Source of the DNA: Eukaryota sp. TZLM1-RC
Lineage: Eukaryota > Protista > Metamonada: BaSk clade
Assembly (NCBI GenBank): GCA_040285825.1
Contig: JAUPSS010000001.1
Location: 1,922,001 to 1,986,000 of the forward strand
Length of the DNA: 64,000 nt
Reading direction: 5' to 3'
The notes beneath the pieces were generated by a model that was not told the origin of the DNA, made no database searches, and was given only the letters and a program-made list of their open reading frames with translations. Within the stretch, counting starts at the first letter, position 1, and the number at the start of each line of letters is the position of its first letter. Both the position numbers and the translations under genes were made by a program. Below, piece by piece: positions 1 to 64,000 of this stretch.

Positions 1-960
1 TGCAGAACCAAAACGTCCTTATAAAACCAGTTTTCTTAGCAGATTTTCTTTAGACAAATCATTTTTTTGATTATTTGATTGATTTATAAAAAAATATTTT
101 TTAGAAAAAATTTCCAAATCGGGGTAACATCCCATAATCCTTTTCGCGAACTTTCAGTAATTGCACGAAGAACAACAGCAAAAGGTATTGAAGACAACGG
201 ATTCAGCTGAGCAGGAACTCGAATAGAGCAACGGAATTTATTATTGACGACACAAGAAGCACAAAACAATACGTTGCGATCAGAATCATCAATAGATAGA
301 TGTTTTTGACAAAAAACACATTTCTTATCATTTTTATTATCCACATTGTGGGAAAAATCATAAGTAATTTCGTTTTCAACTGGAGATTTGTTTTCAGAAT
401 CAGCTGGAGAGAAAAATTCAAATCTACACTGGTAGCACGAGCATCTTTTTCTCTCTTTAAATTTAATAAGAAAAGACCTAATGGATCACCTTGTTTAACA
501 CCAGATGATGATATCACATTGAAGTCTTCATATTAAGTCTTCAAGCAAGTGTTAACTGTGAGCCATAACAATTGTAAAAGAAAGACTCAGCTTCCGGAAA
601 ATGAGTTTCGAGCAAGGGCATGATTGATGACCTCTTCACTGCATTGAAGGCGTTTTTAAAATCTAAATTAAAAATATAATTCAAATTGCTTGAATTAAAG
701 AGAACATCACAAGACAGTGCCGCAAATGTTGCTTCATCAACTGTTTTAATTCCAAATTGAAAAGAACTAAAAAATCTTGCTTTTAAAAAAATCAGCTTTT
801 TTTACCAAACCTGTCACAGCTAAAGCCATAATACAAGATAATGATTCACCAACTGCAACTGGTTTTAATTTCGATTGATTTTGTTTTAATGCAATTAACC
901 TTGTCACTTTAGAGGGAACCTTCAATTCAGTTGAATTGTTTAACCATTTTCAGGTAAACA
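1..960 (-). mobile_element. Rearranged fragments of a CRE-like non-LTR retrotransposon (N-terminal zinc-finger region plus RT fragment)
   Basis: 84-344 (CVFCQK..LFCASC..IRVPAQLNPLSSIPFAVVLRAITE..RKGLWDVTPIWKFF) matches 53518-53841. 470-900 carries RT motifs GVKQGDPLG, LDFKNAFN and PVAVGES, with stops and frameshifts. Confidence 0.85.
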
Positions 961-1214
961 AATATAATAGATTATCTTCCTTGATATCATCTGCTTTAGT
1001 GTTTCTTGGTCGTTTTTATGAAGGAATAGCTTCCAGTCAATTCTTTTTGACTGACGTGGGATATGAAGATTTAGAATTTTAAGTTTGTTTAGTTTCTCGG
1101 TGGAGTAAATTGGAAATATTCAAAAAAATATATAATATTTTACATTAAAATATATAAGATAAAATACGTTTTAGTAATAAAACAACATTTTTTCCTTTTT
1201 TGTATTTTTCAACA

Positions 1215-2100
1215 ATCAACAGGAAACGCTGAGCTTGCAACACTTTTAAGTCATCGCCCATGGTATGTTTCTATCATTTTACTCCATTAGACAATTCATA
1301 GACGAAATTCCATAGCAGAAAGAATACGAGCAATCGAGAGCCTGAAATGCTAACTCTTTACAGATGGTTTTCAATTTAGACTTAGGAATGAGTAATCTTT
1401 TCGTCAATGAAATGCATCTATTAGAAACTATTCCTCTTGTTGAAACTTCAGAAGGAAATGATTCAACCAAAAAAAATTAAATTTGACAAAAACAATTCAA
1501 AACTCTGATATTTCGTACTTTTAGATGACGTCTACTGACAGAATATTGTTTCATCGGTGATGTAAACTCACAAATGAGGACTGTCCTCCCAACTTATTCA
1601 TACATTCAACTCACTGAGGCTTTTATACAAGCTGAAAAACAATTCAATTGGTACAAAAGTGTATGCTAAATGGTGAACCTTTTTAATAATAAAATTATCG
1701 AAACCATTCAATAGGAAACCTGCCTTAAGATACGAACATCCATTCAAAGCAATTATTAAAACCATTAAACCACACAAGTCTTCTTCATCTTCTAAAAATA
1801 AAAAGTTTAAATAATATACCAAAACTTTGTTCGATTTGTGCACTAAAAGTTCACAATGATCGCACCTAATGATCTCATTTCGAACCAATGTTTCCTTCCA
1901 CTTTTGATGTCCACAGTTATAATTATTAGCTGGGTCAACTGTCTTGACATCAATGAGTAAATAAGCAATTGACGTTCAACAAAGAAACAACATCCACAGT
2001 GTCATTTGTGATAATTTCCTGGGCATAATGATTTCAACAATGCGTCAAGTTCGGAATTGATCACAACAATAATCACAGTGATATTAAGAGTCCATACTAA
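1215..2100 (-). mobile_element. Degenerate 3' fragment of a REL-type non-LTR retrotransposon (family E)
   Basis: LIDVKTVDP, TKYQ and FPSEVSTRGIV motifs. The C-terminus and 3' UTR match 31935-32285; a further 3' UTR remnant lies at ~10375-10410. Confidence 0.6.
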
Positions 2101-3179
2101 TTATTCAGTTTTATAACACTATATTAATTTAAGTCATTATACATTTTGAATTGATTTACTTAAACAACTAAAATGAAATCAAATAAAAAAGCCGTTTCAG
2201 TCGGAGCTTTTCTGACAGGTCAAATTTTATACAAGGGTTTAAGGATATTTAAACTCATTTTTGCACATTCTTTTCCAACATTGAACCAATTAATTACTAA
2301 AGATTCCAAAAATTGGCCAAAAATAAATAGTGAAAACAGACATTACTTTCACCATTCCCTCAAAAATTTACAACACCTTTTTATTTTGCCAATCAACACT
2401 ATACAAAATTCTTCCGGTCCTTGTTTCCAAAAAAACATTGAAATCTCCAAGGAATGCCAAAGCAGCCTTTCAAAAAGATCCGAGCAAGGAAACGACAAAG
2501 GGACATAGTATTATCGTGTTGTTGAATTCTTGTTATCTTATCAATCAGTTTCAAGAAAGCTCTTTTGATTAGCTTTACTGTTGACAATGGTAGTTCATTG
2601 TATGATATCTAAAATCACAACAAAAACCCGAAACAAATCCAAGAAGAACACCACACAGAAAATTACAGCACCCCTTGCAGACTTCGAATTATCGACTTCA
2701 ATTCAGGCAATTGAAGTCGGTTAATTGATAATAGCAGAATGGGTACAAAATTTTGAGATTTATATGAAAAATTTGTTTCTGTACTTAACAACACTTTAAA
2801 ACTCAACCAACTACTTTGATTAATACTTTTACCTACTGAAAACCCATCAATTAAATGACGGGAGATGTTCGTTATTCAGTTGAACATCACCTCGTTTGTT
2901 ATAACACTCCGTAATGTTATTCAATATGGACTTAATATAACGAGGAAAAGCTTTCAATAACGAAAATACGCTTCTTCTTTCCAAATCAAACAATGGAATG
3001 TACGGCCACTTTCAGAAGTTTTTTCTAAATCATCTAGGCTTGTATACAGAGTAATCGTGCAAGAACGCTGCAATACTCTCGGTATCAGCTTCGGTCAACT
3101 CAGGAATACAGTTGTTGAATTGATGGTGTTTCATCAGTCTACGACGAGATACAAGGAGTAGATACAGTAACGTTACTGT

Positions 3180-3710
3180 AGGTTAAGTGAAAATAGTATC
3201 TGCGAACCTATTTCAAACATTTAACAGGAAGTTTAAAAGACCTTCAATTCCAATGGTACCAAAAATTGAAATAGCAATTGGCACATACTTCATGTTGCTG
3301 CCTCTTGCTCCATTGAGACGTTGCAGAAGAGCTTCATATTTTGATTGTTTCAAAGCTCAGCAACTTGGAGCAAATGTTGAATGTCGCAAATGCAACTTTA
3401 TTTACACGGAGATACGGAAGTATAATCGATAATTATTTAGATTTCATCATACCATTGGACATTGAATGTCACCTCGTTTTTGGCTCAAGCTAAAATTTAA
3501 TTCATCAAACAGAGGTCCTAAACGAAGTGGTTGATTAGCACATTTTAACAGTTCATAAATACAATCCGAACTGGCATTGTAAAATAATTGATTTTTTTTG
3601 ATTGTATTTTCAGCAGGAAACATGTGATCAAAAGACGCATGAGCGTCACAATACACGTAGTCCGTAGACAGGAAAAATTGTTTTTCTATTCATAAAACGT
3701 ACTAAGAATT
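3180..3710 (-). mobile_element. Degenerate REL-endonuclease retrotransposon fragment (family F)
   Basis: Across frameshifts: ASFDH, RGDI, IIDYTSVSP, KQSKYE, YVPIAISIFGTIG. A paralogous fragment lies at ~34200-34780. Confidence 0.6.
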
Positions 3711-3893
3711 TCATTATCATCACGACCGACCAGCGAGTGACGCTCCGGGTGCAGACACCTCACCTCTCCTGGTTCGCACTGTTTATTGTAGGCTTGGTCA
3801 ATTTGCGAAAAATGGAGATGATCTTCATTCATGGTTCACGCTGATGCTACGAACCACTACGAACCATAGTGTTTCCTCATTACTCTTTTCCAT

Positions 3894-4709
3894 ATGCAAG
3901 GCGACATTAGACGCTTCACTGACACTCTACCCAACGTGACTAACGCATACTACACATTGGTCAACTCACATTATCATGATGGCTTACATCTGCTCTGCCT
4001 GCTCCTCGTTGATGATCCATACGAGTGGCACGTCTCCAACTCTACTCTCAATCCCTCCCACTATACTTCTGTCTCCACCACTCCATCCTTTAAGACAAGC
4101 CTTCTCAACCGTTTAGGCTTCAGTCAATCTGACGTCCTACAGTCATGCTTCCTTGGCCCAGTGCGTATGAACTCTCATGACCCTTTTAGAAAGCTGATCC
4201 TCCACTATACTGTTCACTCTGATTCTCTCTCAGATGACGACATTTGGACGACATCGCCTCTCTCCCCTGTGCTTCTCTTCGCTACTTGTCCCAACTTGAG
4301 AGTCTTGTATCCCAAGCCTTTGTTAAATCTTGTTCATATTAGGTCAACTTATTTAGCAGTATGTATTCTTTCATTACCACAACAGTTTTCCCTGCAGCAG
4401 TTATTTTATGCTCTGACATTGGTGCCATTGGAGCAATATTCTGATTTGTCAATACAAGAGCTTTATTTACCATTTATTAGAAATTTAATTAAATTGAGAT
4501 TGATTTCTCAACTAACGGTGGATTTGCTCGAAAGGTCATTGGATATGGATATTTATGAGGATTTTTTAGCATTTATGCCTGCAAAGCTACAAAAAATTGT
4601 TGTGAAAAAAACGAACAATAATTTGTCTAGTTCGTTTCTTTTGCATTTAGACCATAAGGCAAAATTGTTCAAAAGAAAACTATTGTGTAATAATAAAATT
4701 GTAATTTAG
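3894..4709 (+). CDS. TAM41: Divergent Tam41/Mmp37-like protein (CDP-diacylglycerol synthase family)
   Basis: VDDPYEWHVSNSTLNPSHY resembles the Tam41 motif VDDPxxWHxxNLxxNxSHY. LSLPQQFSLQQLF and QELYLPFI resemble Tam41 C-terminal blocks. The YGSG motif and catalytic Asp are not recognisable. Confidence 0.6.
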   Translation: MQGDIRRFTDTLPNVTNAYYTLVNSHYHDGLHLLCLLLVDDPYEWHVSNSTLNPSHYTSVSTTPSFKTSLLNRLGFSQSDVLQSCFLGPVRMNSHDPFRKLILHYTVHSDSLSDDDIWTTSPLSPVLLFATCPNLRVLYPKPLLNLVHIRSTYLAVCILSLPQQFSLQQLFYALTLVPLEQYSDLSIQELYLPFIRNLIKLRLISQLTVDLLERSLDMDIYEDFLAFMPAKLQKIVVKKTNNNLSSSFLLHLDHKAKLFKRKLLCNNKIVI

Positions 4710-5148
4710 TTTTTTTTTAATTCTAGATGTCATCATCACTATCTATCCTGTATGAGATTGGTAGGTACCTTGTTTTTGATACTCAATTTTAATCAATGGT
4801 CTTGTAAAAATTGGACCATTTTGCCATTATATTCTACTTTAGTCCAAAATTTAAAATTTTTTATTCATTTTTAAATTTTTGCGAAGAACCGTGTTCTTTT
4901 GAATGTTGATTCATGGTTTGTTTTCTTAAAAAAATAGAAGATTTATTCACGGCAACAGATTCCTCAATCAAGTTCATATGGAACTAAATCAAATCAAAAG
5001 TTCCTGCCCAGCAAAACCTGCACTGTTTGAGACCTGAGAATATTGAAAACACATTTGATGACAATGCCACAAAAAAGAGATATATGCATCAAGTGAGAGA
5101 GATAGAGCAATTTGTATATGATGAAATGTAATGTTCAAAACCAACAAC

Positions 5149-5709
5149 CTAGAACGGACCACAAACACAGCTTGGAACGAGTTGACCATCACGTTCCTGA
5201 CAATGACATGAAGGCTTTCCATGGGGACAGTTTTCTTTGGAACACGAGCCTTGACCACAAGACACACTGCATTGGACAGTGTTGGCAGCCCCACATTGTG
5301 GAACAAGGAATGTTTGAGTTTGAGTTTCGATTGAACCTCCCCTACAGTGTGCATTCTCTCCAATGACTTCACATGAATTACCAAACACATCAATAGAACA
5401 ATGTGGTGCACGCTTAGCAGTACAGTAAGCAAAAAGCCATGTATGAGTAAATCGTGTTAAGTGATCAAGACCACAAAAGGCATTTTGCCCCTCTATTGAA
5501 CAACTTGACCTACCAACTCTTTGACTACACGACGTGGCGTAACGAGCAAAACACCGGGCATACAGTTTGGTTATGGTACCAAACTTTTTGCTATCGCATG
5601 CGCATCTTTCATCTTTGCCACCAGCGGTTTCACAATCAGAGTCATGGCAAGAATGGGTACAAGAAGCAAGGCATAAAACAGGGAGGACCATCAACAAGAG
5701 GGCTTTCAT
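5149..5709 (-). CDS. Secreted cysteine-rich protein
   Basis: Signal-peptide-like MKALLLMVLPVLCLAS (ATG at 5709) followed by a ~170-aa region with more than 20 Cys. Confidence 0.7.
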   Translation of the reverse strand: MKALLLMVLPVLCLASCTHSCHDSDCETAGGKDERCACDSKKFGTITKLYARCFARYATSCSQRVGRSSCSIEGQNAFCGLDHLTRFTHTWLFAYCTAKRAPHCSIDVFGNSCEVIGENAHCRGGSIETQTQTFLVPQCGAANTVQCSVSCGQGSCSKENCPHGKPSCHCQERDGQLVPSCVCGPF

Positions 5710-5994
5710 TTGTCGTTCGTTTAACGAATGATTACAAAAATGATCAATCATCAATCATCAATTTATTTCTAATTCTAATTGAAAAATTTGTAAATCGATA
5801 TATTCAGAATTGCTGTGAAATCAAATAATAAACAACATTAATTAAATTCTATGTTCTCAATTCTGATGTTAGAAGTATAATTGACATTGGTAAAGGAGGG
5901 AAGAGTGACATTCATCTTAGACATGATGCTGACATAAGCACAGTATTAATATCACCGCACAAAGGTGGTTTAGTTTTACGTCATCTGTTACAAG

Positions 5995-6608
5995 CATACT
6001 TGCAAAATACACGGGTCAAAAAATAATACAAATACAAATACAGAAATACAAATACAAAATACAAATACAGAAATACAAAATACAGATGTTTATCCAGTTG
6101 GTGTTTTAGTCAGAATTTCGAATGTATAAGGTTACTCTCTACGTTTTTTTAATACACTGTTATTGTTTTTTGCTATTCTTCTCGGTTTTCCTGCTGATGG
6201 GCCCACACAAGCGTGCATAAGTGAACTATCGACTTCTTCGTCGATTTCATCAATTAAGCTTTGTGTGTCTTCGGGAGCGACACTTGTGATCTCGACTGGT
6301 TCAGGATCAAACTCAATGTCATCGTCATCACAAAACATAACCATAGTTTCCAGCTCAGCAACAATATCACTTTCAGGAAGATGAATATCACAGGTCTTAA
6401 AACCGGGAGGAGGTTCAAGTTTGAAAGACTCCCGGTGGCGGGGGGTGGAGGAAGATGTCATAATCAGAATGCAAAACACGGTACACCTAATTTTATAATG
6501 TGCAAAAAAATACCAAAAAATACAAATACATCGAAAAAAAATACAAATACAAATACAAAGAAAATACAGAATACAAATAAATACCGAAAATGGTATTTTG
6601 CAAGTATG
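5995..6608. mobile_element. Non-autonomous hAT-type DNA transposon (MITE), 614 bp
   Basis: Perfect 16-bp TIRs CATACTTGCAAAATAC (5995-6010, 6593-6608), perfect 8-bp TSD GTTACAAG (5987-5994, 6609-6616) and subterminal AAATAC arrays. Confidence 0.92.
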
Positions 6609-7991
6609 GTTACAAGTATGTAAATCACAGGTTACTAATTTCAAAGACAATGAAGATTTCTTAATTTACCACTTATTCATAGATCTCAGTTACAGTACAG
6701 TCAAAATGAAATAAAAATGTTGACAGAACAGTCAGCAATTCACAAACAATTCAGATAAGAAAGATAGTCGTTAATCAATGTTGAAACAACTATTGAAATG
6801 TCAGATACAACAATACAATTCCCAATTGCTTACATTTAGCAAACATAGGGTCATAATATGGTTTTGCTCAAACACATAATCATAATTTTATGGTGTAATA
6901 GCTGCTTTACTAAATGCCCTTGATTGATGATAATAACATTAATGGTGTCGTTTTTTAGACAAATCTTTGAAGTTGATGGATTTATTGTTCCAAGAAATTT
7001 AACAAGATCTTTCCAGTCAAGAATACTGTTAAATAATGAATTTATCTGATTTTGTTTAATAAAAACATCATTGATTTTTGATAATCAATCAAAAAAATTC
7101 ATAGAAACAAGAACTCAATATCCATCATACACACGTCGTCATTATCAAATCTTTTAAAGATGTGTTCTAAAGATGTGATATTCGAATTGGTAATTATTAC
7201 AGCAGTGTTTTGGTTATCATTTCAGAAATTGCTGCAAGTATCCTAAAAGAAATTTTATTGGGTCTGAAACCATAATTCCAATATTCTGCTTTTTTATTCA
7301 ACATATGAAGCCTGCGAGTAATTTCATACCAGATATTTTGATGTATTTTTAAAAATGTACAGATTCTTCCTCAACAGTTGTCAACACAATGTTGTTAGCC
7401 CTATATACTGATTTATTAAGTTTATGTTATTATAGGATTTTTATACTAATGGCTTCTTGTATATTTGCGCCCTAGCGCTTAACCTGAAGGAACTATATCT
7501 GCATTCGTAACGTATCCCTTTACACTCTATATAGTTATGTTTAACCCCTGCAGATCATCAATCTTTCCCAATTATGTGCCAAATGTATGCAAATGATAGA
7601 TCGCTGGCCATAATGTATTTGTCCGAAAAATCCACTCTTGAAATGGATGATATTATTTTTCTGACTCCGGTTCGGCGTCAGAAATTCATTAGAATTCAAA
7701 ACTTTCTAGAACCAAAAACTTGAGGCTTTTTTCTCCAAACAAACATTGTTTTATTGAAAAAAATCGAAAAGGAAGAAGTTCAAAGTGCTTGTTTTTGAAA
7801 CTTGATAATATGGGAATAACACCTTTGAAAATTGAAAATACAATTCTGTACTGTTCAAAGTGCTCGAACATTTTTACAAGAACGGAATTTAATCATTTTG
7901 GGAATAAATTATTGAAATATGGGTTGGAATTCTTCAAATCGTCAACAATCAAAAAAACAACGTCCCCCACATCCCATCATTGACAACTTTA

Positions 7992-8861
7992 ATGCATAAT
8001 ACACCAGTAGCATATGAAGAAGACTTTAAACCACGTTGTAATGCTACTTGGTTCGTGTCTCTGGTTTTCCTTCTCATTGGTGTACCTATGTTCTTAGTTG
8101 GACTCTCACTGATCGAGGGTGATCCAACAGTTGGTATTGTTTACGGAAGTACTTTCTCATTGGTATATTTACGTCCTAAACAAGTTTCTTTCGAAAATAT
8201 CCCGAATTTCCATGCATATCTATGTCCTCAAAACCCAGAACCCACACAATTCACAACAGTAACGTTCCCCACTGGCTCCCAAGTACCTCTCCCAGATGAC
8301 AACGCCTTCAGAATCTACCTAAACAAAGGTTCTCGAATAACATTGGATTTTGCAGAGCGAGATTTTGAATTTGACATCATTCAGGGAACGGCAAACTATA
8401 TCAATAGCCAAGGTCTTATTAAACCTGAACCGCTGTTTCATTGTTCAAGACATGAAGTATGTAGTATCGATTTGGAAGTAGATCGTGAAGATTACTACTA
8501 TTTTGTATTCACACTGCCTTCTTCCAATTTTGTAATTTTCAATGATTTCTCCATTGATATGGCCTATCATAATCTAGATGACTGTTCAATGGTATGCTTA
8601 GATGAACCGCTTTGTGTTGTAGAGACGTCAACTCACTTGGAGTGCATAGTATTCAAGTCCTTTAAGACTTTAACTGACATCAACGACAACGAGGAAGTTC
8701 TTTCTATAAGGCTTAATGGTGGGCAAGGTCTTTCTCTGTGGTTCTGGGTGGGGTTAGTTTTTCTTGTTTTAACAATTGTGCTTGTGGTGTACACTATTAG
8801 GGATTATAGGTTCCAACAGAAGATTTATAAGGAAATGAAGATGAGGAGAGTAGTTAAGTAG
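7992..8861 (+). CDS. Two-TM membrane protein resembling the APD1-4 E3-ligase luminal domain (no RING)
   Basis: N- and C-terminal TM helices. YLNKGSRI and DYYYFVF blocks and a Cys-rich segment resemble APD/DUF4792-4793 proteins. Confidence 0.6.
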   Translation: MHNTPVAYEEDFKPRCNATWFVSLVFLLIGVPMFLVGLSLIEGDPTVGIVYGSTFSLVYLRPKQVSFENIPNFHAYLCPQNPEPTQFTTVTFPTGSQVPLPDDNAFRIYLNKGSRITLDFAERDFEFDIIQGTANYINSQGLIKPEPLFHCSRHEVCSIDLEVDREDYYYFVFTLPSSNFVIFNDFSIDMAYHNLDDCSMVCLDEPLCVVETSTHLECIVFKSFKTLTDINDNEEVLSIRLNGGQGLSLWFWVGLVFLVLTIVLVVYTIRDYRFQQKIYKEMKMRRVVK

Positions 8862-9487
8862 ATTTTAAATAAGATTTTAGTTTAGCGGTTCATATTGAAT
8901 TTATTCTTTATTTCTTTGTAAATTTTGATTGTTTTAAATAATGTTTTTTTATTAAACAAATTATAAATCAACATCTCAATAATCCATCTCTTCCAAAACA
9001 AAACAACTGGATACAACTTCTCATGATGAGATCAAAGGGATAGAGCACTGTTCAAGGATATCTGTATTCAGTATGTTTTCTTATTTCATTTTTGTCCGTC
9101 TGAATAGGCAATTTCTTTTCCCTGGACCAGATGGTGCACGTTTTGACATTGTTATCCATCAGACAAGATCAATATGTTAATGTTCAACAATTGATTTGAT
9201 TTAATATCGTGCCAAATTCAATGGATAACATAACAAATACAGTGATTCCAAGTAAACAGTGTCGTTTTGAATTAAGAAAAAGAAATACTTCATAAGAATG
9301 GTTACATTCATGGGCTATAACAACACGCAACAGATTCAAAAACGTGTTCAAGTTTCTTTTCGGAACATTGTTGATGTTACAAAACAACAACCTTTATCAT
9401 TTTCTTTCTAGGAATCAAGGCAATTAAAAACAAAATTCTATCAAAAATATAATTTAATAATTACTCAAAAAAAAACATCTACATCAA

Positions 9488-10168
9488 TCAAAACCTCTCA
9501 ACTGATTCCTGGTCCTGAGCGGGGAATCTCACCCTAAAACCAAATACTTTTGGAACATACACTGGTAGTTCATATGTGGGTCTAAAATGTGGATATTGAA
9601 GATAAAACAAATGGGGAAATGTTGTAGTAAAAAAGGCTCCATCAATCATTTTGTACCTGCTCTGTTTAGGACGATATATGTCCTGGCATGATGCACAATA
9701 GAGTTTCACTGCATCCTTACCTACAGCATCACATGTTCCTACGGGTAGGAGAGCATGGTTGTTACAGGAATAGCACAAGCAGTAACCAAAATCACCAGCC
9801 TCGAACTTGGACTTCATTGCTGCTAATCCGGCATTTGTGAGTATATAACGGGCATGTATCAGTCCATATAACAATCTTGCTGCTTCGTCGATTTCAGCAG
9901 CAGAATCATCATCAAAACCATCTATGGATTGTGAAGCACAATCCAAAATACAATCAATTGCGTGAACATAATGGGGCACACAAGATGATAAACCTGTAAG
10001 ATTGAATGGATCTTCTATGTAATTAGGGTCCACTTCACAAAAGAACTCATTGCCTCTTTGGCGGCAAAACCATTGGATCCAAGACTCATCCGATCCTGAA
10101 TCAGATTCATCAGACCACCAGCGATGAGTCGGTGATTCACCGCGGATGAAGCGACGGGGTGCAGACAT
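9488..10168 (-). CDS. CSNK2B: Casein kinase II regulatory (beta) subunit
   Basis: SWIQWFC..GNEFFCEVD..YIEDPFNLTGL, LYGLIHARYILT, zinc-binding Cys pairs, IDGAFFTTTFPHLF and YVPKVFGF. Confidence 0.97.
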   Translation of the reverse strand: MSAPRRFIRGESPTHRWWSDESDSGSDESWIQWFCRQRGNEFFCEVDPNYIEDPFNLTGLSSCVPHYVHAIDCILDCASQSIDGFDDDSAAEIDEAARLLYGLIHARYILTNAGLAAMKSKFEAGDFGYCLCYSCNNHALLPVGTCDAVGKDAVKLYCASCQDIYRPKQSRYKMIDGAFFTTTFPHLFYLQYPHFRPTYELPVYVPKVFGFRVRFPAQDQESVERF

Positions 10169-10719
10169 ATTGTGTGTGTTAAGGAGTTGATGTGTGGTGG
10201 GCTTAAAAACTTTGTGAAGGATCAATTTTGGTCAATTTTGGGGTTTGAAACATAATTGTTCTCCCTGTTGCTGATTACGTTTGAAGATTTCTTTTACTGA
10301 TGGATGAGCGTAATAATAGTTACATGCAGTCTATTTAGTAAAAAAATATATTTATCAATAAGAATTAGACAACAATGTTTCCTATCCACCATCAATGTGA
10401 AATACTGAACTCAGATGACTGCAAGTTACCAGTTATTGAGTTGATATCAATCTGCTTCATCAGATTACCATTAATGAGTGTCTCTTGCAGAAAAAACTCC
10501 ATACGAGCATCCAAAGGTTTGAGGAATCATTGACTCGGTGAATTTAATATTATAATGTCATTAAAGAAGTATTGCTCTGAAAACAGAGGTGCCATTTAAT
10601 GTGATAGGATTGACAACTCTGAAGCTATTGTTGGTATGGTCGGGTCTAATATTGCAAATGACACGTTGGTTCTAATATGGAAATTTAATGGAAAAGCTCC
10701 TGAATTTAAGGTTAACGAA

Positions 10720-11010
10720 GATCACAGAAAATATGGCCAAGATATCGAAGAAGCTAATTTCGATAGCAACAGACCACTTGTTTTTATTGCTTTCCCATTA
10801 TTTATAAACTGAAGACTACCAGTAGAAGCAGGGAATTTCCAAAAATTGGTTCAAGGAAAAATTAGGAAATTTAATGTTTTTTCGTGGTGGTTATGAATTC
10901 AACTTGCTATATTTAATAGACTATTTCGCTTCTTGAATTCAATAAAAGAAGCAAGAAAAAACGCAGATCAGGATTTTGCAGAGGAAATGTTGTTTCATTG
11001 ATTTTCATAC
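10720..11010 (+). mobile_element. 3' fragment of REL retrotransposon family D
   Basis: DNA similar to 46830-47155 and 19535-19807 (KYxxDIEEAN..FIAFP..DQDF). Confidence 0.8.
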
Positions 11011-11696
11011 CAATGGTTCTGATTGTATTGTATTCAGTATTTTAAAATTAATTGAAAATAAAGTATTCAGTATATTCTTGGGGACCGTGATTATTAAGGC
11101 CGTGTGTAATGTCACACTATATATTTCAAAACACAATATTTGGAAGGACCTTTTTTGTTCAAAGTGTCCCATCCCTGCTACATATTCAGACCACTGGTCG
11201 GATTTTCTATTTACGCCATACTGTTTTTTGAACAAATTATACCAACTATTGTCGCAAAAATAATTCGATTAATTTTATTATAAATTCATCATTTTCGTGA
11301 ATTTCATCTTTTCTTCACATATCGGTTAATTAAAAAAATATTTTTTATTTTATTTTTATTTATCATATATATTTTTTATTTAATACGTGTCTAAAATTTT
11401 TTTTAATTAATATAGTTTTTAAAATAAATAATAAATACAAACTATCATGGCAAAAATTGAGCGTTGGTTACAATATCTCTGAATTCTGGATTTAAACAGA
11501 AAGCAGCTCTGTGAGAAACACTGATAATTTGATCGATTCTGAGCTTGAACCTCTGTGTCAATCTGTTCTTTTCTTTAATTGATATAATTGACAATTTTAG
11601 ACTGACAATTCGGTGAAATGCAATTTCAGAATGCCGATATAACTTTCCCTTGGTGTCAAACTGTCCAGCATTTGTCCAACATTTCTGAATTACATT

Positions 11697-12040
11697 TATT
11701 CATTATAATTGTTGATTGCGTACTTGTGAATTTTGCAATTGCAGTCACTTGTTAACATAAACCACTCCTGTTGATTTAATTTTATTATTAATTGTACTAT
11801 ACATACATGATGCTGAAGTGGTATTGAAGGGTATACCACTTCAATGGAAATAATTTTTTCTCTAAACTATTCATTATTATTGTTCATTGTGTACTAATGA
11901 AACTTTCTCCTGTAGTCACTCCTTATTATAAACCACTGTTGCTGATTTAATTGTATTTTTGATAAGACTATATACTCAATATCATGAAGTGGTACTGACA
12001 GGTATACCACTTCAACTGAAATTCATTTCTCTTTCTCATA
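11697..12040. repeat. Two diverged ~171-bp tandem units, each with a TGAAGTGGTA..TACCACTTCA palindrome
   Basis: Units align from 11701 and 11872. Palindromes at 11814-11843 and 11985-12014. Confidence 0.8.
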
Positions 12041-12049
12041 AATCAATCA

Positions 12050-12200
12050 ATTAAATGAATGAATGATAAATAGAATGATAAAATGATAGATAAAATGATA
12101 GAAAGAAAGATTGAATGAATGATAGATTGCTTGATAGATTGAATGATGGACAGACACACACACAGACAGACAGACAGACATTGCGGCATACAGACAGACT
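12050..12200. repeat. Compound GAAT/GATA/GACA microsatellite-like tract
   Basis: Visible tetranucleotide periodicity. Confidence 0.75.
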
Positions 12201-12672
12201 GTGGAGTATAGATAATGCTTGAGGTTTATAAAGGTTTTTTTAAAGAAAAGCAACAACATTAAACTATGATAGTACAATGTAAATGAGTGGCCACAGAAGT
12301 TGCAAAACAAAAAAGGGTCCTCCCAAGGTAAATCTATAGTATACAGAGTCATCTGTTTAGAACATAAAGTGCATATAGCCGTTACATTTGAAATCTGAGG
12401 TTCATAATAATAAGAAGTCTAATATACTTCTACAGGGGCCACAATATCCAAGAGTTTCATCATTTTCATCTGTGGAAAGCGCTATCTTGGAAGGAGCAGG
12501 AGTAGGAGATCTGTTGCGTCGGTGTGGCCTTGGGGAAGGAAAGTCCGATGGGGACTTATCAGAAGAAGTGTTCATGGTTGGAGGAAGGGCAGAGATAGAC
12601 GATTAGGGATGCTGTTGGCATACTTCCTCCTCACTGCTTTCACATTTTCTCCATACCTATTATACTTGTAAC

Positions 12673-13644
12673 ATGTCGTTTTCGTTTGAACAAGACTCCA
12701 ACCCTGAAGATTTCCAAGATTACTTACACATCAATTCTTCTGCTCCCCATGTGTCTCCATTAGACTGTCCAGTGGCTTCTCCTTCTGAAAAATTAGATTA
12801 TTTTGATTACCGATTATCATCTCTTTTCCAAACAGCCGTTGAAGCTTGTCGTATGCTGATCAACGTTTTAATTGTAGATGATGATCACAAAACTTTTATT
12901 ACCTATGTGTCTCATATATTGTACAGCAACGACAAGGCATATGGTAATTTTGTGAAGAATCCATTTCAGCCTTGGAATCCGAGAACAATGAGAAATCACT
13001 TTGTTCGTTCCTTCAAAGGGTCATTGGCAAGTGTTGAACAAGACAGAAATTACCATTCCAAAAAAATGACCAGCAAGTATCACAAAAGGAAGCAAATACT
13101 GATGGCAGAAGTGAAAAAACTGGTGGAAGATCAGAACAGTTCTTGTGAAATAGTTCTTCAATTGACTTCACATTTAGCAAGAACACAAAAAACTTATTTT
13201 AGTGCCAAAGTACATGGTAAAAGAGTTGAATATGAGGAAACACATTCTTTTTGTAAAAACCATCATTTTTTTAAATTTTGGTTTCCAGAATTTGATTTCC
13301 TCAATCCAGAGAAGAAAGTGGCTGATGAAACTGCTGTTTCTGTAAGCTGCGGTAATATTGCAAAAAATTCTTTTTCAGATGTAGAAAGACAGGAGGAAGA
13401 GTCACAAGAGATGGCTCCTACAGCTAATGTTGCTTCTGTAAGCGGCGGTAATATTGCAGAAAATTCTTTTTCAGATGTAGAAAGACAGGAGGCTGTTCTT
13501 GCTGATTTTCAAAATAATGCTAAATTTTTTGTGAATTTCAACCAGGATGTTAACACCCCCCCCCCCTGTACCTATAAAACGATGGGGGTTGAAACCCACA
13601 CCAGACTCCAGTTTCTTCAGTCCACAATGAAATGTTTCCAGTGA
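12673..13644 (+). CDS. Hypothetical protein with an internal duplication; probably continues to ~13760 after a frameshift in a poly-C run
   Basis: 323-aa ORF with SVSxGNIAxNSFSDVERQE twice. An acidic/basic tail (EEEAIYPPKKQRRK) follows in another frame after the C-run at ~13555-13566. Confidence 0.55.
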   Translation: MSFSFEQDSNPEDFQDYLHINSSAPHVSPLDCPVASPSEKLDYFDYRLSSLFQTAVEACRMLINVLIVDDDHKTFITYVSHILYSNDKAYGNFVKNPFQPWNPRTMRNHFVRSFKGSLASVEQDRNYHSKKMTSKYHKRKQILMAEVKKLVEDQNSSCEIVLQLTSHLARTQKTYFSAKVHGKRVEYEETHSFCKNHHFFKFWFPEFDFLNPEKKVADETAVSVSCGNIAKNSFSDVERQEEESQEMAPTANVASVSGGNIAENSFSDVERQEAVLADFQNNAKFFVNFNQDVNTPPPCTYKTMGVETHTRLQFLQSTMKCFQ

Positions 13645-14196
13645 AGAAGAGGCTATTGTGAATCCGGAAGAAGAGAATTATGAAGAAGAAGCGATATATC
13701 CACCAAAAAAACAAAGAAGAAAAAGCAGTAGATCTCGTAAAAGAAATTGTGAGTCATAATGTACTGTTGTTTTTTTAATATAAAAAATTTGTTTTTATTT
13801 GTTGCTCCCATTATTGATAAAAGTCTTAAGTCAATGAATAAAGCAACGTATTACTCTTAAAACGAGAACTTTTGTGGTATATGAAAGGCGAGAAGGTGAA
13901 GTGGAACAGCCGGGTATACCACATCGACCTTTTGTTTATATGAAGCAATTAACATAAAAATAATATCAAACAAAGGTCTACATTAAAGAGCAACAAAAAA
14001 GTTTTAGAAGGGTTAAAGGTCTAAAACGAATTGATATAGGTATGATGTAAGTAATCTTTAAAAAAAATTCAACAAGTTTATTTAAACAAGAAATTAAGGT
14101 TTATTTGAAGTGGTATAACCCTTAATGCCACAACAACAGAAATACATGATTAAAGATAAAGATAAAGATTCGCACAAGCCTTGGGGAAACATAATT

Positions 14197-15099
14197 TTAT
14201 TGGTTTATATACACACCATAATAATTATGTTGTATATTGAAGTATACATTAGGGCTGTCTATGGAAGATACATCATTGCTGTCTATGCGAGATGGGTTAT
14301 GGCTAACATCTTCTGGGATTGTATACTTTAAGCGACGAGGATCAAGAATTTGCTGCACAAGATTGACGAAATTAGTTTCATCATTGACTTGATATTCGCA
14401 CCATGAAACTGATAAAAATTCCTTCAATTGCTCTTCGTCACTAAAGGAAAAATCAGATAATATAACAATTAATTTATGGCCAAGGGGAATTGGTATTGTG
14501 ACCTGAGAGTCACTGTTCCTTTCCAGGTCTTTTTGGGAAGGGTTAAACATTTTCTGAAAAGAACTTCCCAACAAATTTAAGCGGAAAGCAGAATGAGAAT
14601 GATATTGAGGAAACTTATCCCATCTAGACTTTATCATTGTATCAAACATAATTTCTTGACCAAAGTACTCTTGTGGAAAAAACCCTTTGGATAATTGATA
14701 TACACTCTCCTCACAATTCAGTGCCCTGCACAGCAAATCCAAAAAGCATTGTCCCAAATGATAATTTGAGACTTTCAGCCAGATACCCTTACCTCCAGGA
14801 ACATAACAAGGTGCCATTTTCTTCTCATCGATCAAAAGCTTATATACTTCATCAGGATGCAAATTGAAACGTTTTATATAATGTGGAATCCCCCAGAAAG
14901 AGTTATCCTCAAAGCAACGGATAATGTAGGATGACCATTGAGTATGTTGATCAGAAGTAAGGAGTAAACCAGAATCTTCCAGAGGTACGCTAGGACGTAT
15001 GACGTCGTTGTCTTGGGAAGAAAGTGTTTGCATCAGTAGCAACAGGGGAGCGAAGGATGAAGGTTGACCAGAGTGGTAGGGTGGTAGGTGAGAATTCAA
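14197..15099 (-). CDS. Hypothetical protein, possible degenerate SF3 helicase (Rep-like) domain
   Basis: Motif order GIWL..LGQC / YFGQEIMFD / RLNLLGSS / LIVILSD parallels SF3 Walker A, B, B' and C, but the Walker A Lys is absent. Start codon uncertain. Confidence 0.4.
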   Translation of the reverse strand: MNSHLPPYHSGQPSSFAPLLLLMQTLSSQDNDVIRPSVPLEDSGLLLTSDQHTQWSSYIIRCFEDNSFWGIPHYIKRFNLHPDEVYKLLIDEKKMAPCYVPGGKGIWLKVSNYHLGQCFLDLLCRALNCEESVYQLSKGFFPQEYFGQEIMFDTMIKSRWDKFPQYHSHSAFRLNLLGSSFQKMFNPSQKDLERNSDSQVTIPIPLGHKLIVILSDFSFSDEEQLKEFLSVSWCEYQVNDETNFVNLVQQILDPRRLKYTIPEDVSHNPSRIDSNDVSSIDSPNVYFNIQHNYYGVYINQ

Positions 15100-15389
15100 G
15101 ATTAGTTAGTTTCAGATAAAGTTTCATTCAAGTCCACCAATGGATCATATTTCTAAGAACTGACGTTGTTAAGGTATATTAGTAATATTTTACTGATATT
15201 TTAGCAGTATATTAGTTTTATACAATGGTATAATAGTGGTATTTAGTGGTGGCCCCATCTAGACCACCTTTTATTACTCAATTTTGGGCATACCGTGCTG
15301 CATAGGAATCTTCATAATGATAATGAAGCCGGCTATTCGTTACCCAACTGTGCTGCTCAAGTTGATATTTATGGAATACTTTATAGTCG

Positions 15390-16090
15390 ATTCGATTTTA
15401 AAATTTTCCTAACCAACAACCAATCATCTTAAAAGCATCACTACTATAATTTGTAAAAGGGAGAACAGAACCGTTTATCACTGGATCCTGAGTAGAAGAA
15501 CCAATCAGAAGGCATTTGTTCGCTTCAACAAGACGCCCAATATTTTCGTATTATTCGCCATTTTTTTGAGCAACTAATTGTAAAAAATCAAATGAATTAT
15601 TCAAGGATATATCATCCATAGGAAAAACTATTTTTTTGAAGGGTATTTTTGCTTAATGATATTCAAAGTTTTGTGAATAGCTAAACAAAACAATAATGGG
15701 CCTAATGGATCTCCCTGCTTCACTCCAGAAGATGATTTAAGACCAAATGAATTAAAAATTAAATCTGATTCTTTACCATCAGAGTGGTAGAAAGAACTTG
15801 TCAGCTCAGGATAATCAGATTTAATTGTTTCAAAAATTCCGTTTCGTTTTACAGAATTACATGTATGTTTGAAGTCGAGATTGAAAACAAAAATATTATC
15901 CTCTGATTTAAAAAAGTATTATTGGCAAGAGCAACAACAGAAGCATTATCGACTGCTTTTATTCCATATTGATGAGGATTTAAAAATTTAGAAGCATTGT
16001 CTTTGACACGATCAAAGACAATCGATGCTAACAAACGAGATAAAGATTCACCAACGGCAATTGGATGTATACCACCAGGTTGACTAATGC
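15390..16090 (-). mobile_element. CRE-like reverse transcriptase fragment
   Basis: PIAVGESLSRL, PHQYGI, GVKQGDPLGP and MDDIS motifs, with frameshifts. Confidence 0.85.
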
Positions 16091-16149
16091 TGATAGAAAT
16101 AGAACACTTCTGTTTATTGCGTTTCCATTTTTTATAAAATTTCCAAAAA

Positions 16150-16340
16150 TTTGTTTCAGAAAACACAATGATGAAGATTTGATGTCCTTTTGTGGCATTC
16201 ATGAATTCAATTTGCTATAATTGATAAATTACCTCAGTTCTTTTACCGAATAACAGAACCAATAGCGAGAAAACATGCAGATCAGGATCTTGTAGATGAA
16301 ATCTTGGTTCATCAAATTTAGTCCCATTAGTTCTTATTCT
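16150..16340 (+). mobile_element. 3' end fragment of REL family D
   Basis: Similar to 19610-19807 (IQFAII..DQDLVDEILV..VPLV). Confidence 0.75.
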
Positions 16341-16488
16341 TATTTAGTTCTTATAAGAAAAAGTTATTCAATTTTTCTAAGTGTTGTAGTTCAATGAATT
16401 ATTATTTAACCAAAGTTCAAATTACTTTACATTGATCCTTGTACACCCCCACGGCATAAAATATTAATTGTTCCTCTATCAGACAAGT

Positions 16489-17865
16489 ATGGCTCGTGTG
16501 TTCTGTGAGCAAAGACTTCATACACCTGGACCCGGTTATTACAATCCAAGACTTCCCTCCAAGCAAACCTTTGGCCAATCACGCCTTGCCACAGCTCCTC
16601 CCCGAACAACTTTTTCTTCCGACGCCTCCACCGCCCCAGCAGTAGGCTCATATAACCCCAACCCACTCAATAGAAAATCCTATGGATGTGCACCTTTCAA
16701 CTCCACTTCAGCACGTGAATCACTTCCCACATTCCACACCCCTGCCCCTGGTTCATATGACATTTCACTTGCCACATCCAAACCTTGCTCCTCTCTTTGC
16801 TCCCGATCTGCTAGATTCCAACAATCCAAAGCTTCGAACCCTGCCCCCGGATCTTACAACATCTCTCCCCAATGGATTAAACCACGTACGGCACCTCTTC
16901 CCCCTGCCGATTCTAGCTCTCTCCAATGGGAAAGAGTCTCCACTGCCCCCTCCATACCGAATACTCAGTATGGGTACCACGTACAGGAAGGAAATCTCGT
17001 TCAAATACAAGCTCCTTTACACCATGGATATTCTGGTATTAATAATGACACAGTGGGACCAGGCGATTATTCTCCACGAATACTTGAAAAACAATCCTTT
17101 TCCACGGCCAATTGGTCTAATTATGGTCATAGGTGGAGTAGTAGTAATAATGACAATGAAGTTCCTCCTATTGGTAGTTATGATGTAAACATAGGTCGGG
17201 AAATAGGTCGGAGTGATGATAAGGTCAAGAGAGTGCCCTTTTCTCAATCAGCACCGAGAGAATCACTTGAGGGTCAATCAAAGTCGAATGATGACGTTCC
17301 ACCAGTTGGTATTTATGATACCAGGCCAAAATGGGATTTTGAGCGACCTAGAGAAGGGCTCACTCCGATACCAATCGGTGGAAGGTCAAAAAGATTCAAT
17401 AGTCCTCGAGAGTCTACCAATCAAAACGTGTTGATTACGATCCCAGGCAGAACAGGGCGTTCATTACCCTTCCGATCGATCGGACCCATACATCGTCCTG
17501 GTTTTGGAGGTAACAGTAAAAGATTTATGGAAAAGAAGGGTTTTGATTTAGGACCAGGTCAATATTATGAACAGAACACTCAGGAAAGTCAAACAAAGTC
17601 AGCTAAATTTGGATCTTTTGGACTTGGAAAACGTGAAATTTTTACTGGTGATTCTGATTCTGTAGGCCCTGGGAAGTATCAAATTTCTAAAAGAAGGGTC
17701 AAAAAGAAAAGAAAAAGTGGCACGTTGAAGAGTACTTGTAAAAGATTCACTGATCAAAAGCATAACAATGTACCAGATGTTGGGCATTATAACGTTAAAA
17801 TACCAGATTTCAAACCAAGAAAAGAACTAATTCCCTTCAATTCTACTACGAATAGGTTTAAATAA
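16489..17865 (+). CDS. STPG2: Sperm-tail PG-rich (SHIPPO) repeat flagellar protein, STPG2-like
   Basis: Many PGPGxY/PAPGSY/VGPGxY repeats, plus the PSIP..YGY..G.L..DTVGPGDY block typical of STPG2. Confidence 0.8.
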   Translation: MARVFCEQRLHTPGPGYYNPRLPSKQTFGQSRLATAPPRTTFSSDASTAPAVGSYNPNPLNRKSYGCAPFNSTSARESLPTFHTPAPGSYDISLATSKPCSSLCSRSARFQQSKASNPAPGSYNISPQWIKPRTAPLPPADSSSLQWERVSTAPSIPNTQYGYHVQEGNLVQIQAPLHHGYSGINNDTVGPGDYSPRILEKQSFSTANWSNYGHRWSSSNNDNEVPPIGSYDVNIGREIGRSDDKVKRVPFSQSAPRESLEGQSKSNDDVPPVGIYDTRPKWDFERPREGLTPIPIGGRSKRFNSPRESTNQNVLITIPGRTGRSLPFRSIGPIHRPGFGGNSKRFMEKKGFDLGPGQYYEQNTQESQTKSAKFGSFGLGKREIFTGDSDSVGPGKYQISKRRVKKKRKSGTLKSTCKRFTDQKHNNVPDVGHYNVKIPDFKPRKELIPFNSTTNRFK

Positions 17866-18028
17866 TTTTTCATATTTTGAGAAAACTTTAAACTTTATAT
17901 TAAATTCATAATTGATTATGATTAATAAATAAGTTTTCTCTGTATTATAATTTATTAGTTTCTAATTAAGTTGTAAATATTTTACTGTAGATTACATTGA
18001 ATATTTCAAATAAATAAAAAAATTTAAA

Positions 18029-19339
18029 TTAATTATCAGAATTTAAATAACAAAAACAATATTTTTCCTTATCACACAACAATAACTTTCCCCCAAAATC
18101 ATCAAAGTAAAGTCTACTTGGTTTGACGCATGACAGTGGAATATTCGCACAGCTGGCACCCTCAAGATCCCAGAAATAAACATTTGTGTTACCAGAAAGA
18201 ATAATTAAATTGATTTCCTTTGGGCTCCATTTGAAATTCTTGACTGTTTCCTTTAATATCACAACGGAAACTAGTTTTAAACTGGTTACCGACCATATCC
18301 AGACGCAACGTGGCATATTATCATTACGTGTTGCCACGTATTTCTCGTCAAAACTGAATTCAATTAAAGAAACCCCTATTTTTGGGTTAGGCTTGCTCAA
18401 CGAAGGCGGAATGTTCTCTAAAACTACAGGTGGCTGAACAATCCTGAACCACGACCTTTCAACACCGTTGGTGACGTGGAGTGACGTGTCACTTTCCGGA
18501 ATTCCAAAGACTTCCTCGTAAATGGTCACGTCATCTGATTGAATTGGTGATGAGTGTATGAGTGAAGTGATTGGATTCCACGTAAGAGAGTTTACCAAAA
18601 CTAATCTTTCGTTAAAACCGCCAATTCCCAACAAAGAATTTGAAACACTTACATTTTTAATTCCAAGCCCTGGTTCTTCGTTTTTGAGGCAATAAACTGG
18701 TTTTCCCGTGATAGAAATCACATTTAAAACAAAATTCAGCTCAGATTCATAGTAGATTAAGCAAGAGGAATCATGTGAAAATGCCAAATTCCCGGCGTCA
18801 GTTGAACTCAACTCCTTCTCCAATACTTGCTCCCAATTCTCCACAGAGTACAACCTTACTGAATCCTTGCAGTTCTCTCTCCTCAACACGGCCATCAGAG
18901 TTCCATCGTTATTAAAGCAGATGCCCTTATCACTGAACTTTGGGTAGGAAATGTACCGTCCAGAGCGATTAACAAGTGACCATATAGTTAACCGTAACTG
19001 AAAATCAGCGACTGTGATGACGTGGCGTGAGTCAGGGGCCCAGTAGCAGTTAACTATAGATGCGAGGGGGTCATGAATGCGACATTTCCATTCAGGGTCG
19101 GCTATAAGGAATACTTGGACAAGAGAGCGTTTGAAGCAGCCACAGAGGACCAGTTTAGAATCTTTTGACCACGAAACCTTTTGGATAACGTCTTGACAGG
19201 AGAAGATATGCACTACTTCCATATCAAGAGTGTTGCGTATGATAAGGCGATTTTTATTTGCAGAAGCAATGTATTCATAGTTGGGAGAGAAAAATGTTTG
19301 ACCAGTGTGTGAAAAAGCGTCACTGAAGTGTATTGACAT
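18029..19339 (-). CDS. WRAP73: WD-repeat protein WRAP73/WDR8 (basal body)
   Basis: PEWKCRI..WAPDSRHVITVADFQLRLTIWSL, YPKF, KPNPKIGV and YVATRNDNMP..VWIW. Confidence 0.93.
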   Translation of the reverse strand: MSIHFSDAFSHTGQTFFSPNYEYIASANKNRLIIRNTLDMEVVHIFSCQDVIQKVSWSKDSKLVLCGCFKRSLVQVFLIADPEWKCRIHDPLASIVNCYWAPDSRHVITVADFQLRLTIWSLVNRSGRYISYPKFSDKGICFNNDGTLMAVLRRENCKDSVRLYSVENWEQVLEKELSSTDAGNLAFSHDSSCLIYYESELNFVLNVISITGKPVYCLKNEEPGLGIKNVSVSNSLLGIGGFNERLVLVNSLTWNPITSLIHSSPIQSDDVTIYEEVFGIPESDTSLHVTNGVERSWFRIVQPPVVLENIPPSLSKPNPKIGVSLIEFSFDEKYVATRNDNMPRCVWIWSVTSLKLVSVVILKETVKNFKWSPKEINLIILSGNTNVYFWDLEGASCANIPLSCVKPSRLYFDDFGGKLLLCDKEKYCFCYLNSDN

Positions 19340-19534
19340 CAGCTAATGATTCAATTAAGTCAAAATATATGGAAGAATTGAGATGAATGTTGGTGGGTAA
19401 CTGAAAATGAAATTCATAAAGTGAATCTTATTAACCGTTCTTTCAAGTCCACCAGATCTGGTTCCTGACGCATCCTCCATTTTGATTTTGATTAGTTTGC
19501 TTCATTTCTAGTAAAATGTAAATAATACACAGTT

Positions 19535-19830
19535 TTGTATTCAAGAGCTTTCCCATTTTCGATAAATGGAAGATTATCAGTTGAAGCAGAAACTTTTTTG
19601 GATGACTTCCAAAAAATGGTGCAAGAAAAAACAATGAAAAAATTTGATATTTTTTTATGGCGTTCACGGATTCAATTTGCCATTATTAATAGATTATCGC
19701 GGTTTTTCAATCGAATTAGAGAAGCTTTAGCTAGACAGCAAGCAAATCAAGATTCTGTAGAGGATAATCTTGGTTCAATGATAGTCGTCCCATTAGTTAT
19801 GAGTTAATTTAATTAAGTGTGCAAATTCAA
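19535..19830 (+). mobile_element. 3' fragment of REL family D
   Basis: AFPFSINGRLSVEAETFL..WRSRIQFAI..VVPLVMS*. A further remnant lies at 20105-20165. Confidence 0.85.
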
Positions 19831-20250
19831 TAACTATATTATAAGAGCTTTTTATAACTTTATGAATTTTTCATTTTGCAACAAAACTTTAGTCAAGAAT
19901 CGACACTATTTCAGGTAAGTAAGAAATAATCATTTACTATCTAGCCATGACGTTGATTGATGGAAATCAGCATTCTGTCCTGATAGAACCAAGAGAAGTG
20001 ATGGAATTGCATGTCATTACCTTGAACTCTATCAAACAGTCTGCGTTATCACTAAAGTCATCCTCCCGTGAACCTCAAAATATTTGCTGAATTAATTGGG
20101 TCAAACAAGATTTTGTGGAGGAAATCTTGATTCAATGATATTCGTCCCATTAATTATGAGTTATGAATAAATATTTTTGTCAAAACAAATTCCAAAATTG
20201 TATTTTGGAAAATCTTTTTTTGTATATTTATTTATTTCGAAGGAAATTCT

Positions 20251-20398
20251 AGACCGAAATAGTCGGAATTACAATGGTTTGAATGATGTAAGTGACGTTC
20301 TATAACCAGTGGTACGGGGTGCGTCGTATTTTGCTACCGCGCCCTTGGGTACAAGAGTTTGACTGGGGTGGGATGCGGGTGTGTGACCCACACCCTTT
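20251..20398 (+). ncRNA. Unassigned structured ncRNA candidate
   Basis: GC-rich island with hairpins CCGA/TCGG and TTACA/TGTAA, nested helices CCAGT/ACTGG, GTAC/GTAC and GGGGTGCG/CGCGCCCT, and a terminal GGGTGTG/CACACCC hairpin followed by TTT. Confidence 0.5.
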
Positions 20399-20461
20399 AA
20401 TACTGCTGATAACACTGAATAATTTTATTTATTGGATAAACATCAATACTGAATTATTCAG

Positions 20462-21154
20462 TTACTCCTCCTTTTCTACAGACACTGGAGCCGCAACAAT
20501 GTTGAAACGCTCCAAAACACGACGAGCTCCTGCTTTTTCAGCAAGATGAAACACCTTTAGCTTAGCTTGGGTCAAATAGCGGAGAGCCAGACGGTAGACC
20601 AAATCCACATAGGTTCCGACATGGCGGGAGATTAGATGGGCAATGGTAGTTACTTGGTTGGGATAGGTAACATACACCTTAGGGAAGGTCATCAGAGTGA
20701 AGAACGCAAAGAAGGAGAGGGTGAGACCAGTGAACAGACGGCCCAGGACAAACAAACCAAAGGAGACACCAATAGCCTTGTGTGTCAGCGTGGTGTCGTG
20801 AAATGTGGAGATCTTCCAAAAAACTCTGGCGATGGAGTTGATAAGCGGGCTAACTTCATTCACAAAATTGTGGATCTCTGCAGAGGGAACGATTTCGTCC
20901 TTCTCAGGGGTTTGTTCGGGGCTAATAGAACCACCTCTTAACATACGAGCGATGCGCTTCTTGGCATGGCCAGTGATGAGGATAACGGTAATCAACGAGG
21001 ATAGCAGGCTGATGATAGACCACGATCCAAACTTACATAAGAGATAAGTGAGAACACCGATCAAGAGTGTTAATCCAGAAACATGAGGTTTGTTCCAGAA
21101 CACTAAACTAGAGAGTGCTGGATAATCTTCAATCCAGTCAATGATGGGATGCAT
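20462..21154 (-). CDS. Reticulon-domain ER membrane protein
   Basis: SLVFWNKPHVSG, two long hydrophobic hairpins and GRLFTGLTL..TFPKVYVTY. Confidence 0.88.
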   Translation of the reverse strand: MHPIIDWIEDYPALSSLVFWNKPHVSGLTLLIGVLTYLLCKFGSWSIISLLSSLITVILITGHAKKRIARMLRGGSISPEQTPEKDEIVPSAEIHNFVNEVSPLINSIARVFWKISTFHDTTLTHKAIGVSFGLFVLGRLFTGLTLSFFAFFTLMTFPKVYVTYPNQVTTIAHLISRHVGTYVDLVYRLALRYLTQAKLKVFHLAEKAGARRVLERFNIVAAPVSVEKEE

Positions 21155-21239
21155 TCTTGGAGAGTTTAAAGTGTTGTAAATTCCAAAAATGCTTAGGTCA
21201 AGATTATCCATTATTAACATTATATTAACATTCATCATT

Positions 21240-21855
21240 ATACGATGCTTTCAGGGACACTGTTTTTAATATGACAAGAACTACAGGAATCTCATGTCTG
21301 AAAGAGCCTTTGCTTAGAGATACACTGTCCATAAACAAGTTTGGTTCTGCTGATGTTAGGTGATATTTACTGTGATTGGATTGATAACATTGAAGTTATT
21401 GTTAATTTTGTCTCCTGTAATGTTGAAAATGGCACTTTGGTTCATAGAAGGAAATTTAATCCTGTAAAAGCTCTTGCGAATTAGAAATCGAATTAAAATA
21501 ATAGAAAATAGGACAACTGGGAACTAAAGTGAATATTAAATAAATATTCCTATCTCCCTCCAGTAAAGGCTGCTATGGCTTTCTTTGAGTACTTTGTTGT
21601 AGTTGTAAAGGAGAGAATTGGCAGATTTTTACATCTTGTTTACTGGCAAAACAGGATAGTATTTTCTATAACAGGACTGTGTTTTTATTTTTAAGAGTAT
21701 GGTAAAATTAATTTCTGATTCACTGTCTTCCTTTGAGAAATTTTCTGAATCTTTGGTAATGAATTGTTTTGATGTAGGGGATGCAAGTTTTGAGGATGTG
21801 GAGTTTTAATTGTGTATTTTATGTTTTCATATTTTTTGTTAAATGAATAAAAAGT
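21240..21855 (+). mobile_element. Adjacent fragments of REL families D (21240-21480) and A (21555-21855)
   Basis: Similar to 46580-46810 and, in reverse complement, to 52018-52260 (YWQNRIVFS..FEDVEF*). Confidence 0.8.
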
Positions 21856-22224
21856 AGTGTGTTGGAAATGAAAGATTTCAAATTTTGAATAAACAGAATT
21901 GTTCTTTACATCTTCAAATCTATTCCAAAAATGATTTCTATAGCTCATTTAGTTATTGGTGTAGAATATGAACGAAATACTGTGAGTAGGTTTGGTAATA
22001 GTGATTTGTGTTCGGACGATATTGAATACTGGATAGAATTTTTTTCAATTAATACAGTGCAATTTTTTGAAAAGAACTCGATTCATTTCATCCTCATTTT
22101 CTATTACCATCAACATCAAATAATGACGTTTCAAATGATTTTTGATACAATTGATTTGATCTCGGCAATTTCTTATTGGGTAATTCAGTACTATTCTTTT
22201 TGATCTTTTTTCATTAAAAACCTG

Positions 22225-23902
22225 TAAATTAACATTTAAATAATCCATCTCTCCCAAACACCAGATGCAACTCTTTTATAGTGAGATGCAAGAGAAAGCA
22301 CAGCATCAGAAACCATCTTCAACATCCCTTTAACAATAGAAAACAGAATTCTATTTTGCTAAAATAATCATTTGAAATTTCTGTCAGTTCTTTTCTTTAC
22401 AATCGATTCAAAATCTTCTAAAAAACGTATAGACGTTCGAGCAAGTAAACCAAAAAGAGAAAATACAAATTGATACAAATTGTATTTTACATGCTGTTGA
22501 CTGAACAATTTGGACAAAGGTTCACTGTATTTTTTGATTTAAATATTCACAGCTTTTGAAAGAGGATAGTGAATTTCAGAATTAGCAAGTCTTTCATTTG
22601 AGGCATAACAAGGATCAACAGACATTACATCCAATAAAATGAAGCTTCCATCTAATCCAGGTAATATCACATCACATCCATGATTTTTGTGAAAATCATC
22701 CTCAGTATCAAACAGATTTGAGAACAGAGGTTTCAAAGAGGATTCAATTCCATGAGACTTACACACACAATATAATTGGATTCTTACAGCATTGTGAACC
22801 TGGCTTCGAAAAGTAATAAAATGTTTACAATTTAACAAATGAGTAACTGAGACTTTTCGAGAACATTGATCAATTAAATTTAGAGGTAAATTATCAGGCC
22901 CGATAAAGTAACGAAATCTCTTATTCAAATTCCAAGCAGAATCAGTTAAGAGAGTAGCATAAACTTGAGGAATTGTTGTTACTAAGGCAGAGGAAGTACT
23001 GTCACACATATCTTGTAAAAGATTTGCAAAAGCGGGATTCTTTTTCTTGGCCAAGCCAAGTCTAACATCAAAATCCAAGCTTTCAAAAATCTTTGACAAT
23101 TTTTGTTGAAGCTGTTTACAGGAACACTGCAAATTCAAAAGAGATTGGTTTGGAATTTCTTGAATTGAAAGGGGAAAACATTATGTCCAAATTTGTGGTG
23201 GCAATGCTTCAAGTTCACAAGATTAGTCATTCAACTATGGACTGCAATTGGGACTAACAGATGAAAATCATCAGGAAAACTGTGAGAAAATTCATAAATA
23301 AAATTTTTGCCTCCACCCAAAAATACTGATTGACACAAAATTGAAGATTTAGTAAATCCAATACCACCCGAATTTGCCGAAGAAATTAAGTGATTTTTTA
23401 ACATTCCTGCTTCTACGTCCAATAAATCAGCAAAAAAATTCTGTTCTCAATGAATTGAAGGAACGACAAAAATCTAATGCTATGGAAGGAGCACAAGATC
23501 TCAAAATGAGGGTTATTCTCCCAGTGTAGCAAATTTTAAGCATGAAAAATTTAATATGCTTTTCTATATCTGAAGAAGAAATTGAATCAAGTTCAATTTT
23601 CATTTTTTTCAAAATAACTTGTAATTCATTCTGAATTTGAGGCACGTTTCCTAACCAACAACCAAGGAACATAAAAGCATCACTATTATAATTAGTAAAA
23701 AGGACAGTGCAATCGTTTATCGCAAGATCCTGAGCAGAGGAACCAATCAGAAGGCATTTGCTTGCATTAAGATGAAGCCCAATATTTTCATATGAATCGG
23801 CAATTTCTTGAGCAACCAATTGTAATAAATCAAAGGAACCAATCAGGGATATAGCATCTACATATGCAACTATTTTGAGGGAAGGATATTTTTGCTTAAT
23901 GA
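22225..23902 (-). mobile_element. 5'-truncated CRE-like retrotransposon, family B (RT end, thumb, CCHC, REL)
   Basis: IVAYVDAIS, FLGCWLG, DIEKHIKFF, GGIGF, HLLNC..R..HNAVR, DVMSVDP, KKY and GEMDYLNVNL*. Close homologue of 61333-62830. Confidence 0.9.
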
Positions 23903-24274
23903 TATATTGTCTCCAACTTGCTCTTTCTTTAGTTCCATGCGAACATCTTTTCTCTATAGCTGGTAACACAGTAGCAGAATCTAGGCATTGGTTATCACCA
24001 GAGGTTGTTGAAGATTTGTTGCGTGTTCGTTTATGCAGTTCGCAGTTGTATTTGTAATGTATTTTTTAAAAAAGCTTTTGTAATGATTGTATGATTTCAT
24101 TTTCAATGTAAAAATTGTTTTGACAATTTCACAAGCAGTCAACTGAACCACCACTATAAAAATAATCGATAATTTGTGTAAATTTTACTAAAGCCTATTC
24201 GATAAATTGATTTCATGGATGTCCTGGAAGGATAGCGGAACTTCATGAATTTCACCCATCCATTACCAACCCTA
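23903..24274 (+). mobile_element. hAT transposon 3' remnant (hATC dimerisation domain plus probable terminus)
   Basis: LVPCEHLFSIAGNTVAESRHWLSPEVVEDLL matches the hATC motif SxPxERxFSxAG. Ends ..CCAACCCTA (a TAGGG-type TIR). Confidence 0.75.
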
Positions 24275-24822
24275 ATCAAGAATAAACAGTCTCATACCCA
24301 TCTTCATTGATGATGTCTGAGTTCAGTCATTTGATTGTGACTTTTGGACCCTCATCTTTATAATTTCAGAGACTTTATTCAAGTCTACTTCCACAGCAAG
24401 GATTAATTAACATTTAATTGGATTTTAATATATTAAAACAGTGGTCTCCACAACATTGATTTTGGTGGACAATATGAATTTTGTTCAATCGAAAAAACAT
24501 CTTTTTAATAGACATTTTTGAGTGGTGAACATGAGATCAATAACTTTACGAAATTACCAAAATTTTATCTTAAATTTATAGGTTTTTGTGGCAGTAGGAA
24601 CATCAAAAAAAGAAAACAACAAGAAGAAAAACAATAATGTTCCTTATCCATTAATTGACACAAAATGATGGCCAAACACAAATTCTTACGTTACCCATAA
24701 GCCTGAAATCAAAAAAACAGTGCTTTAAAAACTACAGCCAATCAAGCCACATATTTATAGACAGATTAGCATTAACCTCACAAGTAAACATACCGACATT
24801 GTGAAATATTCCGAGATTCAAC

Positions 24823-25131
24823 TTAAAGTAACGTGAGTACTGGAGCACTGTCTAATATCTCAAACCTACAGTCCTCACCACAAAACGTTCGCACAAGAAG
24901 AAGTCCATTCATGAATTGTTGGCAGTGTTTAGTGGGTATCCGTACAATGCCACTCACTGTATTGACGTCATACGCGAGGATCAGAGGCTGATAAGGACAG
25001 AGGTTACCGAAGAACGACACCATAGTGGAGAGAATCATGCTTTCAAACTCCAGAATTGACACCCCCTTTGAAGGTTTGGAGAAGTGGACTTTGATGCGGA
25101 GGTAGTACCATGGTGACTGATGTGCCTTCAT
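24823..25131 (-). CDS. RPP14: RNase P/MRP subunit, Rpp14/Pop5/Pop8 family
   Basis: WYYLRIKVHF..EFESMILS..SFFG..ILAYD..GIVRIP..GEDCRFEILDSAPVLTLL mirrors the Rpp14 pattern (102 aa). Confidence 0.75.
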   Translation of the reverse strand: MKAHQSPWYYLRIKVHFSKPSKGVSILEFESMILSTMVSFFGNLCPYQPLILAYDVNTVSGIVRIPTKHCQQFMNGLLLVRTFCGEDCRFEILDSAPVLTLL

Positions 25132-28100
25132 TGAAACAGATATTGTCTATAACAATGAAATAGGTGTCCTTTTTTTACCAATGTAGAGCGACAGAGTTTT
25201 TGAGAAGCAGAAGATTTTCTTCTTGATACCTTTTTCTTTGAACCTTTGTCAACCTTGGCTCTCTGTAGGTATCCTGGTCTATCTCCACCATTTACATGTG
25301 CTTCCATCACTGCCAACATATTCAGCGAAGCATTTCGATCTCTATTCCACAAACTTTCGCATGATTTACACATGGTAAGCCCGTGACGAATAGATATCTC
25401 ATGCGTCTTCCATGGCCTAGGATTTCTGCACCATCGGAATGTTTCAACTGTTTTCTCTGCTTTCTTACAGTTGAAACAACAGCAACTGGTTCGAAACTCA
25501 TCAATCAAAAAGACCTTATAACCAGCCTTTTTAAATAGAATTCTCAAACCTTTTCCTTTCGTAGGTTCTTTGAATTTCATGTGTTTTCGTTGTTCCCAGT
25601 CTCCGATTCCAATAACTACTTGACCTGGATCACCAATTACTGATTTGAATCTCTGGATCATCTTCGCCTCAGATCTTGTTCGATTAATCTCAGCCCACCA
25701 TCTTAGTTTCCTAAATATTTTTTGATGATAGACTTGACCAACAATACTATTCACAAAATTCTTTTGTTTAATATACTCCATAAATCTATCAAACCTGCAG
25801 CTTTTGGAATTGAATTGGGATAAAGTTGCTTCCCATTCTGCTACAGATTTAGTTTTTTGTTCATTATTTCCCAAATGTGTTGAGTAATCAATTTCGTGGG
25901 GAATATTGATTTCTTGATGTAGTTCACCTCTTAATAAACTAATTGTTCTTTCAGTCATTTGATTAATTATACTGCTGCTTAAATCCATCCTTTGTTGTTG
26001 CTCTTCAGATGGTTCATAATTGGATAGATCAATCACTCTACCAGTAGAGTTACTTATTGTGATAAGAGTGTCATTCCGTATGCTGTCTCTTATTCTTTTG
26101 AATTTGGAACATTTCGACTCAAATCTTCGTTGATTTTGAGTGTACCTGAAATGAACATATTTATCTCTCTCAGGTTTTTTTGAATGAGTCATTCCAGTAG
26201 CTAAATTGGCAGAAAAATAGAGTAGATCAGATTTCCCTGGAACAGCAGCAGCAAGGGTCATATCTTGGAATTCAGATGGATGGATGCTGGGGTCATCAAT
26301 ATATTTTTCTTTATCTTTTCATTCTTTTGCAGTTACTTTGTACTTTGTCAAGTCCATTCTAGATTGAATGAAACTTACTGCTATTCCATCAGTCTCGATA
26401 CTAGACATGATGTACTTGGAACTTTCTGCATAAAGTTTAGTGTTTTTAATCTCGTCCATTTTTAAAATTGTGTCCCATAAAACCAAATCAGCAGCTTAAT
26501 TATTGCATTGGTAATACGACCTTGGACCAAGAATGTCCTTGACTTGGACAATGAACAAGTCCAATAAACTTGTCTTGTCAATTATGATATACGAGGGAAT
26601 ACAAGAATTCTTCAAAGGCAGAGCATGAAAAAGTTTACTCTCCTCATCTTCTAAATAAGAGAAATTGACAAAAAAGGACCTCTTGTCAACATAAATTTGC
26701 AAAAACAGGACCTTCTCCGATTCAACCTTCCACCAGTAAACTTCTTACCAATGACGTCTACAAACTTGTCCACAAACCTCACGATTTCAACGCCTATTCC
26801 TCTCGTTTAACTCTACTTTACATAGTATTCGCTTCTGTAGGCCTCTGATCACTTTGGATGGAACACACTTAACTGGTGATTTTGGTGGTGTATTGCTGGC
26901 TGCTTGCACAGTAGATGCGTTAGGTAGAATTTATCCCATTGCCTTTGGTATTTGTGAAATAGAAAACGGTAGAGAATGGCGTTTTTTCTTGCAACATCTG
27001 CATGCTTTGTTGAGAACAAGTAATTGGACTTTCTTATCTGACCGGCAGAAGGGTCTGATTGATGCTGTGAGCTACATTTTCCCCAATCAGTATCATGGTT
27101 ATTGTGTGAAGCATCTTGCAGATAATGTAGCAAAACGATTTAGAAACAAAGCTTTATTGATTAAAGTGTGGGAAACAGCTAGGGCTTTGACAGTTGCCCA
27201 ATACCAATCCCACTGTGAAGAGATCTGTATTGTCTCTCCAAAAGCCAGTGATTATTTGGCAAAAATTGGACCAGATCATTGGGTAAGCGCTTTGACATCC
27301 ACTTTGACATCCATGTATCTGGATTGTCTCCATTGGATGAGCTGTTGAAGTATTGAGGTTGAGTTTTCGATATGTATAAATGTTCATGTTCATAATAAAA
27401 GTGTATATTTAGCATTGATAGAGAATATCAGAATCAGTGACAGAAGTGACAAAGTTTATTAAAAGAACAATAGGACAGTGATGGAGAAGATAACACCAGT
27501 GAGAATGAGAACAAGGGCCCAATTTTGCAAAAGCGTTTATGGGTGGACCCAAATCTGCAAAATGAAAAACTCAGGTGGACCTGTTTTGTCAATGCCCCTC
27601 TAAATAATTATTAATATATAACATTGCCCTCAAATACAAATTTGATTTTGACGAAAAATCAAATTTTGAATATTTTTCCCTTTTAAAATTACTGGGAAGT
27701 AAAAGAGGGATCTGGTCATTAATGAAAAGCGAAGTAATTGATGAGACTTTGTTTCTCATTGCAGAAGTTTCGCCATCAATATCTCTAAATCCTTCTAGAA
27801 GGAGAGATTTAACTTTGTTGATGAATAATGAGAAGTTTTTCTTATCTTGCTTTTTCAGGACATTGTTGTTTCTCTTAACATCATAAAAAACATCGACAAA
27901 CCGATCCAAGTAATCAAAATAATGCTCCTGGATGTTATTTTTGAAATTCACAATCAGTTTGTCAATTGTGTAATACAAAATATTACTTATTCCTTTTTTT
28001 GATAAAACTTTTGGAACAAGTTTTTCTTTAAAGTGTTGGTGATAGAATTCCAACAACGGGGCACAACGAGAATTTTGCAAAGCTCTTTTTGTCTTTGCGT

Positions 28101-28307
28101 TAAGGGAACTTTCCTCATCGCTTTGGGACGTGACCACAAGAAAAGCGTCAAGAAATAATTGGGTTTCAATTTTTGGTAAAATAGCATTTGGGATTAAATC
28201 AAAAAGATGCAAATAATAACCACAAATGAATTCTAAACCAACAATAGAAATTTCCTGACACCTAATTACTGCCTCATCGATCACTTCAATAATTTTCGGA
28301 TCATCTG
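25128..28307 (-). pseudogene. Fanzor1 (eukaryotic TnpB-derived RuvC nuclease), ~740 aa when reconstructed, interrupted by a MULE
   Basis: Removing 26659-27598 and one TSD joins YINNYLE to DEESKLFHALPLKNSCIPSYIIID. The frame then continues past stops at 26496-26498 and 26319-26321 through SIETDGIAVS, RuvC-I AAVPG (D to V), IGIGDW, IDEFRTSCCCFNC, CKSC..WNRDRNASLNM and RPGYLQR. Confidence 0.9.
26659..27598 (+). mobile_element. Internally deleted MULE (Mutator-like) element, 940 bp
   Basis: 9-bp TSD TCTAAATAA (26650-26658, 27599-27607). Imperfect TIRs GAGAAATTGACAAAAAAGGACCTC / GGGGCATTGACAAAACAGGTCCAC. MULE domain DGTHL..PIAF..SDRQKGL..HGYCVKHL at 26854-27348. Confidence 0.93.
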
Positions 28308-28445
28308 CCAAAAAACGTATAGCCGTTGGAGCAAGTAAACCAAATAGACAAAATAGAAATGGATACAAATTGTATTTTGCATGCTGTTGGCTGGACAATT
28401 TGGATAAAGGTTCATTATATTTTTTGATTTTGAAATTTTCAAATA
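28308..28445 (-). mobile_element. Internal fragment of REL family B replacing the Fanzor 5' end
   Basis: QHAKYNLYPF..APTAIRFL matches 61540-61670 and is fused in frame to the Fanzor body. Confidence 0.85.
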
Positions 28446-28623
28446 GAGAAAGTAATCTTGAATTTGTTTCATGAACTTAATCTCAAAACTCAACCAGATC
28501 AAAAAAATGTGTTGTTAGAAACAAACACATTATTATGGTAATAAGGGTGATATTCCATAAACAATTTAGGAAATAAAAACCAAAAAACTAATTACTAACC
28601 TCAAAAACCAATTTATTTACAAA

Positions 28624-30666
28624 CTAAATCCCTTTACTAGCCCATACAATAGAATTGGCAAACAACCTGTGACCATCAGTTGAGCTTTGCCAGCCAGCAC
28701 TACTATGAACATCACTACTCCCATAAAAACAACCAAACTCCACCATTCTACCTTGTCCTATTTCATTCTTTGCAATTAAAGGACTTCCATTAGACACACT
28801 TGCCAACAAGGTTCCATTGACGAGTTGGGCATCTTTACGAGCATAAGGAACAACAAAAGAGTTGACATTTGTGAATATTGGGTCATTTGACTTTGTTTTA
28901 ACAATGTTTTGTTGTGATCCAAACTTAGCCCATTCACCCCCACTAAAGCAAGAGTAATTAAACCCTTGGGGGCTTGATGATGGATACCAGTTGAACAATA
29001 CCAAACCTTTACCAGCTTCTAACAGCTGGTTTAGGTATTGGCCGGGACAAAGAACATTGCCAGGATCCACGACCACCACATCAAAAGGTTCAAGTTCGTT
29101 GTAATTGTTGATGGCGTTACCACTTGAATTAATAACAACTTCTAAATCCCCCCAATTTTCAGTTAAACATTTATTAAGATTGATGGTTAGGTCGTTTATG
29201 TGAGGTGAACAAACCCAAACCCCAACACTAATTTTGGACATCAATTCCCTTCCTAATAAATTTCTGGAAATTTCACCAATATTATGGCTTGAACAATTCT
29301 TTTTAATTACCTTCTCCAACCATTCTTCTTTTCTTTTATTTAAAGAATTTGTTAAAGTAATATTTGATAATAAATTACTTGGAATAGTTGGTAATTCTGG
29401 AACTAATTCAAATGAATAATTATCAATAACCTTGCTTAATAACAAAGAATTAGAATGTTGAAGTGCAAAATTAACAACATTAATAAATTCTTGATTGGAA
29501 AACCTACCAAATTCCAATTTAGGAATAACTAAATCAAAATCAATTTTAGAAACTAACTTAGATTCAAGGTTAAAGAGCCAAATAAAATCTGAAACATTAA
29601 TTGATTTTGAATTATTAATAAAATTGATAATTAATTTTTGTTTTAATTCCAAGTCAATTTCAAGAGGAATTAATTCACCAATTTCATCTCTTGAAGGGAC
29701 ACAATCTTGACCAATTTGGGCAGCAAAGACAAGTTCTTGAGCTCTTTTTGAAATATTCAGCTTATCAACATTAATCAACTTCTTGCCAAGTAATTTACCT
29801 AATAAAGATAGCTTAAAACCAATAGTTTCAGATTCTAAATTATCAAAACAAGAAAATAAACTAGTTTTAAATTCATCAACTACATTATAAATCTTTTGAA
29901 TCTCTTCTTGAGCTCTTTCCTTGGCAGCACCATCAAAAGCAAGTGATTCTTCGACAGTATTTGAGGACTCTAACTGTTGAATCTTGAGACCTGACTGTCT
30001 AATCAAATCACCAATCAAATCATGAAGAAATGATTGGGATTGATTGAGGGTTTCCCTCACGACAGATTCCACTTTATCCCCTGATTGAACTACCAAGGGG
30101 GTAATGGTGGAAGTATTGGCTTGGAACTCTTGAATTTGCTTTGTGAAGGCTTCTTTCGCTTGAGAAAAGGAAACGAGAGCTTCGTGGTGAAGTGAGTGGC
30201 CTTGGAGCAAGCCACATGAATCGCAGAGAGCAACCTTGCACTTGGTGCAATAATGCTCGATTTGCTTACCCTTATGGTGAGGGCATTTTGGTAGGGAGAC
30301 ATTTGAGCGTTCGGAGAGGGGTACGATGCTGTGGGATTGGAAAACCTTAACAGAATGGACATGAGTAGAGCATTTTTCACAGAAAGAGATCTCGCAATCA
30401 GAGCAGAAGAGGGTGACAGGAGCTTCCTCACATCCTTTACAGAGTTGAGGTTCGGGAGAGTGTTGAGAGGAGGATTCAATGATGTCGCGTAGAGTGATAT
30501 TAATACGATGGCACATCGATGGAATCACCTCGCGGCATTGAGGACAGGTAGAACTATGCTTCTTTGAGGGCAACAGACATCGATCACGACAGAAGCTGTG
30601 ACCACAAGGGAGCGTAGTCGGTTGTTCCATGATCTGAACGCATATTCCGCATTCTAGGTGAGACAT
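28624..30666 (-). CDS. TRIM-like RING-B-box-B-box-coiled-coil protein with an unassigned C-terminal alpha/beta domain
   Basis: C3HC4 RING (CGIC..PCGHSFC..CPQCR), B-box1 (CKGC..FCSDC..FCEKC..H..H), B-box2 (CPHH..YCTKC..LCDSC..H..H) and a helical region. Confidence 0.88.
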   Translation of the reverse strand: MSHLECGICVQIMEQPTTLPCGHSFCRDRCLLPSKKHSSTCPQCREVIPSMCHRINITLRDIIESSSQHSPEPQLCKGCEEAPVTLFCSDCEISFCEKCSTHVHSVKVFQSHSIVPLSERSNVSLPKCPHHKGKQIEHYCTKCKVALCDSCGLLQGHSLHHEALVSFSQAKEAFTKQIQEFQANTSTITPLVVQSGDKVESVVRETLNQSQSFLHDLIGDLIRQSGLKIQQLESSNTVEESLAFDGAAKERAQEEIQKIYNVVDEFKTSLFSCFDNLESETIGFKLSLLGKLLGKKLINVDKLNISKRAQELVFAAQIGQDCVPSRDEIGELIPLEIDLELKQKLIINFINNSKSINVSDFIWLFNLESKLVSKIDFDLVIPKLEFGRFSNQEFINVVNFALQHSNSLLLSKVIDNYSFELVPELPTIPSNLLSNITLTNSLNKRKEEWLEKVIKKNCSSHNIGEISRNLLGRELMSKISVGVWVCSPHINDLTINLNKCLTENWGDLEVVINSSGNAINNYNELEPFDVVVVDPGNVLCPGQYLNQLLEAGKGLVLFNWYPSSSPQGFNYSCFSGGEWAKFGSQQNIVKTKSNDPIFTNVNSFVVPYARKDAQLVNGTLLASVSNGSPLIAKNEIGQGRMVEFGCFYGSSDVHSSAGWQSSTDGHRLFANSIVWASKGI

Positions 30667-31084
30667 TGGGAAATGAAGATGAGATAATGAATGGTGGAAC
30701 AAAATATTTAAAGGGTTTTTCGTCATGCTTACGTGTCATTTTTGATGGTTTTCTGGTTTTCTGGTTTTCTGGTCATCTTCATCAACCTTCCAATACTTTG
30801 CAATATATTGAGGATCAAGGTCAATTTTATTTTCCCCTAATAAAATTTTAGAAACTGTGTTTAGTTTGCGTGGTTGATAATAATTTGTGTAAATACTACA
30901 AGTATCAACAACAAGAAAGACACGAATATTCCAACGTAAAAATTTAGGGTTTAATACACGTGATTGGACTGACTCTTCGGATGATGATGTCAGTGAGTAC
31001 GGAGATGAGAGGGGTAGAAAAATTTATTTCGTTTCAACTCTACTAAGATTTTTTTAAATTAGCTTATTACAATAATAGATAGAT

Positions 31085-31840
31085 TTACATCTTGGCTAAT
31101 AACAAGCCAGCAAGGACAGTTCTCTCACCTCTCTTTACATGGTTTGACTGAAGATCAATGTCTTTGCCGTTGCTGTCATCGGGAAGATGAGGAAGCGCAA
31201 GAATTACATTAATTGCTAGCTTTGCCCAATCTTCTGGTAATAGAAGTTGACTTGTACTAGCAATTCCCAATCGATCGAGTTGATCTCCAGCGATTCTCCC
31301 TGTGTCTAATAGATAACAACGACATCCATATTCATGTAGGTCTGCAGCAAAACTCTTACTGAGACCCTCCTCACCAAAAAGTGATGCACAGTAAGACGAA
31401 AACTCACGAGCAGGATGTCTACCAAGCTTACTAGTGCAGTTGACCACAATGCCACTCTTTCTTGAACTAAGGTACTCTCCAATGACCTTGCATGTGTTGA
31501 AAAGTGCGACAAGATTGTTATCCACCATTTGCTTAAAGTCATCACTCCTTATCTCCCATAAGTATTTTCTGGGTTGGACTTCACCAAATGAATTGACGAA
31601 AAACTCTGGTTCGTATTTTAGGAAGAGGGGACGAGTAATAGAATCAATTTGGGATGAATTTGTGAAATCTATCACATGGAATACTCCTCTTGAATAGTCA
31701 TATTCTTTGAGTTTATGCTTCAAAGCATCGACAACAACAGGATCTCGATCAAAGCCCAGAACGACATTGCCTTGTCGGAGGAGTTCAACACAAAGGTAGG
31801 ATCCAAGTTGGCCAAGTCCGAAAACTGCAAACGTGTGCAT
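31085..31840 (-). CDS. Short-chain dehydrogenase/reductase, atypical
   Basis: GLGQLG Rossmann motif, VNxxG, NNLV and VVNCTS. The active site reads YCASL instead of YxxxK. Confidence 0.85.
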   Translation of the reverse strand: MHTFAVFGLGQLGSYLCVELLRQGNVVLGFDRDPVVVDALKHKLKEYDYSRGVFHVIDFTNSSQIDSITRPLFLKYEPEFFVNSFGEVQPRKYLWEIRSDDFKQMVDNNLVALFNTCKVIGEYLSSRKSGIVVNCTSKLGRHPAREFSSYCASLFGEEGLSKSFAADLHEYGCRCYLLDTGRIAGDQLDRLGIASTSQLLLPEDWAKLAINVILALPHLPDDSNGKDIDLQSNHVKRGERTVLAGLLLAKM

Positions 31841-31934
31841 TATTAAAGAAGAACATGTAAGAATAGTTTAATGTAGAAATCCTTAGTAGGTATGAGGATT
31901 TCAATTTATATAAAATACTTTCAGTTGATATCAA

Positions 31935-32285
31935 AAATTATGTTTCCTATTAACTATCAATGTGAAATACTGAACATGTAACACTTTTAAGTCACCAACC
32001 TTGGTGTTTCTATCATTCTACCCCATCAGACAACCATGGACGAGATTCTCTAGCATAAATGATGCGGCACCAGCATGTGAGATCTGAGAAGCTATTTCTT
32101 TACAGATGGTTTTCATTATAAACGTTGGGATGAATAATCTTTTCATCAACGTTATGCAAGCATTATCAACTATTCCTTTTGCTGAAACTTCAGAAGGAAA
32201 TGGCTCATCCAAATTATCTCAATTTGTTGTCGTAAGTCTTAAAATATTCAAGAAAGTCTGATTTATTTTCTATTCATATGATATA
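31935..32285 (-). mobile_element. 3' end of REL family E
   Basis: FPSEVSAKGIV..KRLFIP..KTICKE and the 3' UTR match 1215-1530. Confidence 0.65.
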
Positions 32286-33160
32286 AGCCTTAGAGCGCCA
32301 ACACTGCTTCTCTCCTCCTTGAAAATAAATCAGCTTATATGAATATGAAACAAAACTATAAACAAATAACTAAATAACTATAAATAACTAAATATACCAA
32401 AAACTAAATAGTAAATTCTATTGTTTGCTATGCAAACTATGCAAATTAACAATTAGCTTCGTTTTCTAATTCTTTCGCTACGTCTATGCCGCTTAGAGCG
32501 CGTAGACTCATTAAAAGTACCTTGGCGTTGACTAGAGGTACGTTTAGCAATTTTCTTGTTATTCTTACTAAATAACGTATAAGTTTCTGAATGTTTATCC
32601 GAATGGAAAAGCTCTTCTGTTGTCTCACCGCCAAACCAATGAACAGTACAGAAACTGCCTGAATTAGAGCTATATTCTGAGAGGATTTTCTTCATAACGT
32701 GTTTTTCAGTGTCGCCTGCAGCGACTGCTTTAAGGAATATATCCTGTGTATATCTTTTTTTACTAATAAACCTAGTTTTGTTCTGGAAGGTGCCTCCTAA
32801 TATATCAAGGGGATGTTTGGCTGTGGCAAATGTACATTTTCCTAGACCAATATTTACCCGTCTTTTCCTGGCGCATTCGAAAACTCTTTGTAGTCTTTTG
32901 TAAAATTCATCAAAAGAAGTTTTTGACTATTATGATGTCGTCTATGTATATAAAGACGCCGTCTATTTGAAAAATTTCGATCGTTACATTTTGAAATACT
33001 GTTGGGACATTCTTTGAACCGAAGCAAACTCTTTTGAACATAATAGACCTCCAAAATATTGAAATTGATGTTTTTTCAACATTTTTTTCTGCTACATTCA
33101 TTTGCCAAAAAGCTTTTGGTAAATCGGGTGTGGCAATGTAGTCAGCTCTGTTCGAGCATG
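32286..33160 (-). mobile_element. Ty3/gypsy-type LTR retrotransposon remnant (RT, PPT, start of 3' LTR)
   Basis: DLPKAFWQM..FGSKNVPTVFQ..YIDDII..KCTF. Polypurine tract AAGGAGGAGAGAAGCAG (32320-32304) is followed directly by TGTTGG at 32303. Confidence 0.8.
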
Positions 33161-34199
33161 TCTGATTCACTACTATCCTTTTGCTCCATAAATTCTTCGA
33201 AAGAAGTGAGAGCTCCCGTTAGCTCCGCATAGTTGTGGATCTCATTGTCAAATTCGCGATCGAACCAAGCAGGAAGTTTGTATTGTTGGATGTCTTCCGA
33301 GTATGTTGTATGTTGTTGTTGTGTACCTTGCTGGTGCTGCATGTTAGGTGAGTGAATGAAGTCAGAGGTATCTTTCCCTGATGTGTCTGACATATTCAAA
33401 AGATATCTGGTTTGCTGTTACTTTGTAAATGCTGAGGTTATTACGGTATACTTGGACCTATAATGGCCAATTATTATTGTTGCCGTCAGTCTTAGGAAAC
33501 AATACTCCATTATATATAAGACCATATATACTGGAAACAATACTTTAGATCTATCAGGCATTTTTCGACAAAATTTCAATTGATAAAGGTTATCAGCAAT
33601 AGGAACTACATTCATTCAGGGAAAAATTAATTGCAAACTGAATGATTTTAACAGGGAGATTAATCAACATGGACAGACAATGATGATCAGTCTTCATATT
33701 TCCTGAGTTTAATGTGACATTGTTCAATGAAGATTGTGCTTACACACCATGTACTTATTGTGGAATTATGAAGATTTGTGCTTTGCACTGCTTAAATGTG
33801 TTGGTTCTTCCTTAAATTTTCTCATCTGAAGTTTGGAAATAATTTTCTTACGAATTTGGTCATTTGTCAATCGATTTCTTTCTTCAACCATTAAAGAAAA
33901 TTTCCCCAGTTTTTCAATTGGATTAAATTTCCGTTCTCAAAAAGCTCTTCCTTGTTTCATTGTTTTAAATAGATTTCTCAAATCAGGATCAAAAGAATTT
34001 TGCAAGATATGGTTTTTCTGAATTTGCCATTCTTCATACAGTCAGATGCGGAAAACCAAGAGCACTCTTACATTTGGATATATACAGGTAACCCACATTA
34101 AATGTTCTAGTGACATATAACCTTGATTTCAACGTTTGACTCAATACTGAGGTAATAGTAGTTTCTATAAATGTTATTGGTAATTCATGAACTTTTGAA

Positions 34200-34780
34200 T
34201 ACCAATTTCAAATTGTGGAAAACATAGTTCAACTATTTTGCCTTCAAAGTGTGTAATAATGCTTGATTCTGGAGATGCTTTATCACATCTTCAATTATTG
34301 ACAAACCATAATTTGAAATACTAAGGCCATTACAAGGAACTGTTGGGTAGTGTTTGCCTAACGTTCTGAAACGCTTCTCTGTGTTTATCAACGAAGGAAC
34401 TTCGATATATTAGATTTTGAAAAACGGATAAGTTAGTGCAAATTTGTGAACAAATTTTGAATACCAAACAGTATCAAAACTTTTCGTTTTTTAGGCTTCA
34501 ACTAAACAATTGGTTCATTCGAAACCAGAAACCACGGAGATACGGTGGTACAATCGATTATTAGTTCAGTTCCACCATACAATGCACATTGAATGGACAG
34601 CAATTCTCAACGGACTGGATGATGATCACATTTTAACAGATCATAAATACAATCACGAATAGCATTGTAGATAATTGATCTTTTTTGATTGAATTTTCAG
34701 CAGGAAATAATGTGATCAAAAGAAGCATAAGCACCAAATCTACATTTCACGTTTGAAAAGCATTGAGGAGGAGATAGATT
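34200..34780 (-). mobile_element. Degenerate REL fragment (family F)
   Basis: ASFDH and LIIDCTTVSP motifs; similar to 3180-3710. Confidence 0.55.
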
Positions 34781-35473
34781 AGGTCTAATTCACATGACTG
34801 TCAAACATTGGATATCTGGAAGCAGTTATCCAGAAGGCCGAGGAACTTTAGTTATCAAACAAGATGGACTGTTTTGAAAATAAATGACAATTCAAATCCA
34901 AACATCATTCTTAATGTTTTTATAAAGAAATTTATGTTACCACAGACAAAATGTAAAAACATTGTGTAACGATGGTCATTTTCTTCAACTCGCACGCAAA
35001 ACAGCTCAAAACTCTAACGTAATGAATTCTCCATTAACCTAGTATGATCTAGGAGAACTTGATAACCCTTTAAAAAAATAGATCTTGTCAAAAAATTATG
35101 ATGATTAAAAATAATTTTGCTTCAACTAATTGTCAAATGAGTTAACCATAGTTTTTTAAAAAGAGGTCAATAGATTTCAACCAAATCAAGTAATTTTTAT
35201 TTGATTCTGACACTCATATTATCGATAAAGAAAGAAACTTAATTAATTTATATTAAATAAAATAAATATATTACAATAAATTAAATTCAATTACAACTTG
35301 CAAGGTTAAGAGTTGAAAACTAAATGTACAATGAGATCAACTCAAAAAATAATCACTACTAACAAAAAACTATTTCTGGAATAACTGAATAAAAAGAAAT
35401 TCAAAGAAATTCAAAGTGTTTTATGTATTAAGGTATCAAATTGATCAATAAAGATTGATTGTTGATTGACCAG

Positions 35474-38400
35474 TCAAAAATCATCTGAATACGCCGCTGC
35501 CAGTAGTTTTTGATTTGATTGGACTTGCTGTTTTTTCAGATCAATTGCTTTTGTTAATAAATGTTTCCTTACAGATTTCTGTAATTCCTTGATGTTTTGC
35601 GTGGAAGAAGTGCCAGCAAAGCACTGCTCAAATGACACGTCACCACAAGCATCTTGATCAAATTTTCCCATCTTCCTAGCCTCAGAGAGTGCAGTATGTT
35701 GAGCTTTTGAAGATTCTAGAGCACTTCTTATTGAAGAGACAAATTCATCAACAGTTTTTGCCTTTTCTTTGATCCTATGAGACTCTTCGAGATTGAGTTT
35801 TGGAATTTTTGCAGAAATTTTGCCTTCTTGGGGAGAAGCTGATTGATCCAAATTTTCAGCTTCTTGAGCTTTACTGACATCAACATTATCGTCCAAATTT
35901 TGAGTCTCTTGAGGTGAAGCTGATTGATCCAAATTTTCAGCTTCTTGAGCTTTACTGACATCAACATTATCGTCAAAATTTTGAGTCTCTTGAGGTGAAG
36001 CTGATTGATCCAAATTTTCAGCTTCTTGATCTTTACTGACATCAACATTATCGTCCAAAATTTGAGTCTCTTGAGGAGAAGCTGATTGATCCAAATTTTC
36101 AGCTTCTTGATCTTTACTGACATCAACATTATCGTCCAAAATTTGAGTCTCTTGAGGTGAAGCTGATTGATCCAAATTATCAGCTTCTTGATCTTTACTG
36201 ACATCAACATTATCGTCCAAATTTTGAGTCGCTTGAGGAGAAGCTGATTGATCCAAATTATCAGCTTCTTGATCTTTACTGACATCAACATTATCGTCCA
36301 AATTTTGAGTCGCTTGAGGAGAAGCTGATTGATCCAAATTATCAGCTTCTTGATCTTTACTGACATCAACATTATCATCAAAATTTTGAGTCTCCTGAGG
36401 TGAAGCTGATTGATCCAAATTTTCAGCTTCTTGAGCTTTACTGACATCAACATTATCGTCCAAATTTTGAGTCTCTTGAGGTGAAGCTGATTGATCCAAA
36501 TTTTCAGCTTCTTGAGCTTTACTGACATCAACATTATCGTCCAAAATTTGAGTCTCTTGAGGAGAAGCTGATTGATCCAAATTTTCAGCTTCTTGATCTT
36601 TACTGACATCAACATTATCGTCCAAAATTTGAGTCTCTTGAGGTGAAGCTGATTGATCCAAATTATCAGCTTCTTGATCTTTACTGACATCAACATTATC
36701 GTCCAAATTTTGAGTCGCTTGAGGAGAAGCTGATTGATCCAAATTATCAGCTTCTTGATCTTTACTGACATCAACATTATCGTCCAAATTTTGAGTCGCT
36801 TGAGGAGAAGCTGATTGATCCAAATTATCAGCTTCTTGATCTTTACTGACATCAACATTATCATCAAAATTTTGAGTCTCCTGAGGTGAAGCTGATTGAT
36901 CCAAATTTTCAGCTTCTTGAGCTTTACTGACATCAACATTATCGTCCAAAATTTGAGTCTCTTGAGGAGAAGCTGATTGATCCAAATTTTCAGCTTCTTG
37001 ATCTTTACTGACATCAACATTATCGTCCAAAATTTGAGTCTCTTGAGGTGAAGCTGATTGATCCAAATTATCAGCTTCTTGATCTTTACTGACATCAACA
37101 TTATCGTCCAAATTTTGAGTCGCTTGAGGAGAAGCTGATTGATCCAAATTATCAGCTTCTTGATCTTTACTGACATCAACATTATCGTCCAAATTTTGAG
37201 TCGCTTGAGGAGAAGCTGATTGATCCAAATTATCAGCTTCTTGATCTTTACTGACATCAACATTATCGTCCAAAATTTGAGTCGCTTGAGGAGAAGCTGA
37301 TTGATCCAAATTTTCAGCTTCTTGAGCTTTACTGACATCAACATTATCGTCCAAAATTTGAGTCGCTTGAGGAGAAGCTGATTGATCCAAATTTTCAGGT
37401 TCTTGAGCTTTACTGACATCAACATTATCGTCCAAATTTTGAGTCGCTTGAGGAGAAGCTGATTGATCCAAATTTTCAGCTTCTTGAGCTTTACTGACAT
37501 CAACATTATCGTCCAAAATTTGAGTCTCTTGAGGAGAAGCTGATTGATCCAAATTTTCAGCTTCTTGATCTTTACTGACATCAACATTATCGTCCAAATT
37601 TTGAATCTCTTGAGGAGAAGCTGATTGATCCAAATTTTCAGCTTCTTGAGCTTTACTGACATCAACATTATCGTCCAAATTTTGAATCTCTTGAGGAGAA
37701 GGTGATTGATCCAAATTATCAGCTTCTTGATCTCTTCTTGTGTTGGTCTGAAATTGCAAAATTTTCAACATTTCTTGCTGCTCTCGTTTCAAGGAATTTA
37801 AATCTTGTTCAGTCATTAATTGAATTTCAATTAAATAGGAATTTAAATTCAATTGAATTAATTTGGAATAATAATCCATTGAATTCATTATTAAATTCTC
37901 GTTAATTTGAGAATTAATTTGAAACTGTTTATGATTTTCCAATTCAATTTTCCTTTTTTCAAGCTCCTTTTCCTTTTGCAATTGTTCAAAATTTTGTTGA
38001 TTTTCAAACTCAATCCTCTTTTTTTCCATTTCTTTTTCCAAATTTTCCCTTTTTAAGCTATTTAAATCCTCAACCAACATTAATTCTAATTCTTTTAAAT
38101 AAATCATGAAACTTTTTTCAATTTCTTGGCTATTTAAATCCTCAACCAACATTTTATTATTTTCCTCCAATTCTTTTTTAACTCGAACTAACTCCTTCTC
38201 CATGAACCCCAACCTGGCTCTTTCATTTGAATACTGCTCTGCTTGCTGAGATTCAAAAATTTCCCGCGCTGATAGTAGATTTAAATATTCAACTTGGCGA
38301 GAAACAAGATCAGCATTTAGCATCAACATACATTCCTTTGCTGCATTGTGATCGGCAACATCAATCAAATTTTCAGGTTTTTGATTGGCATTTTGATTGG

Positions 38401-40392
38401 AAAACTCTAAGCAGGTGGAATAAATGTCCATGTTCTCCATCATAAAAACTGCTTCTTGGCGGCACTTCTCGACTGATTGATTTTCTTCATCTCTTATTGA
38501 TTCCAATTTTTGGGAAACCAAATCACAAGCAAACATCTTCATTAATTCTTCTTGTTCAAGGGCCAAAAGTTCCAGAGATTTCTTCTCATTTATAAGCTCC
38601 TGGGCTTGGTTCACAAGCTCAAAATTCTGTGATTGCAAAATTTCATGCTTTTCGGCCAAATTTTCAAGTATTTCACAGGTTGAGCTCGACTGTCTAAACA
38701 TTTCTTGCTGCTCTCGTTTGGAGGAATATAAATCTTGTTCAGTCATTAATTGAATTTCAATTAAATAGGAATTTAAATTCAATTGAATTAATTTGGAATA
38801 ATAATCCATTGAATTCATTATTAAATTCTCGTTAATTTGAGAATTAATTTGAAACTGTTTATGATTTTCCAATTCAATTTTCCTTTTTTCAAGCTCCTTT
38901 TCCTTTTGCAATTGTTCAAAATTTTGTTGATTTTCAAACTCAATCCTCTTTTTTTCCATTTCTTTTTCCAAATTTTCCCTTTTAAGCTATTTAAATCCTC
39001 AACCAACATTAATTCTAATTCTTTTAAATAAATCATGAAACTTTTTTCAATTTCTTGGCTATTCAAATCCTCAACTAACATTTTATTATTTTCCTCCAAT
39101 TCTTTTTTAACTCGAATTAATTGCTCCTTTTTACTCTTGATTTGTCTATTCTCACCAATAACAGTGGTATTTTCATCTTCTAATTTCTGATTAATGTCCA
39201 TTATTCGCTCCAAAGTCTCAGAAAGTCCTGGGTCAAAATTAGATTGACTTTGATTGACCGTCTTGACCTTTGTTGACCAACAAAGAGCTCTACGAATTTT
39301 CATAAGCTGTGTGGACTCCATTTTTCTGTAAATATTTGGCCTCTTGGATGAATAATTTGGTCTTGGGGGTGGCGGACAAAGTTCAGTTGGCGGGCTAATT
39401 AAATTTTCAATCTGATCACGAACATGATTGATTGATTGTGATCGTGAGTGGTAATTAACTGTGTGGGAAGGTGACTGGGAAGATGATCGTGACCTTTCCA
39501 CCGAAGATGATCCCGTTCTTGACCGGCGACCATATGATGATTGACGAAATGATTGATAACCACCTTCCCTTTCTGGAGATGGTGACCTGTGCCTCGCTGG
39601 CAGTGACACTCTTCTTGTTTTTGGTCTAATTGAGTAAACATAAGGGCTTTTAGCTCGCGAGTTGGTTTTCTTCATTTTTTTAAAAGCTTGTTGTTTTTGA
39701 ATTTGACGACAATTACACTTGGTACTCTTCGCCAAGGCCATTCTATTCTTCATTTCATCATAAAAATCATCACAATCAATCAAAAAAGATGTAAACGTCA
39801 CCGCATGCTGATATGACGTGACTGCTGACGTGTGCTGATGCAGAAACTCTTGTTCGACTGCCAGATTATGATAAGTTACTGCTAAGGTTTGAAGTGTGCC
39901 TCCAATATCACTATCTTTTAATGCTCTAATACTTGGATCTTCATCCACAGAATCGAGAAATTCTTCCACGTCGCTTCTATTTCGGAGCAATCTCAACGCT
40001 TCTTTTGCTTGCTGAATGGCCTTCTTATGCTCATCCATCTCTGAATAGACAGAACAAAGGTTGAGGAGAGTCCCAGCAGGATTGGAAGCTGCTGGGCCAA
40101 GGAGACGTTCAATGGAAATGGCAGCGTTGAGGTAAGAGACAGAGCGTGGGTAGTCTTGGGCTCTTTTGTAGAAACAGCCTAGGTTGTTGAGGGTTACTGC
40201 TTTCATTCGGAATCGAGAAATCCCACCAGTTGATGAAACAAGAGAAGTATAGTCATGAGAAGAGATAATGTGGTCGTCCTGCTCTTCTGAACACAGTTTT
40301 AAGGCTTCATTTAGTAGACGAAAGGATTGATCAAAGTGATCCTGCTTTAGAAGAAGCATTGCTTCATCATTTAGTTTACCCACATTATCCAT
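35474..40392 (-). CDS. Large TPR + RS-rich + coiled-coil + 27-aa tandem-repeat protein (one gene split by a 1-bp frameshift at ~38980)
   Basis: TPR motifs AVTLNNLGCFY, TLLNLCSVYS and LAVTYHNLAVEQE. ORFs 38821-40392 and 35474-38971 overlap, and an internal duplicate of the junction at 38041-38060 has the extra base. Confidence 0.8.
35828..37735 (-). repeat. Coding minisatellite, 81-bp unit, ~23.5 copies
   Basis: Unit encodes QEAENLDQSASPQETQILDDNVDVSKA; period of 81 nt read directly. Confidence 0.97.
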
Positions 40393-40579
40393 AAGTATTA
40401 ATATTGATTGAAAAAGTGGAGAAGATGGAAGTCAGGATGAGAGATTGGAATCGATAGACTTGTTGGCAAAGTGAAATCCATTTATTACACCATTTTCTTG
40501 AACAATATCCATTTCAATCTTTGCATCCATCACTTCTGTACAAAAATACAATATTTATTGAACTTACACACTTAATTAA

Positions 40580-41375
40580 ATTAATTTATAACTAATGGGA
40601 CGACTAACATTGAACCAAGATTTCCTCCACAAAATCTTGATCTGCTTGCTGTCTAGCTAAGGCTTCTCCTATTCGATTGAAAAACCGAGGTAATCTATTA
40701 ATAATGGCAAATTGAATTCGAGAACACCATAAAAAAATATCAAATCTTTTCATTCTTAAACCATTATTTGGAAGTCATTCAAAAAAGTTTCTGCTTCATC
40801 TGATAATCTTCCATTTATCGAAAATGGGAAAGCAATAAGAACTATCTGTGTATTTCTATCAGCATTAGCCTCTTCAATATCTTTATCATATTTTCTATGT
40901 TTTTCTTTTGCTTTAAAATCAAGCGCACTCACAGGATTAAGTTTTCTTCTGTGGACCAAAGTATCTTTTGCAACATTACATAAGACAAAGTCAAAAACAG
41001 CTTCAGAGTTCTCGATCCAATCACAGTATACATCACCTCTATTTCAGAACCAAAATTATTCAGAGAAAGTGTTTCCTTCAGCAGAGGCTCTTTGATACAC
41101 GATATTCTTGCAGTTTGTGTCATATTGACAACAATGTCTCTAACAGCATCATGTAATGAAGAACGATAAGTTATCAATTTAGAGCAATTCAGAGCATGGC
41201 GCAAAATGAGTTGAGGTGAATTCGAACAAATACATGTTTCTTTTTATAATAATTGATTAATGGGGATATTCAAATATAATCTCACTTTTGTTACAAATGC
41301 TTCATTAGTGGCACACAATACAAATGATCGTGGTACAATGGTTACAAAAAGTGACACTAGGAACCAAGAATTAAT
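40580..41375 (-). mobile_element. 5'-truncated REL family D copy
   Basis: CICSN..HALNC..YRSSLHDAVRD, KEPLL, DFVLCNV, KHRKY, AFPFSINGRL and VVPLV. Confidence 0.88.
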
Positions 41376-41429
41376 ATCAGAAAATGCAATACTCAATCAA
41401 GATAAAAAAGAAAATGCTGCTATTAAATG

Positions 41430-42900
41430 GTTTTATTCAACAACAAATATGAAAACATAGAAAATACATTTAAAACTCCACATCCTCAAAACCTGCCTCC
41501 CCTACATCAACACAATTAATTGCCAAAGATTCGGAAAATTTCCCAAAAGAAGAAAGTGAATCAGAAATTAGTTTCTTCATTCCCTTAAAAATAGACAATA
41601 CAATCCTGTCTTGCCAGTAAACACGATTGAAAATCCTTCCAGTTCTTTTCTTTACAACCACAACAAAATCGTCAAGGAAAGCCAAAGCAGCCTTACCTAA
41701 GGATCCAAGCAGAGAAAAAACAAAGGGACATAAAGTATATTAAATTTTCATTAACTGAGGAAATGGGTTTCGCATACTTAGCAATTTTATATTTTTCGCC
41801 TGCAAGAAGAGGATTATTTACATCCGAGTTAATGAGATGTTCGTTAGAGGAATTACAAGGCTCAATAGACATGGCGTCTAAAATAGTAAAACTACCATTT
41901 TAAACCGGGAACAACTAGATCACCTCTTGTTAGACCCATAGAACCTCTGATGTAACACGTATTATCAATATTGGGGTCATCAAGAATTAATTTTGATAAC
42001 AACGGCTCTAAAAAGGAATCTACTCGATATGATTTGCACATTACATAAATTTGGTCCCTGACGTTATTATGCACTTTGCTTCTAAATGTAATGAAATGTT
42101 TACAGTTCAAAAGATGAGTAAACAAAAGAGGCTTACCACACTTACAAGTTAAATGATTCGACAAATTGTTTGGCCACAGAAAACAACGAAAACGCATGTT
42201 TAAAAGCCATTCATTGTTTTTTAACAAAAGTCCATAAACTAAGGGAATTTGAGTTACTAAAGCAGCAGCAGAGCTATGACAAATATCCTTTAAAAAATTA
42301 CCGAAAGCGGGATTTTTAGTTTTGGCCAAGCCAAGTCTTACTTCATAATCCAATCCTTATATTATTTAGCCAGGTGGTGCTGAAGCTTTTTCAAGCAAAA
42401 ACGTAAATATGGAAGTGATCGGGTGGAAATTTCTTGAACATTTTGAGGAAAACACTGAATCCAGATATAACTAGGCAAATTATTTAATTCAATTTGAAGT
42501 TAATTCAAATAAAATTTTGATTCACCATGGATCAGATGAACACCATAAGCTAACCTTTGGAAAAATTCAAAAATGGAATTTTTTCCACCTCCTTAAAAAG
42601 CTGCTTTACATAAAATCGAAGATTTCGTGAAACAAATTCCAACCAATTCAGCAGAACAAAACACAAGGCTTCGAATTAAAGATTCATTTACCTCCAATAA
42701 TGAAGAAAAAAATTTGAGGTCGAAGTTTGTTGAAAGATCTACAAAAATCAAGAGATACTGAAGGAGGAGTTGACCTTAAAATATGAGTGAATTTTCCAGA
42801 ATAACAAATTTTTAATATAAAAAATTTGATGTGTTTTTCAATATCAAATTCAGCAATAAAACTAAGATCCTGGTCAAAATTCTCCAATAAATTGTTCAAC
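41430..42900 (-). mobile_element. 5'-truncated REL family A copy
   Basis: DIEKHIKFF, CKCGK..HLLNC..HNNVRD, EPLL, RGDLVV and FEDVEF*. Confidence 0.88.
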
Positions 42901-42904
42901 TGCT

Positions 42905-44110
42905 AAATGCTGCTATTGCATTTAATTCTGTACTTCCAAATCTGCTATCTAGTGGTAAACTGAGTGACCAACGTTTAGTTTTCAAAGGAAAGACTTACAA
43001 TTATTCAAAGACCCATTTTATCACTCTTTTCTATTTATTTTGATATGTATTTGTCTTAACAATTTGTAGATTCAGAGGAGCATGAGTACGATCTAAGCGA
43101 AGATTTGCAGGCCACTGATGAAACTTTTAAAATTGTTTTGAATTATTGGTATGGGCAAAAAGTCATTTTGAATGTTGATAATTGTTATGAAATAATGTTT
43201 TGTGCAAGATTTCTCAAAATTCCATGTTTGTATGAAAATTGTTTTAAAAAAATTCAAGATAATATTAATATATCTGGTTTTATTATCCCTTGACTCATCA
43301 AAGCAGAAGAGCGTGGTGATCACCACTTTTTCAGGGACCTTACAGGACAAGCAGAAGGTGATATTTCTGCCTGTTTGAAGAAATTATTACCCAATATGCA
43401 TGATTTTAAATCCTTATCACCTATGAATCTAATTGAAGAAGTCTTGCGGTTCTTAGTTACCACACAATATTACAATTCCATTTTTATTGAATGGTTGGTC
43501 AGTTCACTAGTGAAGTTTGGTTGTTGATAAGTTGGTTGAGTACAAGGAGCTTGAAGTTATCATTTCTGTGTTTTTTGTCAAAAAAGTTCTGCCTTCGTGT
43601 AATTTGTGTTTTTGTGGAAAGTAAGAACAAGTGGTCTTGTAGCGTCGATTATAATTACTCTGTGTTCTTCCTCACAATTGGGAAAACAGGCCATGGCAAC
43701 AAGGGAAATTTTTTGTTTCCAATTAAAAGGAAATTCTTTACTGGTTTTGTCCAAAATAATTGGTTAAACTAATATCAAGTGTCAAATTAAAATGTTCTGC
43801 CTACAACAATGCGTTGCATAAACAAAACCAACAACATTTAAGAACGAATATTCTGTTTTGTGGTAGACGGAGTGAAAGAGTACAGTTGTTTCTCCTCTGA
43901 TAATACAGCAAGAAGTCGATAATTCCGAAGCTTCACCCTGAAGAAGAATACACTTGATAACCCAATATTTTTTATGTGTAAACACCTCATTCAATAAATT
44001 CTACCGATTTTCTCGAGTTTTCCAGTGTTCTGGGTGGTAATTCGTCTACTTTATTTGGAAAAGCATCAACTCCAAATGTCAGGAAGCAATCACTCATGAT
44101 CATTTGATAG
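42905..44110 (+). pseudogene. Degraded BTB/POZ-domain gene
   Basis: TDETFKIVLNYWYGQKVILNVDNCYEIMFCARFLKIPCL is BTB-like; multiple stops. The 3' extent is uncertain. Confidence 0.6.
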
Positions 44111-44148
44111 TTTTCTTGAATAATTATTTAATTATTATTTGAATAATT

Positions 44149-44390
44149 AACTTTTGAGACCGATCTACAAAAACCGTAGTAGCATTTGCAAGATCCACTT
44201 AGATACCTCAAGTCGCGAGGCTATGTTCTGTGAAAGCAGTAGGTGTATTTAAGTGAGGTAGCCCATTGATGAAAATCATGATTGTCTTTGTCAAATGATG
44301 CTACATGTCTCTTACAGCCTGTGAGTAGACATTGACAAAATTGAAAACAGGAGTGAATTTCATAAGGGAATGCATGATAAGTGAAATTCA
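44149..44390 (+). ncRNA. Orphan copy of the putative Fanzor omegaRNA scaffold
   Basis: About 92% identical (17 mismatches in 223 nt, plus a 19-nt indel) to 58651-58873. Multi-helix fold with GCGA and two GAAA tetraloops and a terminal hairpin. Confidence 0.7.
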
Positions 44391-44443
44391 CAGTATAGAA
44401 CATTGTACATACCAAGACATACTTCATCCCCCTGCATTTCCCC

Positions 44444-44977
44444 ATGACACCCCCACCACCTCCATTTGGACCATCTCGTCGTCGTATAGTCAATGGTGGT
44501 GAGTACTCCCCTTATGATTTACCTTCCAACTCTCCCCCACTCCAGGAGGGTGAAGGCATACCGATACCAGCAGCTATTATGTCAATGTTTTTTGAGGAAA
44601 TGCTTGAAAGTGGAGTTGACCTTCCTTTTCAGTTTTCCATTGCAAGTTCAGATGACTCTGGTCCTGGCAGGCCCATTAGTGGAAGACTGCTAGCTGCTAT
44701 TTTATCAGGCAGAGAACTAGACGACACTATGTATGAAGACCTGCTAGAACTCGACGAGGATAAGGCCATTGTCCCTGTCAATCTAGACGACTTTGATGTT
44801 GAAAAATGCACTCTAGATGATAATTTTGAATGTACAATTTGTTATGGGAGCTTTAAGCCCAGGGAGTCTGTTGCGAGATTGAGATGTCAACATGATTATT
44901 GTCTTTGTTGCACAGAAAGTTTCTTGTCATGTAAGTCACGATGTCCGATATGTTTGACAGAGGTAGCTTTGAAATAA
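44444..44977 (+). CDS. RING-finger E3 ubiquitin ligase-like protein
   Basis: YEDLLELDE followed by CTIC..LRCQHDYCLCC..CPIC. Confidence 0.85.
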   Translation: MTPPPPPFGPSRRRIVNGGEYSPYDLPSNSPPLQEGEGIPIPAAIMSMFFEEMLESGVDLPFQFSIASSDDSGPGRPISGRLLAAILSGRELDDTMYEDLLELDEDKAIVPVNLDDFDVEKCTLDDNFECTICYGSFKPRESVARLRCQHDYCLCCTESFLSCKSRCPICLTEVALK

Positions 44978-45549
44978 AAACAATTTCCATACAGCTTCTC
45001 ATTACTATAAGTCATAGCTTTCTGAATTTATACAATTATTTTTAATAAACAATCAAGCATTTGTTTTTAGCTTTTGATTTGTCTTTTTCTGTATCACCAA
45101 ATTGAACATTTGATATTTTTGAGCACATTCGAGTGAGGAAAACGAATCTGCTTTTGAAGATGAAGTAAAACCTAAAACAATGTTGAATTATTAATTTGTA
45201 ATCTTTGAAATAGAAATAATGATTAATACAACCCATATGAATGAAAATGATTTATCCTTGGAATTTATTTAGTTCATGTATATTTTCAAGTCATTATGTT
45301 AGCTGTGGCTAAACGTGACTTTCCCCTTTAGGAAAGTGGATCACGTCATCATGAGTTTAAATTGCAGTTTGTTTTTATTTTCTTATATTCTGTCCATAAA
45401 CTTCTGTTTTTGTTTTTGTTTAGTGCACGAAAAGCAACAATTACTCAGAACAATTCGACAATGGCTATTTTAATTATAGCTGTATCAACAAAAAAACTTT
45501 TATTCCATTTGTATTTTTCAAAAAAAGGAAGTTAAATAGTACAATTTGT

Positions 45550-46260
45550 AACCACAGCTTGTTAGATTAATAACAACCATTCATCAAGTTTATGGAGCTT
45601 TCTTAACTGATTCTGACTGGATTTTGAATATGAGACCTCGTTCCTTTATCTGGCCTGATAATTGATTTCATAATTTAACATGCAAATGTAGTTGAACAAT
45701 TACAATCACCCATTTGTTTAAATTGTAAACATTTTATTACCTTCAGAAGCAAGATTCATGAGGCTGTAAGGGACCAATTATAATGTTGTGCCCTCATTTG
45801 ATGATGTCTTGAATGTTGTTGATGTCGTTACAGTGGATGTTTGCAAGAAAAATGCCTTGAAAAATGCACGATCTGAATTATCCTTCCTTGATGATTCAAA
45901 ATTGTACAAAATGAAAAAATTTGCAAATCCTTTAAAAGAATTGAAACATGTTCGCCATGTAGATTACCAAATTTGCCCATTTGCCGTATCGTTGTATGGT
46001 TGTTATGGAAAAACTGCTATCAATTTTATTCATGATTTTGAAAAACTTGTAAAAAGAAGAATGAATAAGCGTTTTGATCGTCGCTTGTGGCTAAATCGTA
46101 TTGTTTTTACTATTTTCAAATCAATTCCTAAAATGATTTCGAAAGCTTTAATGTCTGTCAGTGCACATTACGAAGACATTGCTGCTGTAAGGTTTGATGG
46201 TGTGGAAGCTTGTTTTGACGATATTGATTTTTAGACTGTGGTTTTGAAAATAAATAAAAA
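45550..46260 (+). mobile_element. Chimeric REL fragment (family B-like 5' part, family C 3' part)
   Basis: ITTIHQVYG..FIWPD (B-like) joined at ~45785 to VVDVVTVDVCK..PFAVSLYG..ACFDDIDF* (C-like). Confidence 0.8.
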
Positions 46261-46379
46261 AACGTTTAAAAAACTGGTTTTGCATAAATGAAGAAATTTC
46301 AGAAATTGAGGTGGAAAAATGGAGTCCATGGTATCCTCAATCATTCAATGGTAATATTCCTGAAAAGAATCAGATTCTT

Positions 46380-47185
46380 CACTGTTTGTGACCATTGTAT
46401 CAAGCAGATTCGGACTGTGTGCTACTAATGGAGCGTTTGTAACAAAAATGAGATTATTTTTGAATATCACCATTAATCAATTATTATCAAAAGAAAAATG
46501 TATTTGTTCGAATTCACCACAGCTCACTTTGCGTTATGCTCTGAATTGTTCGAAATTGATAACTTATCGTTCTTCATTACATGATGCTGTTAGAGACAGT
46601 TTTTAATATGGCACAAACTGCAAGAATATCGTGTATCAAAGAGCCTCTGCTGAAAGAAGCACTGTCATTAAATAATTTTAGTTCTGATGATAGAGGTGAT
46701 GTATACTGTGATTGGATTGAGAAACCTGAAGCTGTTGTTGACTTTGTCTCCTGTAATGTTGCAAACGACTTTTTGGTTCAAAGAAGATAACTTAATCCTA
46801 TAAGCGCTCTTCAGTTTAAAGCTAAAGAAAAACATAGAAAAAACGACAAAGATATCGAAGAAGCTAATGCTGATAGAAATAGACTACTTGTTTTTATTGC
46901 TTTCAAATTTTCGATAAACGGAAGACTATCAGTAGAAGCAGGAACTTTTTTGAATGATTTCCAAAAAATGGTTCAAGAAAAAACAAAGAAAAGATTTGAT
47001 ATCTATTTATGGCGCGCTTGAATTCAATTTGGCATTACTAATAGATTACCTCGGCTTTTCAATTGGACTAGAGAAACTTTAGCTAGACAGCCAGCAGATC
47101 AAGATTTTGTGAAGGAAATCTTGATTCAATGAATTTCATCCCATTAGTTATGAGCTTATTTTGTTAAGTGTAAAAGTTCAATAAA
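46380..47185 (+). mobile_element. 5'-truncated REL family D copy
   Basis: Close homologue of 40580-41375, including RGDVYCDW. Confidence 0.88.
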
Positions 47186-47324
47186 TTATTTAAATTATAT
47201 AACAACAAGGAAGTATAAAGTTGTAAGACATTGTGGGCTTAGGACAATACCAAAATTAACTTTTCTATCGTTTATTAGGGGAAAACAAAATTTTCTTGAA
47301 CTACAACACTACAACAACTATTAA

Positions 47325-47900
47325 AAGTAAATCAAAACTAATGGGACTAAATTCAATCAACCAAGATTTCCTCTAAAAAATCCTGATCTGCTTGTTTTCT
47401 CGCCGTTGATTCTTATCCGATAAAAGAACCGAGGTAATTTATTAATTATAGCAGATTGAATTCGTGACCGCCACAAAAAGACATCAAATCTTTTCATTGA
47501 CTTTTTGAACCATTTTTTGGAAATCATTCAAAAAAACAATCCTGCTTCCACTGATAGTCTTCCGTTTATAGAAAAATGGAAAAACAATAAAAACAAGTGG
47601 TCTGTTTGTATCAGCATTAGGTTCTCCGATATCTTTGTCATATTTGCTCATTCGCTTTAAAATCAAGAACCTGAACATGAGTAAGTTTCGTTCTTTGGAC
47701 CAAAGAGTCATGTTAAACATTACAGCAAACAAACTCAACAACAACTTCAATGTTATCAATCCAATCACAGTCATCATCACCTCTATCATCAGAACTAAAC
47801 TTCTTTAATAACACTGTTTCTTTCAGCAAAGGCTTCTTAATACGCTAGATTTTTGCATTTCCTGCCATAATAGAAACAGTGTCCCTGACAGCATCATGCT
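47325..47900 (-). mobile_element. REL family D copy, inverted relative to the preceding one
   Basis: HDAVRD, KPLL, RGD, KYDKDI and DQDF motifs. Confidence 0.85.
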
Positions 47901-47935
47901 TTAAATCTAATCTTATTTAATCCAATTTATACACT

Positions 47936-49108
47936 TTATTTCATATTGGCTTCTGAATAATCACCGTATTTTCTATTCACTACTTCTAAAAATTCCAGAA
48001 CACTCTTATTGTGTTTTTCCAACAATTTGAAGATTGGTCTAAGATATTTTTCCATTTCTTCTTCAAATATTGGTTTAACTGGTGGTCTATTATTTTCTTT
48101 GAGTGAATATATGGCCTTCTCGAGCGCATCAAACCTTTGGTCCATTCTTTTCTCTAAAACTTCAATCTTCTCATCCATTCTTTTCTCTAAAACTTCAATC
48201 TTCTCATCCATTCTTTTCTCTAAAACTTCAATCTTCTCATCCATCCTTTTTTCCAAAACTTCAATCTTCTCATCCATCCTTTTCTCTAAAACTTCAATCT
48301 TCTCATCCATTCTTTTCTCCAAAACTTCAATCTTCTCATCCATATTTTTCTCTAAAACTTCAATCTTCTCATCCATATTTTTCTCTAAAACTTCAATCTT
48401 CTCATCCATATTTTTCTCTAAAACTTCAATCTTCTCATCCATATTTTTCTCTAAAACTTCAATCTTTTCTAGAGAATCGAACTTCTCGTCCACCTTTTTT
48501 TCTAAAACATCAATCTTCGTGTCCATCCTTCTTTCAGCAACATCAATTCTTAAATGGTATGACTGGGTAACATTGTTAAACCCTTCTACCGTCAGTGATA
48601 CAAGAAGTAGACCAACAACTGGGAGCACCAGTGTCCTATCTGTTGCAGGTAGTCCTAGATAAATCAATAGTGAAAGAGAAAACATAATCACTATCTGAAT
48701 TGTATAAATTATGAAACTGTTTCTTGGACTGCTTTGGCTGTTGGAATTAATTTTCAAGGAACAGTAGCCCAGTTCGAAGAAGAGTCCAACCATTGTTACA
48801 GATGCAATCACGATTGTCTTGGTGGGCACCGGAATACGGTGTTCAACACGGTGTTCACTATGGTCTTTAATTCTTGCTTTCCACATGCGTACAATCAAGA
48901 CAAATACAAAAACAACAGGTATTAAAGGAAGCGTCAAACCTAATGATTCTACAACAGAATCTGATGACTTAAGGTCAATGATGGGAAATGCTATGAATGC
49001 TAAAGATGAGAGAAGTACCACTTCTACAACTGTAATGATCATTATGTGTGTATTTAAATTGTGGCGTATGAAGAGTGAAGCAACAAGTGAATGGTCTAGC
49101 CAAATCAC
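47936..49108 (-). CDS. Multi-TM protein with an 11-aa (hendecad) repeat coiled coil
   Basis: About five hydrophobic segments followed by ~12 MDEKIEVLEK(N/R) repeats (33-bp units, ~48120-48540). Start codon uncertain. Confidence 0.7.
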   Translation of the reverse strand: MIWLDHSLVASLFIRHNLNTHIMIITVVEVVLLSSLAFIAFPIIDLKSSDSVVESLGLTLPLIPVVFVFVLIVRMWKARIKDHSEHRVEHRIPVPTKTIVIASVTMVGLFFELGYCSLKINSNSQSSPRNSFIIYTIQIVIMFSLSLLIYLGLPATDRTLVLPVVGLLLVSLTVEGFNNVTQSYHLRIDVAERRMDTKIDVLEKKVDEKFDSLEKIEVLEKNMDEKIEVLEKNMDEKIEVLEKNMDEKIEVLEKNMDEKIEVLEKRMDEKIEVLEKRMDEKIEVLEKRMDEKIEVLEKRMDEKIEVLEKRMDEKIEVLEKRMDQRFDALEKAIYSLKENNRPPVKPIFEEEMEKYLRPIFKLLEKHNKSVLEFLEVVNRKYGDYSEANMK

Positions 49109-50609
49109 TACTGATGTACCCTAGTATCATTTGTTCAGATATCCTCATTGGTTATGTTATTATGTCCAAGTACTATTATTGTGCCAACTCACTGCGTCGT
49201 GGGTTTTGTTGTTTTGTTCAAGTTTTCAAGTAGTTTTGGTATAATTATAGTTCTTTCTATACAGTATGTCGTTTCCAACTAATCAAATACTAATCATTCT
49301 TAGGATTAATAGAAACGTGAATATGAGCTTGTTGTGCTCGATTCCCTTTTTCTACAGCTGAAATCAGAACAATATTATAATTTGGAGCAATTACTATCTG
49401 AAATACAAAATTTAGTCTCTGGAGAATATAGAGTTGGATCTGTTGTACCTGACCTTGGCTGTTTTGAATAAATCATAATGAATCAATGTGAGATATTGAT
49501 TGATTATATCATTCCATTTTAACTTAATACAAGATTCTTTAACAGAAAACTTGCAGTTTGCTCATCTAGGTTGATATGTCAATATCTCACAAACGGAGTT
49601 AGATACACACAAAACCAAATAAAAAATAAATAAACGATTACCTCGTCATCAGTAACAATAATCTAACAACCAATCAAGGCTATGGACAACGTGCGCAACA
49701 GAGACAATGAACACGAAAGTTATCAATTGTTTGTGAGATTTTTCTGCCATGGAAATTACAATTTCCACCAAATTAAAAACAGAGTTGGCCAGCAATTGTA
49801 CCAAGACAAAATTCAAAACATCGAAAAATGTGCGCTACTACAAGTTTTCTTTTTGGTTTTGCTTTGTTATTAATTTACTTCCCCACGTTCTTCATTGTTG
49901 TGTCCTTTTGCAAGCACTGTAACTTCTTTATTTCAGTTATCGAATTCAGTAACTAGGGTAATGGAATAGGACCAAATCCAACAACTACAAAGTTGATGAC
50001 ATCGAGAATCACTTGCTAATGCTACCAAGGTAACCAAAACCATTGACAATGTGAACAACTCTGAGGTTTAATTTGTCAACAGGTGCTTAACCTTTGGGAA
50101 AATCTGTTTCTTCACATGATTTTGTATTCAAAATTGAAATTTTTTTTTGTTAGCGTAGAAAATAAGGAAATTTATTATAGAAAAAATCAGAATTGACATC
50201 AATCAAAGATGCCAAAATTTTGTTCTTGAGTGGTTAAACGAGCGACAAGATTAATTGAATGGGATGTGAAAATACGGCACTACTATTTTGTTGCTTCTGC
50301 TCAACACGTGCAAAATCTCGCATTAGAGGTGAACCTCAACAGATGTCGTTTAATTGATGATCAATACAAGTTGAATGAAGAAATGTAGATAAGAGAAAAG
50401 TTTAGTTATTCGTACTTAATTTCATTCACAAAACTGTGTCAAAATTGTGATTACAAATCGTATTTTTAATATTAATAAATAAATTATTTTTCTATCGGAC
50501 TTAATCAAATGAAATTCTAAAAATAATGAAAACCAGATTTTGTCTCAGAAACAAATTTTGAAAAGAGGCCATTTTTAAATTAGTCTTTTTTTGTTTTTTT
50601 AAATTGGAA

Positions 50610-53600
50610 TATTTATTGAGATAAAAAAACCCATCTAGAATTCAATATCCTCCAAACAAGCGTCACTATTACTGAACCTACTCACAGCATAACGTTCATA
50701 TTCTACACCAATAGCTAAAAGTGCCTTTGAAATCATTGTTGGAATAGACTTGAAAATGCAAAAAAACAATTCTATTTTACCAGAAAGTGGAATTTATTGT
50801 TTTACCAGACCTATTCAGTAACACTTTTTTAAAATTTTCAAAAAAGTGCAACCCTGAAGGTCCAATATTGCCAAAAAGAGAAATTGCAAACGGCACAAAC
50901 TGATATTTCACATGTTTCACTCTACCTAACTGTGCCAAAGGTTCTTCATATTTTTTATCTTCTTTTTTTCGGCGTTAGTTAACGGCGAATCAGCGGAATA
51001 CACTAAACGAGCAGCAGAATTTTTGCAAACATCAACTGAGACAACATCTACAACATTGAGAACACCATCGATCCCTGGAGCCACTACATCTGCTCTTCTT
51101 TTATCAAAGGAATCATCAGTTTGAGCTGAAGACAGCTTACGTACTAATGGCCCAAAAAATGCCTCTATATTGAAACTTTTGCACATGGCATATAATTGAT
51201 CACGAACTAAGTCATGAACAATTGAGCGAAAAGTCATAAAATACTTACAGTTTAAAACATGGGAAAGCGTAACAACACTCTTGCAGCGACAAATTGAATC
51301 ATTTGGTAAAGAACAAGGCCATAGAAAACATCTCATTCTCATTGCAGTGGTCCATTGGTGATTATCAAGTAGAAGGCCATAAATGTTGGAAATTTAGGAG
51401 ATTAGGCAACTTGAGCAACTGTCTTCAAGATCAATCAAAAAGTTTGCAAAAACGGGTTTTTTTTCTTTGACCAACCCAAGACGTACAATATAATCCAAGT
51501 TTTCTAAAACTTTCAAGATTTTTTTCTGCAATTTTGCAAAAGTCAGTGGTAAGGAGAGCAAGCTTCTTGAAGGAAGTTCCACAATATCAGAGGGGAAACA
51601 TTTGGCCCAAATATTGGGTGAAAGAGTTTCAATTTCCTGTTGCAAAGAAATAAGATAAGAGCTGCCACAATTTTCAATGAGATGCATTTTTTCAGGAAAA
51701 CGATACACAAATTCACAAATAAAATTCTTTCCACCTCCAATAAGGGCAGCTTTACAAAGGTGGCTTGATTTATGAAAATCAACACCTCCAGAATTTGTAC
51801 CACAAAAAATGCGACTTCGTAAAAATATTGAAGATATTGAGTTCTTTTTTAATGTTTTGTTAGCGTTGAAAAGTGGCTTCGTAACTGAGATGCATCAATT
51901 TCCAATAATTTTGCTAAAAAATTGGTTCTTTGTTCATTAAAAATGCGACAAAACTCCAAAGACATTGATGGTGATGTATACTAATTTTTATTCAACAAAC
52001 AAATATGAAATTCACAATTAAAACTCCACATCCTCGAAACCTGCCTCCCCTACATCAAAACAATTAATTGCTAAAGATTCAGAAAATTTCCCAAAAGAAG
52101 ATAGTGAATCAGAAATTAGTTTTACCATTCCCTTAAAAATAGAAAATACAATCCTGTTTTGCCAGTAAACACGATTGAAAATTCTTCCAGTTCTTTCCTT
52201 TACAACTACAACAAAATCCTCGAGGAAAGCCATAGCAGCCTTACCTAGAGATCCAAGCAAAAAAAAAACAAATGGACATAATTGATGGTGATGTTGATCT
52301 CAAAATATGAGTAAATTTTCCAGAATAACAGATTTTTAGGAAAAAGAATTTCAAATGTTTCTCAATATTTAAATTTTCTATCGATTCTTATTCATTTCTA
52401 AATTGAGTCAACAGAGTCGAAAGTTGGCCTTTGACTTTTTCAATATTTCCGAGATAACAACCCAAAAAACGAAAACCAGACTGATCCTAATTGATAAAGG
52501 GGACATTGACATCATTAATGAAAAAATCAATTGGTTCATGGCCAAATATCAAACATTTGGAGATATTCAATGAGAGACCAATATCTTCATAACGCTGTTG
52601 AATAAAAGTTGCTTTTTATTTCAGAATTGTAATAGGGGCAATTACAGAAATGTCATCCATATATGCTACAATATCAATTTCTGGGAATTTTTCTTTCAAT
52701 TCGCACATTAATTGATGAATTGCCAGACAAAAGAAACAAGGACCAAGTGGATCACCTTGTTTAACACCTGAAGACGAAAGCAGGTCAAAGTTTTCACAGA
52801 CCAATGTGGATGATTTTCCATAAAATGAATAGAAAAAAGGCTCAACTTCAGGAAAATGCTTTTGCAGCAAAGGTAAAATGGAAGAACGAGATACAGAATT
52901 GAAAGCATTCTTAAAATCTAAATTGAAGATGTCATTAGAATCACTAGAATTAAAAAACACTTCCGACGAAAGAGCAGCAGAAGAAGCACCATCAATTGTC
53001 TTGATTCCAAATTGAAATGGACTGAAAAATTCCTTGGCTTTTTTCCCAATTCTATTGAAAACAAGAGACGCAAGAATTCTTGAAAACGATTCTCCAATTG
53101 CACTTGGGCGGATTTTGGATTGACTTTTTTGAGGGCAATTAAGGGAGCACTGGTCATCTGAAAAGGGACTTTAATTTTTAACGTAAGAACAAGATCATCA
53201 GCTATTTCAGGACACTGTCCAACAGCTGATTTGATCATGTCAAAATTCAACAAAGATGGCCCAGGAGCTTTTCCAGTAGGCATTTGCTGAATCAATTTCA
53301 ATACCTTTGAAGCATTGACAGGATTTTGCAGCCAATAATCAACTGAATCTGGTTTAGGACAATGAAAATTTTCTTCTGGATGAAGATGATTCAATTGGAA
53401 CAATGTGCTCTCATTACATTCAGCTAAATCAGAAGAGAATAGACATTGTTTTGCAGATCCAAAACGTCCTTTTAAAGCTAATTTTCGTACTGATTTTTCT
53501 TTTGAAAAAACATTTATTTAAAATTGAATTTTTCGATAAAAGTTTTTTTTACCTTTTTTCAGAAAAAATTTCCAAATCGGTGTGACATCCCATAATCCTT

Positions 53601-54210
53601 TACGGAGATTTTCAGTGAAAGCACGAAGAACAACAGCAAAAGGTATCGAAGCCAACGGACTAAGCTGGGCAGGAACACGAATGGGACAACGTTGCTGATC
53701 CGCAGCAACACAAGAATCACAAAAAAGTAAAGGTCGACCAGAATCATTGACAGCAACAAGCTTTTGACAAAAACACATTGTTGTCACCTTTTTGATCTTC
53801 TTTGTCAGAAATGTTATCGGGAATCTCAATTCAAAATTCATTTTCAGGATTGTGTGATAACGAAAAATTTAAAACAGCAGTAGCAGCACGAGCATTAAGT
53901 TTTTCCTTTTGAATAAGCGGACAAGTTGAAATGTTATGACCGGATTTTCGACATTTACTACATTTGCGGCGTGGTTTAGAAAAATTTTCATTTAAATTTT
54001 TTTTCCAATGATTTTCCAGCATGGAGTGACAGGGGGAGAATGAGAACGATTGGTGGTTGAGGAGGTTGATTTGTCAACATCACGTTCGGTACTTTTTGCA
54101 GTCCAGTCAGTATCACTGAGAGTGTCTGACATGGAAAATGGAGGAATCGAACCGAGAATGGGACGTCAAGTTGAGAAAAAGAAGGACGTTGAAAGTGTGT
54201 GAGAAAAAAA
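50610..54210 (-). mobile_element. Near-full-length but frameshifted CRE-like non-LTR retrotransposon (family C)
   Basis: ATG at 54132, CCHC knuckle CSKCRKSGHNISTC, a second zinc finger, GKAPGPS, LDFKNAFNSV, GVKQGDPLGP, AYMDDI, CRC..HVLNC..HDLVRD, RRAD..VVDVVSVD; stop at 50635-50637. Confidence 0.9.
51978..52280 (-). mobile_element. Nested 5'-truncated family A insertion with a 14-bp TSD
   Basis: ATTGATGGTGATGT at 51964-51977 and 52281-52294. Removal restores ILRSTSPSMSLEFC in the host element. Confidence 0.9.
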
Positions 54211-56626
54211 CTTTTTTTTTTATTTTAAACATATTTGACAACTAAATTTAGCCCAAAAACTTTCATATTAAAAAGTTGAATTGGGCAACTGTAAGATTTA
54301 ATATTAAACACATTGAATATCTTCAAGTTACACAATTAATTCTTTCATTATAATGACAGTTCAGTTGTGGCTAATAAAATTTGAAAATAAAAGCAATTTT
54401 GTTCTTTTTTTCCTCGGCAATAAATTCCACTGTTTCTGGATAGTATTTGCCCCGGAACTCTGGATTCAATGTCAGAAAGTATGTTTTTAATTTCAGATAA
54501 TCTTGATTGTCCAGTCCAATTGAGGCTATGATATTTGAAGAGAAGAGGTAAAGTTAGTGGCCTTTACCACATTTACTATACTATTTGAAAACTTTACTGG
54601 AAAATTCAAGAGACCAAGAATAAGTTTATGCAAAGATACCAAAAATAAGATGCTATGACACGTCATCCTGACTGGACGACAGTGCTTGCACTAACACTAC
54701 AATGATGAATAAAATACTAGAAAATAGATCAACATTTGAAGTCCACTATCCAAGCTCGATCAGAGACTACCTGGACAGTACAATCACATCCAGAGCACTC
54801 ACAGCCGTCAACACCCCATTGAACAACAGCACCTTGTTGATAGTGCGCTCTGCTGGAGGAACCAGATGAGATAGCATTGGAGAAGGTTAATGGCAGTATA
54901 CGTTCAGCTGGCTTGCTTTCCCAGCGACCTGTAGTACCAAATGATTTGTACGTCAGAGAGTAGTCAAACTTCGGTTACGTATCTGAACTTGATACAACGT
55001 ACTGGCCGAGACCGTATGTGCTATCAAGAGCAACAGCAACAACAGACCGCTTCGCATAAGTACTATTATAATTTATAAACCAATCAAAATTGATTATATG
55101 AATTTGATTCTCTCCAATTCTGGTCATTCCTTGGGATTACTCACAAGTGGGATACTAGGTTATCAAAATCAGTGATTATGTTTGGATTACTGTTTGGACT
55201 TGATTACTGTTTCATAGCATTGTAAACTTAATTTAGCCAAATTTCCATAGAGTTCAATTGATACTTCCAATGGCAACAGGTCAAAAAGGAGCAGGGAATT
55301 TACCCAAATATATAACTAAATTTACTTAAATATGCCGAAATAGTGAGTCATTAACTGTTTGAAATATTTAATCAGAAGCTTGCCATTTTGGCTCTTCGTG
55401 GTTCCCCCATGTTTTGAAAAGCAATGTACCAAAATGTGTACTAAATGCAAACTGTAACTTAACCATCAGGCTATTGGCCAGTTAGTTTGAATTATGGTGT
55501 GGTCATGACATCTGTAACGGTGAAAAATCTTGAAAAATACTATTTATGAATATAGATGATGTACCAATTGCGGTAAGATCAATCATTGACACTGAAATAA
55601 CCAAAAAAAAAGACACACATGATGATATCTTATGGACTAAAACCAGTGTCACTGTAAAAAGTACTCAACTCCCACCCAATGGACCTATCAAACACAAAAA
55701 ACATAACTATACACAAATGTTGATGTAGGGCATCAACAGGGAGGAGGAGTCATCTTGGGTAAAGATTCCACAAAACCTGCCTGTTGTGTTTTGGGGGGGG
55801 GGGAAGGTACTACTCGTTTGAACACCAACTTCTTGGTCACAACAGTTTTGATATCACTAGCAGATTCATTCGAGACAATCATACCTAGTTAAGTACCTAT
55901 TCAACATATGATGACATAACGTTGTTTAATGGCCCTAAGATGAAGTAGACCCTTCTAATGGTGAACCAAATGAAGATGGTGCTCTTTTCTTGCGAGGAGG
56001 AGAACATCAGGCGATATGCAAGAAATACTCCAAGGACTGCAGTGATTCACTATTCAACAGAATGGTATTTAGAATGTTAATCAATCCGAAAAAGAGAGCA
56101 TCTACAGTAACTAGTAGTCTTATTGTCAAATCAGCTCTTTTAAACAGTTCCCCGAGACTGAAAAATTGATGTGTGAATAGATAAAGTCCACCAAATTTGT
56201 GAAAAAAAGCTGTTTGCAACTGTAATCAATAATGTAAAACGACTTTTGCTGTGATCTTGACAACCACAGCAAGCTGTGGAATGTACTGTATAGTAGAGAA
56301 ATGTCATTTTCTTATCAAAGTGTAATATAAAAAGTTTTGTACAAGTAGAAGGTGTGGAATTAATCAGTACACTATTAGTAAACCATAGTTATCAAAGATA
56401 AGTAGAAAAACCGGTAGGAAGAGTACACGGGAAGTCCTAAAGCTCAAAAAAGAAGGTAAGTGAGGGAAATAAGAACCTAGTTTATTACGTGAGGGAAAAG
56501 TGTGAGAATAGTGAAAACCTCCCAAAACCAAGTTTAGAGTTAAAAACCTCCCAGAACAGGCAACCAGAAGTCGACAATGGGGTGACAAGTGTAAAAGTTG
56601 ATAGATGAGCTGTTTATTCTCATTAC

Positions 56627-58562
56627 ATGTCAGACATCCACTCTGTGTCACGTGTATTCTCTTGTGCACTTAACTCGCTGCTGACCCCTGCAGCGGTGCA
56701 ACAAATTCGATGTGACATTCCTTTGGTCACCGAGATTTGTCATGAAGCTTCTTTATTGCTTCAATCTTTTCTTCTAAATTTTGCGTTGGCATCTAGAGTC
56801 CTAGTGGAACAGGATGTATGGTATCTGTTTATGACCGTCATCACCACTGGTTCTTTTCCAAAGCCATCCACCTCTAAAGGCCAACGCCAATTAGTCCATA
56901 TCTTTTACAATGGATCTCTTCCTGAATGCCCACAAGACAGGTCTCTTGTTTCTCCATGGGAAAATTCTTAAATGCTTTATAGAAATTCATTCAATCTTTT
57001 TCTCAATGCTTGGCTGCAGTCTCAGAAATGTAATTTTGTCAATGGACAAGGGCTTTCTCTCTACCTTGCTTGTCGGGCACGTCAATTGGCGTTTAACGCG
57101 AAGACAAGTTTACCTTAAATTTGCCAATCCTGGACAAAGAACTTTATTCGTGCTCATTGTAGAGCTCTAGATAAAACGAATGTTTGTGCCAAAGATCTTT
57201 TCTCTCTTTTGCCAGAGGAACCCTTATCCCAACCCGAAGAAGTAGTTATTGATGCTGTTCTCGAACACTACATCAATTTCAATCTGAATAATTCAAGCGA
57301 AAGATTCTTTTTATTAAATGATTGTAAGTTCATCTTGAATCTCCTTCAAAAAATTTCTGCCACTGCTTCACTACTGTCTTCACGTGATAAAATGACCTTT
57401 TCATCAAAGAAAATTGGTGAGCTTTTTCTCTTTAATCTTAAAATTTCACAATACTTGCTCACTTTTTTTCTCATATGCATTGCTGGAAAAAATTTAGAAT
57501 AATACCTTTAGCTTCTCATAAAGGTTCTAAATTTCATGAGGTTCCTTCACTTGTTTTCCAATCTGTGAAAAAATTTCCAATTATTGAAGGATCTTCTTCC
57601 AAAACAAAGTTGATCAAAAATACAAGTTTGAAACGATTATTCTAACAATGTCCTTACCAAAAATTTAATATCAACAGAAAAAGTTTGAAAAATAGATTTA
57701 AAAATTTTTTATTGAAAACTAATGGTGATGAACTGCTTTTGACCTTTGACAATAAAAATAATGACTCAGAAAACACAAATGAGCTGAAAGAACCACCAAA
57801 AAGAAGCGAAGATCGAAAAAAGAAATGAAAAGTGACCCTGATGCCAACAAAACCAGTAAAACACAGTTGAAAGGCACTAAAAAATGCCCCGTCGAAGACG
57901 CAGACAACCAGTCGAAATTTCCCCCTTATTGCCGTTGATCTGGGCCAATCCAGATTATGTGGTTACTTCTTAAATAATTATCAATGTGGAGTTACCCCTT
58001 GTCCTACTGGCAGAAGATACATGACAAAACCTTCACCTAGTAAACACTCTCAAAACCAAAATTCCGTTCAAAATTTCAACCAATATTTGAACCATTGGAA
58101 TTTGGCCAGGAGGAAAGTGCATTTGGAAAGTAATTGTCAGAAATGGAAGATAATTAAATTTGATAGCAGAAGACGAAAAGAGAGACGGTTCAGTGAGAGT
58201 CTCAACAAATTTCAAAGGCTGGTTGGGCATCCTGAAAACTCTATCTTGCTGTGGGTTCTGCTGATTTTCCTTCTCATTGCCGAAAACTCAAGCGATATGG
58301 ATCAGTAAGGGCTTTTGGAAAATGGTTGTGTTATCAAAAGGACATAAAGCACTCGTCAATCAGTGAATTTAATACAAGCAAACTGTCAAGTTGTTGCATG
58401 GCCGAGAATATTCAAGCAGGCTCATGGCAGATGCGTTTCTGTACTGAGTGTCAAATAGAATATGACAGAGATATTTCCTCTGCAATAAATATTCAAATTA
58501 AGAAGAAAGCGGAATTGTGGCCGGAGAGATACATTTGCCCAGCAGCTCTGTTGAGGAGATGA
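56627..58562 (+). pseudogene. Second Fanzor1 gene, multiply frameshifted
   Basis: Fanzor1-like N-terminus (VFSCALNSLL..TEICHEASLLL), RuvC-I IAVDLG (Asp codon 57937-57939), GSADF, ISEFNTSKLSSCC and CTEC..YDRDISSAINI. Confidence 0.85.
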
Positions 58563-58650
58563 ATAGGGAACCTGAGATACAGAAACAAAAACTTTAAAAA
58601 AACTGATATTTTATTTTGAGTTTTTTATTGTATTTTTGATTTTTTTTAAA

Positions 58651-58873
58651 AACTTTTGAGACCGATCTACAAATTCCTTAGTAGCACTTGTTAGATCCAC
58701 TTAGATACATCAAGTCGCGAGACTTTGTTCTGTGAAAGCAGTAGCCCATTGATGAAGATCATGATTGTCTTTGTCAAATGATGCTACGTGTGTCTTACAG
58801 CCTGTGAGTAGACATTGAGAAAGTTGAAAACAAGAGTGAATTTCACAGGGGAATGCATGATAAGTGAAATTCA
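58651..58873 (+). ncRNA. Putative Fanzor omegaRNA scaffold / element right end
   Basis: Starts 88 nt after the Fanzor stop, is homologous to 44149-44390, and homology ends sharply at ..GTGAAATTCA. Confidence 0.7.
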
Positions 58874-58935
58874 TAATAATAATAACGAATAATAATAATA
58901 ATAATAACAAATAATAATAATAATAGAATAATAAT
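58874..58935 (+). repeat. (TAA)n microsatellite
   Basis: Directly visible. Confidence 0.9.
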
Positions 58936-59020
58936 CACGTGATGTTACGTGAGTTTCTTTTGTATCAACAATTGATTACCCTTTCCTCATGATTCTTTTA
59001 TCAAGTCCATCAGCCATTCT

Positions 59021-61276
59021 ATGGTGTCGATATTGCCATCTACTAAGGTGTCCGTCGAGAACCAGGCCATTGTTTGTGGTGCTCATTCCGACATCCATTT
59101 TTGCCACTATGGTGAACTTCCTGCCCTTGTTGAGATTTTCCATAACTCTGAATGCACCGTCCTTGAATCCATTGTCAACCAGTTAGAAGCACATATCACA
59201 TCACACCATGTCATCAAATCCCATGGCATTACAAAGCTCGGTGACGGGAGGTTAGGTCTTGTAATGGAGAAGGTAGATTCCACGTTAAAGTCTATGTTGC
59301 CGGGAAAGTTGTCTCCTGTCTCTCTCTCCTTAGCGTTGGATGTAGTTGATGCGGTTCAGTATCTACTTTCAGAAGGAATCACCCATCTCAGTCTAACGTC
59401 ATCAGCTATATTTGTTCAAAATCTCAAGATAAAACTTCATGATGTTGTACTCTCCAAAATCATTCAAGATTTGCTTGACCAAGAAAAAACTTCAAAGCAT
59501 TGTATCCCCAACACTTTGTCTTGCACACAGCCATGTACACCAATCACAGTCTGTCTAGGCTTCATTCTCTATGAAATTCTATGTGGAAAGTCGTTCGCGA
59601 CTAACTCATTTGATGATCAAACCCCACAGTTTCAAGATCTTTTACCTCAAATTCCAGATGATTTTCCCCAAGATCTTGCCATGATTATCAAGCAATGCTG
59701 GTACTCTGATCAGAACACGTCACGTCACGTCATCACTGAGCTGTCAGATCTGACCACTGTTTTAAAATCCAATCTATCAAAATTGCTCAATGTAGATCTC
59801 AACCTTGAGGCAAAAACATTAAGGAAAAGCAATGTTGCTCTTCAAAAAGAAGTCAAATCTCTCAAATTCAGAGTTTCTCAACTGGAGGCTATGGAGGTTC
59901 GTATGAAGCAACTATGTCAGGAAAAGAAGGACAAGATTGCTGCTCTCAGAAATGATATGGCCAAAAATAAGTCCGGTGCACCAGTTTTATCACTACCCCC
60001 TGCTCATGATTTCTACAAGCGATGCGATAATGCCTTGAAGACATTGAGATGTAAGAAATTCAAGAAAAACACGCAGTTCTCAACAATTGTAAATCTTCTC
60101 AGCGAATCACTTGAGTCAAGACCCACTGTTACTAGCTCTCATGTGAAGTCTGTTCTGTTACTACACCAAACTTCCCAACTTGGCCACTCCTCTGACTGGG
60201 TTAGTTTGGTTCAACAGATACAAGAATTCAACTTGTTGTCATCTATAAAGAATCTTGCTGATGAAGGGCACTGTGATGCTCAAGTCTTGCTAGGTGATTT
60301 GCACTTTCATGGTCGTATTGTCACAAAGTGCTTTACAACAGCAGCTCTCTGGTTCAAGAAGGCCTCTATATTGAAGAACACTAATGGTATGGCTTGGTTT
60401 GGCAATTGCTTGTATAATGGATGGGGTGTTGATATTGACGGAGAAGGGGCCTTCAAGTTGGCAAAGCAAGCTACGGAGCATGATAATCCAATAGCAATGG
60501 TTCTCTTGGGTTGTTGCTACAGCAATGGTATAGGTGTAGATAAGTCGCCATCAAGGGCACTGTCTTTGTTTGAATCCGCTTTTCGTGCTGGTTTTCGTTC
60601 TGCTTCTAAACAACTTTATTGGCATTACAGATATATCCTTAATGACATTCACACGGCTGTTTCTTGGTTAGCCAAGGGGGCCTGTTGTGAATGTTCAACT
60701 GCTATGGTGCTCTTGGCTCGGTGTTATGATTCAGGTGATGGTGTTAAAAAAGATGGCAGCAAGGCTTTGGAATTGCTCAATAAGGCAGCTCGACTTCAGG
60801 ATGCTTCTGCCTATTTGGAGCTTGGAAAAGCTCACAAACAGGGCTTGGGATCTTTTAGCATAACTCAACCAAACTACGAAGCAGCCAAAGAAATGTTTAA
60901 AACCGCTATTGATCTTGGAAGTGCCCAAGGTCTCTCTCAAATGGGCATTCTTTTTGAAGAAGGTCTTGGGGTGAAGAAGGACATAGTTAATGCATTTGAA
61001 TGCTACACCAATGGTGTTTCGTATAACGACGAGGTTGGTTTTGTTAGGTTGGGGTTTATGTATACATTACACTGTGATTTTCCGAGGCCTGTTCCTGTGG
61101 ACCTTGAAAAGGCTGTTAATCTATTGTTTAAAGGTAATAAGAAGAACGAGGGACATTTAGAGTTACGGTCATGCATAACGAAATTGTTTGAAAGGCAGAA
61201 GGTTATGGAAGATGTTGAGTTTGTACAGTTCAAGAAATTGGTCAGTAGATTAAGACAGGAAGGATTGATTAAATAA
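59021..61276 (+). CDS. Pseudokinase + coiled-coil + SEL1-like repeat protein
   Basis: Kinase-like LVME..AVQYL..GITH..IKL..LGFILYEI..IIKQCW lacks the VAIK Lys, HRD and DFG. About seven SEL1 repeats follow (e.g. AMVLLGCCYSNGIGVDK). Confidence 0.85.
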   Translation: MVSILPSTKVSVENQAIVCGAHSDIHFCHYGELPALVEIFHNSECTVLESIVNQLEAHITSHHVIKSHGITKLGDGRLGLVMEKVDSTLKSMLPGKLSPVSLSLALDVVDAVQYLLSEGITHLSLTSSAIFVQNLKIKLHDVVLSKIIQDLLDQEKTSKHCIPNTLSCTQPCTPITVCLGFILYEILCGKSFATNSFDDQTPQFQDLLPQIPDDFPQDLAMIIKQCWYSDQNTSRHVITELSDLTTVLKSNLSKLLNVDLNLEAKTLRKSNVALQKEVKSLKFRVSQLEAMEVRMKQLCQEKKDKIAALRNDMAKNKSGAPVLSLPPAHDFYKRCDNALKTLRCKKFKKNTQFSTIVNLLSESLESRPTVTSSHVKSVLLLHQTSQLGHSSDWVSLVQQIQEFNLLSSIKNLADEGHCDAQVLLGDLHFHGRIVTKCFTTAALWFKKASILKNTNGMAWFGNCLYNGWGVDIDGEGAFKLAKQATEHDNPIAMVLLGCCYSNGIGVDKSPSRALSLFESAFRAGFRSASKQLYWHYRYILNDIHTAVSWLAKGACCECSTAMVLLARCYDSGDGVKKDGSKALELLNKAARLQDASAYLELGKAHKQGLGSFSITQPNYEAAKEMFKTAIDLGSAQGLSQMGILFEEGLGVKKDIVNAFECYTNGVSYNDEVGFVRLGFMYTLHCDFPRPVPVDLEKAVNLLFKGNKKNEGHLELRSCITKLFERQKVMEDVEFVQFKKLVSRLRQEGLIK

Positions 61277-61314
61277 TTAATAAATTATTTAATAATTTTA
61301 TTGTTTTTTTTAAA

Positions 61315-62830
61315 AAAAATTTTATTCAAAACCTATAAATCAACATCTAAAAAATCCATCTCTCCCAGAACAAAAACACTAGATGCAACTCTCTCATAGT
61401 GAGAACCAAGAGACAGCAAAGCATCAGAAACCATCTTCAACATCCCCTTAAAAATAGAAAACACAATTCTATTTTGCCAAAACAATCTGTTGAAATTTCT
61501 CCCAGTTCTTCTCTTGACAATCAATTCAAAATCATCCAAAAAACGTAAAGCAGTTGGTGCAAGAGAACCAAAAAGGGAAAATACAAATGGATACAAATTG
61601 TATTTTGCATGCTGTAGACTAGCCAATTTGGACAAAGGTTCATTGTATTTTTTGAGTTTGAAATTTTCAGCATTTGAAAGAGGATTATGAATTTCAGAAT
61701 TAACAAGCCTTTCATTTGAGGCATTACACGGATCAACAGACATTACATCCAATAACATGAAACTTCCATCTAATCCAGGTAATATAACATCACCTCTATT
61801 ATTCTTATGAAAATCATTTTCAGCATCAAACAGATTTGACAACAGAGGTTCCAAGAAGGATTCAATTCTATGAGATTTACACATACAATATAACTGGTCT
61901 CTTACAGCATCATGAACCTTGCTTCTAAAAGTAATAAAATGTTTACAATTTAACAAATGAGTAGTTGTAATTTCTCGAGAACATTTACAAATTAAATTAT
62001 GAGGTAAATCATCAGGCCAGATAAAGGAACGAAATCTCATATTCAGAGTCCAAGCAGAATCGGATAAGAGAGTACCATAAACTTGTGGAATTGTTGTTAC
62101 TAAGGCAGAAGAAGAACTGTCACACATATCTTGTAAAAGATTTGCAAAAGCGGGATTCTTTTTCTTGGCCAAGCCAAGTCTAACATCAAAATCCAAGCTT
62201 TCAAAAATCTTTGACAATTAATGTTGAAGCTTTTTACAGCAAAACTGTAAATTAAAAAGAGATCGGTTTGGAATTTCTTGAATTGATTGAGGAAAACATT
62301 TGGTCCAAATTTGTGGCGGCAATTTTTCAAGTTCACAAGATAACTCATACAAATAGGGACTGCAATTGGGAACTAACAGATGAGAATCATCAGGAAATCT
62401 ATGAGAAAATTCATAAATAAAATTTTTGCCACCACCCAAGAATGCTGATTGACACAAAATTGAAGATTTAGTAAATCCAATACCACCCAAATTTGCTGAA
62501 GAAAATAAATGGCTTTTCAACATTCCTGGTTCTACATCCAATAAATCAGCAAAAAATTCTGTTCTCAATGAATTAAATGAACGACAAAAATCTAAGGCTG
62601 TGGAAGGAGCACAAGATCTCAAAATGTGGGTTATTCTCCCAGTGTAGCAAATTTTAAGCATGAAAAATTTAATATGCTTTTCTATATCTAAAGAAGAAAT
62701 TGAATCAAGTTCAATTTTCATTTTTTCCAAAATAACTTGCAATTCATTCTGAATTTGAGGCACGTTTCCTAACCAACAACCAAGGAACTTAAAAGCATCA
62801 CTACTATAATTAGTAAAAGGGACAATAGAA
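61315..62830 (-). mobile_element. Well-preserved 5'-truncated CRE-like retrotransposon, family B
   Basis: Nearly open thumb, CKC..HLLNC..HDAVRD, EPLL, RGDV, LLDV, KLKKY and YPF..FG, ending GEMDFLDVDL*. One in-frame stop at 62218-62220. Confidence 0.92.
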
Positions 62831-63192
62831 TTTTATTGTTTTATTACAACTTGTTAACACTTGTATTTGATGTTATTTCAAGTTTCAATTCAAAAACAGG
62901 AAACCACCAAGTAAATCGCTACCAGAAACACCATAAGTTCAGTTCACCTTTTTTAACAATATTTTTATACCGGTGTATCTAAGTTGTTATTACCCAAATC
63001 TTGTTAAGTGGTCCCACAGTCTCCACCTATGTGGAAGCTCCGTTCACAGCCACATTGAGCACCAACTACATAGCTATACACACACTCAGTTTGATTATGG
63101 AAAAATGTCAAATCAAGGTGAAGGAAGGTCTGTCGGGCAACCCAAATCAAAATCAATCCAAATGTGGGTGATTTTTCTGTTCCGGTTGAGTA

Positions 63193-64000
63193 ATGGCGAC
63201 TCCCAACTACGAAGCGCCTAAGAAGAAAGGGTTGTATATCGTCATTGCATTGGCACTTATTATAGCTGCTGCTGTGATCACAGCATTAATCATTGGTTTC
63301 TCAAGCAATGGAGGCTCAGATCCAAGTCCAGATGTTGATCCTGATCCCGAAGACCCAGAGGACGACCACCCTGTTCAGTACAAACGTTTTATGATGAATC
63401 ATGTTGGTGACATTGAAGGTACAATCATGAATATCACTATTGTCGCTGATCTAGAAGGTGGCTCGTTGGCTTATATGCTTCACAACACTGAAACTGATGA
63501 ACTCTCTGGGACATATAGTCAAGATAGCGCTGTTTGGGCTTTGGGTGATATATGTGTTCCCAGGCTCATGAAAACTGATGACCATTACGCCGGTGCAATC
63601 ACCATTGATGATAGCCTTGAACCAATTGATGAAATGGATTATAATGACGGCAAATGTAAAGTTTACAAGCTCTTTGATTTTGAAGTCTGTGTTGACAAGG
63701 GTCTTATTCGTTTCTTGTGCATTGACGACAAGGGTCTCCAATGTACTGAATATTCCTCCCACGTGCTTCTTGAGGAAGGCGATGCCTTATTTGATATGGA
63801 TGCTCACTGCCCAGAACACCAGAAGCCAGTCTTTGTCCACGATCATACAACCGAAAATTATGATCAAGTACACGTTCACCTTCTTCATGAAGTCCTCTAC
63901 TATGTTGAGTCAGGTGTTAACAAATTGTTCCACGAAGTTGATGGCACGTTCTATCGTTTTGAGTACACCGACTCTTCATGTACTTCTGGCCCTTCTGGTG
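63193..64000 (+). CDS. Type II membrane protein (N-terminal anchor, DP-rich stalk, Cys-containing ectodomain); continues beyond the window
   Basis: MATPNYEAPKKKGLYIVIALALIIAAAVITALIIG..DPSPDVDPDPEDP; the frame stays open to the window end, so it is missing from the ORF track. Confidence 0.8.
   Translation, partial: MATPNYEAPKKKGLYIVIALALIIAAAVITALIIGFSSNGGSDPSPDVDPDPEDPEDDHPVQYKRFMMNHVGDIEGTIMNITIVADLEGGSLAYMLHNTETDELSGTYSQDSAVWALGDICVPRLMKTDDHYAGAITIDDSLEPIDEMDYNDGKCKVYKLFDFEVCVDKGLIRFLCIDDKGLQCTEYSSHVLLEEGDALFDMDAHCPEHQKPVFVHDHTTENYDQVHVHLLHEVLYYVESGVNKLFHEVDGTFYRFEYTDSSCTSGPSG

Follow-up and report, generated by a model that had tools for sequence, protein, structure and literature searches.

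The closest described counterparts of the DNA element analyzed here are the scaffolds of Fanzor guide RNAs (omegaRNA or fRNA), which were reportedly described by Saito et al. in 2023. In Fanzor elements, the scaffold is a structured non-coding module that lies 3′ of a eukaryotic TnpB homolog, before the transposon right end, and its sharp boundary is followed by unrelated flanking DNA, i.e., the guide. The scaffold length varies widely between species (PMC10530073, PMC11423790). Guide-RNA copies that lack a neighboring nuclease have been described before (PMC10530073, PMC10055086). Chlamydomonas reinhardtii has 20 additional fRNA copies as against six Fanzor loci (PMC10530073), and PATEs are bacterial non-autonomous derivatives of IS200/IS605 elements that encode omegaRNAs and need TnpB in trans (PMC10055086). 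More generally, solo ends and 5′-truncated relics of transposons keep one terminus, lose the coding part and decay neutrally at the rate of their family.

We analyzed a stretch of 64,000 nucleotides (hereafter, the window) from assembly GCA_040285825.1 of Eukaryota sp. TZLM1-RC, the type isolate of the metamonad Skoliomonas litria (PMC11603281). A literature search turned up no publication dealing with Skoliomonas Fanzors. An ORF-less ("orphan") Fanzor 3′ module, consisting of a 242-nt omegaRNA-type scaffold and a 5-nt right-end terminus (CAGTA), is located at positions 44149–44395 on the plus strand. It was recovered at full length (283 bits) by R1, a covariance model built from scaffold copies. 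As in the described Fanzor systems, the module of this family follows a eukaryotic TnpB homolog on its 3′ side and extends to the right end, a sharp boundary separates it from unrelated flanking DNA, and its length of 242 nt is within known behavior. Unlike those systems, the scaffold here is a prediction from DNA sequence, and the family protein is very remote in sequence from the solved Fanzors, with only a TNB domain detected. As in C. reinhardtii, scaffold copies exist beyond the nuclease-bearing loci; however, the algal copies are highly conserved (PMC10530073), whereas few members of the family are as diverged as the copy at 44149, much of whose fold is gone. It shares with PATEs the state of a protein-less remnant with a guide-RNA region, for which the nuclease would come in trans, but PATEs keep both transposon ends and stay mobilizable, whereas the fragment at 44149 is a right end only. 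Like solo ends in general, it has kept one terminus, lost the coding part and decayed at the rate of its family. Unlike them, its break coincides with the edge of the RNA module, as that of the second orphan described below nearly does, which may be a hotspot effect.

The scaffold (44149–44390) is 85.1% identical to positions 58651–58873 over 242 columns including a 19-nt gap, and ~92% identical without the gap (BLASTN, E = 4e-80). The similarity on which the original prediction was built is thus that of true paralogs. When positions 44100–44450 were compared with the window by BLASTN, 58651–58873 was the one other match, and R1 found no further scaffold copies in the window beyond these two. 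The orphan is also 92–95% identical to the scaffolds behind the Fanzor genes of five other loci (L001, L005, L006, L009, and L010). As had been noted from the sequence, no Fanzor ORF adjoins the module; no Fanzor DNA homology was found there either, and a search of the rest of the window for a displaced Fanzor ORF belonging to the orphan found none. The other Fanzor in the window, at ~24.8–28.4 kb, has a tail that differs from the 44149 scaffold. Similarity comparisons place the junction at which Fanzor homology stops at an AT-rich tract immediately 5′ of the orphan (44104–44148, plus strand). The similarity of this tract to the end of the Fanzor ORF is not significant, and its similarity to a T-rich insert found in one subfamily is marginal, with 12–72 of 300 shuffles scoring as well.

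On the other side, the unique flank (44396–44443, plus strand) extends from the right end to a RING-finger start codon, and its first ~20 nt would be the putative guide if the module were transcribed as an omegaRNA. This flank has no second copy in the window or the fetched loci. The RING-finger ORF (44444–44977, plus strand; 177 aa; Pfam zf-RING_2, E = 1.1e-6) is the first exon of the deposited gene P9112_013772. The ATG at 44444 lies 53 nt past 44390, as originally counted, and 48 nt from the element end at 44395; it is the annotated start of P9112_013772, and the deposited protein (P0027) opens with the same residues. The P9112_013772 model (302 aa, window 44444–46234) exits the RING ORF shortly before its end and splices across ~880 nt into an ORF at ~45838–46234. 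This splice model may be an annotation artefact, as the second exon sits among retroelement remnants. Two minus-strand ORFs upstream of the orphan (41892–42353 and 40929–41204) contain a CxC…H…C knuckle of the kind typically seen in the C-terminal region of ORF2 from non-LTR retrotransposons; retroelement relics thus flank the orphan. Another dispersed repeat occupies 45297–45380, a segment to which several unitigs of the organism align over its length alone, with upstream sequences that differ.

For the family as a whole, eleven loci (L001–L011) were compared, among which L008 overlaps L002 and extends it upstream. The DNA sampled for scaffold copies totals 188 kb, the choice being biased to loci with short annotated Fanzor fragments. 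Over these 188 kb, R1 finds 13 scaffold copies: 11 lie directly behind Fanzor/TnpB-like genes, one of them as a 38-nt stub, and two are ORF-less. Ten of the fetched loci hold a C-terminal Fanzor fragment, and in all ten the scaffold follows 3′ on the same strand. The omegaRNA-like character proposed for the orphan is therefore well founded, in that it is homologous to a structured 3′ module with a sharp right boundary that stands behind a Fanzor/TnpB-like gene in 11 of 13 copies. Judged by its position, this boundary and its predicted structure, the 242-nt module is very probably the omegaRNA/fRNA scaffold of the family. Full-length elements share ~2.1–2.5 kb, and the family is a Fanzor transposon of about 2.5 kb. 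The short-read unitig depth of ~70 at the scaffold core, against 2–3 at the unique flank of the orphan, is a rough sign that the family has some tens of copies. Close relatives of the C-terminal piece upstream of 58651 consist only of ~20 short "hypothetical proteins" of GCA_040285825.1.

The linked copy of the window illustrates the complete arrangement. Its Fanzor/TnpB-like gene (56392–58562, plus strand) is 85–90% identical over 2.1–2.5 kb to L001, L002, and L006. The RuvC D, E, and D motifs and a zinc finger are readable, and 58251–58562 encodes a Pfam Cas12f1-like TNB domain (PF07282, E = 8.8e-8); yet what had been taken for a Fanzor ORF is a frameshifted pseudogene in at least five frame pieces. 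A spacer (58563–58650, plus strand) runs from the stop codon to the scaffold. Comparison of the upstream junctions of 12 copies revealed two subfamilies. In subfamily i, the scaffold starts ~30 nt after the Fanzor stop codon, and in subfamily ii it starts after an extra T-rich insert of ~58 nt, which adjoins the 5′ edge of the scaffold and has the direct repeat AACTTT on both sides. The insert is seen in the spacer at 58563–58650 and in L002, L003, L007, and L008. The linked scaffold (58651–58878, plus strand; R1 237 bits) has lost 19 nt between GTAG repeats, and its terminus is mutated to TAATA. A (TAA)n-type microsatellite, read directly from the sequence, abuts its right end (58879–58935, plus strand). 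The orphan does retain these 19 nt, as was first observed, but the loss is private to this linked copy, the segment being kept in 10 of 10 other spanning copies, and the fold of the orphan is weak.

The right end of the element reads …TTCACAGTA, with the boundary after …TTCACAGT(A/T) in 10 copies. At the orphan, BLAST alignments from eight loci and contig loose ends at 44395/44396 place this boundary at 44395, the loose ends showing that it recurs across the genome. Homology thus does not stop at …AATTCA, as originally read, but runs 5 nt further to CAGTA, and the first 5 nt of the guide as then written belong to the element; the putative guide starts at 44396. Past CAGT(A/T), the flanks of all copies are unrelated. 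The 3′ end of the family is constant, and its 5′ ends are variable or mosaic. L005 (2050–2065) and L006 (2130–2140) start at TAGCAATTACC, and L010 (7990–8040) has, instead of the first 49 nt, three ATTGTACAGTAAT units in tandem, which resemble the right terminus CACAGTA. The left flank of L005 reads ACAG|TA, which may be a target or TAM motif. Cut-down copies are common: L003 keeps 960 nt and L007 1085 nt, and L004 and L005 are internally deleted. In L004 (4568–5439), only the first 38 nt of the scaffold remain, followed ~55 nt later by the start of a gene that encodes a DNA polymerase B exonuclease domain.

The stems listed in the original prediction are all present in the orphan and recur in the predicted folds. 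CACTTAGATAC pairs with GTATTTAAGTG and encloses two GNRA-tipped hairpins; ATGTCT..CTTACA pairs with TGTGAG..AGACAT; and a terminal hairpin is formed by GTGAATTTCA and TGAAATTCAC. A near-consensus copy (L010, 10573–10819) is predicted to fold into a closed four-way junction plus the terminal hairpin at −82.7 kcal/mol (z = −5.64), and none of 200 shuffles folds as well. By comparison, the best fold of the orphan itself reaches −60.9 kcal/mol (z = −1.76 to −1.80), a value matched by 11–16 of 200 shuffles; its predicted fold is not above chance, and the orphan is the second-weakest folder among 12 copies. When threaded on the family structure, it gives −59.8 kcal/mol with 9 of 86 pairs broken, as compared to −73 to −79 kcal/mol and 2–3 of 86 pairs broken in five indel-free linked copies. 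It carries 12 substitutions relative to the family consensus in the first 223 columns, a number exceeded only by L007 among the 12 copies. Of these 12, five (alifold structure) to eight (consensus fold) disrupt predicted pairs, all uncompensated, and the parts of the fold that are opened are the closing helix and the first stem. Hence, the description of the orphan as well preserved has to be abandoned. An RNA read from the minus strand was also considered and rejected, since the plus strand folds better both in L010 (z = −5.64 versus −3.84) and in the orphan (−1.76 versus −0.31).

Sequence variation among the copies gives no sign that any scaffold has been constrained after insertion, since the mean pairwise identity of the linked scaffolds (94.2%) is about that of the adjacent dead ORF DNA (93.7%). 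Shared and private substitutions do not differ in the frequency with which they break pairs (p = 0.75) of a structure predicted without the use of variation data. The covariance model that had been proposed as a check recovers the 13 copies, but covariation is seen in 0 of 73 pairs and is uninformative among copies that are 93% alike. A known RNA family was rejected as an identity for the module: Rfam gives no match at the gathering score in the window, and a permissive run on the best copy returned a chance-level snoRNA (E = 0.98). No exact-pattern match to the scaffold was found in metagenome and viral collections.

The nuclease genes of the family are likewise decayed. RuvC motifs (VDLGQ, SEFNTSK, and DRD) are readable in the frames of the linked gene, but all 11 cognate genes examined are broken. 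The best copy, in L010, consists of pieces of 460 and 210 aa separated by at least two frameshifts. No intact family member was found among the deposited proteins of TZLM1-RC, where searches limited by query length recovered fragments only. The proposal that the orphan could serve Fanzor proteins encoded elsewhere accordingly finds no partner in these 11 genes or in the deposited proteins. Part of the frameshifts in the repeats could be assembly errors, the assembly being partly long-read, and an intact nuclease copy could have been missed, given that the 188-kb sample is biased to short annotated Fanzor fragments. Intact relatives came from the sister isolate Skoliomonas sp. TZLM3-RCL alone; the nearest, P0021 (659 aa), is 46% identical at the C-terminus. 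In TZLM3-RCL, P0021, P0026, and P0022 represent an apparently intact 659-aa Fanzor relative with nine near-identical members. The nearest atlas clusters to the family proteins are giant-virus proteins with TNB and DUF8286 domains, a resemblance to be taken as a lead only.

From these data, we conclude that positions 44149–44395 probably represent a decaying solo right-end fragment of a Fanzor transposon rather than a self-standing guide gene that is being maintained. At this locus, the nuclease gene, along with all else 5′ of the scaffold, would have been lost, likely by a deletion whose endpoint fell in the labile AT/T-rich tract that borders the scaffold on its 5′ side. The remnant would then have drifted neutrally, with substitutions opening the closing helix and the first stem, and its 48-nt distance to the RING start codon would reflect the insertion site of the parent element. 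By analogy with the published behavior of TnpB and Fanzor, the guide of any family member would be read from whatever DNA follows the terminus. Collectively, the original prediction stands as regards the module family and the stand-alone state of the orphan, and it does not stand as regards its preservation, a set of guides placed at promoters, or service to other Fanzors.

The position of the orphan close to a start codon is shared by linked copies. The right end of L006 (4959–4985) lies 16 nt before the annotated start codon of an arginyl-tRNA synthetase gene and that of L005 (4960–5003) lies 34 nt before another annotated start codon; therefore, transcription of these genes must either start inside the Fanzor tail or pass through it. 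Three other gene-linked right ends lie 142–249 nt from start codons. Such distances, together with the 48 nt that separate the orphan from the RING ATG and the retention of the whole scaffold in both orphans, could mean that the Fanzor tail was exapted as a promoter or 5′ leader, being kept for the start of RING transcription or its leader and not as a guide RNA. We consider this reading doubtful, because the tail is also kept where a promoter role is impossible, and because the divergence of the orphan is not reduced. In L009 (10733–10740), a convergent tubulin gene (10737–11873, minus strand) shares its stop codon with the final bases of the right end (…CAGTT), so right ends dock on stop codons too, not just on start codons. 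The second ORF-less copy (L008, 4768–4550, minus strand) points with its right end toward a gene that lies ~1.2 kb off and turns its 3′ end to the copy. As linked copies are also found near gene boundaries, the position of the orphan appears to be a family habit inherited from the parent insertion, and the idea of dispersed trans-acting guides set at host promoters is not borne out.

This second orphan bears on how scaffold-only modules arise. It begins inside the T-rich insert of subfamily ii and carries a 28-nt deletion between the direct repeats GTGAATTTCACAG and GTGAAATTCACAG at its terminus. Its short form is also seen in at least two other contigs with a similar flank (contig loose ends at window position 44362). 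In both orphans, the 5′ break falls within ~50 nt upstream of the scaffold, the two boundaries differing by ~48 nt. Under uniform breakage, such clustering has an estimated probability, obtained post hoc, of ~0.003, which counts against a plain relic reading. The shared break zone, at the same spot as the T-rich insertion, points to a breakage-prone AT-rich site or to the tail having been retained in its entirety. Since the folded unit is complete in both ORF-less copies and the break lies at most 50 nt from its 5′ edge, scaffold-only modules might be made or kept non-randomly in Skoliomonas, with the tail acting as a promoter or leader, or with the omegaRNA unit being copied (retroposed) or used in trans. 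We regard this broader proposition as unlikely.

A more specific form of it is an independently propagating scaffold-only unit, produced as an omegaRNA retrocopy by the abundant non-LTR retrotransposons or existing as a mini non-autonomous element. The 5′ boundary of each orphan coincides with, or lies just before, the first nucleotide of the folded unit, retroelement remnants surround the 44149 copy, and a constant 3′ end with variable or mosaic 5′ ends is what the family displays; moreover, a T>A substitution at alignment column 75 is exclusive to the two orphans. However, a single shared substitution is expected by chance in about 1 of 8 cases by our estimate, the two 5′ boundaries are ~48 nt apart, and both orphans end at the DNA terminus CAGTA like full elements, with no recognizable parental guide. 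A SINE or retrocopy was rejected for want of its signatures: the longest word shared by the flanks of the orphan, 7 nt, is equalled in 86 of 200 shuffles and hence gives no target-site duplication above chance, and the orphan bears no A-rich tail. A MITE or PATE with a left end was ruled out as well, as the 600 nt upstream of either orphan show no left-end homology to the 5′ parts of six full-length copies. These comparisons cover the sequence-based findings that had been named in advance as telling against the module, and the association with Fanzor 3′ ends (11 of 13) holds, with no duplication, tail or Rfam match being found. A scaffold-only unit of this kind is therefore highly unlikely.

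Finally, the orphan is most probably not a working guide-RNA gene: an independently transcribed omegaRNA that a Fanzor encoded elsewhere would load in trans, with the flank from 44396 onward as its guide, is the least probable of these explanations, for although the orphan shares homology with what is very probably an omegaRNA scaffold and both the C. reinhardtii fRNA copies (PMC10530073) and PATEs (PMC10055086) offer precedents, its fold is eroded to chance level, no sign of constraint is seen, no intact cognate nuclease occurs in the 11 copies or the deposited proteins, the flank has no other match in the DNA examined, and, under the canonical model, the TAM position at its own locus is taken by the transposon terminus, leaving no target but an empty allele.

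As a decaying solo end, the 44149 copy matters little alone, and it serves as a calibration point. It indicates that, in this protist genome, the guide-RNA modules of Fanzors persist as relics after their nuclease genes are gone, and that a fold seen by eye can mislead unless it is set against the family consensus. Of greater interest than this copy is the family itself, with tens of copies in a metamonad, a 242-nt scaffold predicted to form a four-way junction, and right ends that come within a few nucleotides of start or stop codons. Should the orphans prove to be kept for a promoter function or used in trans, this would bear on the domestication of RNA-guided transposons in eukaryotes.
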